IMG/VR virus record: IMGVR_UViG_3300021957_003133
Coordinates: 1 to 64,000 of that record
Direction: 5' to 3' (one strand)
DNA length: 64,000 nt
From: a virus
The notes under the pieces are model-generated. The model had not been told where the DNA came from. It made no database searches and worked only from the letters and a program-made list of their open reading frames with translations. The first letter of the stretch is position 1. Each line of letters starts with the position of its first letter. Below, piece by piece: positions 1 through 64,000 of this stretch. Both the position numbers and the translations under genes were made by a program.

Positions 1-588
1 TGTTAAGGTTGTATCATCGACACTAAGATTACCTAAAGTACTTGCCGCACTGCTACCTACTCCAAATGTTCCTGTATATCTAGCACCTGATATATAAACT
101 GACTTACCTGTAAAGTTAACGCCATTAGGTAAATTAGTACTAATAAAGTGTAATACACCTGATTGATAATCAAAGAACCATTCGTCATCGTTACCTGAAC
201 CTGTAGCAAACACTTGGTCGCCACCTGTAGCACCTGCGGCATCACCTGCTGTATGTATATAAACTTTTACTTGATATGTTGATCCTATCTCTGGTGGTAT
301 CCAATCTGTTAGTCCTGTCTTCCAGGTTCTATTTGCTGTAGCTGTTCCATCGAGTGTTGTTTCGTCTGGTGCTGATGTAGGATATACTGTGACTACTCCT
401 GCTGAGGAACTCGGCATAACTGTTGGAATTTCGCCTGCTTGTTGCCATACTTTATCGCCACGCAGTATCAGTGGTGATGCTATAGCTTCGTTTGGTGCCT
501 TTTTGTTGGTATTAGTATCAGTTTTAGTAGCACCATAACCTAATTTTTTAAATAGGTAATCAACTTTTTGATTATCGGATATTGCCAT
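1..588 (-). CDS. Virion structural protein (partial, runs off the left edge)
   Basis: Not in the ORF track. ATG at 588 overlaps the upstream TAA (TAATG). Open to position 1: MAISDNQKVDYLFKKLGYGATKTD...DEWFFDYQSGVLHF. T/G/S-rich and in a structural operon. Confidence 0.75.
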   Translation of the reverse strand, partial: MAISDNQKVDYLFKKLGYGATKTDTNTNKKAPNEAIASPLILRGDKVWQQAGEIPTVMPSSSAGVVTVYPTSAPDETTLDGTATANRTWKTGLTDWIPPEIGSTYQVKVYIHTAGDAAGATGGDQVFATGSGNDDEWFFDYQSGVLHFISTNLPNGVNFTGKSVYISGARYTGTFGVGSSAASTLGNLSVDDTTLT

Positions 589-3500
589 TAGCTAGCTACC
601 CCCACTGATAATGCTGTTACACTCTGCCCTGATGTTAGTGCTATACGAACTAGTACAACATTGCCTGTAGCATTTGTTCCGTTCTCACTACCCAGTGTCA
701 TTGTATAACCACCTGATAAACTTGTTGAAGTTGCTATTCTATCGCCTGACGTAAATGCACAGCCATCTGATCCGTTACCTCCAGCACCTGTGTTTGATCC
801 TGGTACACCTGAACCACCATATGTGGTATCTGCTCGTAACCAACCATTTAGCCCTGAAGCTGAATCAATACCAGTTCCTGGTGCCGCTATAAACAGTCCA
901 GCTATACCTGAGGATGTAATATTAATATCAAAGTTAGCCATTGTTGTTCTTCTGAATGCAAACGTAAAGTATTGTGTTCCTGTGTCTCCACTTCTGTCCG
1001 GACCTACTGGTAAGTATCCTGTTGAGTAATCAACAACATTATGTTCCAATACACCTAATCTAATAGTTGCTTCTTTTGTTCCTTCAACGCCTGGATCACT
1101 TGCTTCAGTATATGGCGAGCTTGTGTAAAAGTTTGTTGACCCTGTGTAACTTGGTGTGTCTGTAGTATCTCCACTAAAGTTAAATATTCTTAAGCCGTCA
1201 TCATCAAAGCCAGCACCTAAACTATCACTTACTGGTATTAGTATTTCTGATATGCCTGACTGTGCTGATTTGTGTACATTAATGTTTGTTGCGTTTTCTA
1301 CATAGCTACCAACACCATTACAGTTTCTAGCACGAACTCGAACTCTGTCTACTGTTCTCACTGAACTTGATGTAATTGGAACTGTTAAACTACCTAAGGT
1401 GTATGCACTTGCTACACCAACATCTACATTTGGAATGCTACCTGTCAGCATTGTTGATGAACCATCTATGTTGGCATAGGTGTAATCAGTATTTACAGTA
1501 CCTGCTGATGATGTACCTTCTTGATTAGTAGCTGTATCAACTTCTACTGGATTTGAAACATCTGAATATGCTTGTCCTGTTAAGTCATTGACTTGTACAC
1601 CTGTTAATACCACTGTTGGGCTACCTGAATTATAGTAAGGTATACCTGAAACGAATCGTTTAGTTCCTGCTGTACCTTCTGCCAGTGTACCTGCTCCACT
1701 TTCAATTGTTGGAGATACTGTGACGTCATCATAAACAACAGCTACGTAATTAGTATTTCCTGTTGTAGAATGTTCTAGTCTTTCGTCGTTGACACCCGCT
1801 GTGTAACTTGACAGTGCCTGTGTAATTTTAGCATCAAATGTTTGGAAGAATCCTGTTGGATATGTTGATCCTGATATACTGTCATTAGCATCAAGCTGTC
1901 CTGATACTACCAGACTTGTAAATGTTCCGTTCTCGCCTGTTGCGGTTGTAAATGTTTTATTACCTTTATCAACACCATTTACTTTAGCTGTTAACGTACC
2001 TGTAACGCCGTTGTACGCATTATTAACTACATTAGTGTCAATAGTACCAGATGTGTATCTACGTGCTGTTGTTGTTTGCAAACTTGCTCCAGCAACTAAC
2101 GGATTTGAGTCAGAATTATCAGTAAAGCCTGCTGTCAGTCGAGGACTAGTACCTTGGTAGCTGTCTGATAAACTTAATGTAAATCCTGACAAACTAGTAG
2201 GAGCACTTGGTACTGCATTTAATTGGAATGTTATTCCTGTGTCAACATCTGTTTGTGCTGTTAAGTCTGGTGTACCTGCGGCTGTAAATGTTAGGTTATA
2301 ATTACCTATTGATTCTCCAGTAAAGTCATGATCTAGAGTAGCACCTATTGATCCTGCTGAACTTCCATCTTCAGTAACTGCGTCATCTGAGCTAGTATCT
2401 GCCCAATCATATGTATAGCTATCTGCATTCTGTGAAGTATTTGTTACTCTTACCAATGCACGGTTAACATTGTTGTAATCTACTCCGTCATATAAATCAT
2501 AAATGTTATCACCACTTCTGTCTGATGTTGTAACTGCTGTTCCTGATATAATTGCTCTAACATCTGGCTCAACGTGTACTGTAAAGTTTGAACTTACAAA
2601 AGGTGAACTTGTGTGATTTGAGATTACTCTGATATTACCTACATAGTCCTGTGCGTTTCCGTTTGCTTGATCACCTGCACTTAGTGTAAATGTGTGATTT
2701 ATTGTTCCGCCAGTATCTCCACTACTTCCGCTACCTGTGTTTACCGTTGTTGAAGATGTTCCATCTCCCCATTGGTATTGATATTGTATTCCGTATGTTG
2801 CGTAACTACCAATTGTATTTTCTGTATTATTTGTAAACGTAACAACATGTCCTGAAGTTCCTTCTTCGTTGACCCCTGAGTTATCATCTAAAGATACTGT
2901 CGGAGTATGTGTATCATATATTTCAACTGCATCACTGCCGCTAGTTGGTGTTACTCCTGGTGTAGACGTTGAGTGACTGTCTAGTGTAACTTCAATTGTT
3001 CTTTGTTGTTCTTGTTCTGTTGATGCTGTAAATGTATGTGCAAGTCTTGCACCTGCTGTTCCACCAGCGGATGTGTCATCTGTAATTACATCATCACTTG
3101 ATCCATCACCCCAATCAACGGTAAACTGTATTGTGGCCGCACCAACGTTTGTTGTTGTGTTTTCTAGATAAACTGTAGCACCATCGTCCCAGAAGTTTAA
3201 AGCTGTGCCGCCAGTAGGCGCCGCATACATGTTAAATGATACCGCAGGATCTGCTGTAAAGATTGTGATGTAACTTGCTCTAGCAAATAGAGCCGATGAG
3301 CCCGTACCTGTACCTGCACTATGAAGTGCTGTTACTGTAATTTCAAACGGTGACCCTACGTTTGTAGTGTACGTGTGTGTTGGAGTTGTAGATGAAGTTT
3401 CTTCTACAGGTGATCCGTCGCCCCAATCAATTCTAAATGTGTTAGCATTACCTGTTGATGTGATTGTTAGTTGAACTGTAGTACCAGCGCCACCTTGTGT

Positions 3501-3962
3501 TACGTTAGATACAAAACTTACTTCTTTAACGTAAGTGTCATTTCTTACATTTTCAATAACTTCATTTAAGTCATCTATAGCGTCTGTTACTTTGGTTGTT
3601 GTTGACCAATTAATGTATGCTCCGTTTGATGTTAATGATCCATCAAGGGCCGATCCTAAAACTATTGTATTGCCTTTGAGTACTCCGCCGTCACCAATCT
3701 GTTGATCTACATATTGTTTACTGGCCGCATCGTTACCAACAGTTGGCATAGCAATGTTAGATAGTATAGCATTTCCAAAATCTGTAGTAGATAAAGTAGC
3801 CAAAGAGAAAGTTGCCGGTGGTGTGAAATCACCAATACCAAATCGTTTGTTCGCTACGTCCCAATATGTAATAGTTGGCCCGTTCGATGTTATCGAAATA
3901 TCAGTGCCTTTACGATCTAAATTGGATACTAGAGAATACCCGGGAACTCGACTTATTGCCAT
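588..3962 (-). CDS. Large virion structural protein with PKD/Ig-like domains
   Basis: 1124 aa, T/S/G-rich. Four PKD-like signatures (IDWGDGS, VDWGDGS, YQWGDGT, YDWADTS), each followed by an H-x-Y/F motif. Fibre-type motif DAASKQYVD. Late promoter upstream. Confidence 0.75.
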   Translation of the reverse strand: MAISRVPGYSLVSNLDRKGTDISITSNGPTITYWDVANKRFGIGDFTPPATFSLATLSTTDFGNAILSNIAMPTVGNDAASKQYVDQQIGDGGVLKGNTIVLGSALDGSLTSNGAYINWSTTTKVTDAIDDLNEVIENVRNDTYVKEVSFVSNVTQGGAGTTVQLTITSTGNANTFRIDWGDGSPVEETSSTTPTHTYTTNVGSPFEITVTALHSAGTGTGSSALFARASYITIFTADPAVSFNMYAAPTGGTALNFWDDGATVYLENTTTNVGAATIQFTVDWGDGSSDDVITDDTSAGGTAGARLAHTFTASTEQEQQRTIEVTLDSHSTSTPGVTPTSGSDAVEIYDTHTPTVSLDDNSGVNEEGTSGHVVTFTNNTENTIGSYATYGIQYQYQWGDGTSSTTVNTGSGSSGDTGGTINHTFTLSAGDQANGNAQDYVGNIRVISNHTSSPFVSSNFTVHVEPDVRAIISGTAVTTSDRSGDNIYDLYDGVDYNNVNRALVRVTNTSQNADSYTYDWADTSSDDAVTEDGSSAGSIGATLDHDFTGESIGNYNLTFTAAGTPDLTAQTDVDTGITFQLNAVPSAPTSLSGFTLSLSDSYQGTSPRLTAGFTDNSDSNPLVAGASLQTTTARRYTSGTIDTNVVNNAYNGVTGTLTAKVNGVDKGNKTFTTATGENGTFTSLVVSGQLDANDSISGSTYPTGFFQTFDAKITQALSSYTAGVNDERLEHSTTGNTNYVAVVYDDVTVSPTIESGAGTLAEGTAGTKRFVSGIPYYNSGSPTVVLTGVQVNDLTGQAYSDVSNPVEVDTATNQEGTSSAGTVNTDYTYANIDGSSTMLTGSIPNVDVGVASAYTLGSLTVPITSSSVRTVDRVRVRARNCNGVGSYVENATNINVHKSAQSGISEILIPVSDSLGAGFDDDGLRIFNFSGDTTDTPSYTGSTNFYTSSPYTEASDPGVEGTKEATIRLGVLEHNVVDYSTGYLPVGPDRSGDTGTQYFTFAFRRTTMANFDINITSSGIAGLFIAAPGTGIDSASGLNGWLRADTTYGGSGVPGSNTGAGGNGSDGCAFTSGDRIATSTSLSGGYTMTLGSENGTNATGNVVLVRIALTSGQSVTALSVGVAS

Positions 3963-3985
3963 TTATAATTTTCCAATCTTTCTAC

Positions 3986-3993
3986 TATTTATC
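3986..3993 (-). promoter_or_regulatory. Late promoter (GATAAATA)
   Basis: Variant of the T4 late element TATAAATA, intergenic, upstream of a structural gene; a gp55 homologue is in the window. Confidence 0.7.
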
Positions 3994-3999
3994 AGAAAA

Positions 4000-4467
4000 T
4001 TAAGAAGGCTCTGTAGAATTCAATCCGTGTATTACAGTAATTTGTGATGATGTTGTTGGGTTGGAATTAAAATGTATGTCAGTGCCTGTTACTGCATTGG
4101 CAACAAATTCATAATTAGTTCCTGGGATTTGATAAACAGTTCCAACATGAACTAAGATATTAGCCGCCCATAAGTCTGGATCTGTTACATTGTAATCGAA
4201 CGATAACGGCCCATAGTCTGCTACTGTGTTGTCTCCAGTGAAACTATCTTTAGTAACTAATGCTTTTGCACTACCAACAGTTGATACTGTTTGATAAGTG
4301 TTTGCTGTATGCCCGTAATACTCAAGTTTATCTGTTGACGTACTATAACGTAATGATGTTTGATTTGTAGTTCCGGCTACATTTGACCTAAAACTAGCTG
4401 ATGTGGCTTGAAGTCCTATAGCATAGTTGCCAGATGTAAATATAGTATTTTTTGCAAAGCGTCCCAT
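4000..4467 (-). CDS. Putative virion protein
   Basis: 155 aa, tightly packed in a late operon; C-terminal region (ILVHVGTVYQIPGTNYEF) resembles small phage beta-sandwich domains. Confidence 0.6.
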   Translation of the reverse strand: MGRFAKNTIFTSGNYAIGLQATSASFRSNVAGTTNQTSLRYSTSTDKLEYYGHTANTYQTVSTVGSAKALVTKDSFTGDNTVADYGPLSFDYNVTDPDLWAANILVHVGTVYQIPGTNYEFVANAVTGTDIHFNSNPTTSSQITVIHGLNSTEPS

Positions 4468-4782
4468 TTATATTCCTATATAGCTTATAGTCATTGAAAT
4501 AGCATCAGAAGCATCAGTATTAGCTTTTAGCATGTCACCATCCGACAATATTAGTTTTTCGCTATCAATAACGTAAGTGTCACCTGTTTGTAATTGTACA
4601 CCTGAGTATACTCTATGACTTAATGTAGTTAACGTATTTCCTGTTGGGCATACGTAAACATCAAATGTCCTTGCTGAACTGTCTGTATTACAGAGATACA
4701 TGGCTGTGATTGCACTTGCTCCACTGCTGACATATACGTTTGCCGCATCACCTGTCGTTATTAAAGAATTTGTTATCGCCAT
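4468..4782 (-). CDS. Putative virion protein
   Basis: 104 aa, beta-rich, abuts neighbours, AGGA RBS. Confidence 0.6.
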   Translation of the reverse strand: MAITNSLITTGDAANVYVSSGASAITAMYLCNTDSSARTFDVYVCPTGNTLTTLSHRVYSGVQLQTGDTYVIDSEKLILSDGDMLKANTDASDAISMTISYIGI

Positions 4783-4791
4783 TTTCTATTC

Positions 4792-5349
4792 CTATAAAAT
4801 TATTGAAAACACTATGGCTTTCGATTTTGTTACTAATTCATCAGAGTCTGTATTACTATTTACTACAAACAATCCGCTACCTGCACTACCTACTGCGTCT
4901 GCGTATATTTTTGATTTATCAGCTGTTGCTGTTGGAATATCTGTAGTTTCGTCAAACTGCAAATGAAACCCATTGGTTTCTAAGTTTCCGCCCAACTGCG
5001 GAGTTGTGTCTTCTACAACATTAGATAGTCCACCGCCTCCTGCTGTTAAAATTGTGCTAAAACTTGCGCCGTCGGTAGTTAATTCCCATACGTCTGACGT
5101 TTCGTTCCATCTAATGCCAACGTTGGCTTGTAATCCTCTGTCAACTTGAAGTGACGCAGTTCCGGGCGATGCATTACCACCTACTCCCCATCCTGCTTCT
5201 CCTACATTTAACGTAATATCTTTATCTTGTACATCAGTGTTTGTTACTGTGGTAGTATCATAAACTCCAGCAACGTGTAAGTTACCGGTCAGGAAGACAT
5301 CTGGGGTATCTATAGTATAATTTGTATTAAGTCTTTTAAATGCGGCCAT
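4792..5349 (-). CDS. Putative virion/fibre-associated protein
   Basis: 185 aa; contains VVEDTTPQLGGNLETNG and IRWNETSDVW motifs typical of phage fibre proteins. Confidence 0.65.
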   Translation of the reverse strand: MAAFKRLNTNYTIDTPDVFLTGNLHVAGVYDTTTVTNTDVQDKDITLNVGEAGWGVGGNASPGTASLQVDRGLQANVGIRWNETSDVWELTTDGASFSTILTAGGGGLSNVVEDTTPQLGGNLETNGFHLQFDETTDIPTATADKSKIYADAVGSAGSGLFVVNSNTDSDELVTKSKAIVFSIIL

Positions 5350-5372
5350 ATTATTTTATTTCCAGTTTCTAT

Positions 5373-5380
5373 TATTTATC
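5373..5380 (-). promoter_or_regulatory. Late promoter (GATAAATA)
   Basis: Intergenic, just downstream of a terminator and upstream of the 185-aa gene. Confidence 0.7.
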
Positions 5381-5396
5381 CTCTAAATTAAAACTC

Positions 5397-5421
5397 AAAA
5401 AAATAGCACCCGAAGGTGCTA
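5397..5421 (-). terminator. Intrinsic terminator
   Basis: TAGCACC-TTCG-GGTGCTA stem (UUCG loop on the minus strand) followed by T7. Confidence 0.85.
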
Positions 5422-5446
5422 CTTTTTCTAAAGCATTTAAACATAC

Positions 5447-5881
5447 TTACCCAGTTGCTACGTTAGCAAAACTTGCGTCTGCCGCTGTTTGTACTTTGTA
5501 AGGATATCTGTTGTCACTCCAATCCCAAACAAATTTACTAGAAATCCTTTGAGCAAGGAATTCATTAGTTGCATTTCCAAAACATGTTACCATACCTTCA
5601 TTTGCTGATAAGTTAGCTGAATTTCTTCCGTCTGGATTAGCTAAAGTAACTGTTGCTATGTTAGCACCAATATCTGCACTGTTGCCAACAAGGTATTGGT
5701 TTTGGCCTTTTTGGTTTTCAGCATAGCCACTAGCAATTAGTGTGCCGTCTGCTTCTTTATATGTAATAGCGATAGTATATACGCCAGATGAAGATTGTGG
5801 TTTACCAATTGTACCACCAAGTCCACTTGCATACCCACTATCGATTGTTGCTGATTCTGAGCGTTTAATAGGTCTTCCCAT
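5447..5881 (-). CDS. Hypothetical late protein (possible head-associated protein)
   Basis: 144 aa, strong AAGGAG RBS, own late promoter and terminator, directly downstream of the capsid gene. Confidence 0.65.
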   Translation of the reverse strand: MGRPIKRSESATIDSGYASGLGGTIGKPQSSSGVYTIAITYKEADGTLIASGYAENQKGQNQYLVGNSADIGANIATVTLANPDGRNSANLSANEGMVTCFGNATNEFLAQRISSKFVWDWSDNRYPYKVQTAADASFANVATG

Positions 5882-5912
5882 TAGTTATTCTCCTTTAAAT
5901 TTAAAGTCAAGG

Positions 5913-5955
5913 CGTTCTAGGCCCTACGCGATGGGTTCGCATAAATTCCAAAACG
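5913..5955 (-). promoter_or_regulatory. Structured 5' leader (candidate cis-regulatory RNA)
   Basis: CGUUUUGG/CUAGAACG outer stem and UAUGCGA-ACCCA-UCGCGUA inner stem, lying between the late promoter and the RBS. Confidence 0.5.
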
Positions 5956-5963
5956 AACAGTAG

Positions 5964-5971
5964 TATTTATT
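5964..5971 (-). promoter_or_regulatory. Late promoter (AATAAATA)
   Basis: Immediately after the capsid terminator. Confidence 0.65.
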
Positions 5972-5977
5972 CCAGTC

Positions 5978-6007
5978 AAAAAAAAGCACCCCTAAAGGTG
6001 CTTTTTT
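5978..6007 (-). terminator. Intrinsic terminator after the major capsid gene (bidirectional shape)
   Basis: A8-GCACC-N6-GGTGC-T6. Confidence 0.85.
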
Positions 6008-6047
6008 AATGTTACTAGGTTTGTAACCTATCTTACATAAGTTTAAC

Positions 6048-7223
6048 TTATGAGAATGATAAGTTTGAAACAGCTACTTCTTCTAAGTAGTCTGCCGCAT
6101 TACCAAGGGATGACGCTGTGTTTGATAATTCAACATAGCCATATCTTGTCATGAAGCCTACTACTGGTTCGAAAGTACTTGGATCTAATACAACACCTGA
6201 GCTCATTAGTGGAACGTATGGGCAATAGAACGCCGCCGCATCTGCTTCACTTGAACCTTTATAACCTACTAGTACTGCTGTAGTGTCTGAAGCATATGAA
6301 TCAACATAAATTTTCATTGCTGAGTTCAATGTACCTACAAACTTAGTGTTTGTTGGTGCTTCAAATGTACCTTCAGTTGTTCTTGCGAACGCTGAAGTAG
6401 TAGCAGATTGTAGTACTGTTAACGCCGCTGGTGATACAACTGCCCAGTTACCTGCGCCTCTACGTGTTCTTTGAGCGATTAAGTTTGCCGCACGGTTTAC
6501 TGTAACCGCTAATGCCGCATGTTCATCACCAACGAATGTAGCTGTACCAGATACAGTAGCTTGGTTGTATGCGAAAGTTGAACCTGATAAACTTCTTAAT
6601 GAAGCTAGAACTTCTTGATCAATTTCCACAGTAATCTCTTGAGCTAGTGCCGCCATGATTTCAGCTTCTACGTCTAGACCGTGCATTGCTTGAGCGTCTT
6701 GAGCCGCTTCAAAAGTCCAACGTGCTGATAACTTACGTGTTTTAGCTTCAACAGTTTGTTTTAAGATTTGAACGTTAATTCTACGACCTGCTTGGCCTTC
6801 TAGTGCTGATGTATTAGCCGCTAGTCCAGCAGTTCCGTCGCCAGAGTAAGCAACGCCTACTTTGAACGGTGATAATGCTTCATCACCAGCTGTTACGTCA
6901 TTTGCTGTACCTGTTGCATTGTTTGTATCAGCATAACGTACTCTTAGTGTATGAATTTGAGCAACTGGGCCAGTCATTGGTTGTACACCAACGATTTCGT
7001 TAGCAATAACAGTTGGCATTACTCGTCTAATTACAGGAAGAATAACTCTGTTTAATGTAGCAACGTTACTAGAACTTGTTGCGCCACTTGTAGCGTTTTC
7101 TTGCAAGTGTTTCTTTGTGTTTTCTAGAATTACGGACATAGTCGATCTACGTGCGCCTTGTAAGCCTTCTAACAGAGCGTCCTTAGTTTCGTTCCAACGT
7201 CCTTCTAATAGTTGGGTTGTCAT
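6048..7223 (-). CDS. gp23: Major capsid protein (T4 gp23-like)
   Basis: Motifs RRVMP..IA.EIVGVQPMTGP, EAKTRKLSARWTFEAAQD, FYCPYVPL, GFMTRYG. Confidence 0.97.
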   Translation of the reverse strand: MTTQLLEGRWNETKDALLEGLQGARRSTMSVILENTKKHLQENATSGATSSSNVATLNRVILPVIRRVMPTVIANEIVGVQPMTGPVAQIHTLRVRYADTNNATGTANDVTAGDEALSPFKVGVAYSGDGTAGLAANTSALEGQAGRRINVQILKQTVEAKTRKLSARWTFEAAQDAQAMHGLDVEAEIMAALAQEITVEIDQEVLASLRSLSGSTFAYNQATVSGTATFVGDEHAALAVTVNRAANLIAQRTRRGAGNWAVVSPAALTVLQSATTSAFARTTEGTFEAPTNTKFVGTLNSAMKIYVDSYASDTTAVLVGYKGSSEADAAAFYCPYVPLMSSGVVLDPSTFEPVVGFMTRYGYVELSNTASSLGNAADYLEEVAVSNLSFS

Positions 7224-7256
7224 TTCTTTATTTCCTTTAAAAAAAAATTTATGCTA

Positions 7257-8348
7257 TTATAGCCCTGCTAAACGTCGAATTTCTACAACGTTGTTGAGAT
7301 TTTCTTCGCTGGCTTTAGCAGATTTATCACCAGATACTTCTACACGACTTTCAGCTAACGTGGGCTTGTCGGCCTTCGGTTTGCTTGTGTTGTTTAGAAC
7401 TGCTGGCAAATACTTTTCGTATGCATTCTGAAGTCTATCAGTTTGCACACTTTCGAGTAAGCTAGACATTACATCAGCTTTCTCTGTGTTTAGAGGTTTC
7501 AATAATTCGTCAAGTTTAGCCTTGCGACTTACACTTTCGTTAATCATTTTAACTTCATGTTTACTACTTTCAACTAGAGCTTCTTTTTCTTCGATTGCTT
7601 TTTGACTCTCAGCTATGATTGAATCTTTTTCATCAATTGTTGCTTGAAGTTTAGCAAGTTCAGTGTTCTCATTTAAATGAGTTACAGCAAACTCGTTTGC
7701 AAACGCTTCAAAGATACGACGTCCAAACATGTTCTCGCGAGCTGAGTGGATGTCTTCTTTTAGTTGAGCTAATTCTGAGCCTAGATTATTTGTTACTGAT
7801 TCCTTAACAAGTTTAGCTGATCGTTTAACAAAAGCTGATTGTAGTTCTGCTAGTTTTGACTTAGCTTCTGCTACTAATTTAACTTTAGTTTCAACAACTG
7901 CTTTCTTGTCTTGGTCAAACTCTTTAATTTCTTCAGCTAGTGCATGGATAACAAATTTCTCTAACTTAGCAATAGCTTCAGTTTGAGTTTTGCGATCTGT
8001 GCGTAGCTCGTTGATTTCTTCAGCAAGCTTATTAACCATAAAGTCATTAAACTTACCAGCATTTTCGACCATTTGTGTTTTAAACTTAACACGGTCTTCT
8101 GCAAGAGCTTGTTTCTCATCGGCGAACTCTTTAAGTTCAGCGGTAAGATTTTCAGTTACCATTTTGTCTAGAGCTTCAACCATTACGTTTTTGTCATGTT
8201 CGTAGCGACCAGCAAACTCTTCACGCAATTCAGCACGAATAGTTTCTCTGGCTTCATTAATTTGTGATTCCCAAGCTTCGTTTATAGTAGCTTGAGTTTC
8301 TTCATTAATGATGCCACTATCTAACAATGGTTTGATAGCGTCTAACAT
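7257..8348 (-). CDS. gp22: Prohead core scaffolding protein (gp22-like)
   Basis: 363 aa E/K-rich coiled coil between the protease and capsid genes. Confidence 0.85.
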   Translation of the reverse strand: MLDAIKPLLDSGIINEETQATINEAWESQINEARETIRAELREEFAGRYEHDKNVMVEALDKMVTENLTAELKEFADEKQALAEDRVKFKTQMVENAGKFNDFMVNKLAEEINELRTDRKTQTEAIAKLEKFVIHALAEEIKEFDQDKKAVVETKVKLVAEAKSKLAELQSAFVKRSAKLVKESVTNNLGSELAQLKEDIHSARENMFGRRIFEAFANEFAVTHLNENTELAKLQATIDEKDSIIAESQKAIEEKEALVESSKHEVKMINESVSRKAKLDELLKPLNTEKADVMSSLLESVQTDRLQNAYEKYLPAVLNNTSKPKADKPTLAESRVEVSGDKSAKASEENLNNVVEIRRLAGL

Positions 8349-8357
8349 TATGATCTC

Positions 8358-8999
8358 CTATTTAATTTTCAAATCTTTGATTAGTCTAGTTACAGACTGT
8401 TTCAAATATTTTTGTACTCTTTGATCTGCACTGGCCTCACGTGCCATTTCGAATACCTGTTGGCCACCTTTCATATTCATCAGTCCTTCGTAAATCGCTG
8501 TTGGATATGCATTAGGTGCACTAGGTTGTGCAACTACATCGACTGTGACTATTTCGAAGTCACTTACTTTGCCGTCTCCCTCGTTAACGTTTCCGCTACC
8601 ACGAGATGAAACACCAAGTTTAACCCCTGATCCCAACATGGTCTCAACTAACTGACCCATTGGAGTAGGGAGAATTTTTAATTTACCAAAGCCATTAGGT
8701 TCGTCCATCCACATATTTTCAATCATATGTGACACACGGTCTAAATTAATTTTCAAATCATCAGGGTGATCTACTTCGCCTAAGACGCTATAGCCACCCT
8801 TGATTTGTTCATTTAATGTAGAAACGGCTGTTTCAATCTCTGTTATAGGATATACACGTTCATTGTGATTTTTTACACCACCCTGAATGAATACTCCTTT
8901 CATATATAAGTCCTTACCACTACCGTCTTTCTTGTCTTCAGATAGGACTTCCATCCCAGCTTGGGTAAATGTTAAGTGCTCTTTAAGATATGTAGCCAT
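8358..8999 (-). CDS. gp21: Prohead protease (gp21-like)
   Basis: GVFIQGGVKNHNERVYP, GEVDHP, GVSSRGSG, DVVAQPSAPNA motifs. Confidence 0.95.
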   Translation of the reverse strand: MATYLKEHLTFTQAGMEVLSEDKKDGSGKDLYMKGVFIQGGVKNHNERVYPITEIETAVSTLNEQIKGGYSVLGEVDHPDDLKINLDRVSHMIENMWMDEPNGFGKLKILPTPMGQLVETMLGSGVKLGVSSRGSGNVNEGDGKVSDFEIVTVDVVAQPSAPNAYPTAIYEGLMNMKGGQQVFEMAREASADQRVQKYLKQSVTRLIKDLKIK

Positions 9000-9012
9000 T
9001 GTTATTTCCTAA

Positions 9013-9864
9013 TTAACCGTCAATTGGTGAATCTGTATCTGTACCTGCCGCTTGCTTGTTATCTGCTTTTTCTTTCTTACTAAAAGCTTTACCTGCTTTA
9101 GCGCCTGGCTTGTTTAATGGATCTTTAACTAAATCGCCTTTTGGTTGAGGTGCTTTAGCTGGTTTAGTACCGTCTGGGTTACTTTCACCACCTAAGTCCA
9201 TGTTTACTGCTGTACCGCCCATGTCGTTTTTGCCTGCCACTGGTGATTTAGTATCTGCACCTTGGCCGTCAGTTACAGGAGCTGGAGCTTTTTCAACATA
9301 CTCTTTAACAACTTCTGCTTCTTCTTCAACAACTTCTTCAGCAACTTCTTCAGCATCTTCTTCAACAGTTTCTTCTTTAGCTTCTTCAACTGCTTCTTCT
9401 TCAGAATCTGTAGCTTCTGCCATTGCCATTTCTTCAGCATCAACTGCTACTTCAGCTTCAGGCTCAGCATCTTCACCTGCCATTAGTGCATCAAATTCTG
9501 CTTTTAATTCGTCAAGTGCATCTTCAAGATCTTCAACACGGTCTTCTACATCTTCTTCTTCAGTTGGTGCTTCATCAGCATCAACTTCCATGTCCATTTC
9601 TTCTTCAGCGTCATGATCTTCAGCGTCATGATCTTCTTCGTGTTCTTCTTCTGAAATACCTTCATCTTCTGTGCTGATTTCGTCTACTAAGTCGGCTACT
9701 TCTTCAGTAGATTCTTCAGTAGCTACTTCGTTTAGATCTGCATCGTCGATTAAGTTTTCATATATATCGCGTGATTTTTCAACAACGATATCGTGGAATA
9801 ATTCTCGAGCTTTTGCGTCTTCATCATTAATGATGTGCTCAATAAGTTGTTCATACTTGTTCAT
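9013..9864 (-). CDS. Highly acidic prohead core/internal protein
   Basis: 283 aa, very D/E-rich, located between portal and protease like T4 gp67/gp68. Confidence 0.65.
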   Translation of the reverse strand: MNKYEQLIEHIINDEDAKARELFHDIVVEKSRDIYENLIDDADLNEVATEESTEEVADLVDEISTEDEGISEEEHEEDHDAEDHDAEEEMDMEVDADEAPTEEEDVEDRVEDLEDALDELKAEFDALMAGEDAEPEAEVAVDAEEMAMAEATDSEEEAVEEAKEETVEEDAEEVAEEVVEEEAEVVKEYVEKAPAPVTDGQGADTKSPVAGKNDMGGTAVNMDLGGESNPDGTKPAKAPQPKGDLVKDPLNKPGAKAGKAFSKKEKADNKQAAGTDTDSPIDG

Positions 9865-9938
9865 TACGGTGAACTCCTTTTAAAAATAAAAATTTAAATC
9901 TTTGAAATCAAAATGTCTCATTTGTTCGTTATGTAATG

Positions 9939-9946
9939 TATTTAAC
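9939..9946 (-). promoter_or_regulatory. Late promoter variant (GTTAAATA)
   Basis: TAAATA core in the intergenic region upstream of the head operon. Confidence 0.5.
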
Positions 9947-10002
9947 GATTTATTTGGTTTTATAGGTTAAATGCGTTGTTTTTGATTGTTTTTGAAGGAT
10001 AA

Positions 10003-10227
10003 TTACAGCGAGGTTGCGTCTGATACTGGTGCTTTGTACTGATTACGCACTGTGTCTAACTTTTGTTCGTGTTCTAGTTTACGTACATCATTCATTATAC
10101 GTAGTCGATTTAACTGTTTTAATGTTAATTTAGTTTTACGTAGGTCATGGAGTTTGGCCACGGAGTTGTCGTCTTTTTCCGTTTCATAACCATGTGGTGC
10201 TGTTTCAAAAAATTCTAGTATGTTCAT
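10003..10227 (-). CDS. Small head-module protein
   Basis: Likely start is the ATG at 10227 (MNILEFFE...), 5 nt after a TAAATA box; contains RKTKLTLKQLNRLR. Confidence 0.7.
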   Translation of the reverse strand: MNILEFFETAPHGYETEKDDNSVAKLHDLRKTKLTLKQLNRLRIMNDVRKLEHEQKLDTVRNQYKAPVSDATSL

Positions 10228-10232
10228 AAGTG

Positions 10233-10240
10233 TATTTACC
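10233..10240 (-). promoter_or_regulatory. Late promoter (GGTAAATA), leaderless arrangement
   Basis: Exactly 5 nt upstream of the ATG at 10227. Confidence 0.6.
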
Positions 10241-10244
10241 AATC

Positions 10245-11957
10245 TTATAAATTTAGATCACCACCAGGTGCTTCTGGCCCACTGCCTGTTGTTTCAGGCC
10301 CGCCTAAATCTGTAGGTTCTCCTGTGGGTGCTTCTGTGGGTGCTAGATCATCTAAGTCTGATTGCAGTCCAGCAGTTGTTACACCTACTGATCGTAGTCC
10401 GGCTTCTGGTGCTGATGATGCTTCTCCACTTTCGTTTTCTTCATTCCACATTTCTTCATTCTCTTGCATTTCTTCTTCACTAAGATCTAGATAGCGTTTA
10501 AGTAGGAAACGTTTTGAAAGATACGGTGTTTGTTCTAACTGAGTAAATGCTTGTATGCGAACAGAATCAACTTCTGCTTGTCTATATTTGGCAAAGTTTT
10601 GTGGTTCATTGAAACGAAGCTCAAACACAGAACCGTCAATGTTAACTCCTCTCCATCTCATAAACATTTTAAATTCATGATCTAGTGTGCCTGCTATTAA
10701 ACTTTGTAAGCGTTTACAGTATTGGTTAAATCTCCATTCTTGGATTAATGCTGTAGTAGCACGACCGTCGTTGTATTGTGCGTTACTTTCATCAGGACCT
10801 GTTGGCAAATATGAACTAGGTACTCGAAGTCCACGTGCCAATTTGTTGTTAAAGTATCTAAGATCATCAATCTCTCCTAGATTCTGCCCACCTGGTAGTG
10901 TAGTAACATCACTGCCTCTACCGTCTGCTGTTACTGGGAAGAAGTAGTCTTCGTTTGTACTCAATGGGTTGTACGTAGCATCTTGCATGTTTTGCCCACC
11001 ACCCGTCTGCGTTGGTATGCGTCTTTGGTGTATTTCGTTTTTAATACGATCAACAAAAGCCATTGCCATATGACTTGGCATGTTACCTACGTCAATTTTG
11101 AACACTCTACGCTCTGGTGCACGCTGTATTCTGTATATAAGTATTGCGTCTTCTAACAGTTGTTTTTGTTTGAATATCTTAAACACTGACTCTAATATAC
11201 TGTTACCGAAAGGCCAATTAAGATCCAATCCTTCTGTTAAACTTAGATGTACCACATGCTCTGCATTAATAGGTGCTTCATTTTGTGCATGTGCGAATCT
11301 ACTACCACCTTCATATGGTGTGTTTGCTTGTGTGTAGGCTCCGTTTGGGCCTCCTACTTGGGGAGCGTTTAGATATGTATCACTAGATGCAACTGATGTA
11401 GCTGTTAGATTTTTAAAGTTAATGTTAAGATCTTTAATTAGATATTGTTCTGGTTCTTTGCCTTCGCTTTCGTTAACAATGACTTTAACTACTTTGTGCA
11501 TTTCTGTCCAATAAAGTTCAAATGTTTCTGGATCACGTAGAAATACCTGATCTCCATATTTTAAAACATTACGAACTAATTTAAATAGTCTCTTATTCAG
11601 CTTGTTAAGACTACACCATTGATTCAATTGATCTTTAAGGATTTTAATTTCGTTGTCTGTTGGCTTTTCTTTGAAGAATAAATCAAACCCAGTACCGTTT
11701 TCGATATTGTCCTGAGTCATGAATTCAGCTAGTATGTCTAAGGCCGCATTGATTTCTGAATCCTGATCCATTTGTTCGTATTGGTTGTATCTCTCTGTTC
11801 TGTTAGGATGTCCAATATAAACTTCTGGAAGTTTACTAGCAAAATTACGATACCCTGGATCAACGGAGTTACTACTGCTACCGCCACCACCTAATGGGCT
11901 CATTAGTCCGCCAGCTTCTGGATTTGCTGATTTGAAATACTTTTTCCAACCTGCCAT
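10245..11957 (-). CDS. gp20: Portal protein (gp20-like)
   Basis: LLEDAILIYRIQRAPERRVFKIDVGNMP, EDYFFP, TLPGGQNLGEIDD motifs. Confidence 0.96.
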   Translation of the reverse strand: MAGWKKYFKSANPEAGGLMSPLGGGGSSSNSVDPGYRNFASKLPEVYIGHPNRTERYNQYEQMDQDSEINAALDILAEFMTQDNIENGTGFDLFFKEKPTDNEIKILKDQLNQWCSLNKLNKRLFKLVRNVLKYGDQVFLRDPETFELYWTEMHKVVKVIVNESEGKEPEQYLIKDLNINFKNLTATSVASSDTYLNAPQVGGPNGAYTQANTPYEGGSRFAHAQNEAPINAEHVVHLSLTEGLDLNWPFGNSILESVFKIFKQKQLLEDAILIYRIQRAPERRVFKIDVGNMPSHMAMAFVDRIKNEIHQRRIPTQTGGGQNMQDATYNPLSTNEDYFFPVTADGRGSDVTTLPGGQNLGEIDDLRYFNNKLARGLRVPSSYLPTGPDESNAQYNDGRATTALIQEWRFNQYCKRLQSLIAGTLDHEFKMFMRWRGVNIDGSVFELRFNEPQNFAKYRQAEVDSVRIQAFTQLEQTPYLSKRFLLKRYLDLSEEEMQENEEMWNEENESGEASSAPEAGLRSVGVTTAGLQSDLDDLAPTEAPTGEPTDLGGPETTGSGPEAPGGDLNL

Positions 11958-11986
11958 AATATGTTCTCTTTAACTATAGTTTGCAG

Positions 11987-11994
11987 TATTTATC
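11987..11994 (-). promoter_or_regulatory. Late promoter (GATAAATA)
   Basis: Upstream of the portal gene. Confidence 0.7.
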
Positions 11995-11997
11995 AGG

Positions 11998-14007
11998 CTA
12001 GTAACTGTTCTGTGCTATTTGTGATGTTAGATTGTTGTTCTTCTGTAGAGTACGCAGTACTTCACTCATCACAGCTGTCTGTTGATTCAGTGATGCTGTG
12101 ATACTACTGCTATCTAGACTTACAGGAATTGTCTTGTTGTCGGGTAGTGGAACTACTGCTTCTGTACCGTGTAGTACTTCAGTATAGCCACTTACAGGTC
12201 CTGTACTGATGCCGCCTGTTTTCAATCCGAGCTGACCGTCGGTAACTCCTTGGGCTAACCCGGCTTGGCCGATGCTCGGTTGGAGTGGACCTGTAAAGCC
12301 GCCTGTACCTTGGATCTCAGCTCGGAAGTTTTTAACTACTTGGCTTGCGGCTTCAAGACCTATACCAGCAATAGTGGCATACATTTTTAGTAGTGGTGTT
12401 AGTAAGGCTTCAAAACTGATTGCTAATTCTTGAGCCGCGGATGTGGCCTTAACCATTCCTGTAGTTAATGGATCTGTTGTGTCTTTAAGTGCTTTTACAG
12501 AGTTCTTTGCTGTTTCGACAGCTTCTTTTGTAAATTTAATAGATTGGTTATAGGCATCTAACCCAGCCTGTGCTACAGTGTTCAATGATGAATCACCTGT
12601 TGCAAAGCCTGCAACAAACAATGCTTGGTTTTTCCTAAAAGCGTCAACCATTGCTTGTGAATACTGTGCATTAGCATCTGCCACTGCTGTAGCATCAAAT
12701 GTTTCAGAAAGAAACTTACCATAAAGCAATCTACCTTTTTCTGCGGCCGCGGCATTTGTTGCTTCGTATATTGCCGCATCCTTGTTTATTACAGCTCCAT
12801 TGAATATCACCCTATCTCTAAATGCTTTTTGCTCTATCGCAGTCATCTGAGCCATAGCGGCATCAATTTGAGCGGCTTGTTCTGGACCCATTTTGGCTAG
12901 TTCATTTTGGAATGCCGCGATCTGATTTTGTTCTTGCACCTGTTTAGTTTTGGCTTTAGCATCCTCACCTGTTAGTGCGGCCACTAGTCTCATATTTTCT
13001 GCAAGTTTTTGTGTTTCAGTAGCTAGCACAGCTGGGTTAACTGATTGTGCTGTTCTTCGTATATTGCCCATAACTGTAGCAGTTATTTCTGCTTGCTCTT
13101 CAAACCCATATCCTAGATTCAGTAGTTGTGTTCTTATTCTACCATTGTTTTGATCAAATATTCGTCCAGTGTCACCAACCATACGAGCACCTTCAGCTAC
13201 ACCCATTCCACTCAATGCAAGGTCTTGAGACTGTTGACTTATTACTTTAGAAAACTGTTGTAATGTTAACCCAGCACCCACACTAGCTTCACGCATGGCT
13301 GTTAGTCCACCTGCAAACACAGCACCGTTGCCAACAATGGTATTAAAGGCGTTATTTGTTTTTTCTAATTCTTTGCTGAGGATGTCGACCCCAAATTGCA
13401 TTAGTTTTTTAGCTTGATCAGCAGTATAAGTTATTCCTGCACCGATACCACTAGCAATTCCACCGATACCAGATACTAATGGATTTAAATTGTTTGATAG
13501 GGACTCGCCAAATTTTCCTACCATAGCACCAAACACACCAATTGCACCACCAGCAAAATTTATTGCAGTTTTTAACATAGTTGTTGACATAGTAACGCCA
13601 CCAGCACCACGTTGCATATCGTTTGTTAGGTCGCTGATTAATTTAGATGATCCAGTGAGTAGATTTTTAGTGAATAGCCTAGTTGCTTCTACGGTCCGTA
13701 TATTACTTGCTTCTTCAACTAGCTCCTTTCTTTTCTGTAGCAGTTGGTTTCTTTTAGCTTGGTCATTAGCAGTGTTGCCTAACTCGTCAAGAGCATCGTC
13801 AAGATTATCAATTGCACTAACCATTTGGTTGAAGCTAACATTGCCTTGTTTAATATCTTTATTAAACTGTTCTATCGATTTCTTGAAGTTGCCCGTACCT
13901 TTCTTGGCGGCACTAGTAAATACCTGAAGTTCAGAGGTTGCGGTACCAAATCCTTCTTCGAGCTTTTTCAGTCTTTCGATTATGTCCTGGAGATCTTCTT
14001 CGTTCAT
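11998..14007 (-). CDS. Probable tail tape measure protein
   Basis: 669 aa, A/G/Q-rich and helical with hydrophobic stretches; C-terminal GGISTGP.SGY...LHGTEAVVPLP motif typical of tape-measure C-termini; adjacent to a chaperone-like pair. Confidence 0.65.
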   Translation of the reverse strand: MNEEDLQDIIERLKKLEEGFGTATSELQVFTSAAKKGTGNFKKSIEQFNKDIKQGNVSFNQMVSAIDNLDDALDELGNTANDQAKRNQLLQKRKELVEEASNIRTVEATRLFTKNLLTGSSKLISDLTNDMQRGAGGVTMSTTMLKTAINFAGGAIGVFGAMVGKFGESLSNNLNPLVSGIGGIASGIGAGITYTADQAKKLMQFGVDILSKELEKTNNAFNTIVGNGAVFAGGLTAMREASVGAGLTLQQFSKVISQQSQDLALSGMGVAEGARMVGDTGRIFDQNNGRIRTQLLNLGYGFEEQAEITATVMGNIRRTAQSVNPAVLATETQKLAENMRLVAALTGEDAKAKTKQVQEQNQIAAFQNELAKMGPEQAAQIDAAMAQMTAIEQKAFRDRVIFNGAVINKDAAIYEATNAAAAEKGRLLYGKFLSETFDATAVADANAQYSQAMVDAFRKNQALFVAGFATGDSSLNTVAQAGLDAYNQSIKFTKEAVETAKNSVKALKDTTDPLTTGMVKATSAAQELAISFEALLTPLLKMYATIAGIGLEAASQVVKNFRAEIQGTGGFTGPLQPSIGQAGLAQGVTDGQLGLKTGGISTGPVSGYTEVLHGTEAVVPLPDNKTIPVSLDSSSITASLNQQTAVMSEVLRTLQKNNNLTSQIAQNSY

Positions 14008-14036
14008 ATATTTTTATTTGCCTGTGTTTTTGGTGC

Positions 14037-14044
14037 TATAAATA
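14037..14044 (+). promoter_or_regulatory. Late promoter (TATAAATA)
   Basis: Exact T4 late consensus upstream of the 14090 gene. Confidence 0.75.
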
Positions 14045-14069
14045 GTGTTAAGGACTATTCAATTATATA

Positions 14070-14077
14070 TATTTATA
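14070..14077 (-). promoter_or_regulatory. Late promoter (TATAAATA)
   Basis: Exact T4 late consensus upstream of the tape-measure-like gene. Confidence 0.7.
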
Positions 14078-14089
14078 GGATTTTCAACC

Positions 14090-14950
14090 ATGGAACAAAA
14101 CACTCCACAAGTTGCCTCAAGCAATCCGCTATCTAAGCATTTTAGACAGCCTGCGATTTATTTAAAGTTACCCAGTGATGGTAAGTACTGGACTAAAGAC
14201 TCTTTGTCTATACCACCATCTGGCGAAATTGGCATTATGCCAATGACTACCAAAGACGAAATAACTTTAAAAACTCCAGATGCACTGTTAAACGGGCAAG
14301 GAGTAGTTAATGTAATACAGAGCTGTTGCCCGGACATAAAAGATGCTTGGCAAATGCCTAGTATTGATGTTGATGCTACTCTTATCGCAATACGTATAGC
14401 TAGCTACGGTAATCAGATGGATTTCACTTCGCAGTGCCCACATTGTAAAACTGATCAGGATCATGCTATTGATTTAGGAGTTACCTTAGGAACTATTACT
14501 GCTCCTAATTACGAAGTTCCTTTAAAAGTTGACAGTCTAACCATACAATTACACCCACAGCCGTACTTTAGTCTTAATCAAACTAACATGATCGCATTTG
14601 AAGAACAGCAGATAGTTAGGAGTTTAGGTGAAGTAGAAGCTGATCCTATCGAGGCAAAAAAACGCTTTGACGAGCACCTTGCTAAAATAATCGATATGAA
14701 CATCAGCTTGCTAGGTAGTAGTACTAAATCTATCACAACCGAAGATGGTACTGTTGTCACTGATTCAGATCATATCAATGAGTTTTTTGCCAATGCTGAC
14801 ACTAAAGTTATTAAAAAAGTACAAGACTATCTCAAAGAACTCAGTGACATAGCCAACATTAAACCTGTTGGTGTTACATGTACCAACGAAGAATGCAGTA
14901 AAGAGTTTCCTATAAACATCACATTCGACTACGCAAGTTTTTTCGTATAA
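14090..14950 (+). CDS. Baseplate hub / tail assembly chaperone (gp26-like)
   Basis: Start revised to ATG 14090 (AGGA RBS). IYLKLPS.G, PMTTKDEI, IAIRIASYG, and Zn-type CPHC...CTNEEC motifs. Confidence 0.7.
   Translation: MEQNTPQVASSNPLSKHFRQPAIYLKLPSDGKYWTKDSLSIPPSGEIGIMPMTTKDEITLKTPDALLNGQGVVNVIQSCCPDIKDAWQMPSIDVDATLIAIRIASYGNQMDFTSQCPHCKTDQDHAIDLGVTLGTITAPNYEVPLKVDSLTIQLHPQPYFSLNQTNMIAFEEQQIVRSLGEVEADPIEAKKRFDEHLAKIIDMNISLLGSSTKSITTEDGTVVTDSDHINEFFANADTKVIKKVQDYLKELSDIANIKPVGVTCTNEECSKEFPINITFDYASFFV
14938..14944 (+). other. Candidate programmed -1 frameshift site (T TTT TTC)
   Basis: In-phase XXXYYYZ heptamer two codons before the stop; the -1 frame is open into the 14956 ORF. Confidence 0.6.
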
Positions 14951-14955
14951 GGCTC

Positions 14956-15174
14956 TTGTCTCTAGAACCTTCAGAAGTCGAAGAATTAATCAAAGGCTAT
15001 GAAGATGAGGTAAGAGCCTTAAAAGATGATTCATTAAGGTTAGCATGGTATATGCGAGGAGCTCTTAGCTACGATGAAGCCATGATGCTTGGCTTATCTG
15101 ATAAAGAAATACTGGCCAAGATAATCAAAGATAATATCAAAACAACAGAAGAAACCAAATTACCGTTCTTTTAG
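14956..15174 (+). CDS. gp51-like chaperone domain, possibly the frameshift extension of the upstream gene
   Basis: 72 aa, TTG start with no well-spaced RBS; WYMRGALSYDEAMML. Confidence 0.65.
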   Translation: MSLEPSEVEELIKGYEDEVRALKDDSLRLAWYMRGALSYDEAMMLGLSDKEILAKIIKDNIKTTEETKLPFF

Positions 15175-15212
15175 AATGTGGCTTTTTCACAACAGGATAT
15201 ATAGTTATGCCA

Positions 15213-15241
15213 TTGACGAATCACTTAAATGGTGTTATTAT
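15213..15241 (+). promoter_or_regulatory. Sigma70-type promoter
   Basis: TTGACG-17 nt-TATTAT with an extended -10 TG. A late-type CCTAAATA follows at 15257-15264. Confidence 0.65.
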
Positions 15242-15340
15242 ATAACAGTAAGACTACCTAAATAGTAAGCAGGATTAATTATATGCTTTAACTATTAGTC
15301 TTGCTTTTTTAATAGGGACAAAATCCCAGGAGGAAGTAAA

Positions 15341-15571
15341 ATGGAAGTATTAAAAAACATTCAGAAATGGAGTTCATCTATAGCTGACGTAGCTGTATCA
15401 CTAATGGCGATGTTTATCGTATTAGAACTACTTGGCGTAGGTAACATACCGTTTTTTCCAGAAGTTAACGTAATTGGTAACGTAACTGGAGTAGTTAAAT
15501 CTTTAGGAGCTGAAGGCTTAGTTGGTTTAATTGCAGTGTGGGTTTTATACACAATTTGGAATAAGAAGTAA
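15341..15571 (+). CDS. Small membrane protein (two hydrophobic helices), host-like
   Basis: 76 aa, AGGAGG RBS, own promoter and terminator. Confidence 0.8.
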   Translation: MEVLKNIQKWSSSIADVAVSLMAMFIVLELLGVGNIPFFPEVNVIGNVTGVVKSLGAEGLVGLIAVWVLYTIWNKK

Positions 15572-15607
15572 GAGAATATCCTTACACCATTTCCACAGAA
15601 TAAGAAG

Positions 15608-15634
15608 AAAGCACCTCAAGGGGTGCTTTTTTTT
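15608..15634 (+). terminator. Intrinsic terminator at the convergence point
   Basis: AAAGCACCT-CAAG-GGGTGCTTT followed by a T run. Confidence 0.85.
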
Positions 15635-15723
15635 GGATTCACGTTCAGTGATAACCTAACAGATAGTCAAGTCATAGTTACTGCTAATAAAACAATTAAT
15701 CCATAGTTCTTTGGGCTTATTAA

Positions 15724-16160
15724 AGATGTCTACGACATCTAACTTCTTCGTTAACACTCGAAGTTCTTTTCTTAAGACTTAATTAATTTACTTTACTTTG
15801 ATATACTGTATGTTCTTACTTGCTTTATCTAGATCTTTCAGCCATACTTCACCTATACAAGGCAAAGTATGAAAGACACTTTATCTGAGTCTTACGCACA
15901 TACTAATTAAAAGAGATTGTTTTCATTAACACGGAGGCGGTCAGCCTGTACCCCCTACTCTAGCTTCATCTGGCGGATGCAATGATAGCCGTAATTAGCC
16001 AACTATCAAAGTCACGTAGGTTGCTTTTTCTCAGAGCCTACATCTTTTGGGGTTTAACCCTTTTGAATGCCATGTGTCGTCCTGTGTGTAGTCCTCTCTA
16101 CACGTTCCACGTGGTTACCCACGATCGCCTCAGGACACAGAATACATCTGCATCATTGAC
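15724..16160 (-). ncRNA. Putative large structured non-coding RNA, family unrecognised
   Basis: Gap with no credible ORF, locally richer in GC, at least 7 helices, a GUAA (GNRA) tetraloop and G-U pairs favouring the minus strand, plus a predicted 8-bp pseudoknot. Boundaries approximate. Confidence 0.65.
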
Positions 16161-16162
16161 TG

Positions 16163-16612
16163 TTATATTTTGTTTAAATCTTCTACGAGAATGTTCTTTA
16201 CGGAACCAATGCCTAGTCTGACATTAATGATCCCATTGTAGTTATCATTTCTAAGTAAAACATGTTCATTGATCTGATAATACACTTCCATGTAGTTAGT
16301 TTCACCACGTGTTTTACACAAATAAAGTATTTCACGTGTGAACTTTTCTGAGCCTAGTTTTTCGATATCTTTTACGAGCCTATCGGATGAGCCATAATAT
16401 TTTTTCCAGTCAGTTTCGACTGTACTTCGTCTTTTATTTTTCTTGCCTTTTAGAGGTGGTCTCTTCTTGATTGTCCAGAAAAATTTACGACCTACGTAGT
16501 CGTGTCCATTCTCTGTGTTTGTGATCCTATATACAAAGCCATAGTTATCACCGATATCCTCAGACTCAAAAGGTTTGTTATTGTAAGTCCAAGGATTATC
16601 GTATGTTGCCAT
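16163..16612 (-). CDS. Stand-alone GIY-YIG family nuclease-like protein
   Basis: 149 aa: GFVYRITN...YVGRK, YYGSS, FTREIL, conserved E (YMEV) and YN. Confidence 0.75.
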   Translation of the reverse strand: MATYDNPWTYNNKPFESEDIGDNYGFVYRITNTENGHDYVGRKFFWTIKKRPPLKGKKNKRRSTVETDWKKYYGSSDRLVKDIEKLGSEKFTREILYLCKTRGETNYMEVYYQINEHVLLRNDNYNGIINVRLGIGSVKNILVEDLNKI

Positions 16613-16789
16613 TTACATTGAGTTCTTTTTGTCTTGAATTTCTGCACGTCTAGCCTTGGTAAGTTTACCTAAGTCACCTAGTGCTTTACGAGCTCTAGCG
16701 GCCGCGGCTTTTACACCCTTACCGTCAAATGTTTGTGATTCTGCTACGTATGTTTCTACTGCCGCTAAAATATCTTCATGAATTGACAT
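16613..16789 (-). CDS. Histone H1-like (Hc1-type) small basic protein
   Basis: Not in the ORF track. 58 aa MSIHEDILAAVETYVAESQTFDGKGVKAAAARARKALGDLGKLTKARRAEIQDKKNSM, AAGGA RBS. KG.KAA..RARK resembles the Hc1 N-terminal domain. Confidence 0.75.
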   Translation of the reverse strand: MSIHEDILAAVETYVAESQTFDGKGVKAAAARARKALGDLGKLTKARRAEIQDKKNSM

Positions 16790-16810
16790 GTTAATTTTCC
16801 TTATTGATTG

Positions 16811-17005
16811 TTATACTGATTCAGGGAACCGTCTAGCTATTTCTGTACGATACCTTGCTTTCTCTTTGTTACGAGAAGCTTTTTCTATTGCTTCTTCTAG
16901 TCTTGCTCGTGACCAGCCTTTGATACGAGGCTTTTCATTTTTTGTTGCATCTGGATTTGCTTTACGTTTACCTGGATGTACTCTTGTTGATCCTCTGCCT
17001 GCCAT
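16811..17005 (-). CDS. Small highly basic protein
   Basis: 64 aa, R/K-rich, AAGGAG RBS, possible late box TATAAGTA at 17027-17034. Confidence 0.7.
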   Translation of the reverse strand: MAGRGSTRVHPGKRKANPDATKNEKPRIKGWSRARLEEAIEKASRNKEKARYRTEIARRFPESV

Positions 17006-17068
17006 TTTAGTTCTCCTTTATGCTACTACTTATAATCTATTGTTTAACCGGCCTGTAATACTGATTTT

Positions 17069-18172
17069 TTAGTTGGTTTCGTAACCAACAGCGTAATCGT
17101 GATCAACTATATCGCTACTACATTTGTATTGGCATTCTGTCCAACTAGTATTTTTGTTGTCTAGGTTATTAAAGAATGATTCCCAAATTGGATCATTTAA
17201 TACTTGTTCTAATGTTCTTTCAGTTAGATCTAATCGTGACTGATTTACAGTGAAGAAATCATCTTCAAAACTTATATGTTCAGCATTTGATGTTAGACTA
17301 CTGTAAGGTAATCCTTTCCAACTACAAGGGTATAATATTCCATTGGCATTAACATACATTCCCTGCGTGCCTATCAGACACAACGGAGTTATTGCACGAT
17401 TGTACTTATCCTGAACCTTATTAAAATGTATTTCTTTGGTTTTTATGTAGTCCGAATTGTCTAACTGCCTTGAAGTTATAGGAATCATTATCCTTTCATA
17501 CCTATTAGATGAGCTAACGAACTCTGCTCTGGGCTCTAAAGGATCAGTAGCACCACCATAAGTTTCATCATACTTGCTACCAAATTTAGTACTTTTAGTT
17601 AGCTGTACAGCATCACATCCCCTCTGTTTAGCTTCGTCGACGATGGCGTTGATTTTATCTTGATTGTATTTAAAAATAATAGTAGCCCAATGAACAAAAG
17701 CTGTTGACTCTTTGCTCATTATTTCCATACCTAACATTATGCTGGACCACGAACTGTTAATCCTATATATGTTGTTTGACTCTTCATCAAATCCGTCTAT
17801 GCTAAAATTTACAGTATCTCTGTCATTACTGATACTAGCAAACCGTTTCCACCACGCTTCATCCTTATAACTGCCGTTGGTTATAGTAAACAGATGTATG
17901 TCAGGGTTTGAAGTTTTAATGTATTCAACTATGTCTAGATACTCTTTGTTGTATATAGGATCCCCTAAATCACCACACATAGTAATACGTTTGACGGTGT
18001 TCTTTAACAGTTCGGGTGACAGTATTTTTTGGAACTCTGCTAGTGTTATATCACGGTTTAGTTTTAATTGATCCTTGTATTCTGTTCGAGGACAGCGAGG
18101 GCACTTCAAAGTACATTTGCTAGTGATACCAAAGTGCCAATGGTACAGTTGCCAAGGATATACTAAATTCAT
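17069..18172 (-). CDS. Radical SAM protein with C-terminal twitch/SPASM-like domain
   Basis: CTLKCPRC, GDLGDP, TNGS, FSIDG; C-terminal CLIG...YPCSW...CQYKC. Confidence 0.9.
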   Translation of the reverse strand: MNLVYPWQLYHWHFGITSKCTLKCPRCPRTEYKDQLKLNRDITLAEFQKILSPELLKNTVKRITMCGDLGDPIYNKEYLDIVEYIKTSNPDIHLFTITNGSYKDEAWWKRFASISNDRDTVNFSIDGFDEESNNIYRINSSWSSIMLGMEIMSKESTAFVHWATIIFKYNQDKINAIVDEAKQRGCDAVQLTKSTKFGSKYDETYGGATDPLEPRAEFVSSSNRYERIMIPITSRQLDNSDYIKTKEIHFNKVQDKYNRAITPLCLIGTQGMYVNANGILYPCSWKGLPYSSLTSNAEHISFEDDFFTVNQSRLDLTERTLEQVLNDPIWESFFNNLDNKNTSWTECQYKCSSDIVDHDYAVGYETN

Positions 18173-18798
18173 CGTGTTAAACTTATCTTAGTGATAAGAT
18201 TTTTTTTGTCATGTAGTATTTGATCAAACACAGGGATTAGGTCTTCAGTTTGCATATGAGACATTTGATCGTACAAGTCGTTGACTTTATCTTCCGGTAC
18301 ATTACCTCGATTACGATTAAAGTTTGTTTTAGTTAGTCCAGGATGCATTATTGTAAATCCTATGTTTTTATCTCGTAATTCGTATGATATAGTACTCATA
18401 AATGCGTCTAAACCGTGTTTACTTGTTCCATATACGCCGTATCCAGGATGGTACCCATCAACCACTTGACTACCTAATACAATGACTTTACTCCAAGGTT
18501 TAAACATACGTTGCTGTATATACTTGTGTATTAAAATAATATTGCTAGTAAGATTTACTGTCACAGTGTTGATAAAATCTGCAGATTTCATTGTAACAAA
18601 AGGAGCTCTTCCATTGGTATCTACACCAGCACATAATATTAAGTAGTCATAGGATTTAAAATCTACTGTGCTAATGTCCAAGTTTGCGAGATCTAATTCT
18701 TGTCGTGTTGGAGCAGTAACTTGGTAAGCATTACTTTCTAAGTGTTGTTTGAACTGTTTGCCAATGCCTGAACTACCACCTGTCAAAAATACATTCAT
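18169..18798 (-). CDS. Short-chain dehydrogenase/reductase
   Basis: TGGSSGIG, CAG, catalytic YGTSK, PGLTKT. Confidence 0.92.
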   Translation of the reverse strand: MNVFLTGGSSGIGKQFKQHLESNAYQVTAPTRQELDLANLDISTVDFKSYDYLILCAGVDTNGRAPFVTMKSADFINTVTVNLTSNIILIHKYIQQRMFKPWSKVIVLGSQVVDGYHPGYGVYGTSKHGLDAFMSTISYELRDKNIGFTIMHPGLTKTNFNRNRGNVPEDKVNDLYDQMSHMQTEDLIPVFDQILHDKKNLITKISLTR

Positions 18799-20567
18799 TA
18801 GGCTAGCTCTACATCAGTGTCATACATAGTAAATCCGTTTTCTTTGACTACTGTCATAATGTTATTTACACGACCTGCCAATTCGTCTCTATGCGATACT
18901 AACCAAATCGATTTGTTATTCTCTCGAGCCATTTTCTTAAGTATACTCATAGCACTTTCGACACCACTAGCATCCATGCCTGAGTCAACTAATTCATCAA
19001 TGAACAACAAGTTGATTGGCTGATATAAACTTTCCCACACATCACGGAATGCCCAACTTAAACTTAATATCAATCTATTACGTTCGCCCCTTGACAGATT
19101 GTCAAAGTCTAAATCTCTACCTAGTTCGGTAATCTCAACAGTTAGATCATTCAGGAAGGTAACTGAATGGGGGAGACCTATACGATCAAGATACTGTCCT
19201 AGGCGAGCATTTAGATAACTCAAGTTCTGATCAATGATTCTCTTACGTACAAAACTATCTTTGTTTGTCAACAGTTTATACAAGAAGTCCTGATGCTCTT
19301 GCATACGTTGATATTCATTGATTTTATCATAATTAATTTCTTCTGCAGTCATATCTTCCATTTCTGCAATCTGTTCAACATAAGGATCTTCCTCTTTGGC
19401 TTTGCTAGTTAGCTGTGTTTCTAAGTTGGCCACGGAACTTCTATGATGGATAGCATCTTCGTGCTTAGGATAAAATGTTTTAGGTTTCTCTCCTAACTCA
19501 CCTAACTCAACCAACGCAGTTTCTAATTCCTCAAGTTCACCTTGATGTTTTTTATGCAGTGTGTCAGCTTCAGTGAAGCTATCTTGTTTACCTTGTAATA
19601 CTTCTTCGTGTTTTTCATCATGTAGTTCTTGCCCACATGCATAACATTTGTGTTCTCGTAACTGATCTATTTCACTTTGTAGTTTTTGCAGATTATTGTC
19701 TTCTCTCGCAACATCTTTCTTAATACGTACTGTTAAATTTGCAATTTCTGCAATTTCTGTTTCTTTTTTTGCATATTCTGCAAGATCTTTGTGTTGTTCA
19801 ATTTCACTATCAATATCAATTTTTAATAGTTCATCTAGTGCAGACTGTAACTCCTCTATTCCTTCCTGATGTTTTTTCTGCCATAACTGCTGTCTACGTT
19901 TTAGACTGTCAACTTGGCTTTGCATTTTGCTATTTGTTTCTTGTATACCTTTGATTTTATATTCTTCTTCTTTGATTAAATCACGTATACGTTTTTGTTC
20001 TTCTTTAAGACTTTCTGCTTTTTCACTCAGTACAGTGATACCTAATAATTGTTCGATTATAGCACGCTGATCGTTGGGTTTCAGTGAAAGGAAAGGCTCA
20101 GTATATGTGTTTAGTGCAACAACATGCTTGAACATTTCATGTTTCATGTTAAGCAGACGCTCAATCTCTGCTTGTGTTTCACGACTATCGCCTTGAGCAC
20201 TATCCTCTTGTTCTTGTTCTTCACCGCCTACATAAAACTTTAACACATTCTTTTTACGTCCACGTTCAATCTTATAGTCAACGCCATTGTGTTCAAAATC
20301 AACAGTGACTAACATAGCTTTGCCATTTGTTTTATTAACTAGGTTATCGCGTCTGATATTAGTTAATGCTACACCATAGAAAGCATATGAAAGGGCATTA
20401 ATGATAGTGGTCTTACCAGTTCCGTTACGGGCGCCACTATCATCGCCTCCGAGGTCTATATTCTTTCCTAATACCAATGTGAGGTCATCGCGGTCAAACG
20501 CCACTGCTTGTGTTGAATTACCAACACTCATAAAGTTTTTAACTGTTAAGTTCTTTATTTTAAACAT
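18798..20567 (-). CDS. gp46: Recombination endonuclease ATPase subunit (gp46/SbcC/Rad50)
   Basis: Walker A RNGTGKTT, coiled coils, zinc hook CYAC, signature LSRGE, Walker B FIDE. Confidence 0.95.
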   Translation of the reverse strand: MFKIKNLTVKNFMSVGNSTQAVAFDRDDLTLVLGKNIDLGGDDSGARNGTGKTTIINALSYAFYGVALTNIRRDNLVNKTNGKAMLVTVDFEHNGVDYKIERGRKKNVLKFYVGGEEQEQEDSAQGDSRETQAEIERLLNMKHEMFKHVVALNTYTEPFLSLKPNDQRAIIEQLLGITVLSEKAESLKEEQKRIRDLIKEEEYKIKGIQETNSKMQSQVDSLKRRQQLWQKKHQEGIEELQSALDELLKIDIDSEIEQHKDLAEYAKKETEIAEIANLTVRIKKDVAREDNNLQKLQSEIDQLREHKCYACGQELHDEKHEEVLQGKQDSFTEADTLHKKHQGELEELETALVELGELGEKPKTFYPKHEDAIHHRSSVANLETQLTSKAKEEDPYVEQIAEMEDMTAEEINYDKINEYQRMQEHQDFLYKLLTNKDSFVRKRIIDQNLSYLNARLGQYLDRIGLPHSVTFLNDLTVEITELGRDLDFDNLSRGERNRLILSLSWAFRDVWESLYQPINLLFIDELVDSGMDASGVESAMSILKKMARENNKSIWLVSHRDELAGRVNNIMTVVKENGFTMYDTDVELA

Positions 20568-22092
20568 ATGATCTTAATTCTTTAAACTCAGGAAACATTT
20601 CAACAAAATTCTCGTTACGATACTGATCTTTCTCATCATTTAACCTAAAGAACTCTTTAAGCAAATGGCTTTGATTACTGCTGTTCATATATTGTAACAC
20701 ATCTTGCCACTGGGTTACAAGTTTTTCACTACCAGAAATACTTGTTAACCAATTAATGTGATCTGTTATTGTTTTGGTTGCTTGCTGTTTAAATACGTCA
20801 GGTAAGACTCTTAGATCAAAGTTGCTAGGACTAACGAGTGTGTTAATGATTAGCCTTGATGGGTCTAGTTTTTTATCTAGTATCCACTGTTTTTGTAGTT
20901 GCGGTAAATTAAAAATGTTTAACATATGAACAGTACTAAGAATACTAAAATCAACGATATTTTTTATTTTTTCGTAGTTTTGTTCTATCTCTTGGTATAC
21001 GGATCCACCACGAACGTATCCAGCCTGTGCTCCTATTAGATCTATACTAGCCCAAACCTCAACGTTAGAAAATTGTTTCCAGTAGTCTATCACATTGTGA
21101 TTTTTATACGTTACCTTGGTTAAATTTGTTGAATAAAGTAACTTAATATCTGTTCTGTTCCGTGACAATAATAAATCTAGTATTTGATAGTGTTCTCTCA
21201 TCAACAAAGGCTCGCCACCAGCAAAATATATTTGATCTAAATAATCTAGGTTGTCTCTAACATAATCAATAGTCTTAGAAATCTCTGCTGAGTTTAGTTT
21301 TAGTTCAACGTATCTGTCGTCATTATATATTTTCTTTTCTTCCTGTGCTATTTTACTGCTATACTTTCCGCTACACATCCTACACATTAGATTACATACA
21401 TTTGACGCACGAAAGTCTAGGTATCTAAACTTAAAATCCTCAAATGTTCCGTCCTCAAGTGTTTGCTCAACCAAGGGCAAGTATTTTTCAAAGACCTCGT
21501 TTGATCGTTGACGTTGAGATTTTATTTTTGAATCTTCTTTATGCCAACAGATTGAACAGGCATCGGGTCTTTCACCTTGTAGCATCTGCTGTCTGATCAG
21601 TTTCATTGGCTTACTGTTTGCAATGTCTGATAAATTGTCATTCTTGATTGAGCCAATATGGTATGCTTCGTCTGATGCACAACAAAGTCCTACACTACCT
21701 TGAGAATTAATATACATATGTACCCAAGGCAAAACACACACAGTGTCTTTGTTGACTGCGGTGTAGGTCTTTTCAAAGTTGCCCTCAATAATGAGATATG
21801 ACAATGCTTTATCGTGTGGGCAATACAAGTCTTTAATTTTTTCTAGCACTGTTTTTATTTCTTTATCTGTAGTTTCAACTGTTACAAAAAAATTAGGAAT
21901 ATCCAATGACGACAAAATCTCTTGTAGTTTTAAAACTGCTATTCCTGGTGATGTTGCTGTGTTAAATTGATCTGAGGTATATTGAATAGTTAATTTAAAG
22001 TCACTAGGCATTGGTTCTTTCTTCAAATCTTTTATTTGGTTGTATAACCAGACTTCACCCTTTGAGAAGTAATCGTCGAGATTAATGATCAT
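20560..22092 (-). CDS. N-terminal-twitch radical SAM protein with an extra N-terminal domain
   Basis: CVLPW...LCC...CSIC, then CNLMCRMC and FAGGEP. Confidence 0.9.
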   Translation of the reverse strand: MIINLDDYFSKGEVWLYNQIKDLKKEPMPSDFKLTIQYTSDQFNTATSPGIAVLKLQEILSSLDIPNFFVTVETTDKEIKTVLEKIKDLYCPHDKALSYLIIEGNFEKTYTAVNKDTVCVLPWVHMYINSQGSVGLCCASDEAYHIGSIKNDNLSDIANSKPMKLIRQQMLQGERPDACSICWHKEDSKIKSQRQRSNEVFEKYLPLVEQTLEDGTFEDFKFRYLDFRASNVCNLMCRMCSGKYSSKIAQEEKKIYNDDRYVELKLNSAEISKTIDYVRDNLDYLDQIYFAGGEPLLMREHYQILDLLLSRNRTDIKLLYSTNLTKVTYKNHNVIDYWKQFSNVEVWASIDLIGAQAGYVRGGSVYQEIEQNYEKIKNIVDFSILSTVHMLNIFNLPQLQKQWILDKKLDPSRLIINTLVSPSNFDLRVLPDVFKQQATKTITDHINWLTSISGSEKLVTQWQDVLQYMNSSNQSHLLKEFFRLNDEKDQYRNENFVEMFPEFKELRSYV

Positions 22093-23105
22093 AAATTCCT
22101 ATAGATGTCTAACAATAGATTAGGATCATATGTATCGCTTTCTATGCTGGTTAATTGATTTGTTACGATAGTGTCTATAGACTCAAATGCTATGTTACCA
22201 AGCTGGATATCTTCGCCCATAGTAACTTCTTTGACTGGTAATAAACTTAGCTCTCTTAATTTGTACGTGTTAACAAATGTTTCTTTAATAAATGTTGCTT
22301 CTTCATATGAAATATCAATATCTAATTTAACACGACAATGCATACCTGGCTGTAGTAAATCTTCTGGCTTTTTAAGTACAGCACTTAGATCATAAACTCT
22401 ATATCTAGGTTGATCCGGCCATGCATGATGTACTGGTTTCTCTCCCCAAGCTAACACAGCCATACCTCTGTCATCATCTCCAGCATCTGCATAATTATGA
22501 GGAAAGCAGTTACCAACATAGGTAATGTTTTTGTTAGTTTGACGTTTGTGGAAATGCCCACTAAACATGTGCCCAACACCTTTGAAATGATCTCTTGATA
22601 TCTCCCCTACATCAGGCATTTGCACCATAGCATTCATATAAAAGCTAGGAAGTTCAAAGTGCCCAAACATATATTCAGCATCAATCTTTTGTACTTTCTT
22701 ATGATCATCGCCTACTAACCAAGGAACAAATGATACTCCACCTTCCTTGTAAAAGTCGTTGACTATTTCAATGTTCGGAATATGTCTCGCCCACTCTGCT
22801 GACTGTATGTCACGTTTATCTCTGTAGTACAAGTCATGATTACCAGGAATAAAGAACACACGATCAAATGCTTTACCTAACAGTTCAAGTGCCTGTAAGC
22901 TATAGTTTAATGTAACGATATTGATTGCGGCTCTGTTGTTGTGCCAGTCGCCCAGCATCAGACAAGTTTCACAACCTTCTTCTTTAGCTTTGGTAATAAA
23001 CCATTTTACAAAGTTCAAACAATCTTCGTTATGAGTCGTTGAGTTAGACTTTAACCCAAAGTGAATGTCTGTTAGAATTGCCGCTTTTTTAAATAGATTT
23101 GCCAT
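22089..23105 (-). CDS. gp47: Recombination endonuclease nuclease subunit (gp47/SbcD/Mre11)
   Basis: TDIHFG, LGD, GNHD, GHFE, SGHFH metallophosphoesterase motifs. Confidence 0.95.
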   Translation of the reverse strand: MANLFKKAAILTDIHFGLKSNSTTHNEDCLNFVKWFITKAKEEGCETCLMLGDWHNNRAAINIVTLNYSLQALELLGKAFDRVFFIPGNHDLYYRDKRDIQSAEWARHIPNIEIVNDFYKEGGVSFVPWLVGDDHKKVQKIDAEYMFGHFELPSFYMNAMVQMPDVGEISRDHFKGVGHMFSGHFHKRQTNKNITYVGNCFPHNYADAGDDDRGMAVLAWGEKPVHHAWPDQPRYRVYDLSAVLKKPEDLLQPGMHCRVKLDIDISYEEATFIKETFVNTYKLRELSLLPVKEVTMGEDIQLGNIAFESIDTIVTNQLTSIESDTYDPNLLLDIYRNL

Positions 23106-23111
23106 ACATAT

Positions 23112-23140
23112 ATTATACCTTATTATTGACTAAGTGTCTA
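23112..23140 (-). promoter_or_regulatory. Sigma70-type promoter of gp47 (leaderless arrangement)
   Basis: TAGACA-17 nt-TATAAT, ATG 6 nt downstream, no SD sequence. Confidence 0.65.
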
Positions 23141-23158
23141 GCTGTTTGGTAATATATG

Positions 23159-24031
23159 TTATTCTTCGGCTCCGCCACCACCCCAGTTGTTTAGTCTGGT
23201 ATAACTAGGAGTAAAGTCGTTCATTTCTAATATGTCATCACGGATATTTTGATTTCGTTTTTCTATGTTAAGCACACGAGTAAACGAGTTAGTAATGGCC
23301 GCTGTGTAATAGGCAAACGGATTCTGACTTTTTGATTCGTCGAACTGTAAGCCAATTTGGCTTAACTGCAACAAAGCTTGACTACGCATCTCGTCGTTGT
23401 AGGTATAACCACGCCAGTTTGATCTAGTAGCATAACGCTCGCACAGTTTAATAAACATGTGTGCTAGTTTAGGTGTCATTGCTCCATGTTCTTTGTTAAA
23501 CTTACCTTTTTCTATAGTGCCTTTCCAATGACTTTTACCTGTGATATAAGGTTCCGAATCTTCATTGACACAGTAATGAAAGAAAGGAGGAAAGTTTACC
23601 TTGACATACTTGGTTGCTCCTTTGGCTTTTGACGGGTCATCATCATATTCTGTTGTTATAGCATCATCCTCAGCTTCGTCTATTGCTTTTTGATCTGCTT
23701 TAGCCTGTTTAACATCGTCAATTGGAATGTGCTCAAAAGTCATAACTCGAAACACGATGTCAGTTATTGGGATATCTTTAGTGGGTGTTAGTACTTCATC
23801 CATTTTCTTTTTGACACCCTCTAGTGCAAACTTTTCTATTTCTAATTTAGCCAACCTTTCTGCACGCATTTTCCTTGCTTCAGCAATGGTTTTCTTAGTA
23901 ATAGCATTTACATCCAACAGTATCATGTCATAGCTAGTAACTTCGGGCTTTACAAAGCTACAGTATGTGAGCTTACTCTTGTGAATTTCTTTTAGTATAT
24001 CTTTATTATTTAGATAATTAACTTTTCTCAT
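23159..24031 (-). CDS. gp55: Late-transcription sigma factor (gp55-like)
   Basis: NYLNNKD, NWRGYTYNDEM, FDESKSQNPFAYYT motifs; longer than T4 gp55 because of a central insertion. Confidence 0.88.
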   Translation of the reverse strand: MRKVNYLNNKDILKEIHKSKLTYCSFVKPEVTSYDMILLDVNAITKKTIAEARKMRAERLAKLEIEKFALEGVKKKMDEVLTPTKDIPITDIVFRVMTFEHIPIDDVKQAKADQKAIDEAEDDAITTEYDDDPSKAKGATKYVKVNFPPFFHYCVNEDSEPYITGKSHWKGTIEKGKFNKEHGAMTPKLAHMFIKLCERYATRSNWRGYTYNDEMRSQALLQLSQIGLQFDESKSQNPFAYYTAAITNSFTRVLNIEKRNQNIRDDILEMNDFTPSYTRLNNWGGGGAEE

Positions 24032-24059
24032 TTATTAAGGTTCCTTTTAAACTACTACT

Positions 24060-24088
24060 ATTATAATGTCAATAAATACATAAAACAA
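24060..24088 (-). promoter_or_regulatory. Sigma70-type promoter of gp55
   Basis: TTGTTT-17 nt-TATAAT upstream of an AAGGA RBS. Confidence 0.5.
24071..24078 (+). promoter_or_regulatory. Late promoter (AATAAATA) of the baseplate operon
   Basis: Upstream of a GAGG RBS and ATG 24104. Confidence 0.7.
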
Positions 24089-24103
24089 GAGGTATTTTAT
24101 ATT

Positions 24104-25117
24104 ATGGCATTACCAGACTTTTCTAAAATTAATAAATCCGGAACTGCGTTCGGAGTTAACCAAGCTCCTACACCGTACCAAGAAGGATCAGGTACAGCGT
24201 TCGATATATTAGATCCTGCCAATGCTCGACGAGCTATTTCAGGATTACTACCTGACGGATTAAATGGTTTGTCGAAACTAATTCCTAACATAGGATTTAC
24301 TGGTGGTGATCCAGGTGGCAGTGCCGCGGCCGCAGGTGAAGATGATTGGCGTGTTCGACTAAGTCTAGCTGACAATGCTAACATATTTTATAAAGCCTCA
24401 AATCAAAATTCAATAATGGCTCCTTTAATTGAAACTAATGGAGTTATATGGCCGTATACACCAACCATCCAAGTAAGTCACACAGCCAACTATTCAACAT
24501 CCGTGCTTACACATAGTAATTATTCCGCACACTTCTACAACAACTCAGATGTGAGTGACATCTCAGTGACAGGAGACTTTACTGTACAGAGTGTGGACGA
24601 AGGACAGTATTTAATGGCCGCGATATATTTCCTAAGATCAGCAACCAAAATGTTCTTTGGTCAGGGTGCCAACGTTGGTAATCCACCGCCGGTGCTATAC
24701 TTAGATGGATATGGTAGTCATTATTTCCCACACGTACCTTGTGTGATAACAAACTTTACACATAACCTTGCCAACGACGTTGACTATATACAAGTTCCAA
24801 TAACGCAGACCACGTTAGAAGATATAGGAACAACAACAGCGGCTGATAATCCAAATAGTGGTGTTAACTATCTTGACAATGAAGGTATGAAATATGTTCC
24901 TGACTTAGGTCGTGGTACCAGCAACAAAGGAGCAAGACAGTCGCAGAAATTTAACAGTATAACATCAACTACTAGAGTGCCAACAGCTAGTACGGTAACA
25001 GTAACATTGAGACCAGTATACAGCAGAGCTAACCTACATAACAACTTTAATCTTAATGATTTTTCACAAGGATTATTGGTTGGTAATAAGAAGAAAGGGT
25101 TTGGAGGATTCTTATAA
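24104..25117 (+). CDS. Baseplate/tail-tube-initiator-like protein
   Basis: 337 aa; WPYTPTI, GNPPPVLYL..YG, PCVITNF motifs as in contractile-tail tube initiators; first gene of the baseplate operon. Confidence 0.6.
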   Translation: MALPDFSKINKSGTAFGVNQAPTPYQEGSGTAFDILDPANARRAISGLLPDGLNGLSKLIPNIGFTGGDPGGSAAAAGEDDWRVRLSLADNANIFYKASNQNSIMAPLIETNGVIWPYTPTIQVSHTANYSTSVLTHSNYSAHFYNNSDVSDISVTGDFTVQSVDEGQYLMAAIYFLRSATKMFFGQGANVGNPPPVLYLDGYGSHYFPHVPCVITNFTHNLANDVDYIQVPITQTTLEDIGTTTAADNPNSGVNYLDNEGMKYVPDLGRGTSNKGARQSQKFNSITSTTRVPTASTVTVTLRPVYSRANLHNNFNLNDFSQGLLVGNKKKGFGGFL

Positions 25118-25422
25118 TGCCTGCGGCAAATTACAAAAAAACTAGCCCATATACGGATACTGAAGTTTACTCATTCTTTTTAGATGTAGCAAACATTCCT
25201 GATATACCTAAAGACCCTAGTGATGTACAATACGAAATTGATAATATCTATCAACATAGACCCGACTTACTGGCCTATGACTTGTATGGTGATAGTTCTC
25301 TTTGGTGGACTTTTTCTATTAGAAATCCTAACATATTACAAGATCCAATATATGACTTCTTGCCAGGAGCAAAGATATACATTCCAAAAAAGGAAACTCT
25401 GACTACAGCGTTAGGGTTATAA
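25117..25422 (+). CDS. gp53: Baseplate wedge LysM-like protein (gp53-like)
   Basis: RPDLLAYDLYGDSSLWW...N...G.KIYIP. Confidence 0.8.
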   Translation: MPAANYKKTSPYTDTEVYSFFLDVANIPDIPKDPSDVQYEIDNIYQHRPDLLAYDLYGDSSLWWTFSIRNPNILQDPIYDFLPGAKIYIPKKETLTTALGL

Positions 25423-25425
25423 AAA

Positions 25426-27957
25426 ATGGCATTTAGAACAGCCGACGAAAATTTAAAAAATAATATTTCTCCACTGCTAACAACGGAAGAGAAACTAGAC
25501 TTCACCGACGAAGACAATCTAAATAGAGAAACAGGTCCCGATCAAGGTGTGGAGCCGGCTGTTTCGACTGCTGTTGAACCAGAACCTGAAATTGTAAGTA
25601 ATCCTTTAGGCACTATCAAGCTTGACTCAATTGACGTTAAGGAAAATTACGCCTCAGAGAATCCAGATGTAGACATATCAAAACCAATACCAAATCCCTT
25701 GCATGAATTTGCTAGCTATACCTATGGGCTAAGCCTAGCATTAATGACAGCAGAAGAATACAACAATCTCGTAAAAAATGGATTTAACGCCAATTACACT
25801 CCTAATAGAGTATTGATAGCAAGTGCTGGTAGACACAACAACGAAGTAGGAACAGATAGAGAATTTATACGTGCACCATATTTTGAAGATGATTTTTATT
25901 TTGATGGATTTGATTTAGAAACTGTTATAGGATTAAATGCACAAAGTAGAAACAGTAATGCTGTACATTATAATTTTACACTGATAGAACCATACGGATT
26001 TACATTGATAGATAGAATTGTCAGTCTGACAGATGACCTCGGTGTTGCAAACTATTTAGATATGCCTTATATGTTGCAGATTGATTTCTTTGGTATAGAC
26101 GATACTGGCAAGATTACTGGATTAATACCCGACACAACTAAAAGAGTACCTATTAGATTAAACAAGATGGATGTGGGTATCACACAAAAAGGAGCAGAGT
26201 ATAAGATAGAGGGAGTTCCTTACTGCCATTCAGCATACGATCTTAGTACTGTTACTACTCCTGCAAATTTTGAAGTCAAAGCAAAAACTGTAGCAGAGTT
26301 TTTCAGCAGTAATACCCCTTCTTCAGAAACTAAAACAGCACAAACCGAAAGACAAACAACACCCGATGGCCAATTTTTTAATACTGATAATGTACCTAAC
26401 AGTCTTTTGGGTACACAAAGTAAAATAGATTTTGGATTAGTTAACAGCTACGGTACAGCATTAAACAGTTGGCAGAAAGCGGCGGCTGATGCAGGGAAAA
26501 TTGGCAAAAAAGATGTATATCTTTTTAATTTCTTAGACGATGAAATAGCTAACAGTCTGTTCACGGATCAAGATATATCAAGCCCAAAAGATACAGGTAT
26601 GTCTCAGATAGGGTCAGTAAAAAATTCTATTTACAAATCAAACACTGGACAAAACACAAGTGATTATGATGCTAATTTTAGAATATTCCAAGTAAACGCA
26701 GGAACCTACATAGATAGAGTTATAGCTTGGGTAATACGTAATTCAAAATGGATGACCAATCAGATCGTGATTCCGGATGGTAAGGATGCAAAAACTTATC
26801 TAGAACAGCAAGCAAAGCTAAAAAATCAAACATTCTATTGGTTTAAGATTACTACAAGTATCAAATTACTTGAGTTTGACCAAACAAGAAAGATTTGGTC
26901 TAGAGAAATAACATATAACATACAAAAATACGAAATAAAAAACGCCAAGTCAGATCAGGTAGGGCAAGCTCAAGTAAAAAATCCAGTAAAGGCTTATAAT
27001 TATATCTATACTGGAAAAAATGATGATATCTTAGACATCGATATAAAATTTAATGCTCTCTACTACAATGCACTTACGATTTATAAAACCCATTTGTCTA
27101 GCGTAGTTCGCCCGGCAGATATCAACGAAACAAAGGCTAAAGATAATCCAAGCAACTATAAAGGGCAAAATCAAGATCCTAATGCTATAATGCCAATGGT
27201 AATGAAACCAACGACTTATAACTCGGGCTCAACAAACAGCTCTGGATCAACAACAGCTGAACAGTTAGCCAAAGCCGATATTGAAGAAAGCTTAATGACC
27301 ATGGCCCAAGCTGATATGTTGAACATTGAGTTAGACATCATTGGAGATCCTACCTTTATTAAACAAGACGAAATATTCTGGACTCCAGCTATAGCAAGTG
27401 AATATGCTAACGAAGACCCTAGATTAACATATGACGGCAGTTTAAAAATGGACAAAGGCGAAGTATATGTTAGCCTTATATTCCGTACTCCTACTGACAG
27501 AGATGATGAAACAGGACTAATGAAATTCGACAGCAAATACCAAAGGAGTTTGTTCTCTGGAATATATCGTGTATTAACAGTAACAAACAAATTTAGATCA
27601 GGACAATTTACACAAACCCTTAGTTTGGTTAGAGTACCTAAACAACTAAATTTTGATTACGCTGATAATAAAAAATCAACAAGCAACGAAAGAGAAAGTA
27701 CAGTACCAGGTGAACAAGCTATAGTTGAAGATTATAATCTGTCTCCATACAACATTCCCCAAACAACAACAGGGAATCTTGCACAAGCGGTAGATGAAGG
27801 ACCAGCGGCACAGAGTCGTAATCTTTCACCATTGGAACCAGCATTGCTAGGTCCAGATCAACAGGCATTACGGGGAGTAAATGAAACGGCTACTACAGAA
27901 CCAATGACTGACCAAAACGAACCAGCAACAGTTAACCCATTTAGGGGAGTGCAGTAA
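25426..27957 (+). CDS. Baseplate hub protein (gp27-like)
   Basis: 843 aa between the gp53-like and gp5-like genes; LDIIGDP and SGIYRVLTVTNKF.SGQFTQTL motifs typical of hub proteins. Confidence 0.6.
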   Translation: MAFRTADENLKNNISPLLTTEEKLDFTDEDNLNRETGPDQGVEPAVSTAVEPEPEIVSNPLGTIKLDSIDVKENYASENPDVDISKPIPNPLHEFASYTYGLSLALMTAEEYNNLVKNGFNANYTPNRVLIASAGRHNNEVGTDREFIRAPYFEDDFYFDGFDLETVIGLNAQSRNSNAVHYNFTLIEPYGFTLIDRIVSLTDDLGVANYLDMPYMLQIDFFGIDDTGKITGLIPDTTKRVPIRLNKMDVGITQKGAEYKIEGVPYCHSAYDLSTVTTPANFEVKAKTVAEFFSSNTPSSETKTAQTERQTTPDGQFFNTDNVPNSLLGTQSKIDFGLVNSYGTALNSWQKAAADAGKIGKKDVYLFNFLDDEIANSLFTDQDISSPKDTGMSQIGSVKNSIYKSNTGQNTSDYDANFRIFQVNAGTYIDRVIAWVIRNSKWMTNQIVIPDGKDAKTYLEQQAKLKNQTFYWFKITTSIKLLEFDQTRKIWSREITYNIQKYEIKNAKSDQVGQAQVKNPVKAYNYIYTGKNDDILDIDIKFNALYYNALTIYKTHLSSVVRPADINETKAKDNPSNYKGQNQDPNAIMPMVMKPTTYNSGSTNSSGSTTAEQLAKADIEESLMTMAQADMLNIELDIIGDPTFIKQDEIFWTPAIASEYANEDPRLTYDGSLKMDKGEVYVSLIFRTPTDRDDETGLMKFDSKYQRSLFSGIYRVLTVTNKFRSGQFTQTLSLVRVPKQLNFDYADNKKSTSNERESTVPGEQAIVEDYNLSPYNIPQTTTGNLAQAVDEGPAAQSRNLSPLEPALLGPDQQALRGVNETATTEPMTDQNEPATVNPFRGVQ

Positions 27958-27960
27958 TCA

Positions 27961-30015
27961 ATGGCTATAGATCAAAGATCAGGTACTAAGGTAATAAGAA
28001 ACTTACGCAAGGAGGATACTCCTGCTACCCGTGTTGATCCGCATCCATATATCGGAATAGTTAAAAATAATCTAGACCCTACACGTAGTGGACGTGTGCA
28101 AGTATGGATCCCAGATTTAGGTGGCGTCGAAGATGAAAAACAAAACTGGCGGACTGTAGGATATGCCAGCCCATATATGGGATATACAACAAATCCTAAC
28201 CTAAGCGATCAAAGCGACACTTTTACCAGTGTAACTAATACGTATGGCATGTGGATGGTGCCACCAGACATTGGGGTACACGTTATAGTAATATTCATAG
28301 CTGGAGATCCTCTAAGAGGGTATTGGACATCCTGTGTTAATCCTAATCTAAGTCATCACATGCTACCAGGACTGGCCGGCAGTACTAATGTACATCTAGG
28401 ACCAAACCAATTTACCAGTAACGTTAATATTCCTGTTGCAGAATTCAATGAAAATAAAACTGATAACGTAACTAACAGTGCGTTTTATAATCTAGCTAAA
28501 CCAATACACACTCCACAATACGATATATTAAAACAACAAGGATTAGATCTTGACAGTCTCCGCGGTGCGATATCTAGTAGCAGTCAAAGAGAAACTCCTA
28601 GTGCTGTATTTGGAATCAGTACTCCTGGACGACCGTTAAACGACCCTGCAGAAGATCCAGATTATCTAACAAAATTAAACAACGACTCATTAGGTAGTGA
28701 GTTTCATAAAGTTAAAACACGTAAAGGTGGACATACTTTTGTACTAGATGACGGAACAACACTAGGTGCAGATCAGCTAGTAAGATTAAGAACTGCCACG
28801 GGACATCAGATAATGTTCCACGACACAAATGAGATGATATATCTATCACATGCCAATGGAGACAGTTGGATAGAAATGGATAAAAATGGCACCATATCAA
28901 TGTATGCAAAAGGTGGCTATAATATAAGAAGTGAGCAAACTATAAACTTCCATAGCGACAAAAATATTAATTTTGATTCGGGTGGGTCTATTAAATTACG
29001 TGCCGAGAACAAGCTAGAACTAGAAAGTCAAGAAACATCACTACTACAAAATAAGTTTTCATTGACAACGACAGGAACTACACAGTTCAAAGCAGGCGGG
29101 CAATTTAAAGTACAAGCTGATGCTAAGATATCAATCAATGCAGGCGGCATATTAGCCCTAGAAGGAACACAGATACTACAAAATAGTGGTGGTACCGAAA
29201 CTGTTGATCCTGTGAAAGTTATGAAAGAAAATAAACTAAAAGATACTACACTACAAAATGGTTTCTGGAGAGTAGGATCACAGACTCTAAACACTATTTG
29301 TACAACTGCACCAACACACGAACCATATCCAAGAGATCAACAAGCACAATTTTATAATCCTAACAACTCAAACAGCAAGCTTCTAGGACAACCAACATAC
29401 GGTCCAGGCTTTGATGCTACAAAATCTACAGTAGGAACTGAAGTTACAGAACCTGCAGGAACGAAAGATCTTAGGAATCAACCAGAACCTGTAGGTAAAG
29501 TAGGAAATCTGTCAAAAGACCAATTGACATCATATATGGCACAGATAGGCAAGAGTGAAAGTAGTGGTAACTACTCTGCAGTCAATGAACTAGGCTATTT
29601 AGGAAAATATCAATTTGGATACCAAGCATTGATAGATGAAGGGTATATCAAATCATCTGTTACTAGTAACGGCCAAATGTCTAATGCTAATTCTTGGACT
29701 GGAAAAGACGGTATCACTAGCAAGGAAAGTTTCTTGGCTAACAAAACTATACAAGAAAGTACCATGGTTGGATATACTAAAAAGAATTATACTCAATTAT
29801 TAAGCAACGGGACAGTAACACAAGATACCACAGTGGACGAAGTAGGTGGATTGTTAGCTGTTAGTCATCTATTAGGTGCAGGAGGTGCTAAAACTTGGAG
29901 AAATACCGGCGGCGGTGCTGATGCAAACGGAACAACTGGCGATACCTATTTCCAAAAAGGTAAATTTGCAGTTGCAGTTTTATCTCCACAATTACCAGCT
30001 GTGCAAGCAGGATAA
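27961..30015 (+). CDS. gp5: Baseplate central spike (gp5/VgrG-like) with C-terminal lysozyme-like domain
   Basis: DPTRSGRVQVWIP OB-fold start, GHTFVLDD and beta-helix repeats; C-terminal ESSGNY.AVN..GYLGKYQFG. Confidence 0.8.
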   Translation: MAIDQRSGTKVIRNLRKEDTPATRVDPHPYIGIVKNNLDPTRSGRVQVWIPDLGGVEDEKQNWRTVGYASPYMGYTTNPNLSDQSDTFTSVTNTYGMWMVPPDIGVHVIVIFIAGDPLRGYWTSCVNPNLSHHMLPGLAGSTNVHLGPNQFTSNVNIPVAEFNENKTDNVTNSAFYNLAKPIHTPQYDILKQQGLDLDSLRGAISSSSQRETPSAVFGISTPGRPLNDPAEDPDYLTKLNNDSLGSEFHKVKTRKGGHTFVLDDGTTLGADQLVRLRTATGHQIMFHDTNEMIYLSHANGDSWIEMDKNGTISMYAKGGYNIRSEQTINFHSDKNINFDSGGSIKLRAENKLELESQETSLLQNKFSLTTTGTTQFKAGGQFKVQADAKISINAGGILALEGTQILQNSGGTETVDPVKVMKENKLKDTTLQNGFWRVGSQTLNTICTTAPTHEPYPRDQQAQFYNPNNSNSKLLGQPTYGPGFDATKSTVGTEVTEPAGTKDLRNQPEPVGKVGNLSKDQLTSYMAQIGKSESSGNYSAVNELGYLGKYQFGYQALIDEGYIKSSVTSNGQMSNANSWTGKDGITSKESFLANKTIQESTMVGYTKKNYTQLLSNGTVTQDTTVDEVGGLLAVSHLLGAGGAKTWRNTGGGADANGTTGDTYFQKGKFAVAVLSPQLPAVQAG

Positions 30016-30018
30016 ATA
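30011..30018 (+). promoter_or_regulatory. Late promoter (GATAAATA), leaderless arrangement
   Basis: 5 nt before ATG 30024. Confidence 0.7.
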
Positions 30019-30023
30019 TTAAT

Positions 30024-30401
30024 ATGGCTATTATGTACAGAGGATTTTCAACAGTAGGGCGTACTCGCAAATTCCGTCTCACGGATTTTGAATTAGTAAA
30101 ACAGGACCTAATTAATAATTTTTATATCCGTAAAGGTGAAAAATTAATGAATCCTGATTTTGGTACAATTATTTGGAACGTAGTACACGAACCTCTTACA
30201 GAAGATCTAAAGAGTGTAATAGTTACAGATATCAAAACAATCGCTGGGTATGATCCTAGACTCAGTATTGACAATGTGATAGTAACAGAATACGATCAAG
30301 GAATACAAGTTGAACTACAATTACGTTACGTATTAACAGATCAAACTAATGTTATGAACTTACAGTTCGACAATCAAACTCAAACAATTACAGCTATATA
30401 A
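30024..30401 (+). CDS. gp25: Baseplate wedge / sheath initiator (gp25-like)
   Basis: RKGEKLMNPDFGT, EPL, YDPR motifs. Confidence 0.9.
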   Translation: MAIMYRGFSTVGRTRKFRLTDFELVKQDLINNFYIRKGEKLMNPDFGTIIWNVVHEPLTEDLKSVIVTDIKTIAGYDPRLSIDNVIVTEYDQGIQVELQLRYVLTDQTNVMNLQFDNQTQTITAI

Positions 30402-30425
30402 TAAACATAGTACTTTATTAACCCT

Positions 30426-30433
30426 GATAAATA
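30426..30433 (+). promoter_or_regulatory. Late promoter (GATAAATA)
   Basis: Upstream of the gp6-like gene. Confidence 0.7.
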
Positions 30434-30454
30434 CATTATACAGGGAAAAATTAT

Positions 30455-33400
30455 ATGGCAATTACCACAAGACAAAGCAGTTTACTAGTCGCAGAAGACT
30501 GGACTAAACTATATCAAACTTTCCGCAATGCTGACTTTCAAAGCTATGACTATGAGACTCTGAGAAAAAGCATGGTAGACTATCTCCGCTTATATTATCC
30601 GGAGGACTTTAATGACTTTATTGAATCAAGTGAATTTATCGCATTAATTGATCTATTAAGTTTCTTAGGGCAAAGTCTTGCATTCAGAGGTGACTTAAAT
30701 GCTCGTGAAAATTTCATTGACACTGCACAGAGGCGCGACTCAGTATTAAAGTTAGCACGCCTAATATCATACAATCCTAAACGTAATATTCCAGCCAGTG
30801 GATTCCTTAAAGTAGATTCAGTGTCGACTACAGAAACTGTATTTGATTCAAACGGACTTAATCTTGCAGGGTTAGTGATTAATTGGACAGACAGTGCAAA
30901 TGACAATTGGCAAGAACAATTTAATGCTGTTGTTAATGCTAGTCTTAATACCACACAGTCAGTGGGTAAACCAAGTAACAGCCAAACAATTAATAATATA
31001 TTAAACGAAGAATATCAGATCAATCAAGTACCAAGTTTAACAGCAGTGTATCCATTTAGTACTGCTATTGAAGGATCACAAACATCTTTTGAAATGATAT
31101 CTCCAACATCAGCTGGAAAAACTTTTATATATGAAGTTGCACCACAACCTAACAGCAGTTTTAACTTATTATATAGGAATGATAATTTAGGAAACGGTAG
31201 TAACAATACTGGATACTTCACGTACTTTAAGCAAGGTGATTTACAAAGCATAGACATCACATTCTCTGAAAGTGTTCCTAATAGAGTGTATAGTCTGAAT
31301 GTTGACAATATTAATAATTCAGATGTTTGGTTATATAAACTAGATGCAAATGGTAACTTTGATCAGTTATGGACAGCAGTACCTAGTGTTGGTGCTACAA
31401 ATATCATTTACAATACTAGTACTGATAAAAACATTTATCAAGTAAACACACGTGCTGGCGATCAAGTTGATTTAATATTTGGCGACGGAAGTTTTGCAAC
31501 AATGCCACAAGGTAGATTTAGATTGTACTATAGAACTAGCAACGGTTTAAATTACAAAGTGTCACCGGACGAAATGCGTGGAATAGTTATACCCATAAAC
31601 TATGTTTCAAAAGATGGAAGAACAGAAACAATTAATATACGTGCTAGTCTACAATACACAGTAACTAATGCAACAGCCAGAGAAACTGTTGAAGAAGTAA
31701 GACAAAAAGCACCACAACAGTACTACACACAAGATCGTATGGTAACAGGCGAAGACTATAATATACTACCGTACACATTGTTTAGTTCAGTGTTAAAAGT
31801 TAAAGCAGTTAATAGAACATCTAGTGGCATTTCAAGATACTTAGACGTGATTGACAGCACTGGAAAATATTCTAGCACAAACATATTCTGTCAGGATGGT
31901 ATTCTTTATAAAGATGAAACCCTTGACACATTTAGTTTTAGTTATGTTACTACCAATGATATCTACAATGTAATTACTAATCAACTTACACCGATACTTA
32001 CTAAAAAAGATACGCTACAGTTCTTCTATAGTAACTATGCACAAATTAATGTTTCAGATACTTTCTGGAATAAGTCATTGGATGATGCAGGGATCACAGG
32101 ATATTTTTATGATGCGGCTGGAAATATATTACAGGTAGGACATTATGTCAGTGATGGCAAGAAATATATTAAACAAAGTGCTATTGTTAAATTCTCTGCA
32201 GGTAGTGGAAAGTACTTTGACGCACAAAACACAATACAAACAGGAACACCAAGTCAGTCTGGAGACAAGTATTTTATCTATGCTGAAATTATCGAAGTAC
32301 TAGCAGACGGGACCAATGCTGGCGAAGGCAATTTAGAGAATGGATCAGGACCAATAACATTAAATCAGATAGTTCCAACAGGTGCTGAAGCTGTAAGAGT
32401 ATTTCCAGTGTTTAATAACACGTTAACAACTGCTGTAACTACTAGCATGGTTGAATACATAGAAGCATTTAAAGACTTTGGATTACGATATGATGTGCTT
32501 ACATCAGAATGGACTATAATTACTCCTGAAAACATGAACACTGGAGACTTTAGCCTAGCAAACGCAGGTAGTACCAGTAGTTTAGGACTTGATAGTTCGT
32601 GGATAATTAGATTCCAAACAGTAGGGCAAACATATTCAGTTTATTATAGAGGACTGCAATATGTTTTTGAAAGTGTTAAAGAAACTAACTTTTATTTTGA
32701 TGACCAAGTTAAGATATTTGATACACGTACAGGTTTTGTTATACGGGATCAAATTAATGTATTAAAAATGAATTCAAACCCAGATGATGCTAGTGCATTG
32801 GCATTAGATTATCAATGGCACATATATGATAATGTTGTCGAAACAGATGGATATAGTAATCCTAACAAAGTATTAGTTACATATCCTGATGCCAACGACG
32901 ATGGTGTTCCAGATAATCCAGAACTATTTGAAACGCTGGTAAGTCCTACTACACTAACAAATCAAAAATATGTCTATTTCCAAAATACTTTTGGCTATGA
33001 TAATTTTGTTATACAGACGCCAGTAAGCAATGGCTTGGTGGTTAGTACATATGATAGCCTTGTTGCTCTTGAAACTGCAAAAACTCTTTTCCAAACTGGA
33101 CAACTGTTTTATGTTCCGAGTACTAACACATTCTATCAACTAACTATAACAGGAGCAGTTTATACACTGTCTGTAGTTACTGGTTACACTGCTAAAGTAG
33201 GACGTCAGGACATATATTTCCAGTACAGACATAGCTCACCAAACAATAGACGTATTGATCCGAGCCCAAATAACATTGTGGATTTGTATATACTAACTAA
33301 GTCATATGCCACAGAGTACCTTGCTTGGTTACAAGACACAACAGACACTGTGACAGAGCCTGTAGCACCTACACCAGAAGTGTTAGGTACAGATTATAGT

Positions 33401-33835
33401 ACTTTAGAAAATTATAAAACAGTGTCAGACACAGTGATATACAATCCTGCTAAGTTCAAACCAATCTTTGGCAGTAAAGCAGAAGAATCATTACAAGCAA
33501 CATTTAAAGTAGTAAAAAGTTACGGTGTGGTTGTCAGCGACAATGATGTAAAGACCAGTGTGATCGCGGCTATCAATACTTACTTTGATTTGAATAATTG
33601 GGACTTTGGAGAAACATTTTACTTTAGTGAACTGAGTGCGTATCTACATTCAGTACTAGCACCAAACATAGCTAGTGTAAGTATAGTTCCGAATAGTTCC
33701 ACAGAAACATTTGGTAGTCTACTACAGATAAATGCAGAGTACAACGAAATAATTGTTAGTGCCGCAACAGTAGACAATGTACAAATTATTACAGCTATTA
33801 CAGCCGCACAACTTAACCAAACTGTAACAGCTTAA
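30455..33835 (+). CDS. gp6: Baseplate wedge protein (gp6-like)
   Basis: ENFIDTAQRRDSVLKLA...SYNP, FGDG, QDRMVTGEDY motifs. Confidence 0.88.
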   Translation: MAITTRQSSLLVAEDWTKLYQTFRNADFQSYDYETLRKSMVDYLRLYYPEDFNDFIESSEFIALIDLLSFLGQSLAFRGDLNARENFIDTAQRRDSVLKLARLISYNPKRNIPASGFLKVDSVSTTETVFDSNGLNLAGLVINWTDSANDNWQEQFNAVVNASLNTTQSVGKPSNSQTINNILNEEYQINQVPSLTAVYPFSTAIEGSQTSFEMISPTSAGKTFIYEVAPQPNSSFNLLYRNDNLGNGSNNTGYFTYFKQGDLQSIDITFSESVPNRVYSLNVDNINNSDVWLYKLDANGNFDQLWTAVPSVGATNIIYNTSTDKNIYQVNTRAGDQVDLIFGDGSFATMPQGRFRLYYRTSNGLNYKVSPDEMRGIVIPINYVSKDGRTETINIRASLQYTVTNATARETVEEVRQKAPQQYYTQDRMVTGEDYNILPYTLFSSVLKVKAVNRTSSGISRYLDVIDSTGKYSSTNIFCQDGILYKDETLDTFSFSYVTTNDIYNVITNQLTPILTKKDTLQFFYSNYAQINVSDTFWNKSLDDAGITGYFYDAAGNILQVGHYVSDGKKYIKQSAIVKFSAGSGKYFDAQNTIQTGTPSQSGDKYFIYAEIIEVLADGTNAGEGNLENGSGPITLNQIVPTGAEAVRVFPVFNNTLTTAVTTSMVEYIEAFKDFGLRYDVLTSEWTIITPENMNTGDFSLANAGSTSSLGLDSSWIIRFQTVGQTYSVYYRGLQYVFESVKETNFYFDDQVKIFDTRTGFVIRDQINVLKMNSNPDDASALALDYQWHIYDNVVETDGYSNPNKVLVTYPDANDDGVPDNPELFETLVSPTTLTNQKYVYFQNTFGYDNFVIQTPVSNGLVVSTYDSLVALETAKTLFQTGQLFYVPSTNTFYQLTITGAVYTLSVVTGYTAKVGRQDIYFQYRHSSPNNRRIDPSPNNIVDLYILTKSYATEYLAWLQDTTDTVTEPVAPTPEVLGTDYSTLENYKTVSDTVIYNPAKFKPIFGSKAEESLQATFKVVKSYGVVVSDNDVKTSVIAAINTYFDLNNWDFGETFYFSELSAYLHSVLAPNIASVSIVPNSSTETFGSLLQINAEYNEIIVSAATVDNVQIITAITAAQLNQTVTA

Positions 33836-33864
33836 TTGAATAATATCAAAAAGATGAGAACATA

Positions 33865-36800
33865 ATGGCCGCAAGAAAAAGTATAAATTTACTACCTGGA
33901 GTATTTAGGACTGACGTTAACGAGAAGTTCCTGAATGCCACAGTGGACCAATTAGTCAGTGAGCCGAGCCTCACAGACCTTTATGGTTATATTGGTAGAC
34001 AATTTGCACCAACTTTTAAGAAAGGCGATAGCTACATCACAGAAGAAACAACATTACGCCAAGACTATCAGTTAGAACCAACTACAGTAATAAAAGATAA
34101 CGAAGGTAATACAACATTCTTTGCTAGTTATTTAGATTTTCTTAATAAGGTCAAATACTACGGCGGATATACTGAAGACCAAAGTAGATTGTTTGCTAGT
34201 GAATACTATAGTTTTGACCCACAAGTGTCACTTGACAAGTTTGTAAACTTTGGTCAGTATTACTGGTTACCCAATGGCCCGAGTACGGTACAAGTAAACA
34301 CAACTGGTGTTGAATTAATTAAAGATTATACAGTTAGTCGTAACGATAACCAAAATCAATATGATTTTACTTCATCTGGAGAACAAAATAATACATTGGT
34401 ATTAGCCAGAGGAGGTACATATACGTTCGCAGTAGATCAATCAGCTGGTTTTTGGATACAAACAGAACTAGGTATAGACGGACTAGTTAATGTTACACCA
34501 ACTATCTCTAGTAGAGCTGTATTAGGCGTAGAAAATAATGGTGCTACCAATGGTACCGTGACATTTACTGTGCCGCAATCAGACGCACAAGATAGATTCC
34601 TTTCACAAAATACGATAGCAACAGTTGACTATGCACTACCGTTACCATTCAGTAAAGTACAAAATAGATTACTAAGTGATTTCTTGGTAGAGTATCCACA
34701 GTTTGCTGGACTAGCTGGGCAATTAGATGGTAAGACAGCAGTGTTTGTAGAACAAGACACACTAACTAATGTAGAGAATGCTTGGACAGTAGCATACGAA
34801 AACAGCGGCGAGTCAGTTGAGTTTGATTTTGGTGAAACAGTTCCTCAAGGTAGTAGATATGGAGTATGGCAGATTCAATTGATTACTAGCGGGTCTGACA
34901 AACTTATTAATATATTCCCAACAACAGTTATTCCGTTCGACAATAAAGTTTACATTAAGTCTGGTATAAATTTTGTAAACAAAGAATTTTATAAAGAGTT
35001 CACTGAGTTTCTTGAACCAGTTCCGGTTATCAGCAGTATACTAGATACGTTATACATACAGGATGGTGATAGGGCAGATATCTACGCTAAAATTAAAATT
35101 GTAGACTTTAATAATTTTACCATTGATGTCAACGCAGATATTTTAGGAGAGAATACATATACTAGTCCCAACGGAGTAGAATTTACTTCAGGATTAAAAA
35201 TTAAATTCGACAGTGACGTTACTCCTACAACGTATCAGGAAAAAACATACTATGTAGAAAATGTTGGTGAAGGAATCAGACTTGTCGATGAAACACTATT
35301 AGTAACTCCTGAAACATACAACGACGAAGTAGCTACTAATTATCCAATACAAAGAATAATGCTTACTAAAGCAACAACTGCAGAAATTACTGCAGGTACT
35401 GTAATCACAGTTGGTGATAATTCCATCGAAGTAAACACTGATATAGCTATTGGTGCAACAAAAATAACAACACTTGATTCGATATCCGCAGTTGAAAAAG
35501 GTCAGGTAGTTACAGGTGCTGGAATACAATCAGCCACAGTGGTATATGATGCATTTGCAGATACTATATTCCCAGATTACATCACTATAAAAAGAGACGC
35601 ACTTGATTTAAATGCATGGTCACGTAGTAATCGCTGGGTACACAGTGCAATCATCGAAGCTTCAGCAACTTATAACAACGAGGTATTAGTTCTTTCACAA
35701 GACTTACGTGCTCAGCGTCCGATAGTACAGTTTGAAGGCGACTTGCAGTTATTTAATCACGGTCGTATTGGCAAAAGGCATGTCGACATAGTAGATACTC
35801 AAATCACAGACGCTTTTATAGAACTAGAAGGAAAAGTACTAACAACTGCTTTTGGAGTTACATTGTTTGACGGCATGAGAGTTTTATTTGCTAATGATAA
35901 TGATCCTTTAGTAAGAAATAAAATATATAATCTTAACCTAGTTCAATATGAAGTTGATGCAGAAGGATTTCCAGAAGGCACATTTCATATCAAATTAACA
36001 AAAGCTGATGATGGTGATGGTCAAGAATGGGATTCAGTTGTAGTTGGGCTAGGTGCGTCTAAAGGACATTCTTACTGGTATAACGGAACTGAATGGAAAC
36101 TAGCACAACAAAAAACAGGCACACAACAAGATCCTTTGTTTGATGTTTATGATACTGCAGGCAAAAGTTTAAGTAATCTTGATTACTACCCACGTAGTAG
36201 TTTTGTAGGAACAAAACTATTTGGGTACGACAGGGGAACTACAGGGGTCAATGACAAGATATTAGGATTCCCATTAAACTACAGAAGTTTTAGTAGTCAA
36301 GGCGACATACTCTTTGCTAATTATTTCAACACTGATATATTTAATTATGTGGTTGGATTAGAAACTAAAAAAATTAATGTAAACACCGGTTATCTGCAGA
36401 GCATACAAACTGACAGAACAACCAAACCTAAAAATACCTGGCAAACAGTCAATGAATCTAGTAGACAGTATCAGGTATTCGAGTTCGAATATACGGCCAC
36501 TACTGATAATCCTTTTGCATTAGACATCACTCCTAAACAACAAGATACTCATGGATTTACAGACACTGTACCCTACGTTAAAGTTTATCAAAATCAAAAG
36601 ATATTAAAACAAACACATTGGTCCATTAGTGCTACAAATAGAATAACTGTGTCAGCCACATTGGCTGTAGGTGATATTATAAATGTATTAGTGTACAGTG
36701 AACAGGTCAGTGAACAAGCATACTATCAAGTTCCTTTGAATTTAGATCTAAATGCACAGAACACAGACATAACAACATTAACTCTTGGGCAGGTTAGAAA

Positions 36801-39800
36801 CCATGTTGTGGCCCTGGGACAAAATAGTACAGCCTTAGTAGGTGATATACTTGGAAAATCAAATCTAAGAGATCTTGCAATTAAAGGCCAAGGCGGTAGT
36901 ATACTTCAACACAGTGCACCAATACCTTATGCTGAACTATTCTTAATTGACGAAAAAGCAAACTTCATCGATTCTATACAATTCGCACAAAGAGAGTATG
37001 CAAAATTTAAAAACAAGTTCCTGGAGCTAGCAATATCACTACCTGGGGTTGACTCGGCTGATGCTGTTGCTAGTGTCGACACAATCATAGCACAAATAAA
37101 TCTTAATAAAAATGTTTCAACTCCATGGCATTATAGTGATATGGTTCCAACTGGAACGTTGCGAGAAACTATAACATATAAAGTGTTTGATCCATTGGTA
37201 CTAAGTTACGAAATTACTAGCATATTTTCAAGCACAACATTAAGTAATCAAGCAGTACTAGTATATCTGAACGGAACACAACTAATACTAGGAAGAGACT
37301 ATTCGTTTGATACTACAAGGCCAGCAGTAGATTTTGATTCGAACTATGTGACATTCGCAGTCGATGATATTATTACAATAGTTGAATATGCAAACACCGA
37401 CGGATGTTATATTCCAGAAACTCCGAGTAAAGTAGGAACGTATCCAAAGTTTGAACCTGAACTAATCTTAGATGATACCTATAAAAGTGCAATAACAGTA
37501 ATTAGAGGGCATGATGGCAGTATTACTCCAGCATTTGATGACTATAGAGATAATCTTCTTCTTGAATTAGAAAAACGTATATACAACAATATTAAAATAC
37601 CTGATACAAACACGTACCAGACTGAATTACTAACAGCTTTACCTGGTAAGTTTAGAGATAGCGGTTACACATATTCTGAGGTATGGAACGCAGTGGCAAC
37701 GGGCTTCATGACATGGGTAGGAAAGAACAGAGTTGATTTCTCAACCAACAATACATTTTTAAGTAATGATCCGTTTTCGTGGAACTACTCAAGATTTGTT
37801 GATCGACTAGATCGAGAATACTTACCTGGTAGCTGGCGTGCAATTTATCAGTACTATTATGACACGATATACCCGCATCAGCGTCCATGGGAAATGTTAG
37901 GATTTTCATCGCAACCTGATTGGTGGGAGGACCGTTATGGTGTAGGCCCATATACAGGTGGAAACAAACTGTTATGGGATGATCTAGAAGCTGGTAAAAT
38001 ATATGGCGGACCGCGGTCATTGGTTGACATGGGATCAGGTGTTGGTATAGACACAAATTATGTGCGTCCAGGACTAAGCCAAATTATTCCAGTAGACCAA
38101 AACGGATACTTATTAAGCCCAGAAAAAGTAGTAGCTCTAGCATCAAACTCAACTGATGCCGCAACTAGTTGGTCAATAGGGCAACTAGGACCTACTGAAT
38201 GGGCGTGGAGAAGTAGTAGTGATTATCCGTATGTATTACAGCAAGCTATGGCAGTATTGAAGCCAGCAGTTTACTTTGGTAGATTCATTGATACTTACAA
38301 TATTCGTTACAATACTGATATCAAACAGTACTTAACACTAACTGACAAACATCATGTACAACAGGATGAGATTGTATACAATGGATACATAAACCCATTG
38401 ATCCCAACTGTTATTAATAGAGGTGCTGGTTATCTGAACTGGATAGCTGACTATTTAAGAAGTCACGGAGTAACACCATCAGTTAAAATTAATCCAATGC
38501 TAGAAAACTATAATGTGAAATTAGCATACAAGATGGCAGGTTTCAGTGACAAGAAGTATTTACAGGTCTTAGCAGAACAGAGCTCACCGTCGAGTACAAG
38601 TACTAGTATCATGATTCCAGATGAAAATTATGATCTACTATTGAATAAGTCAGCACCAACTGACAAAATAACGTACTCAGCTGTTATAGTTGAAAAAGCA
38701 ACAAATGGATTTACTGTCAGAGGATATGATTTACATATTCCTTATTTTACTATTATTCCAAGTGTCAGCAACAATAATTCGTATAGTATCAGCGTGCAAG
38801 ATGAGTCAGGAACGATATTCAATGATTATCAAAATGTAAAGCTAACTGTTCCATACGGATATGAATTTAAAACACAACAGCAAGTAGTCGACTTCCTAAT
38901 AGGGTATGAAAGATATCTAAAAGCACAAGGATTTACATTTAATGACAGAGATGGTGATCTCGCAGAAACACGCGACTGGAAATTAAGTGTTAAAGAATTT
39001 TTATTCTGGGCCCAACAAGGATGGAGAGAAGGTAGCATATTAGTTTTAAGTCCTGTTACAAATAGTATAAAAGTAGTTACAGAAAATAACATAGTTGACG
39101 GGATTGAGGATAGCCAATACGGAAGTAAGGTTGTAGATCAAAACTTTAACATAGTAAAAAATACTGGCTATCAGATTACTCGTACTAGCAATAACTTTAG
39201 TGTTACTCTGCAAGATGACAATATGCTAGCATTGGTTCAACTAAGTTTGGTACAGTACGAACATGTACTAGTATTTGATAATACTACAGTATTCAATGAT
39301 GTAATATATCGACCTGAACTAGGTAATAGACAATTTAGATTAAAGTTGATTGGCCAGAAAACTAATCTTTGGGACGGTAGTTTGTATGCTCCAGGATTTG
39401 TTTATAACGACGAACTAGTGCCAGAATGGCAAGTTGGTGTTGATTATCTTAAGGGACAACTAATAGAATTTAAAGATCAATACTACGTAGCTCTAACAAA
39501 TGTTCCAGGAGCAACAGAGTTTAATTTTACAACATGGAAACAAATATCCAAATCAGAAATTAAGTCAGGACTACTTAGTAACTTTTCAACCACCGCGGTT
39601 GAATCACAAAGTTACTACGACAGCTATGGCGAGATCAAAGATAAAGATCAAATGGCATACAGTCACGGATTGATTGGGTATAAACCAAGACAGTATCTAG
39701 ACGACCTAGGATTAACTGAAACAACACAGATTGAATTTTATAAAGGTTATATCGGACAAAAAGGCACAAAGAATGCAATTGATGCATTGTCTAAAGCAGA

Positions 39801-42800
39801 TTTTGATACACTGAGTAGTAAAATTAGTTATTATGAAGAGTGGGCTATACGTACAGGAGAATACGGAGCGATAGCAAGTAATCCTTTTGTTGAAATAGCT
39901 CTTGATGAAAAAGCAATATCAGTTAATCCTGCAACTATAAAATTTGTTGGTACTAATGATGCAAACGACGGAAACGGAGAAACAGTATTTAATCAAAGTC
40001 AACTTTATAAATTCTTGGACGGAGAAGGTGCTAAATTCAACGGCAACATTGCATTAAACAGAGACAGTGCAAGTAATTACGATAACGATATATTAACTGC
40101 TGGTTACGTTAATATAGATGATATAGATGCGACGGTATATGATATTAGTGATTACTCAACACTAAACGTATTAGCTGATGATATAGGAACAGGATATTCA
40201 ATATGGACTGCTAAAGACTTCAATGGTAACTGGAATGTCTATAGAGTATCTGAATCAGATAATCAAGTAACAACATTAACTAATGCTTTGGATGGATATG
40301 TTACTTGGACGTCAAGCGAACAGCACGGTCTCATTAAAGACAACATATTTTTAATACGTGGCTTTGATGATAAATTTGATGGCTTCTATCAAGTATATAG
40401 TGTACCTGATCTTAAGAGAGTTACATGCCAGTATCTTGGCAACAGTGAAAATTTAGATACCTTAAACACAGCCAATGGTCTTGGAATACTGTTTGTGTTA
40501 GATAGTCTAAGATTCCGATTTATGGAAGATGCAAGAATCTTTGGATTAACCAACCCTAAGCAAGGGTGGCGCACAGGTGATAAGATATGGATTGATGAAG
40601 ATGCCGCAACCACAGTAGAACAAGGACAACCGTATGATGTAGCTAGTGGCGGATGGAAAGTATACGAAAAAACTAATCCTTGGAATTACAAAGAAACATT
40701 ATTAAAGTCTAGTTCAGAATATAAAGCTGATGATGGCTTTGGTACAGCAGTTAAACTCAGCTATGACGGATTATTAGCAACAGTAGGAAGTCCTTTTGCA
40801 AACACTACACCTTACTATAGCGGTGGTGTTGAAGAAGTAACCGGAAAAGTTAATGTCTTTAATAAAGACTATGCAGGTAATTTACTGGTAGCCACTTCTT
40901 TAATACCTAAATCTGGTAACGCACAAGTGACTACAAGAGAATATGGTAGCTGTGTTGACCAAGCAGTTGAAAAAGTTGTTGTTGGTGCTCCGGGCAGTTA
41001 CGGGAACATAGGACTAGTTTATCTTTACAATAGACCAGCCGGAACTACAGAGTTTGAAGAGCCACAAATAATATGGAGTAAAGATGTTACGGCTACCGGA
41101 GATAGGTTTGGATCTAGTGTATCACTTAGTGAATATGGTGATTGGCTATATGTAGGTGCTCCAGGCAATGACAGAGTATATGTTTACGGATTAAACACAC
41201 ACGTATCGAAAGAAAAAGATACTGTAGCAATCAACAATCGCAACACTTTAAGACTCAGTGGAAACACAGCAGTGTTCCCAGGAGATTTCATTACATATCC
41301 TGTAACAGGTGCAAACGCCAACGTTATCTCGTCTGGTAACACATTTGTTGGGTCAAGCTGGGGTTCAAATATCGTAGTCAATACTGGAGTTGGATTTGAC
41401 ACCGGAAATGCCAATGCAAATGTAAGTATTAATTCAGTTGACTCGACTCTATATGCGACCAATCTTTACAGTGTATCAAATATTAGTAATATTAGAACAT
41501 CATTTACCCCAACAGTGTCCGGACAAGCTGATTCATTATTGGTTAGGAATTCAAACAGAACGTTTATCCCAGAACTAGATTATACACTTAGTGGAAATGT
41601 AATTACGTTCACTGGTAACTTAGCAGAGGATACTTATGTAATAACACAAGCACCTTACTATGTATTATCGAATACTATTCAAGGTGAAACAGGTAGTTCC
41701 TTTGGTTCTTCTATGGACTCAAGTCTCGATGGTGCCCAACTTGGTGTTGGTGCTCCTAATGCTAACGTTTTTGTAAGCGGCCAATGGATCCAAGGTGCTG
41801 GTGCTGTTTATGTATATGATAGAGTCATTGAAGCATTTAAGACTACAGGATCAATAACGTATACAACAACAGGAACTATTGATTTGGTACACAAAGTACA
41901 AATTGACGGAGTCACTGTTGAAGACTATGTTCCACCTACCATTGGCGGAACCACATTAACATTTATTAATCCTCCTCCTATAGGCAAAGTTGTTTACATT
42001 GAAACAAACGAATTTAATTTACTAGAAGAGTTAACTGGTATTGACAGCTTAGAAGGTGGAAATACAGCAATACAACAAGGTGCGGCATTTGGTACTGACT
42101 TAACTATTTGTTCAAACAACTGTGCGATTTATGTAGGTGCTCCGTATTATGATAACGGAACAGCATACAACACAGGAGCAGTTTGGAAATTCCACAACAG
42201 AGGTAGACTGTACGGAACTAACACAGGTGATATAAAAAATCCAACATTTACACCAGGCGACACTATACGCTTAGATAACTTTGAAATAACAGTTACAGGA
42301 ACAACACTAGACAGTTTAGTTAACGATATTAATTCAGCCGCGATTGTTGGGCTAGTAGCTAGTAACGAAAATGGATATCTTAAATTAGATACAGATTCGA
42401 CTGTAGCCAAAAACTTATTAAGGATACTGTCAGGAAGTGATAACGGTGTGTTACTGGATGCTGGTATTAAAGTATTTGCATTTATGCAAATCATAGTAAG
42501 TCCATATAATACCCAAGGTGAATACTTTGGTAACAAAGTAGTGCTGGCACAAAATGCTTACATGTTAGTGATTGGTAGTGAACGTGGTACTACTAAGAGT
42601 CCACTTACAATAGATACTGATACATTAACATTAGATGATGATAGTACAATCTTTACAGATGATATCGTTGGTAGTGGTAGTACTTACGTTTATGAATTAT
42701 ATGATGATCCTAGAGACGAAGTAGAAAATCCAGGGAGATATGCATTTGCTCAGCAATTGATAGTTCCAGATCTAGATGGTAATGTGCAAACTCCATCAGA

Positions 42801-45800
42801 TAGATTAAATTCGGGTGATAGATTTGGTGCCGCCATAGATGTTATGGGCGGAGAGATTATAGTGTCTGCTCCAGGAGACGACACACAAGGACTAGATACA
42901 GGCAGTGTTTACATATTCTCTGATCCAGAAATGACAAGAGGCTGGAATTTAATTAGATATCAACAACCTAGAGTTGATGTTGACACCGTTAATAGAATAT
43001 TCTTATACAGTAAACTAACTGATACTATATTAACTAATTTAGAATTTATTGATCCAGCAAAAGGTAAAATATTAGGTGTAGCAGATCAAGAAATTAGCTT
43101 TAAGACAGAATATGACCCTGCTGTTTATAATCGCGGAGAAAATGCTAACTCGGCCTTTAATTGGAACGAAGCACAAGTAAATCAAGTTTGGTGGAACTTA
43201 GAACAAGTACGCTTTATTGATTATGAACAAGGAAGTTTAGAATATCGTAGTATTAACTGGGGTAGATTATTCCCAGGAAGTATAGTAGAAATATGCGAGT
43301 GGGTAGAGAGTCCAGTATTACCTAGTGCATATGTTACTGCTGGTTATGATGGTGTACCTAAATATGCTGACGATAGTAACTATGTTGAGATATCTAAAGT
43401 TAACCCTACAACAAACATTATCGAAAGTGTCTATTACTTCTGGGTCACTGGTAAAACTAGTATAACAGGTATCGACGAAACTAGAAATTTAAGTATACAA
43501 ACAATATCAGATTACATAACAAATCCTAAATCACAAGGCATTGGTTATTCAGCAATTATACAAAACAATAGTATTATAGTTTATAATGTGTCTGAATATC
43601 TGTCAGCTTCAAATACTATATTACATCTTGATTATGACATACTAAAGAATTCAAGTCTTATACATTCTGAATACGAATTGATACAAGAAGGGAATCCAGT
43701 TGATTTAATACCAAACAAAATTGTTAATAAAATGATAGACAGTCTTGCAGGTATAGATGCTGATGGAAGATCAGTACCTGATCCTACACTAAGCCCAGCT
43801 GATAGATACGGTATTGATGTTCGCCCAAGACAAACAATATTCATTGATAGATTAAAAGCAATGAGTGATTTAATTACTCATGTTAATGCTATACTAATTT
43901 CCAAACCTATAGCAAGACAGTATGATTTAACTAATATGCTTAGTCAAGAGGCCGAACCTAATATTAAATTAAATGAATATGATCTTGCTATCGAAACTGA
44001 AATAGAGTTACCATATATAAACACAGATATCTTATCAACCGGGTATAAAGTTTTAGTAAAACAAAATACAGCAGAGGATAACTTATGGACTTTATACGAG
44101 CTTACAAGTAATAAGTCTTGGAAATTACTGAGAATACAAAGTTATAAAACTAGTCTGTATTGGTCGTATGTTGATTGGTATGCTGAAGGTTATGACAGTA
44201 ATGAAGTCATTGAGTATGTGGTTGATACTTTGCCTGATGCACTAAAATTATCAGCAAGCGTTGGTGACGAAATTAAGGTTAAAGTAACAACAAGCACAGG
44301 TGGCGGTTGGAACCTGCTTACTGTAACTAGTACAGGTAGTTATGAAGTTGTTGGTATTGAAAACGGAACAATACAATTAAATGAAAGTTTAGGTGACTTT
44401 GCTGATAATGAAATTGGTTACAGTAACCAAGGATATGATGATGGACGACTTGACCAAAGTCCAAATATTGAAACAAGATATATTATAAATGCATTAAGGA
44501 ATGATATATTCATTGGAGAGTTACAAGGACAATTTAATGAACTATTCTTTGTAATGGTTAACTACCTATTCACTGAACAACTAAGTGTAGATTGGATATT
44601 CAAATCTAGTTTCATTAGTGTAACACAATATCTTCGAACACTAGGACAACCAGCTAACTACGTTAAAGATAATTTAACTTATTATGAAAATTATATAGAA
44701 GAAGTAAAACCATATAGAACTAAAATACGAGAATATTTAACAAACTATACTAGCGATGATCCGTTTGGTGGTGACATAACTGATTTTGATCTTGCACCTT
44801 ATTATGATCAAGATCTAGAAACTTTCCGATCACCAAACGGAGAGCACATTACCAAAGATACTCAATTATGGAGTACAGGCTATCTTCCTAACAATGGCGG
44901 GCTAGTTAATATTGATTATCCAAACTGGTATAATAATAGAACATTTGTTGTTGATAGTATAATCGTAAGCAATGTGGGCAGTGGATACACTAGTGCACCT
45001 ACAGTAACCGTATCAGGCGGCGGAAGTAATATACAAGCAACTGCTACAGCGACTATAAATGGAGATACTGGTAGTGTAACTGCAATAACTGTAGTGACTG
45101 AAGGGCAAGACTACACGTCAACTCCGACAGTAACAATTAACGGAACAACTGTTAGTAATGTTACTGTGATTGGTGGTAATGCAAATATACAATCAAATAC
45201 ATATACTGTTAATTCAACTGTTGGATTGTTTGTTGGCATGGCCGCTAATGTAGCGTTTGCCGCAAATACTATTATAGAAAATATTGATCGTGGTAATTTA
45301 GAAATTACTATGACTACAGCTAATACTAGTGCATTTACTAACACAGCAATTAGCTTTGGATTTACTACGTCAACAGAGCAAGGAATACTAGCAACAGCTT
45401 ATCCTGTATTAAAAAATAATAAAATAAGAACTTTTGACAGTACATTAAAGTTTGATAGAATCACATATAGTACAGAAGTTCAACCATGGCAAGCAAACAC
45501 ATTCTTCCAAGCTAATACTATTGTTAGTTTTGGAAATGTTGGCTACCAGGTAACAGCAAATGTAACCACTGGTAATACATTTGTGCTTGACAACTATACA
45601 GTTTATCCAGCGGCTGATTTTAAAAATGCTAACGATCGTATCATGGCATACTATAGTCCACAGTCGGATATGGAGGCAAAAGATCTAAATCAACTTATCC
45701 CAGGAATTGAATATCCTGGAGTGCAAGTACAAGGATTAAACTTTAACCAACAACCAGGTATAGGTGGAGACATTGTAGCTAACATTACGTTTAGTGGTAG

Positions 45801-47442
45801 TCACGGTTTAGTATCTGGTCATACAGGTAATATAATCATACAGCCTGAAGCTGACGTACTAGTAAACTTTGTAGCTAGCCATCCGTTTACTGTAGAAGGT
45901 GACGTAGCTATATATCCATACTATAATGTGTTCACAGCTAACATTGGAGATCATATTACCCAACCAAGCACTGGTGCAAATGCCATAGTGTACGGTAATG
46001 CTCTCGGAACAATACAAGGTAATATAGATAGTTCTGCATCGGGTTACTTTATTAAGAACAACGATTTTACTTTTAATGACACAGGAAATTTGTTTATCAA
46101 TGGTGATACGCTTCTAAGCAGTAATGTGTTTGCGGCGAATACCAGTACATGGTCTAATGTTAGTATTTTACCATTGTCAAGTACTATAGCATTGACTACA
46201 CAAGTTGAACACCCTGTGCTAGATGCTAATTTATCTGTAACCAAAGTATGGTCAGCAGTTAAAGTACAAGGTACTATAAAATCAACAGCAGACTTTGTGT
46301 TAAGTGACACATCAATTACTAACGGTAATATCAGAGTCGACGGAGTGTGGAAATCAGTATATCCAACAGCCGTTGACTTTATAAGTTCTTTAAGCAATCC
46401 ATATGACTCAACAGTGTTTGACGCTGTAGACTACGATGAAGATGGTAACGAAATTCTTAGTCAATATGCTGTTGATACTATCATACGCAGTACTTACACA
46501 GATACTGCATTAGGAAGTAGACCGGAAGATATTAATGTAGACGGTGGGGAGTATGTTGATCGTTGGTCGAGCCATGCTCCTGAAGAGCTAGTCCCAGGAA
46601 TAGTATTTGATACATTGAATATGAAAATATTTACAGCAAATATTGATACGTATGCAAACGCTAACCTTACAGTCGGCTATAGAATACAGACTTATGCAGA
46701 TGGTACAACAGATTTCTTAAGGATTGCTGACAACTATAGTACAACAACTGCTAAACAAGTTGCTAGAGACGATACTGAAATTTTTGTAAATGATGCTAGT
46801 GTATTATCTACTCCTAATCGAGCACTCAATGATCCAGGTGTGGTATACATCAATGGAGAAAGAATACACTTCTGGAGAAACTATAGTGCAGAAGTAGTTA
46901 ATTGGACAGCAAATACTGCCTACGGTAATACTGCTGTTATTAGATATGACAGCAATGTTTATGTAACTACAGCAAACGTCAGTGCTAATGCAGTATTTGA
47001 CACTGCTAATGTTAGAGCTATATTCTCTGCTAATGCAATAGGTCAGATAAGACGGGGAACTTGGCAAACAGCGATAACAAATGTGATTGCAAATGGAACT
47101 AGTGTTGTTGACGGTAGTGACAAAACACAGAAAGTACCAAACAGTGGGTTTGGAAATGTTACTTTAGCTAGTAACCTAACAGTCGGAAATGCTTATGTAA
47201 GAACTATTCTAGCAGGAACAACTCTTGTTACATCAAACACTTGGCAAAATCCAGGAACAGTAACAGCCGCTGACGGAACAGGATTCAATGGCGGAGTCAC
47301 AGAACAAATACTGTTCTTGAAAGAACAGGCCGCTGATCGTGAAGCAGAAATAGCTGAACTACCTGGCGAAACAATGACAACAGAACTCGGAACTGATGCT
47401 CTCATAACTGAGGATTTAGCCGACGTAATTACAACGGAATAA
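33865..47442 (+). CDS. Giant baseplate protein (gp7 position) with FG-GAP propeller and Ig-like modules
   Basis: 4525-aa uninterrupted ORF after gp6; seven FG-GAP-like blades; EVKPYRTKIR; GSGYTSAPTVT repeats. Confidence 0.75.
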   Translation: MAARKSINLLPGVFRTDVNEKFLNATVDQLVSEPSLTDLYGYIGRQFAPTFKKGDSYITEETTLRQDYQLEPTTVIKDNEGNTTFFASYLDFLNKVKYYGGYTEDQSRLFASEYYSFDPQVSLDKFVNFGQYYWLPNGPSTVQVNTTGVELIKDYTVSRNDNQNQYDFTSSGEQNNTLVLARGGTYTFAVDQSAGFWIQTELGIDGLVNVTPTISSRAVLGVENNGATNGTVTFTVPQSDAQDRFLSQNTIATVDYALPLPFSKVQNRLLSDFLVEYPQFAGLAGQLDGKTAVFVEQDTLTNVENAWTVAYENSGESVEFDFGETVPQGSRYGVWQIQLITSGSDKLINIFPTTVIPFDNKVYIKSGINFVNKEFYKEFTEFLEPVPVISSILDTLYIQDGDRADIYAKIKIVDFNNFTIDVNADILGENTYTSPNGVEFTSGLKIKFDSDVTPTTYQEKTYYVENVGEGIRLVDETLLVTPETYNDEVATNYPIQRIMLTKATTAEITAGTVITVGDNSIEVNTDIAIGATKITTLDSISAVEKGQVVTGAGIQSATVVYDAFADTIFPDYITIKRDALDLNAWSRSNRWVHSAIIEASATYNNEVLVLSQDLRAQRPIVQFEGDLQLFNHGRIGKRHVDIVDTQITDAFIELEGKVLTTAFGVTLFDGMRVLFANDNDPLVRNKIYNLNLVQYEVDAEGFPEGTFHIKLTKADDGDGQEWDSVVVGLGASKGHSYWYNGTEWKLAQQKTGTQQDPLFDVYDTAGKSLSNLDYYPRSSFVGTKLFGYDRGTTGVNDKILGFPLNYRSFSSQGDILFANYFNTDIFNYVVGLETKKINVNTGYLQSIQTDRTTKPKNTWQTVNESSRQYQVFEFEYTATTDNPFALDITPKQQDTHGFTDTVPYVKVYQNQKILKQTHWSISATNRITVSATLAVGDIINVLVYSEQVSEQAYYQVPLNLDLNAQNTDITTLTLGQVRNHVVALGQNSTALVGDILGKSNLRDLAIKGQGGSILQHSAPIPYAELFLIDEKANFIDSIQFAQREYAKFKNKFLELAISLPGVDSADAVASVDTIIAQINLNKNVSTPWHYSDMVPTGTLRETITYKVFDPLVLSYEITSIFSSTTLSNQAVLVYLNGTQLILGRDYSFDTTRPAVDFDSNYVTFAVDDIITIVEYANTDGCYIPETPSKVGTYPKFEPELILDDTYKSAITVIRGHDGSITPAFDDYRDNLLLELEKRIYNNIKIPDTNTYQTELLTALPGKFRDSGYTYSEVWNAVATGFMTWVGKNRVDFSTNNTFLSNDPFSWNYSRFVDRLDREYLPGSWRAIYQYYYDTIYPHQRPWEMLGFSSQPDWWEDRYGVGPYTGGNKLLWDDLEAGKIYGGPRSLVDMGSGVGIDTNYVRPGLSQIIPVDQNGYLLSPEKVVALASNSTDAATSWSIGQLGPTEWAWRSSSDYPYVLQQAMAVLKPAVYFGRFIDTYNIRYNTDIKQYLTLTDKHHVQQDEIVYNGYINPLIPTVINRGAGYLNWIADYLRSHGVTPSVKINPMLENYNVKLAYKMAGFSDKKYLQVLAEQSSPSSTSTSIMIPDENYDLLLNKSAPTDKITYSAVIVEKATNGFTVRGYDLHIPYFTIIPSVSNNNSYSISVQDESGTIFNDYQNVKLTVPYGYEFKTQQQVVDFLIGYERYLKAQGFTFNDRDGDLAETRDWKLSVKEFLFWAQQGWREGSILVLSPVTNSIKVVTENNIVDGIEDSQYGSKVVDQNFNIVKNTGYQITRTSNNFSVTLQDDNMLALVQLSLVQYEHVLVFDNTTVFNDVIYRPELGNRQFRLKLIGQKTNLWDGSLYAPGFVYNDELVPEWQVGVDYLKGQLIEFKDQYYVALTNVPGATEFNFTTWKQISKSEIKSGLLSNFSTTAVESQSYYDSYGEIKDKDQMAYSHGLIGYKPRQYLDDLGLTETTQIEFYKGYIGQKGTKNAIDALSKADFDTLSSKISYYEEWAIRTGEYGAIASNPFVEIALDEKAISVNPATIKFVGTNDANDGNGETVFNQSQLYKFLDGEGAKFNGNIALNRDSASNYDNDILTAGYVNIDDIDATVYDISDYSTLNVLADDIGTGYSIWTAKDFNGNWNVYRVSESDNQVTTLTNALDGYVTWTSSEQHGLIKDNIFLIRGFDDKFDGFYQVYSVPDLKRVTCQYLGNSENLDTLNTANGLGILFVLDSLRFRFMEDARIFGLTNPKQGWRTGDKIWIDEDAATTVEQGQPYDVASGGWKVYEKTNPWNYKETLLKSSSEYKADDGFGTAVKLSYDGLLATVGSPFANTTPYYSGGVEEVTGKVNVFNKDYAGNLLVATSLIPKSGNAQVTTREYGSCVDQAVEKVVVGAPGSYGNIGLVYLYNRPAGTTEFEEPQIIWSKDVTATGDRFGSSVSLSEYGDWLYVGAPGNDRVYVYGLNTHVSKEKDTVAINNRNTLRLSGNTAVFPGDFITYPVTGANANVISSGNTFVGSSWGSNIVVNTGVGFDTGNANANVSINSVDSTLYATNLYSVSNISNIRTSFTPTVSGQADSLLVRNSNRTFIPELDYTLSGNVITFTGNLAEDTYVITQAPYYVLSNTIQGETGSSFGSSMDSSLDGAQLGVGAPNANVFVSGQWIQGAGAVYVYDRVIEAFKTTGSITYTTTGTIDLVHKVQIDGVTVEDYVPPTIGGTTLTFINPPPIGKVVYIETNEFNLLEELTGIDSLEGGNTAIQQGAAFGTDLTICSNNCAIYVGAPYYDNGTAYNTGAVWKFHNRGRLYGTNTGDIKNPTFTPGDTIRLDNFEITVTGTTLDSLVNDINSAAIVGLVASNENGYLKLDTDSTVAKNLLRILSGSDNGVLLDAGIKVFAFMQIIVSPYNTQGEYFGNKVVLAQNAYMLVIGSERGTTKSPLTIDTDTLTLDDDSTIFTDDIVGSGSTYVYELYDDPRDEVENPGRYAFAQQLIVPDLDGNVQTPSDRLNSGDRFGAAIDVMGGEIIVSAPGDDTQGLDTGSVYIFSDPEMTRGWNLIRYQQPRVDVDTVNRIFLYSKLTDTILTNLEFIDPAKGKILGVADQEISFKTEYDPAVYNRGENANSAFNWNEAQVNQVWWNLEQVRFIDYEQGSLEYRSINWGRLFPGSIVEICEWVESPVLPSAYVTAGYDGVPKYADDSNYVEISKVNPTTNIIESVYYFWVTGKTSITGIDETRNLSIQTISDYITNPKSQGIGYSAIIQNNSIIVYNVSEYLSASNTILHLDYDILKNSSLIHSEYELIQEGNPVDLIPNKIVNKMIDSLAGIDADGRSVPDPTLSPADRYGIDVRPRQTIFIDRLKAMSDLITHVNAILISKPIARQYDLTNMLSQEAEPNIKLNEYDLAIETEIELPYINTDILSTGYKVLVKQNTAEDNLWTLYELTSNKSWKLLRIQSYKTSLYWSYVDWYAEGYDSNEVIEYVVDTLPDALKLSASVGDEIKVKVTTSTGGGWNLLTVTSTGSYEVVGIENGTIQLNESLGDFADNEIGYSNQGYDDGRLDQSPNIETRYIINALRNDIFIGELQGQFNELFFVMVNYLFTEQLSVDWIFKSSFISVTQYLRTLGQPANYVKDNLTYYENYIEEVKPYRTKIREYLTNYTSDDPFGGDITDFDLAPYYDQDLETFRSPNGEHITKDTQLWSTGYLPNNGGLVNIDYPNWYNNRTFVVDSIIVSNVGSGYTSAPTVTVSGGGSNIQATATATINGDTGSVTAITVVTEGQDYTSTPTVTINGTTVSNVTVIGGNANIQSNTYTVNSTVGLFVGMAANVAFAANTIIENIDRGNLEITMTTANTSAFTNTAISFGFTTSTEQGILATAYPVLKNNKIRTFDSTLKFDRITYSTEVQPWQANTFFQANTIVSFGNVGYQVTANVTTGNTFVLDNYTVYPAADFKNANDRIMAYYSPQSDMEAKDLNQLIPGIEYPGVQVQGLNFNQQPGIGGDIVANITFSGSHGLVSGHTGNIIIQPEADVLVNFVASHPFTVEGDVAIYPYYNVFTANIGDHITQPSTGANAIVYGNALGTIQGNIDSSASGYFIKNNDFTFNDTGNLFINGDTLLSSNVFAANTSTWSNVSILPLSSTIALTTQVEHPVLDANLSVTKVWSAVKVQGTIKSTADFVLSDTSITNGNIRVDGVWKSVYPTAVDFISSLSNPYDSTVFDAVDYDEDGNEILSQYAVDTIIRSTYTDTALGSRPEDINVDGGEYVDRWSSHAPEELVPGIVFDTLNMKIFTANIDTYANANLTVGYRIQTYADGTTDFLRIADNYSTTTAKQVARDDTEIFVNDASVLSTPNRALNDPGVVYINGERIHFWRNYSAEVVNWTANTAYGNTAVIRYDSNVYVTTANVSANAVFDTANVRAIFSANAIGQIRRGTWQTAITNVIANGTSVVDGSDKTQKVPNSGFGNVTLASNLTVGNAYVRTILAGTTLVTSNTWQNPGTVTAADGTGFNGGVTEQILFLKEQAADREAEIAELPGETMTTELGTDALITEDLADVITTE

Positions 47443-47445
47443 ATA
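47438..47445 (+). promoter_or_regulatory. Late promoter (AATAAATA)
   Basis: Overlaps the stop of the giant gene, upstream of the fibre gene. Confidence 0.65.
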
Positions 47446-47466
47446 GTGTACATAGGATAAGAAATT

Positions 47467-49098
47467 ATGGCAATTAAAATAAGTGAACTAGCAAATTTAA
47501 CAGCGTATACAGACTCTGTCTTTATCCCTGTTGTTGAAACTGCTGGTAACACATTTTCAACAGTAAAGTCAACGTCGAGTGAGTTAAAAACTTACGTGCT
47601 TGGTACTATACCATCTGAGATCAGTGATTTAACAGCAAACACAACAGCACAAGCGACTGCAATATATAATGCTGAGGTAGCTATAGTTACAGCTAACATT
47701 GGACAGATAGGTTATACTGACAACAAGGTACTAACTGCTAACATTGGACAGATAGGTTACACTGACAACAAAGTTACAACAGCTAACATTGGTCAGATAG
47801 GTTACACTGATAACAAAGTTTCAACAGCCAACGTTGCCATGAAAGGATATGTTGATTTTGCTAATACCACAATGACATCTTATGTCAATGATGTAGCAAC
47901 AAGAACGTCATATGGTAATGCTAATGTAACAGCATTTCTACCAACATACAATGGTACTATTGCAACAGTAACTAATGCTAACATTGGTCAGATAGGTTAT
48001 ACTGACAACAAGGTTACAACAGCTAACATTGGACAGATAGGTTATACCCTTAACCAAATTAACATATCTAACATTGGTACTATTGGATATATAGCACAAC
48101 AAATTAATATATCAAACGTTGGGCAAATAGGATATACAGATAACAAAGTATCAGTAGCAAATATCGGACAAATTGGTTATACCAACGATAGAGTTACAAC
48201 AGCTAATATTGGGCAAATTGGTTATACAGACAACGAAGTACTAACTGCTAACATCGGGCAAATTGGATACACCGATAATAAAGTTACAACTGCTAACATT
48301 GGACAGATAGGATTTACAAATGAAACAGTAACACAAGCCAATGTTGGAATGAAAGGTTATGTTGATCAAGAAGTGATCGCGGCTGGTGGTTATAGTAATG
48401 TTAACACAACAGCATTCTTAGTGGCGGCAAGTGTACCTATTAATACATCAGCTAATGTTAGTGGTGCTATAGTAAATGCGGGTGCCGCAACAGTAACTGG
48501 CACTATTGCAGGAGCGATAGGAACATTTACTGGAAATGTAATAGGTGGGCAGGCACAATTCTCAGCATTAAATTCAACTCCGGTCGGAAATGCAGTAGCA
48601 AGTACTGGAACATTTACTACACTTACTGTTCCGAGTGTTACCAAAAATGGTACAGATGGAGTAGGTGATATCGGACAAACAGGCAATAGATTTGCAGTGA
48701 TATATGGTCAATCTACTTCAGCAGAATACGCTGATTTGGCAGAAAAATATGTGTCAGATACCGACTACGACTCAGGAACAGTATTAGAGTTTGGCGGCGA
48801 ACATGAAGTCACACTAGCGTCAAATGAAACTGTTAGAGTAGCAGGAATAGTTTCAACACAACCAGCATTTAAAATGAATGATGATCTTGTAGCAGACCAT
48901 GTAGTAATGATAGCATTACAAGGAAGAGTTCCGTGTAAGGTTGAAGGAACAATACAAAAAGGAGACATGCTAGTTTCAGCAGGTAACGGTAAAGCTAAAG
49001 CAACAAATAATCCACAATTTGGCACTGTTATTGGAAAAGCATTGCAAGAACATCAAGGAGCCGACGGCATTATAGAAGTAGTTGTTGGACGATTATAG
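47467..49098 (+). CDS. Tail fibre-like protein with 15-aa repeats and C-terminal intramolecular chaperone-like domain
   Basis: (TANIGQIGYTDNKVx)n repeats; C-terminal YADLAEKY...GRVPCKV...KGDMLVS. Confidence 0.8.
   Translation: MAIKISELANLTAYTDSVFIPVVETAGNTFSTVKSTSSELKTYVLGTIPSEISDLTANTTAQATAIYNAEVAIVTANIGQIGYTDNKVLTANIGQIGYTDNKVTTANIGQIGYTDNKVSTANVAMKGYVDFANTTMTSYVNDVATRTSYGNANVTAFLPTYNGTIATVTNANIGQIGYTDNKVTTANIGQIGYTLNQINISNIGTIGYIAQQINISNVGQIGYTDNKVSVANIGQIGYTNDRVTTANIGQIGYTDNEVLTANIGQIGYTDNKVTTANIGQIGFTNETVTQANVGMKGYVDQEVIAAGGYSNVNTTAFLVAASVPINTSANVSGAIVNAGAATVTGTIAGAIGTFTGNVIGGQAQFSALNSTPVGNAVASTGTFTTLTVPSVTKNGTDGVGDIGQTGNRFAVIYGQSTSAEYADLAEKYVSDTDYDSGTVLEFGGEHEVTLASNETVRVAGIVSTQPAFKMNDDLVADHVVMIALQGRVPCKVEGTIQKGDMLVSAGNGKAKATNNPQFGTVIGKALQEHQGADGIIEVVVGRL
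47689..48378 (+). repeat. Coding 45-nt tandem repeats (4 + 9 units)
   Basis: Units start at 47689, 47734, 47779, 47824 and at 47974 to 48334 in 45-nt steps; the best-conserved units differ mostly at synonymous positions. Confidence 0.9.
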
Positions 49099-49100
49099 GC

Positions 49101-49108
49101 GATAAATA
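49101..49108 (+). promoter_or_regulatory. Late promoter (GATAAATA), leaderless arrangement
   Basis: 5 nt before ATG 49114. Confidence 0.7.
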
Positions 49109-49113
49109 AGCAT

Positions 49114-49770
49114 ATGGACAATAAGAAGCAAGAAGATTCTATGGATAATCAAACAAAAAACAAGCAACCTGATGAAAAAAGTGGAATACTTCTACAAGGG
49201 CATATTAAAATATTTGACCCTGATTCAGATGAAGTTTATGTAGATAAACGCAATGCTATTCACTATGAAAATATGAGTGAAGCATTGGCACTTAATGTAG
49301 GTAACAAAGACAGTCAATTCATCACTGAGATGCATTTTGGCAACGGTGGTACCACTGTTGACCCAACTGGTGTTATTACATATCTACCTACAAATACTAA
49401 TGTGCAAAATGCAGATTTATACAGTCCACAGTACTACAAGATAGTAGATAATACAAATTCAGCAAATGCTGATCCTACTAGAAACAAGATAGAGGTTATT
49501 CATACTCCAGGGTTAATTTATACTGATATCGTGATTAGCTGTTTATTAGATTACGGTGAGCCCAGTGGGCAAGCTGTTTTTGATAATAGTCAAACACTGA
49601 ACGGTGATTTTGTATTTGATGAGCTAGGACTTAAAGGCTACAGTTCAAGTGGAGTAGGACTTGGAAAATTATTAACACATGTGATTTTTAGTCCAGTGCA
49701 AAAATCATTGAACAGGTTGATACAGATTGATTACACTGTAAGAATACAGACATTAACAAATTTAACATAG
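49114..49770 (+). CDS. Baseplate/fibre-attachment structural protein
   Basis: 218 aa; NAIHYEN, FDELGL, THVIFSPVQKSLNR..I.YT motifs; structural context. Confidence 0.65.
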   Translation: MDNKKQEDSMDNQTKNKQPDEKSGILLQGHIKIFDPDSDEVYVDKRNAIHYENMSEALALNVGNKDSQFITEMHFGNGGTTVDPTGVITYLPTNTNVQNADLYSPQYYKIVDNTNSANADPTRNKIEVIHTPGLIYTDIVISCLLDYGEPSGQAVFDNSQTLNGDFVFDELGLKGYSSSGVGLGKLLTHVIFSPVQKSLNRLIQIDYTVRIQTLTNLT

Positions 49771-49792
49771 ATACATAATTTAGGAAAAGGAA

Positions 49793-51151
49793 ATGGCTTA
49801 CACCATAACTAAAACAGACGGAACTTCGCTAGGTACTATAACAGACGGAACTATTAATACCAGTTTTACTAGCTTAACATTGATTGGACGTAATTACAGT
49901 AATTATGGACAATTTATTGCTAACGACCTAGTTGCTCTAGTAGAGAATTTTGCATATTCGTCAAGTCCAAGTAATCCTCTAGCAGGACAGCTATGGTGGG
50001 ACACCGGTACTAGTAGACTAAACGTTTATACCGGAACAGCATTTAAAGTTATATCTAATGCAACAGCTTCAAGCTCAGCACCAGCTAATAGTATAGCAGG
50101 TGATTTATGGTTTGATACTGCTAACAGTCAACTTTATGTATATGACGGGACTAGTTGGGTCTTAGTTGGACCTCAGAGAAACGGTAGTGGTGCTGTGTGG
50201 GAACAGATTACTGACAATGTGTCAGCTACACACGATGTACTAAGTGTAAAATTAAATAATGCAAGAACAGAAATTATCAGTTTAGATGCAGAGTTTACTC
50301 CAAATGTTGCTATCAGTGGATTCGCGACAATTAAAACAGGTATCAATGCTAATACTAATGTAGCTAGTGGTACATTCTGGGGTTTAGCAAACAACTCATC
50401 ATACCTAGGTGGAGCACCGTCGACAAGTTACTTACGTAGTGATGCAAACGATACTGCTACAGGAGCAATAACTTTAGCTAATTTAACTGTCGGGTTAGAT
50501 AGCAACATTACAGTAGCTACAGATTCAACAGGCAATGCAACTATTAGAAATACAAAATTAAATGGCGACATTAACTTTTATGCAAATGTTGGCGGAACAG
50601 ATACAAGTGTATTAAGTATCGATGCCGCGGCTGGCTTGTCAAGATTTGTCGGAGTAACAACATCAACTACAGCGGCAATCGGAACTGATGCCACAGTTGG
50701 TGGTACTTTAGCAGTTACAGGAACTGGTGCATTTACTGGTAATCTAACTGCTCCTACGCAAGCTGTTGGTGTTGCAGATACTACAGTTGCTACTACCCAA
50801 TGGGTTAAAAATAATTCAGGTGTTTATGAATATAAGATTTATTCAGGAACATCACATAGTTGGGTTGGTGCAACTTCGGCTAATCTAGTTGTTGGCGGAT
50901 ATACTACATACACAGCAGGCACAAGTGGAATAAATTTACAAAACGGTGCTACCGCAATAACACAACCAGACACATACAATGGTACTGGTAATGCAAGAGT
51001 AGCAACAACACAGTTTGTTAAAACAGCAACAACTTGGTGGGGCAATAGCTCACATAGAAGTGCTAAATGGGTAAGCACGGCGGCTCCGAATGCTGGAGTT
51101 AATGATGTAGGCTCAAATGATGGCGATATTTGGTTCCAACGCGAAGCATAA
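49793..51151 (+). CDS. Tail fibre-like structural protein
   Basis: 452 aa; GQLWWD/GDLWFD repeats, VATTQWV/VATTQFV motifs; N-terminus paralogous to the next gene. Confidence 0.7.
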   Translation: MAYTITKTDGTSLGTITDGTINTSFTSLTLIGRNYSNYGQFIANDLVALVENFAYSSSPSNPLAGQLWWDTGTSRLNVYTGTAFKVISNATASSSAPANSIAGDLWFDTANSQLYVYDGTSWVLVGPQRNGSGAVWEQITDNVSATHDVLSVKLNNARTEIISLDAEFTPNVAISGFATIKTGINANTNVASGTFWGLANNSSYLGGAPSTSYLRSDANDTATGAITLANLTVGLDSNITVATDSTGNATIRNTKLNGDINFYANVGGTDTSVLSIDAAAGLSRFVGVTTSTTAAIGTDATVGGTLAVTGTGAFTGNLTAPTQAVGVADTTVATTQWVKNNSGVYEYKIYSGTSHSWVGATSANLVVGGYTTYTAGTSGINLQNGATAITQPDTYNGTGNARVATTQFVKTATTWWGNSSHRSAKWVSTAAPNAGVNDVGSNDGDIWFQREA

Positions 51152-51158
51152 GATTAAA

Positions 51159-51166
51159 GATAAATA
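51159..51166 (+). promoter_or_regulatory. Late promoter (GATAAATA)
   Basis: Intergenic, upstream of 51192. Confidence 0.7.
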
Positions 51167-51191
51167 ACATTATATAATTAGGTACTAACAA

Positions 51192-52640
51192 ATGGCATAT
51201 ACAATTACTACAACAGCTGGATCAACGTTAGCTTCGGTTACAGATGGAACCGTCAATAGCTCAGCAACTAGTTTAACCTTAATTGGTAAAAACTATGCTG
51301 GTTATGGTATTTTCTTAAATGAAAACTACGTTAAACTATTAGAAAATTTTAATAATTCATCAGCACCTACCAAACCGTTAGCAGGACAACTTTGGTATGA
51401 CAGTACAGCTTCTGTATTAAAAGTTTATACTGGCAGTCTGTGGAAACCTGTTTCGAGTTCAGCAAGCGGCACTACACAACCAGCAAGCCCAATTACTGGT
51501 GACTTATGGTATGACTCAGCTAATGCACAGTTAAAGGTGTGGAGCGGAAGTACTTTTATAACAGTTGGACCTAGCTATACAACATCATCAGGTACATCAG
51601 GTGCAGTTGTTGAAACAATATTAGACAGCGGATCAGCAAGTCATGTAGTTGTTAAGTTTTTTATTAGTAACACAGTCACAGCGATATTAAGTAAAGATGC
51701 AACATTTACTCCAGCTGTTGGAATTTCAGGATTTACTACAGTAGTTCCGGGCTTTAATTTAAGCTCATCAATATCGGGAGCGGTATTTACTGGTACAGTA
51801 ACTAATGCATCAAGTTTGTCGGGTATTACAGCTAGTCAGTTTTTACGTAGCGATCAAGCGGCAAGTACTTCATATGCATTAACTGTTGGACAGTTGTTGG
51901 TCGGAAGTGATTTAACAATCTCTTCAAGCAGTGGCGATATTAACGCCGTTAACGGTACAAGTAATAAAGATTTAAATTTATATGTTAATAAAGGTGGTGT
52001 AAGTACCAAAGCACTCGGTATTACAGGATCAACAGCTAAAGTTACAACATCAAATGATTTCCAAGTTACAGGAGCAACCACATTAAGTGGTGCGACTACA
52101 TGTAGTTCAACACTACAATTAAATGGAGTAACAACGATAGCGGCACAGGCTATCCCAACAGCTGGTAACACTATTGAACTTGGCTCTAGTACTAACAATT
52201 TTGCCAACGTGTTTGCAACAACATTCCGTGGTACTGCTATTACTGCAGAATATGCGGATTTGGCTGAGCGTTTTGAAGCAGATGATTCTTACTCACCAGG
52301 AACAGTTGTTGAACTTGGCGGAGTAAAAGAAATAACAGCGGCTATGAAAGATTTAAGTGATAAAGTATTTGGTGTAATTAGTACACGTGCTGGATTCTTA
52401 ATGAATGGGGCAGCCGGTAATGATCAAACACATCCACCGATAGCAATGGGCGGACGAGTACCTGTCAGAGTAATTGGTACAGTAGAAAAAGGTGATAGAT
52501 TAGTTTCAGCTGGTAACGGCTTAGCTAGATCAGCCACTAGAGATGAAGTTACAGCATTCAATGTTATTGGTAGAGCACTAGGCAATAAAGACACAGAAGC
52601 AGAAGGTACAGTAGAAGCTATCGTTAAGATAAGCAGTTAA
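51192..52640 (+). CDS. Tail fibre-like protein with C-terminal chaperone-like domain
   Basis: 482 aa; GQLWYD repeats; YADLAERF...GRVPVRV...KGDRLVS. Confidence 0.72.
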   Translation: MAYTITTTAGSTLASVTDGTVNSSATSLTLIGKNYAGYGIFLNENYVKLLENFNNSSAPTKPLAGQLWYDSTASVLKVYTGSLWKPVSSSASGTTQPASPITGDLWYDSANAQLKVWSGSTFITVGPSYTTSSGTSGAVVETILDSGSASHVVVKFFISNTVTAILSKDATFTPAVGISGFTTVVPGFNLSSSISGAVFTGTVTNASSLSGITASQFLRSDQAASTSYALTVGQLLVGSDLTISSSSGDINAVNGTSNKDLNLYVNKGGVSTKALGITGSTAKVTTSNDFQVTGATTLSGATTCSSTLQLNGVTTIAAQAIPTAGNTIELGSSTNNFANVFATTFRGTAITAEYADLAERFEADDSYSPGTVVELGGVKEITAAMKDLSDKVFGVISTRAGFLMNGAAGNDQTHPPIAMGGRVPVRVIGTVEKGDRLVSAGNGLARSATRDEVTAFNVIGRALGNKDTEAEGTVEAIVKISS

Positions 52641-52666
52641 TTAAATTCATTTAGGAATATAGAAAC

Positions 52667-53617
52667 ATGGCATACACATCCGGAGGAACTATACAGGCCC
52701 AGGACTACAACTGGCTGACATGGGGAGGTAACACCAGTGGTACTTACACTGAATCAGTTAATAACCTCGCTATAATTTGGGGTCAGGGTACAGGCCAAAA
52801 AGGATACGGGCAGGATGTTAGTGCATTCAGTACAGTTTCAGCAACCAATGAAGTAACAGCGGCACAGTGGAGTGGCTTTATCTATCACCTAAATAAATCA
52901 TTAGGACACCAGTCCCAGACACAATTAGCAAATGGATCAAACATTGGTATCGTTGCTGGAGCAACTGTTGAAGCGTTTGCTAACGTACAAACAGCAGTTA
53001 ACCAAATTAACAGTACTTATTTGACACATCACGCTGTGGGTACAAAAACAACAGGTAGTAACTTAGACGAAACACTAAGTTCAACTACTGGACTAAGTAT
53101 CGGAACAAACTATGACGTAACAGTGACATTTTCTTCAACAGACGCGGCCAGATACTTCTTTAACGCAGGTGGAGAACTACAATATAGATGTAGTACATAC
53201 AATAGTGGCGGTAGTGGTAGTGAAAACTCAGTGACACGTATAGTTAACGGCATTGGTGGTGTTAACTTTAGAACTACAGACAACGGTGGACGTACTGGTT
53301 CAGGTATTACACTAAACACCAATACTACATCGATTGGTTATTACGATCTTACTACCAGTGAACAAACGTTAATTAAAGTAACTGATACTACTGCGGCATA
53401 CACTGCCAGCAATGCTAATTTGAATGTATACTACGTAGGAGCCACAACCAGAGGTGCTAAAGGAAATGTAGTTAGATTTAGATTAAATCTAGCAGTTTCC
53501 AACAAAACTTGGAACGACACTATCTCAATGGGCTTACGTCACAGAGTGGATATACAGTATCCTTCAACAACTTATTTGGCTAATGCCGCAGGCACACCGA
53601 CACCTGCGTTAGCATAA
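52667..53617 (+). CDS. Virion structural protein
   Basis: 316 aa, T/S/G-rich, ARYFFNAGGEL motif; last gene before a terminator. Confidence 0.65.
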   Translation: MAYTSGGTIQAQDYNWLTWGGNTSGTYTESVNNLAIIWGQGTGQKGYGQDVSAFSTVSATNEVTAAQWSGFIYHLNKSLGHQSQTQLANGSNIGIVAGATVEAFANVQTAVNQINSTYLTHHAVGTKTTGSNLDETLSSTTGLSIGTNYDVTVTFSSTDAARYFFNAGGELQYRCSTYNSGGSGSENSVTRIVNGIGGVNFRTTDNGGRTGSGITLNTNTTSIGYYDLTTSEQTLIKVTDTTAAYTASNANLNVYYVGATTRGAKGNVVRFRLNLAVSNKTWNDTISMGLRHRVDIQYPSTTYLANAAGTPTPALA

Positions 53618-53630
53618 TAAAACGTATACT

Positions 53631-53658
53631 AAAAGCACCTTAAGGGGTGCTTTTTTTT
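53631..53658 (+). terminator. Intrinsic terminator ending the fibre operon
   Basis: AAAAGCACCT-TAAG-GGGTGC-T8. Confidence 0.88.
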
Positions 53659-53675
53659 GACTCAAACTAATGGCC

Positions 53676-53683
53676 GATAAATA
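53676..53683 (+). promoter_or_regulatory. Late promoter (GATAAATA) heading the glycosyltransferase/radical SAM cluster
   Basis: 5 nt before ATG 53689, just after the terminator. Confidence 0.7.
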
Positions 53684-53688
53684 GTAGT

Positions 53689-54003
53689 ATGAGCGAAATC
53701 AATGAACTAGTAGAACAAATCAAGCAGGCAACAGATTTTCAGACTAATAAACAAATTTTACGTGAAAAGATTAAGACAGACTTACACGTAGCACACAACG
53801 GTGGTTTATTTTTAGTTTCTGTTGAACTGATAGCATTCCTTTCAACATGGAATGACGAAGAACTATTTGTAGAAGATACATACAACAATCCAATCCCCGT
53901 CAATAGACAAGAGTTTCTAACTAAATGCCAAGAACATTATCACTCAGTGATGAATACGTGGCATATTGAGTATGCAGAACTTAAACGACAACGCAAAGTC
54001 TAG
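53689..54003 (+). CDS. Hypothetical protein
   Basis: 104 aa, first gene of an overlapping operon. Confidence 0.7.
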   Translation: MSEINELVEQIKQATDFQTNKQILREKIKTDLHVAHNGGLFLVSVELIAFLSTWNDEELFVEDTYNNPIPVNRQEFLTKCQEHYHSVMNTWHIEYAELKRQRKV

Positions 54004-54739
54004 AGGCGTTTTATTATTTGCCTACAACACTGACAGTGTTGACTACGTTAAAATCGCAGAACGTGCCGCACGATTGATTGAACACAATTTAAAATTACCT
54101 GTTACCATTATAACTGATATGCAGAGTCCTCAAACCAATGAGAGGATAGGGTATAAAAACGGTAGCCAATGGTTTAATGGTGATAGATATCGTGCTTATG
54201 AACTCAGTCCTTATGATGAAACTTTATTGTTAGACAGTGACTATTTGATATTTGATAACAGCTTGATTAAGATCTTAGACACAGTTGACGATTATAAAAT
54301 AATGTCAAACAACCAATCACCAACACATAGCCAAGACGGAGATATGGGTGCATTGAGTTTAGCATTTGTCTGGGCAACTGCGGTAGTATTTAAAAAAACT
54401 CAAAAAGCCAAACAGTTATTTGATTTAGTTGGTAGGATACAAAGGAACTACGAATACTACGTAAAGTTATACCACTTAAGAGAAAATAACTTCCGTAATG
54501 ATTATGCTTTTGCTATAGCCGATAACATTCTTTCAGGATATCACGCCAGTTCAGGCATACCTTGGTGTATGTTAACCATCGACCATGCAGTTAAAAAGAT
54601 TGAAACACAAAACAACAAACTGATAGTGAGAGAAGATAGCAAGGCATACATAATAACAAGACAGAATTTACACATCATGGATAAAGATTATCTATTAGGC
54701 GATAGCCATCAAAAACTGTTGGATGAAATATGTCTATAG
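53966..54739 (+). CDS. Glycosyltransferase-like protein (GT-A fold, GT8-like)
   Basis: LSPYDETLLLDSDYL (DxD); paralogous to the next gene. Start uncertain (TTG 53966 or ATG 53972). Confidence 0.6.
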   Translation: MSMQNLNDNAKSRGVLLFAYNTDSVDYVKIAERAARLIEHNLKLPVTIITDMQSPQTNERIGYKNGSQWFNGDRYRAYELSPYDETLLLDSDYLIFDNSLIKILDTVDDYKIMSNNQSPTHSQDGDMGALSLAFVWATAVVFKKTQKAKQLFDLVGRIQRNYEYYVKLYHLRENNFRNDYAFAIADNILSGYHASSGIPWCMLTIDHAVKKIETQNNKLIVREDSKAYIITRQNLHIMDKDYLLGDSHQKLLDEICL

Positions 54740-55581
54740 ATAGGGGATTTTTAACTATAGCACAGAACACAGACGGAGTAGACTATCTACGACTAGCATA
54801 CGCACAGGCCATGAGTATTAAGTTAACTATGCCTGGTAGTCAATATTGTGTTATTGTTGATCAAGACACTAACAAACAAATCACAGACGAGCAAAGACTA
54901 GTGTTTGATCATGTTCGAGTTCTAGACAAGGACTATGCCAAACAAGATCAGTGGAAGTTAGCTAACGAATGGCAAGTGTTTAATCTAAGTCCTTACAAAG
55001 AAACAATAAAAGTAGAAAGCGATATCTTGTTTACACGCAGTATAGAACATTGGTGGCACGCATTTAGGCTACGCGACATAGTGTTAAGTCTAGGTACACG
55101 AAATTTTAAAGGCAAACAAGCCAAGTCGAGAGTGTATAGAAAAATATTTGATGCCAATCAATTGCCGGACGTTTACAACGGATTGATGTACTTTCGTTAT
55201 AGCGAAACTGCTAGTGAATTTTTTGAGATAGCAGAACAAGTATTTAAACAATGGGAAACAGTTAAAGGAAATATATTAAAAGGGTTTAGTTATGAAGAAG
55301 CATCAACCGACGTAGTTTATGCCATCGCGGCAAAGACACTAGGAGTTGAACTATGTACATTGCCTGATTGTGATTTTATCAACTTTACTCATATGAAAAA
55401 TGCAATCAATGACTGGCCTGATGATAAATCTTGGACTGAAATGATAATGACAGAAGTAGATCTTCCAATGATACGTATTAACAATGTTAATCAATATCAT
55501 CCTGTACACTATCAAGATAAAAACTGGCTCACCGATGAAATAATTGAAAGGTATAAAGAATGTTTACACAACAAGAATTAG
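54730..55581 (+). CDS. Glycosyltransferase-like protein (GT-A fold, GT8-like)
   Basis: LSPYKETIKVESDIL (ExD), YNGLMYF, STDVVY, FTHMK, HY motifs. Confidence 0.6.
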   Translation: MSIDRGFLTIAQNTDGVDYLRLAYAQAMSIKLTMPGSQYCVIVDQDTNKQITDEQRLVFDHVRVLDKDYAKQDQWKLANEWQVFNLSPYKETIKVESDILFTRSIEHWWHAFRLRDIVLSLGTRNFKGKQAKSRVYRKIFDANQLPDVYNGLMYFRYSETASEFFEIAEQVFKQWETVKGNILKGFSYEEASTDVVYAIAAKTLGVELCTLPDCDFINFTHMKNAINDWPDDKSWTEMIMTEVDLPMIRINNVNQYHPVHYQDKNWLTDEIIERYKECLHNKN

Positions 55582-55907
55582 ATCAAGCTATGAAACAATG
55601 GCCAGAGATCAATGAAGAGACCGTTGAATATAGATTACACTATGACCATACTGGTTTTATCTACATGCAGACGCTACAAAATCATCCAGAGAATACCCAG
55701 TATATTGTAGTAGACGAAACTGTTTATTTTGATACCCGAGACTATAAAATAGTTGACGGTAAGCCCAAAATCATTGACTTACCAACCGGATATCGTGTAC
55801 AATTAAAGAGTAGCAATAAAGGATATCAAGTGGTCAAAAATCATGCAGGTATCTTGTTGGAAAAAGAAACATACAACAATGTGGAATACTATGAAGAAAA
55901 TAGTTGA
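55560..55907 (+). CDS. Hypothetical protein
   Basis: 115 aa overlapping both neighbours. Contains a possible internal sigma70 promoter (TTGACT 55774, 18 nt, TACAAT 55798). Confidence 0.65.
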   Translation: MFTQQELDQAMKQWPEINEETVEYRLHYDHTGFIYMQTLQNHPENTQYIVVDETVYFDTRDYKIVDGKPKIIDLPTGYRVQLKSSNKGYQVVKNHAGILLEKETYNNVEYYEENS

Positions 55908-56784
55908 TATAGCTGATTTAGATTGTGTTTACCTCAGCTACGACGAACCTAAAAAAGAAGAGTTTTGGATTAAAATTTCCAATATGGTTCCTTGGGCAAC
56001 TCGTGTCGACGGAGTTAAAGGCAGTGATGCCGCACATAAAGCCGCGGCTGATTCTAGCACTACAGATAGATTTATTCTAATAGACGGTGATAACTTACCC
56101 GACACAGAGTTCTTTAATCAACAGTTGGTATTAGATGACAACAATCAAGATTGTGTATTCCGTTGGAAAGCCAAGAATAACATAAACGGATTACAGTACG
56201 GCAACGGTGGATTAAGTTGTTGGACAAAAGAGTTTATTTACAATATGAAAACTCACGAGAATACAGATGGTGATGAAGCCAATGATATAGAGTTTTGCTT
56301 TTATGAAAACTATTGGGCAATGCACGACTGCTATTCAACTACATATCCAAATGCTACACCTTTTCAGGCTTGGCGAGCAGGATTCCGTGAAGGTGTTAAG
56401 ATGTGTTTAGATAGAGGAACAAAACCTAGTCCAGCAGACTTTAAACAAAAAGCACATGACAGAAATTTGGATCACCTCAGCGTATGGCATAATGTAGGTC
56501 GAGATGTTGAAAATGGTATATGGGCTATGGCAGGTGCAAGACAAGGCACAGTAATGACTATGTTGTCAGACTGGGATCATCGAGAAGTACAATGGTTTGA
56601 CAACTTAGAAAAGATATGGAATGAAGTAGAGTCACAGGATGCTGAAACTATAGCACATGAGAACGGTACAGAACTCAGAAAATTAGAGTTACCTGCACTT
56701 AAATATGATAGCGAACAAAGTAAGTTTTTCAAACATCATTACAAAAGCGGATTTAACAATAAAGGAATAATGGAACGTGAGTAA
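55891..56784 (+). CDS. Glycosyltransferase-like protein
   Basis: Start revised to ATG 55891 (MKKIVDIA). YLSYDEP, AHKAAA, FILIDGDN (DxD), YGNGG, AWRAGFREG. Confidence 0.6.
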   Translation: MKKIVDIADLDCVYLSYDEPKKEEFWIKISNMVPWATRVDGVKGSDAAHKAAADSSTTDRFILIDGDNLPDTEFFNQQLVLDDNNQDCVFRWKAKNNINGLQYGNGGLSCWTKEFIYNMKTHENTDGDEANDIEFCFYENYWAMHDCYSTTYPNATPFQAWRAGFREGVKMCLDRGTKPSPADFKQKAHDRNLDHLSVWHNVGRDVENGIWAMAGARQGTVMTMLSDWDHREVQWFDNLEKIWNEVESQDAETIAHENGTELRKLELPALKYDSEQSKFFKHHYKSGFNNKGIMERE

Positions 56785-58171
56785 AAGTAAATTTATGAGC
56801 TCTGCAGAAGAGATGAAGGAAAAATTAGGGCCTAGTCTCTGCCTGGCAAAATGGCAACAGGTTAGTTTACATTTACCTACTGGACTCAATAATAGCTGTT
56901 ATCATCCACCGTTGCATGAAATTGATGTAAAACCGCTAGAGTTCCATCCCAGTGCTTTGCATAATACTGTTCATAAGAAAGAGCAACGGAAAAAAATGCT
57001 AGAGGGTGAGAAACCTAAAGAGTGTAACTACTGTTGGACTATGGAAGATGCTGGACATCTGAGCGATAGACACTATCGTAGTGGTGAGCCCTGGGCCGCA
57101 GAACATTATGATAATATTGTTAACCAACCATGGGACAAAGATGTTACTCCAAGTTACGTGGAAGTAAATTTTAGTCACGGATGCAACCTTGCTTGTAGTT
57201 ATTGTAGTCCACAGTTTTCAACTGAATGGAATAAAGACATAGAACGCTGGGGTGCTTACCCGACAAAAAGTCCACATAATGACCCTATGCATTTTAAAGG
57301 ACGTCGACAACCTATACCAGTTAGAGAAAACAATCCTTATGTAGAAGCATTTTGGCAGTGGTGGCCCGAGCTATACCCTGAACTTAAACACTTCCGCATG
57401 ACAGGTGGTGAGCCTCTCATGGACAAAAACACACATAGAGTATTTGACTACATATTAAGTAGTCCTAAACCAGACTTACACGTTGATGTTACTAGTAATT
57501 TTTCAGTAGAGCCAAAACTATTTAATCGCTATATTGACAAGGTGCAACAACTTTGTACTGGAGAACGAATAGAACATTTTATGCAATATGTAAGTGTTGA
57601 CACTGGAATAGCTGAACACGCTGAATATATAAGACATGGGTTAAACTTTAAAAGATTAGAAAACAATGTGTATAGATATCTTGAAGAAGTGCCACATAGA
57701 AATAGTTTAACATTTATCTTAACCATGAACAATCTTAGCTTATTAGGACTACAAAGACAACTAGAATGGATCCTAGAACTAAGACGAGTATATAATACAG
57801 ACGGTTATCAAAAAATATGGTTTGATACACCGGTGTTAAGAACTCCGAGTTGGCAAAGTCTACAGATACTTCCAGAAAGCTATGTAGGTATATTAGAGAA
57901 TGTTATCAAATGGATGAAACTGCACAAGCTAGATGAAAACAGTGATAGATTTGACGGGTTCAAAGATTACGAAATACAGAGAATGGAACGTGATTGTGCT
58001 TGGATGAAGAAAGGTAAAAAACTAAATGAAAAATATTTACACGAAACCCGTGCAGACTTTTATAATTTTTTCAATGAATATGATAAGCGTAGGAAGATTG
58101 ACTTTTTGACAGTGTTTCCACAGATGAAAGAGTTCTGGCAGGAGTGCAAATGGCATGCCGAAAATAGCTAA
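56777..58171 (+). CDS. N-terminal-twitch radical SAM protein
   Basis: CLAKW...SCYHP...CNYC, then CNLACSYC and TGGEP. Confidence 0.9.
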   Translation: MSKSKFMSSAEEMKEKLGPSLCLAKWQQVSLHLPTGLNNSCYHPPLHEIDVKPLEFHPSALHNTVHKKEQRKKMLEGEKPKECNYCWTMEDAGHLSDRHYRSGEPWAAEHYDNIVNQPWDKDVTPSYVEVNFSHGCNLACSYCSPQFSTEWNKDIERWGAYPTKSPHNDPMHFKGRRQPIPVRENNPYVEAFWQWWPELYPELKHFRMTGGEPLMDKNTHRVFDYILSSPKPDLHVDVTSNFSVEPKLFNRYIDKVQQLCTGERIEHFMQYVSVDTGIAEHAEYIRHGLNFKRLENNVYRYLEEVPHRNSLTFILTMNNLSLLGLQRQLEWILELRRVYNTDGYQKIWFDTPVLRTPSWQSLQILPESYVGILENVIKWMKLHKLDENSDRFDGFKDYEIQRMERDCAWMKKGKKLNEKYLHETRADFYNFFNEYDKRRKIDFLTVFPQMKEFWQECKWHAENS

Positions 58172-59510
58172 GGAAACAGACTTAGAGTATAAGCATAGAG
58201 TAATTGACATTAAAAGTGAAAGTTTCTGTGCGGCTAAATGGTATAACGCTACTATATGGTTGGGAAGTGGTATGACTACTAGTTGCCATCATCCGTTGCC
58301 ACACCCTATTGACATAGAAGCTATTAAAACTAATCCAAGTGCTTTACATAACACTGACAAGAAAAAACAAGAACGAGAACAGATGCAGAAAGGTGAACGC
58401 CCTAGTGGATGTGAGTACTGCTGGAAAGTAGAAGACATGGGAACTGATGCTATATCAGATAGGGTTTATAAAACAGTTATATATGAGGACAAAGAAAATG
58501 ATGAAGCTTTTAACACACCTTGTCAAGAAGATGTTAATCTTAAAACATTAGAGATTGCTTTTGATAGAACTTGTCAACTTGCTTGTAGTTATTGTAACCC
58601 TGCGTTTAGTAGTACTTGGGTTAAAGATGTTAAACGTAACGGAGCATATATTGATTTAGTTTCAGATGGTAGGAATCATTTTACTCACACGCACGACAGT
58701 AGTCAGTTGTATACTTTTAGTGAAACTAATCCTTACATTGAAGCATTCTTCAAGTGGTGGGAAACAGACTTACACAAAACATTAAATGAATTACGTATCA
58801 CTGGTGGCGAACCTCTTATGAGTGGACACACGTGGAAGTTGATTGAATGGTTTAAAACTAATCAAGGGAGATCAAAAACTAAATTAGCGATTAACAGTAA
58901 CTTGGCTATCTCTCAAGAAAAGCTCGCAGAGTTTATAGACAGTATACAATCACTTCCACACTTAGAAGTGTATACCAGTAATGAAAGTGTTGGAGCACAG
59001 TCAGAGTATATAAGAGATGGTATAAATTATCTCGAATGGTGTCAAAATATCGAAACCTTAATGGATTGTAGTTCTGTAAAAATACTACATGTGATGTTCA
59101 CTATTAACAGTCTTTGTTTAGACAGCATAACTGATCTATTAGACTATCTTATGAAACTAAAACACCGGCATGGTAAGTTCAGTCTGAGTTTTAGCTTAAA
59201 TATATTAAGATTCCCTAGTTTTCAAAGTGCTACAGTACTACCTGATGACATTAGAAATCAGTATAAAGAAAAATTACAGTCTTGGTTAGATCTAAATAAA
59301 GATGATCTAACATTACACGAGTACGAAGTAAATCATGTAGAAAGATTAGTTGATTATTTAGACATAGTTAAAACTCCGCATGCAGGTGCTGATGAAATAA
59401 CAACTCTACAGAACGATTTTAAACAGTTTTACAAACAATATGATGAACGTAGAGGAAAGAACTTTACAGAAACATTTCCTAGATTAACAGAATGGTATAA
59501 TACATTATGA
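58155..59510 (+). CDS. N-terminal-twitch radical SAM protein
   Basis: CAAKW...SCHHP...CEYC, then CQLACSYC and TGGEP. Confidence 0.9.
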   Translation: MPKIAKETDLEYKHRVIDIKSESFCAAKWYNATIWLGSGMTTSCHHPLPHPIDIEAIKTNPSALHNTDKKKQEREQMQKGERPSGCEYCWKVEDMGTDAISDRVYKTVIYEDKENDEAFNTPCQEDVNLKTLEIAFDRTCQLACSYCNPAFSSTWVKDVKRNGAYIDLVSDGRNHFTHTHDSSQLYTFSETNPYIEAFFKWWETDLHKTLNELRITGGEPLMSGHTWKLIEWFKTNQGRSKTKLAINSNLAISQEKLAEFIDSIQSLPHLEVYTSNESVGAQSEYIRDGINYLEWCQNIETLMDCSSVKILHVMFTINSLCLDSITDLLDYLMKLKHRHGKFSLSFSLNILRFPSFQSATVLPDDIRNQYKEKLQSWLDLNKDDLTLHEYEVNHVERLVDYLDIVKTPHAGADEITTLQNDFKQFYKQYDERRGKNFTETFPRLTEWYNTL

Positions 59511-59674
59511 GTGAAGAAATAAGCACACAACGTATTGCAATAAGTACAGACGGCGTTGAAATAGACAGCAGTCAAGGTGACTTATTGTCAGAAGCAGTCC
59601 TACTTGGCACCATTGTTATAGTAGTAGCTGTATTATACATAGGTAAGAAATGGATAGACAGGAAGTTTAAATGA
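59507..59674 (+). CDS. Small single-pass membrane protein
   Basis: Not in the ORF track. 55 aa MSEEISTQRIAISTDGVEIDSSQGDLLSEAVLLGTIVIVVAVLYIGKKWIDRKFK; ATGA overlaps at both ends. Confidence 0.75.
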   Translation: MSEEISTQRIAISTDGVEIDSSQGDLLSEAVLLGTIVIVVAVLYIGKKWIDRKFK

Positions 59675-60990
59675 GTGACAAAGAAACAGACGACTACTAT
59701 AAAAATCACGAGTATCACGATCGTAAACCTGTGTACATTGATGAAAAAGATTTAAGGACAGATCAATTAGATAGACTTACAAAGAGTGAAACATTCTGTA
59801 TGATCCCTTGGATACACATGCATGCATTCCCCAATGGGCAAGCATTTCCTTGCTGTCTTGCTGACAGTGATCATCCTATAGGCGACTTACATAAGAATAC
59901 TATTCGAGAAGTATGGAATGACACAGCATACAAAACAATGCGTAAGAATATGCTTGAAGAAAAGAGCTGTAAAGAATGTACTAAATGTTATGAACAAGAA
60001 GATATGGGTTTTGTTAGTATGCGTAATTCATCAAACAAATCTTTTGGACATAATATTGGAATAGTGGATGACACCAAACCAGATGGTACCTTTGATGATT
60101 TCAAACTACGTTACTATGATATTAGATTTAGTAACTTATGCAATATGAGTTGTCGTACCTGTGGTGGTTGGTTTTCTAGTTCGTGGCATGACGAAGAAAC
60201 AGCATTATATGGTAAGCGTGAGTATCCTAAATTTATGTTTGCTGGCAAAGACAAAGAAGATATGTGGAATCAATTACAAGAACACATTCCTTATCTAGAA
60301 CAAGTATACTTTGCTGGTGGTGAACCTTTGATAATGGAAGAACACTATCGCTTGTTAGATGAACTAGAAAGACAAGAGTTATTCAATGTTAGACTACAGT
60401 ATAATACTAACTTTAGTAAGCTAAAACTAAAAACAAAACATGTGTTTGACTATTGGCAGAGATTTAAAAATGTGTCAGTGGGTGCTAGTTTAGATGCCAT
60501 GGGAGCTAGAGCAGAATACATGCGTAAAGGCACAGTGTGGGCAGAAACTGTTAGTAATAGAGAACGGATGTTACAAGAATGTCCTAACACAGACTTTTAT
60601 GTTAGTAGTACCGTTAGCATTTACAACGCACTACATGTCATGGACTTCCATCGTGACTGGGTTGAACGTGGATTAATCAAAGCACAAGACTGGAACATCA
60701 ATATATTACAGGGTCCTAACAGAGACAGGATTGATGTGCTACCAAAGATTTATAAAGAACAAGTAAAAGAAAAGATACTAGAACATATTGAATGGTTACG
60801 CCCACAGGATCATTTAAATCGTGCTGTTGTTGGTTATGAAAGCATATTGACATTTATGGAAAATCAAGACCAACAAAACTTGTTACAAGAGTTCTTAGAA
60901 GTAAATGATAGACACGACGACTATAGAAAAGAACAGTTTGAAACGGTGTTTCCTGAATACAAGGAGTTAAGAACATATGTCTCTACCTAA
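59671..60990 (+). CDS. N-terminal-twitch radical SAM protein
   Basis: CMIPW...PCC...CTKC, then CNMSCRTC and AGGEP. Confidence 0.9.
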   Translation: MSDKETDDYYKNHEYHDRKPVYIDEKDLRTDQLDRLTKSETFCMIPWIHMHAFPNGQAFPCCLADSDHPIGDLHKNTIREVWNDTAYKTMRKNMLEEKSCKECTKCYEQEDMGFVSMRNSSNKSFGHNIGIVDDTKPDGTFDDFKLRYYDIRFSNLCNMSCRTCGGWFSSSWHDEETALYGKREYPKFMFAGKDKEDMWNQLQEHIPYLEQVYFAGGEPLIMEEHYRLLDELERQELFNVRLQYNTNFSKLKLKTKHVFDYWQRFKNVSVGASLDAMGARAEYMRKGTVWAETVSNRERMLQECPNTDFYVSSTVSIYNALHVMDFHRDWVERGLIKAQDWNINILQGPNRDRIDVLPKIYKEQVKEKILEHIEWLRPQDHLNRAVVGYESILTFMENQDQQNLLQEFLEVNDRHDDYRKEQFETVFPEYKELRTYVST

Positions 60991-62194
60991 GAAAATATGT
61001 ATGCTACCCTGGATCAGTATCGAAACATCACCTACTGGTACAGCACGTCCTTGCTGTCTGGCTAAGGATGAAATAACAAAACCTAACGGTGAAAAATATA
61101 AGTTAAAAGAAAATACATTAGAAGAAATTTATCATTCAGACTATATGCAAAATCTAAGACAGGAGTTTTTAGATGGAAATAAACCAGAGACTTGTCAACG
61201 CTGTTGGGATGAAGAAGCCGCAGGGCGTACCAGCAAACGTGTTAACAGTCAACTACGTCTAGGACAACACTACAAGAAGATTGATTTTCATAATACTGAT
61301 CCTGATCAACTTTGGTTTTTAGATCTTAAACTAGGAAACATATGTAATTTAAAATGTCGTATATGCGGAAGTTGGTCAAGTTCAAAGTGGGCAAAAGAAG
61401 AAGTAGCATACGTTGACAAGATATGGAAAGGCGATCCTAACTATAGAAGGAAAGAACACCTAGCATTTACATATCTCAAAGACGGTGCTTGGCCTCGCGA
61501 AAGTATTGACTTTTGGGACAACTTAAAAACACTACTACCTAATATCAAATACTTTGAATTTACTGGCGGAGAACCTTTCTTGATCAAACAACATTTTGAT
61601 CTACTAGAATATGCTGTTGAAAAAGGCTATAGTAAAAACATTGAAATACATTACAATACCAATGGCACACAGTTTCCTGAGTCTGCAGAGTTGTGGGACA
61701 ATTTCAAACATGTAGAAATAGCATTCAGTATTGATAATACAAATGAACGTTTTGAGTATGAACGTTATGGTGCCAATTGGCTAGAAGTACAAGAGAATAT
61801 TAAAAAGTTTACAGCTATGCGTAGTAGTAAGATATCAACACAGCTCTGTACTACAATGAATATACAGAACGTCTACTATCTGCCAGAGCTGTGTGAATGG
61901 ATCAATACACAGCAATTTGATTTCTTGTTCTTTAATATGTTGCACGATCCTTGGCACATGTGCGTCAGTAAGATGACCCCGCAAGCACAGAAATTAGTTA
62001 TAGATAGATTGACTAATCATAACTTTGATCCTAGACACAAGATAGAAGTTATGCGTATAGTTAAGTTCATTGAACAAGGTGAAGGCAGTGACGGTATAGA
62101 GTTTTTAAGACAGATGCAGAGGACCGATGATTATAGAGAACAAAGTTTCATTGACACACATCAAGAGATAGCTAAGGCAATGGGCTATGAGTAA
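60977..62194 (+). CDS. N-terminal-twitch radical SAM protein
   Basis: CMLPW...PCC...CQRC, then CNLKCRIC and TGGEP. Confidence 0.9.
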   Translation: MSLPKKICMLPWISIETSPTGTARPCCLAKDEITKPNGEKYKLKENTLEEIYHSDYMQNLRQEFLDGNKPETCQRCWDEEAAGRTSKRVNSQLRLGQHYKKIDFHNTDPDQLWFLDLKLGNICNLKCRICGSWSSSKWAKEEVAYVDKIWKGDPNYRRKEHLAFTYLKDGAWPRESIDFWDNLKTLLPNIKYFEFTGGEPFLIKQHFDLLEYAVEKGYSKNIEIHYNTNGTQFPESAELWDNFKHVEIAFSIDNTNERFEYERYGANWLEVQENIKKFTAMRSSKISTQLCTTMNIQNVYYLPELCEWINTQQFDFLFFNMLHDPWHMCVSKMTPQAQKLVIDRLTNHNFDPRHKIEVMRIVKFIEQGEGSDGIEFLRQMQRTDDYREQSFIDTHQEIAKAMGYE

Positions 62195-62678
62195 TATAGC
62201 ATTAGGATGTAGCCATACCTACGGTGTAGGAGTAGAAAAAGATGAAGCTTGGCCTAATCTACTTGGGCTAGTAAATTATGGAGTTCCTGGGTGTAGTACT
62301 GATTTAATTTGTCGCACCCTGCCTAAGATTTTAGAGAAAGAACAACCAGACATTGTGTATATACTTTGGCCTGATTGGACAAGATTTGAATATCGTAAAG
62401 ATGGAGAATGGATTCAATCACATCCAACAGACAGAAACAGAATTGAATTTATGGAAAGCCACCCAGAAGAATGGCTACGAGAAAATTTTAAACAGCAGGT
62501 AGCACGAGTAAACGAATTGTGTAAAGGTATAAAAGTTAACGCAATGACATTAGATGATTTGATCCCTTTCATTGACAATGCTGATATGTGGCCGCTCAGT
62601 AAATTAGGGCACCACTATGCTCCTGAATGGCACCATTGGGTGGCAGAGATATTTGAGAAACTGAATGAAGCAACCTAA
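62187..62678 (+). CDS. SGNH/GDSL-like hydrolase or acyltransferase
   Basis: Block I GCSHTYG, block II NYGVPG.S, C-terminal GHHY. Confidence 0.6.
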   Translation: MSNIALGCSHTYGVGVEKDEAWPNLLGLVNYGVPGCSTDLICRTLPKILEKEQPDIVYILWPDWTRFEYRKDGEWIQSHPTDRNRIEFMESHPEEWLRENFKQQVARVNELCKGIKVNAMTLDDLIPFIDNADMWPLSKLGHHYAPEWHHWVAEIFEKLNEAT

Positions 62679-63969
62679 GAATAGACCAGAAACGCTGTGT
62701 ATGGCTCCGTGGACTCATACTTACCTATCGCCACAGACTGAACGTAGAATGTGCTGTGCTAGTCGTGAGGATGCACAATCATTTGAGCAGTATATAGATA
62801 CCAAAGCTGGCACAGGCAAATACCAACCAATCACTTTAGAAAAACACTGGAATTCAGACCATATGAAATCAGTGCGTAAACGCATGATGGCTGGAGAAAC
62901 CTTAAAGGAATGTGCCGTATGTAACGATAAGCTGTTGAATACTGATGTTTACCGTAGTTATTTCAACCGAATGTTTAGCGATAAGTATGATAGTATATGG
63001 GACACTACAGATGATACGGGCTACACCACAACAAAGCCTGTAAGCTGGGATTATAGATTCAGCAATCTCTGTAACTTTAAGTGTCGCACGTGCGGTGACA
63101 TGTTGTCAAGTGCATGGGAGTCAGAGCAAAGACAGCATAACACTATCAATTGGGATAATCCTAGAAACAATTGGATGAAACCCGACATTAGGAAACAGAT
63201 ATCTGAGTTTCAGGACAATCAAATTGAGAAAGAGTTCGCAGATGCTGTAGAATCTCATCAAATTGAGGAAGTATATTGGGTTGGTGGTGAGCCATTGATG
63301 TACGATCAACACTGGAGATACATGAAACGTATCGTTGATTTAGGAGATGGGAAAAATGTTTACGCTAGATACAACACAAATCTTAGTCGCATCAATTATC
63401 GCGGTATCAACCTCTATACTGATATTCTATCTAGGCTACAGGATTGGCAAATATGTGCAAGCCTTGATGGTACAGGAAGAATTGGAGAATATATCAGGAC
63501 AGGTCTCAACTATCAAACGTGGGTTGAAAACTTTAAGGAAGGTCTTAAGGGAGTTACTAACGATCGTCAAATGAGAATAGACTTTACACTTACCTTACCG
63601 GGTATGTTTGAGGTTAAAGAGATGGACAAGCTAGCTTATAATTTAGATAGTGAGATATTGGCCAAAGTAATATTCAGTTTCACACCAGACATCATTATGA
63701 GTCCGTTAGCACTGCCAAGGAAACTATTAGAAGAGTGGATTGATGATATATTAGAATCCAAGCTATGTAAACCTGTACTGATAGATATGCTTACCCAACT
63801 AAAAACAAGACCTACGTTCGAAGAACAATGGCCTGATACCTATCAAGAAAGTCTTGCAAAAGGCAAGCGTCGTGTGTTACAATTAGAGAGTATACGTAAA
63901 GATGAATTTACTTTAGCGGATATTTTAAAATCAAGGAAAGAAGTATATGAGTGGTATCAATCAATCTAA
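62665..63969 (+). CDS. N-terminal-twitch radical SAM protein
   Basis: CMAPW...MCC...CAVC, then CNFKCRTC and VGGEP. Confidence 0.9.
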   Translation: MKQPKNRPETLCMAPWTHTYLSPQTERRMCCASREDAQSFEQYIDTKAGTGKYQPITLEKHWNSDHMKSVRKRMMAGETLKECAVCNDKLLNTDVYRSYFNRMFSDKYDSIWDTTDDTGYTTTKPVSWDYRFSNLCNFKCRTCGDMLSSAWESEQRQHNTINWDNPRNNWMKPDIRKQISEFQDNQIEKEFADAVESHQIEEVYWVGGEPLMYDQHWRYMKRIVDLGDGKNVYARYNTNLSRINYRGINLYTDILSRLQDWQICASLDGTGRIGEYIRTGLNYQTWVENFKEGLKGVTNDRQMRIDFTLTLPGMFEVKEMDKLAYNLDSEILAKVIFSFTPDIIMSPLALPRKLLEEWIDDILESKLCKPVLIDMLTQLKTRPTFEEQWPDTYQESLAKGKRRVLQLESIRKDEFTLADILKSRKEVYEWYQSI

Positions 63970-64000
63970 GGTTTCAGTAACACTAAGAAATCCTTTAGTT
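63947..64000 (+). CDS. Possible start of the next gene (partial)
   Basis: ATG 63947, MSGINQSKVSVTLRNPLV open to the window end; overlap style matches the operon. Confidence 0.35.
   Translation, partial: MSGINQSKVSVTLRNPLV

What the first reader, a model, noticed from the sequence alone, without database searches (positions are those of the whole stretch)
15724..16612. GIY-YIG gene followed directly by a ~440-nt structured RNA: candidate nuclease-RNA system
Seen (minus strand, starting just after the stop at 16163): a junction closed by GUCCUG/CAGGAC (16131-16136 with 16079-16084) holding CGUGG-GUAA-CCACG (16110-16123) and GUGUAG/CUACAC (16086-16103); GUAGG/CCUAC (16016-16041); a 9-bp stem (15983-16008) whose loop GCUAAUUA can pair with UAAUUAGU at 15902-15909 (pseudoknot); a long hairpin (15834-15876) flanked by direct repeats AGAUAAAG (15879-15886, 15823-15830); and two end hairpins (15724-15765). 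It is the largest non-coding gap in a gene-dense window. The 149-aa protein is little more than a catalytic domain with a basic insert (KKRPPLKGKKNKRR) and lacks the DNA-binding tail of Seg/I-TevI homing enzymes. Known: HEARO/omega RNAs partner compact HNH/RuvC nucleases. Inference: a ribonucleoprotein in which RNA supplies specificity, or an unrecognised ribozyme or replication-related RNA. I do not recognise the family.
Basis: partly seen in the sequence, partly recalled or inferred. Interest (0 to 1): 0.85.

Follow-up and report, generated by a model that had tools for sequence, protein, structure and literature searches.

The report
Large twin-box RNA beside phage nuclease
The gene-free stretch behind a small nuclease gene of this uncultured giant T4-like phage encodes a real, doubly knotted non-coding RNA of about 440 bases that is shared by many giant phages; nothing shows that it guides the nuclease, and its job is unknown.

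Summary
In the 190-nt core, 97.5% of cells are paired, 28 of 38 pairs change on both sides, and 0 of 500 shuffles reach this.

The invariant core word occurs in more than 118 IMG/VR viral contigs and in none of about 185,000 prokaryote genomes. The window RNA matches no Rfam family. Only the 5' domain of a deep-branching subclade reaches Polynucleobacter-1 (RF01718).

All 78 full-length copies lie behind a nuclease gene, but not always the same one. Sixty have the SegE-type GIY-YIG and 18 have an unrelated PDDEXK_15 nuclease. The two were mutually exclusive in 9 of 9 contigs tested.

Cultured Rak2-like jumbo phages (Serratia BF, E. coli 121Q, Cronobacter GAP32) carry a distant homologue of the RNA beside endonuclease VII. 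GIY-YIG homologues in cyanophages, Melnitz and phiN3 keep the same basic insert yet lack the RNA.

I therefore read this as a stand-alone phage RNA gene next to the phage's junction-resolvase-type nuclease, not a guide RNA. Its oddest feature is two 13-nt "twin boxes" that always mutate together and have no complement inside the RNA. The scan has found this RNA before on other genomes.

The parts
16163..16612 (-). 149-aa GIY-YIG nuclease gene (catalytic domain only). It is a neighbour of the RNA, probably co-transcribed with it.
   Evidence: Pfam SegE_GIY-YIG, E 4.9e-40, residues 8-124. Single copy in the 115-kb record.
15724..16162 (-). Conserved structured RNA (twin-box RNA), about 440 nt.
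   Evidence: Conserved at 75-99% identity in 12 close contigs. The core word occurs in more than 118 viral contigs. Covariation is shown. Invariant G-U pairs fix the strand.
16137..16151 (-). 5' hairpin (GCAGA / UCUGU) that starts a few bases after the stop codon.
   Evidence: Pairs covary: A-U to G-C, and A-U to U-A.
16078..16137 (-). Three-way junction. The closing helix is 16131-16137 with 16078-16084. It holds hairpins 16110-16123 and 16086-16103.
   Evidence: 7 + 5 pairs with changes on both sides. MI pairs 16101-16088, 16102-16087, 16123-16110.
16050..16060 (-). Small hairpin GGG/CCC.
   Evidence: 3 pairs, 2 covarying.
16016..16041 (-). Hairpin GUAGG/CCUAC with an inner UG/CA pair and a conserved A-rich loop.
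   Evidence: Helices 1-2: all 5 outer pairs change on both sides.
15984..16007 (-). 8-bp stem whose loop (15992-15999) forms pseudoknot 1.
   Evidence: Helix 3: 8 of 8 pairs covary.
15902..15909 (-). 3' strand of pseudoknot 1. It pairs with loop 15992-15999.
   Evidence: Helix 4: 8 pairs, 7 covarying, 99.5% paired.
15912..15961 (-). Invariant core three-way junction. AGAG (15958-15961) pairs with CUCU (15912-15915). GGGGGU (15950-15955) pairs with GCCUCC (15933-15938). There is also a small hairpin at 15919-15930.
   Evidence: Helices 5-9. Pair 15952-15936 is G-C in 54 sequences and A-U in 24. This is the word used for the collection scans.
15970..15974 (-). 5' strand of pseudoknot 2. It pairs with loop 15940-15944.
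   Evidence: Pair 15970-15944 is G-C in 57, U-A in 15 and C-G in 5 sequences. The same pseudoknot is 5 bp and covaries in Rak2-like phages.
15879..15891 (-). Twin box 1: N-A-CUC-RGAUNAWG.
   Evidence: Identical to box 2 at the variable positions in 94-100% of 77 RNAs.
15842..15872 (-). Central 13-bp hairpin between the boxes.
   Evidence: MI pairs 15869-15845 and 15867-15847.
15823..15835 (-). Twin box 2: N-A-UCU-RGAUNAWG.
15741..15765 (-). Penultimate hairpin with a conserved GAGYG..AGCGA-type loop.
   Evidence: Stem sequences differ between clades while the loop is kept. MI pair 15762-15743.
15724..15740 (-). Terminal 7-bp hairpin AGAUGUC/GACAUCU.
   Evidence: Nearly invariant in the GIY clade. 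It covaries in the PDDEXK clade.
15608..15629 (.). Bidirectional intrinsic terminator shared with the convergent plus-strand genes. It is the probable outer limit of the transcript.
   Evidence: Many relatives have a terminator 25-60 nt after the last conserved hairpin.

Best explanation
Shown: 15724-16162 (minus strand) is a gene for a large structured non-coding RNA. Its parts are:
- a 5' hairpin and a three-way junction;
- a compact core with two pseudoknots around an invariant three-way junction;
- a hairpin flanked by two identical 13-nt boxes;
- two terminal hairpins.

It belongs to a family confined to phages. One branch is in uncultured aquatic jumbo T4-like phages. A distant branch is in cultured Rak2-like jumbo phages of enterobacteria.

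Inferred:
- The RNA is the last unit of the gp47-gp46-...-nuclease transcription unit and acts as a stable, stand-alone RNA, not as a guide for the GIY-YIG protein.
- The neighbouring nuclease is the phage's single-copy, structure-specific (gp49-like junction-resolving) endonuclease. Its slot has been filled in different lineages by GIY-YIG, PDDEXK_15 or endonuclease VII. The adjacency therefore reflects conserved gene order in the recombination module.

Most likely mechanism (about 30% confidence for this part): the knotted core is a folding or binding platform. The two single-stranded boxes, presented on either side of the central hairpin, pair with two copies of one complementary nucleic-acid partner. 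That partner is encoded elsewhere by the phage and changes together with the boxes.
For: Structure
- Core covariation: 97.5% of cells paired, 28 of 38 pairs change on both sides, 0 of 500 shuffles reach this, and slid controls fall to 36-53% paired.
- The 5' and 3' domains also covary.
- Strand is fixed by invariant G-U pairs.

Distribution
- More than 118 viral contigs carry the core word; 0 hits in genome contigs.

Independence from the nuclease
- Upstream gene: GIY-YIG in 60 and PDDEXK_15 in 18 of 78 full-length loci.
- At least 2 switches of nuclease type on the RNA tree; the RNA subtype follows the tree.
- The two nuclease families are mutually exclusive and single copy in 9 of 9 contigs.
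- An SGNH-like ORF lies between nuclease and RNA in 11 loci.
- GIY-YIG homologues at 35-54% identity, in 448 cultured phage records and loci L018-L029, lack the RNA but keep the basic insert.

Same slot in Rak2-like phages
- Endonuclease VII is followed by a conserved, largely unannotated gap of about 800 nt in 62 records.
- That gap has the same core topology and compensatory changes in stem f, both pseudoknots and the core helices, plus a twin box (CGUCAG twice or CGUCAA twice).

Twin boxes
- Identical at four variable positions in 94-100% of 77 RNAs.
- No complement within the RNA.

Expression
- Metatranscriptome contigs from three studies cover the core and bridge the stop codon into the RNA.
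Against: - No direct evidence for the RNA's ends, abundance or stability. The runs laid were contigs, and DNA carry-over cannot be excluded.
- No partner for the boxes was found in the 115-kb record, which is only about a third of the genome.
- A nuclease gene lies upstream in 78 of 78 aquatic copies, and next to the RNA in Rak2-like phages. This is a stronger link than gene order alone requires, so a functional tie to junction nucleases is not excluded.
- The resolvase role of the GIY-YIG protein is inferred from position and mutual exclusivity only.
- The homology with the Rak2-like element rests on a weak model score (13.4 bits, E 0.04) plus shared topology in six sequences.
Confidence: 0.6

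Rival explanations
1. Nuclease-RNA ribonucleoprotein. The RNA binds the catalytic-domain-only nuclease, and the twin boxes supply target specificity.
For: - A nuclease gene lies directly upstream in 78 of 78 full-length copies.
- The nuclease has no DNA-binding tail.
- The boxes behave like fast-changing specificity words.
Against: - Three unrelated nuclease folds occupy the slot, and the RNA subtype does not track nuclease type.
- In Rak2-like phages the nuclease is on the other strand.
- GIY-YIG homologues with the same basic insert occur without the RNA.
- An extra gene can be inserted between the two.
- No box-complementary target in 115 kb.
Confidence: 0.08
2. Homing endonuclease parked beside its target. 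The GIY-YIG gene is a free-standing Seg-type selfish gene that sits next to an ultra-conserved RNA gene, as T4 SegB sits by the tRNA genes (this comparison is from my own knowledge of T4).
For: - Best Pfam match is the SegE catalytic domain.
- One relative, L054, carries a full Seg-like protein with a NUMOD3 motif in the same slot.
- Nuclease type switches on the RNA tree.
- The invariant RNA core would be an ideal cleavage target.
Against: - No nuclease-free allele among 78 loci.
- One copy per contig and strict exclusivity with PDDEXK.
- The short form is conserved at 83-88% amino-acid identity in the closest contigs, where DNA identity is about 76-83%.
- The short form is present in 448 cultured phage records, which does not look like a sporadic selfish gene.
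Confidence: 0.12
3. Cis-acting 3' untranslated element that stabilises or regulates the nuclease operon mRNA.
For: - It starts at the stop codon and ends with hairpins and a terminator.
- Metatranscriptome contigs bridge the gene and the RNA.
Against: - About 440 nt with two pseudoknots and invariant junction bases is far more than a 3' stabiliser needs.
- In Rak2-like phages the homologue is not in the 3' region of the nuclease gene.
- It persists behind different genes.
Confidence: 0.08
4. Self-processing ribozyme or ligand-sensing RNA. The knotted invariant core is catalytic or binds a metabolite. This does not exclude the main reading.
For: Invariant unpaired bases are held in a double-pseudoknot junction across very distant phages. 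The RNA must be separated from the mRNA at a conserved 5' sequence.
Against: - No match to any ribozyme or riboswitch model, even at E up to 10.
- No downstream gene to control.
- No exons, so it is not an intron.
Confidence: 0.1

Closest known systems
Polynucleobacter-1 RNA motif (Rfam RF01718; Weinberg et al. 2010, PMC2864571)
   Same: It matches the 5' domain of the deepest-branching members of this RNA family. L035 scores 39.2 bits, above the 37-bit cut-off. L139 scores 32.7 bits. Both matches lie directly upstream of the shared core. It is an orphan motif from fresh water and estuaries.
   Different: It is a 141-nt motif, and only a fragment of the RNA. The window RNA gives no match even at E up to 10. 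The double-pseudoknot core, the twin boxes and the terminal hairpins are not part of it.
GOLLD and ROOL large ornate RNAs (Rfam RF01998, RF03087)
   Same: They are large, multi-domain non-coding RNAs of unknown function, often phage-borne, recognised by covariation.
   Different: No sequence or structure match. This RNA is smaller, lies in a fixed slot of the recombination module and has twin boxes. Oligomer formation is untested.
OMEGA / HEARO guide RNAs of IscB, IsrB and TnpB
   Same: A structured RNA of a few hundred nucleotides is encoded next to a compact nuclease gene.
   Different: The nuclease fold differs. There is no guide segment at an end and no transposon ends. Co-occurrence is not obligatory, and the RNA is shared by three unrelated nuclease families.
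T4 Seg-type free-standing GIY-YIG homing endonucleases (SegE; SegB beside the tRNA genes)
   Same: The catalytic domain is homologous, and the gene lies next to a stable-RNA gene.
   Different: There is no DNA-binding tail (except in L054). The gene is single copy and never absent, which fits a housekeeping nuclease.
T4 gp49 endonuclease VII (junction-resolving and packaging endonuclease)
   Same: Endonuclease VII occupies the equivalent slot between gp46 and the RNA and hub genes in Rak2-like phages.
   Different: It has an unrelated fold. Equivalence of function for the GIY-YIG and PDDEXK proteins is inferred, not tested.

Membership tests
Polynucleobacter-1 RNA (RF01718) | Score at or above the Rfam gathering cut-off (37 bits) | tested here: not met
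   No match on the window at gathering or at E up to 10 on 15400-16800. Met only by relative L035 (39.2 bits). L139 scores 32.7 bits.
Twin-box phage RNA family (defined in this scan, not in Rfam) | Core model R1: three helices plus the invariant junction word | tested here: met
   Window 15866-16056 scores 204.6 bits, E 5e-47. The window was part of the seed, so this holds by construction. Independent support comes from the 54-sequence covariation.
Twin-box phage RNA family (defined in this scan, not in Rfam) | Two pseudoknots and two identical boxes flanking a hairpin | tested here: met
   Pseudoknot 1. Pseudoknot 2. Boxes at 15879-15891 and 15823-15835.
RNA-guided nuclease systems (OMEGA/HEARO type) | Obligatory co-occurrence of one nuclease family with its RNA | tested here: not met
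   The RNA occurs with PDDEXK_15 and, in distant form, beside endonuclease VII. GIY-YIG homologues occur without the RNA.
RNA-guided nuclease systems (OMEGA/HEARO type) | A variable guide segment complementary to a target | tested here: inconclusive
   The boxes are variable, but no complementary site was found in 115 kb. The genome is only about 33% complete.
RNA-guided nuclease systems (OMEGA/HEARO type) | RNA-dependent cleavage | not testable with these tools
   This needs biochemistry.
Seg-type free-standing homing endonuclease | GIY-YIG catalytic domain | tested here: met
   PF19835, E 4.9e-40. GIY, YIG, Arg, Glu and Asn positions are conserved in alignment A6.
Seg-type free-standing homing endonuclease | C-terminal DNA-binding modules (NUMOD, zinc finger, HTH) | tested here: not met
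   The domain covers residues 8-124 of 149. Only relative L054 (355 aa) has NUMOD3.
Seg-type free-standing homing endonuclease | Sporadic presence or absence among close relatives | tested here: not met
   A nuclease gene is present in 78 of 78 full-length loci. One copy per contig.
Group I intron | Match to the intron model, and flanking exons that restore a gene | tested here: not met
   No RF00028 match at E up to 10. The RNA is followed by a terminator and convergent genes. The helix order differs from P3-P7 topology.
Junction-resolving enzyme slot (gp49 analogue) for the GIY-YIG protein | Positional equivalence and mutual exclusivity with known or annotated resolvases | tested here: met
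   The same slot holds PDDEXK_15 (annotated as resolvase in PA5oct relatives) or endonuclease VII. The families were exclusive in 9 of 9 contigs.
Junction-resolving enzyme slot (gp49 analogue) for the GIY-YIG protein | Cleavage of four-way DNA junctions | not testable with these tools
   This needs biochemistry or complementation.

The most novel reading that the evidence does not exclude
The twin boxes are programmable guide words. The RNA holds two copies of one phage-specific DNA or RNA sequence and hands them to the recombination machinery encoded beside it (gp46/gp47 and the junction nuclease). That would be an RNA-directed DNA transaction used by giant phages, working with whichever junction nuclease fills the slot.
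Probability: 0.07. Interest if true: 0.9.

Novelty: new variant of a known kind. Interest (0 to 1): 0.62.

Why it matters
Few large, intricately folded non-coding RNAs are known in bacteria and phages, and most still have no known function. This one has several useful properties:
- It is confined to phages.
- It keeps the same doubly knotted core from uncultured aquatic giant phages to culturable giant phages of E. coli, Cronobacter and Serratia.
- It sits in a fixed place in the recombination gene module.
- It carries two short words that change together without pairing with anything inside the RNA.

That last property is the signature of recognition of an outside partner.

Because homologues exist in phages that grow on laboratory strains, the function can now be tested directly. 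The locus also shows three unrelated nucleases replacing one another in one genomic slot. That suggests the widespread small GIY-YIG proteins of T4-like phages are junction nucleases.

Tried and rejected
- **Rfam.** No match on the window at gathering, or at E up to 10 on the region. This covers group I introns, HEARO, GOLLD, ROOL and the ribozyme models.
- **tRNA and tmRNA.** ARAGORN found none in the window.
- **blastn of the RNA against cultured phages.** No match with the window RNA or with the L047 RNA. One query used wrong coordinates and hit gp46; I ignored it.
- **Model R1 on other phages.** Nothing credible on Melnitz, phiN3, PA5oct, Phosso, SCTP-2 or Atu_ph07.
- **Replication origin.** The GC-skew minimum lies near 24-26 kb, not at the RNA.
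- **Internal partner for the boxes.** No complement between -260 and +160 of box 1 in 77 RNAs, and no Watson-Crick covarying column.
- **Partner elsewhere.** Nothing beyond chance in the window or in the 115-kb record.
- **A cluster of box complements in the GIY-coding codons of nine loci.** This looks like coincidence with the G-F-I-Y codons.
- **Basic insert as an RNA-binding adaptation.** Rejected, because RNA-less homologues keep it.
- **Parts of the RNA without metatranscriptome cover (15666-15909).** No conclusion can be drawn from contigs.
- **Literature.** I found no description of this RNA. The four PA5oct ncRNAs lie elsewhere in that genome.

Full report
**What is there.** The window is part of a 115-kb IMG/VR record of a T4-like phage that CheckV rates as about 33% complete, so the full genome is probably jumbo-sized. 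On the minus strand the gene order is gp47-like, gp46-like, SDR, radical SAM, two small ORFs (one Hc1-like), then a 149-aa GIY-YIG gene at 16163-16612. The ORF-free stretch follows, and then a bidirectional terminator at 15608-15629. The terminator is shared with convergent baseplate-hub genes. This is the largest ORF-free gap in the window.

**Checking the observation.**
- Folding energy alone is only mildly unusual (z = -1.85 on the minus strand, -1.77 on the plus strand), so related sequences decide the matter.
- Twelve viral contigs with a close GIY-YIG gene keep the stretch at 75-99% identity.
- On 54 diverse core sequences, 97.5% of cells form pairs. Twenty-eight of 38 pairs change on both sides, no shuffle out of 500 reaches this, and slid controls drop to 36-53% paired.
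- A second pseudoknot (15970-15974 with 15940-15944) appears in the mutual-information scan. One of its pairs is seen as G-C, U-A and C-G.
- The 5' three-way junction and the 3' hairpins are also supported.
- Invariant G-U pairs would be A-C mismatches on the other strand, so the RNA is read in the same direction as the nuclease gene.

**Is it a known RNA?**
- The window gives no Rfam match at gathering score or at E up to 10, and it holds no tRNA or tmRNA.
The model matches only the 5' domain of the deepest-branching members: L035 at 39.2 bits and L139 at 32.7 bits.
- The known 141-nt orphan motif is therefore a fragment of one divergent branch of a much larger RNA.
- The core word occurs in none of about 185,000 prokaryote genomes, so the RNA belongs to phages.
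- I found no paper that describes it.

**Relation to the nuclease.** All 78 full-length, non-identical copies have a nuclease gene upstream on the same strand. It usually ends within about 15 nt of the first conserved RNA base.
- The gene is the SegE-type GIY-YIG in 60 loci. In the other 18 it is an unrelated 172-aa PDDEXK_15 protein, a family annotated as Holliday-junction resolvase in PA5oct-like phages.
- On the RNA tree the PDDEXK type is basal and the GIY-YIG type derived, with at least two further switches. L054 carries a 355-aa GIY-YIG protein with a NUMOD3 motif inside the PDDEXK clade. L120 carries PDDEXK inside the GIY clade.
- The RNA subtype follows the tree, not the nuclease.
- In 9 of 9 contigs tested, each contig has exactly one of the two nuclease families.
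- In 11 of the 73 GIY-YIG loci found among 101 distinct copies, a further 269-aa SGNH-like ORF lies between nuclease and RNA.
- GIY-YIG homologues at 35-54% identity are common in cultured cyanophages, Melnitz and phiN3 (448 records).

**Cultured relatives.** By gp46, the nearest cultured phages are PA5oct, Phosso, Atu_ph07 and the Rak2-like jumbo phages.
- In Serratia phage BF the slot after gp46 holds endonuclease VII on the opposite strand, followed by an unannotated 800-nt gap before the hub gene.
- That gap is conserved in 62 phage records, including E. coli 121Q and PBECO4, Cronobacter GAP32, Pectobacterium CBB, Salmonella Munch and Xanthomonas XaC1.
- Model R1 gives only a weak local match there (13.4 bits, E 0.04).
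- The six-phage alignment nevertheless shows the same order of elements with compensatory changes:
  - the stem-f loop GAUUGUAU pairs with AUACAAU (GUUCAUGU with ACAUGAA in XaC1);
  - the core helix is CGUGA/UCACG or UGCGA/UCGCA;
  - the next helix is GAGAG/CUUUC or GGAAG/CUUCC;
  - pseudoknot 2 is GUUGC/GCAAC or GUUAC/GUAAC;
  - a short word is present twice, CGUCAG in three phages and CGUCAA in the other three.
- I take this as distant homology.
- I could not reproduce that note's claim for an Agrobacterium phage, nor find the RNA in PA5oct, Phosso or SCTP-2.

**The twin boxes.** The direct repeats flanking the central hairpin are 13 nt long. Box 1 is N-A-CUC-RGAUNAWG and box 2 is N-A-UCU-RGAUNAWG.
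- Across 77 RNAs the four variable positions are the same in both boxes in 94%, 100%, 100% and 97% of cases. All four bases are used at the first position.
- This is identity, not complementarity.
- No column of the RNA covaries with the boxes in Watson-Crick fashion.
- No complement lies inside the RNA.
- No complementary site beyond chance lies in the 115-kb record.
- The simplest reading is that both boxes recognise the same outside nucleic acid, which must change with them. An alternative is a switch in which a nearby segment pairs with either flank. The segment after box 1 can do this in some members but not in all.
- This feature remains unexplained.

**Expression.** Six metatranscriptome runs hold part of the stretch. 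Contigs from three studies cover 15929-16048 and bridge the stop codon into the 5' domain (16032-16278 and 16073-16299). Contigs of related family members cover the invariant core. Contigs cannot show ends, strand or level, and DNA carry-over is possible, so this is weak support for co-transcription.

**Conclusion.** The RNA is real and its main body is uncatalogued. The RNA keeps its subtype while the nuclease is swapped among unrelated folds, and the nuclease family thrives without the RNA. The best reading is a stand-alone phage RNA in a conserved slot of the recombination module, next to the phage's junction-type nuclease. Its function is unknown, and the twin boxes are the best lead. This scan has met the same RNA on several other genomes.

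Noticed in passing
window 16613-16789 (-): A 58-aa ORF directly upstream of the GIY-YIG gene matches the chlamydial histone H1-like protein family Hc1 (E 1.3e-9). This is an unusual DNA-compacting protein for a phage.
   Followed up: no
window 15600-15635, 53632-53659 and 5977-6007: The A-run plus GC hairpin of the bidirectional terminator recurs at 90-96% identity at two other places in the record. This points to a reused terminator cassette.
   Followed up: no
L155 7640-8442 and homologues in Rak2-like phages: The conserved gap sequence hits 4-5 places per genome in most of the 62 records. Parts of it (promoter, terminator or RNA modules) are therefore repeated elsewhere in these genomes.
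   Followed up: no
L084 12839-12908 (+): A near-threshold match to the freshwater-2 RNA motif (RF02980; 47.1 bits against a cut-off of 49.9) lies in a related phage contig.
   Followed up: no
L015 3456-4265 (+), and 10 other loci: A 269-aa ORF with a GDSL/SGNH-like N-terminal motif and no Pfam match is inserted between the nuclease gene and the RNA. It overlaps the nuclease stop codon.
   Followed up: partly
L037, L038, L058 and similar loci, about 646 nt upstream of box 1: In nine loci the codons for the G-F-I-Y catalytic motif of the GIY-YIG gene are exactly complementary to the box word AGAUAAAG. This is probably coincidence, and the window itself lacks it.
   Followed up: partly
window 17069-18172 (-) and 18169-18798 (-): A radical SAM/SPASM enzyme and a short-chain dehydrogenase lie inside the gp47-gp46-nuclease gene run.
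   Followed up: no
PA5oct NC_071039.1 about 75.7-77.8 kb (L151 1951-3465): The equivalent slot between the resolvase and the hub gene holds only tiny annotated ORFs and gaps. Model R1 finds nothing there. The four RNA-seq-defined ncRNAs of this phage lie elsewhere, one of them 451 nt long.
   Followed up: partly
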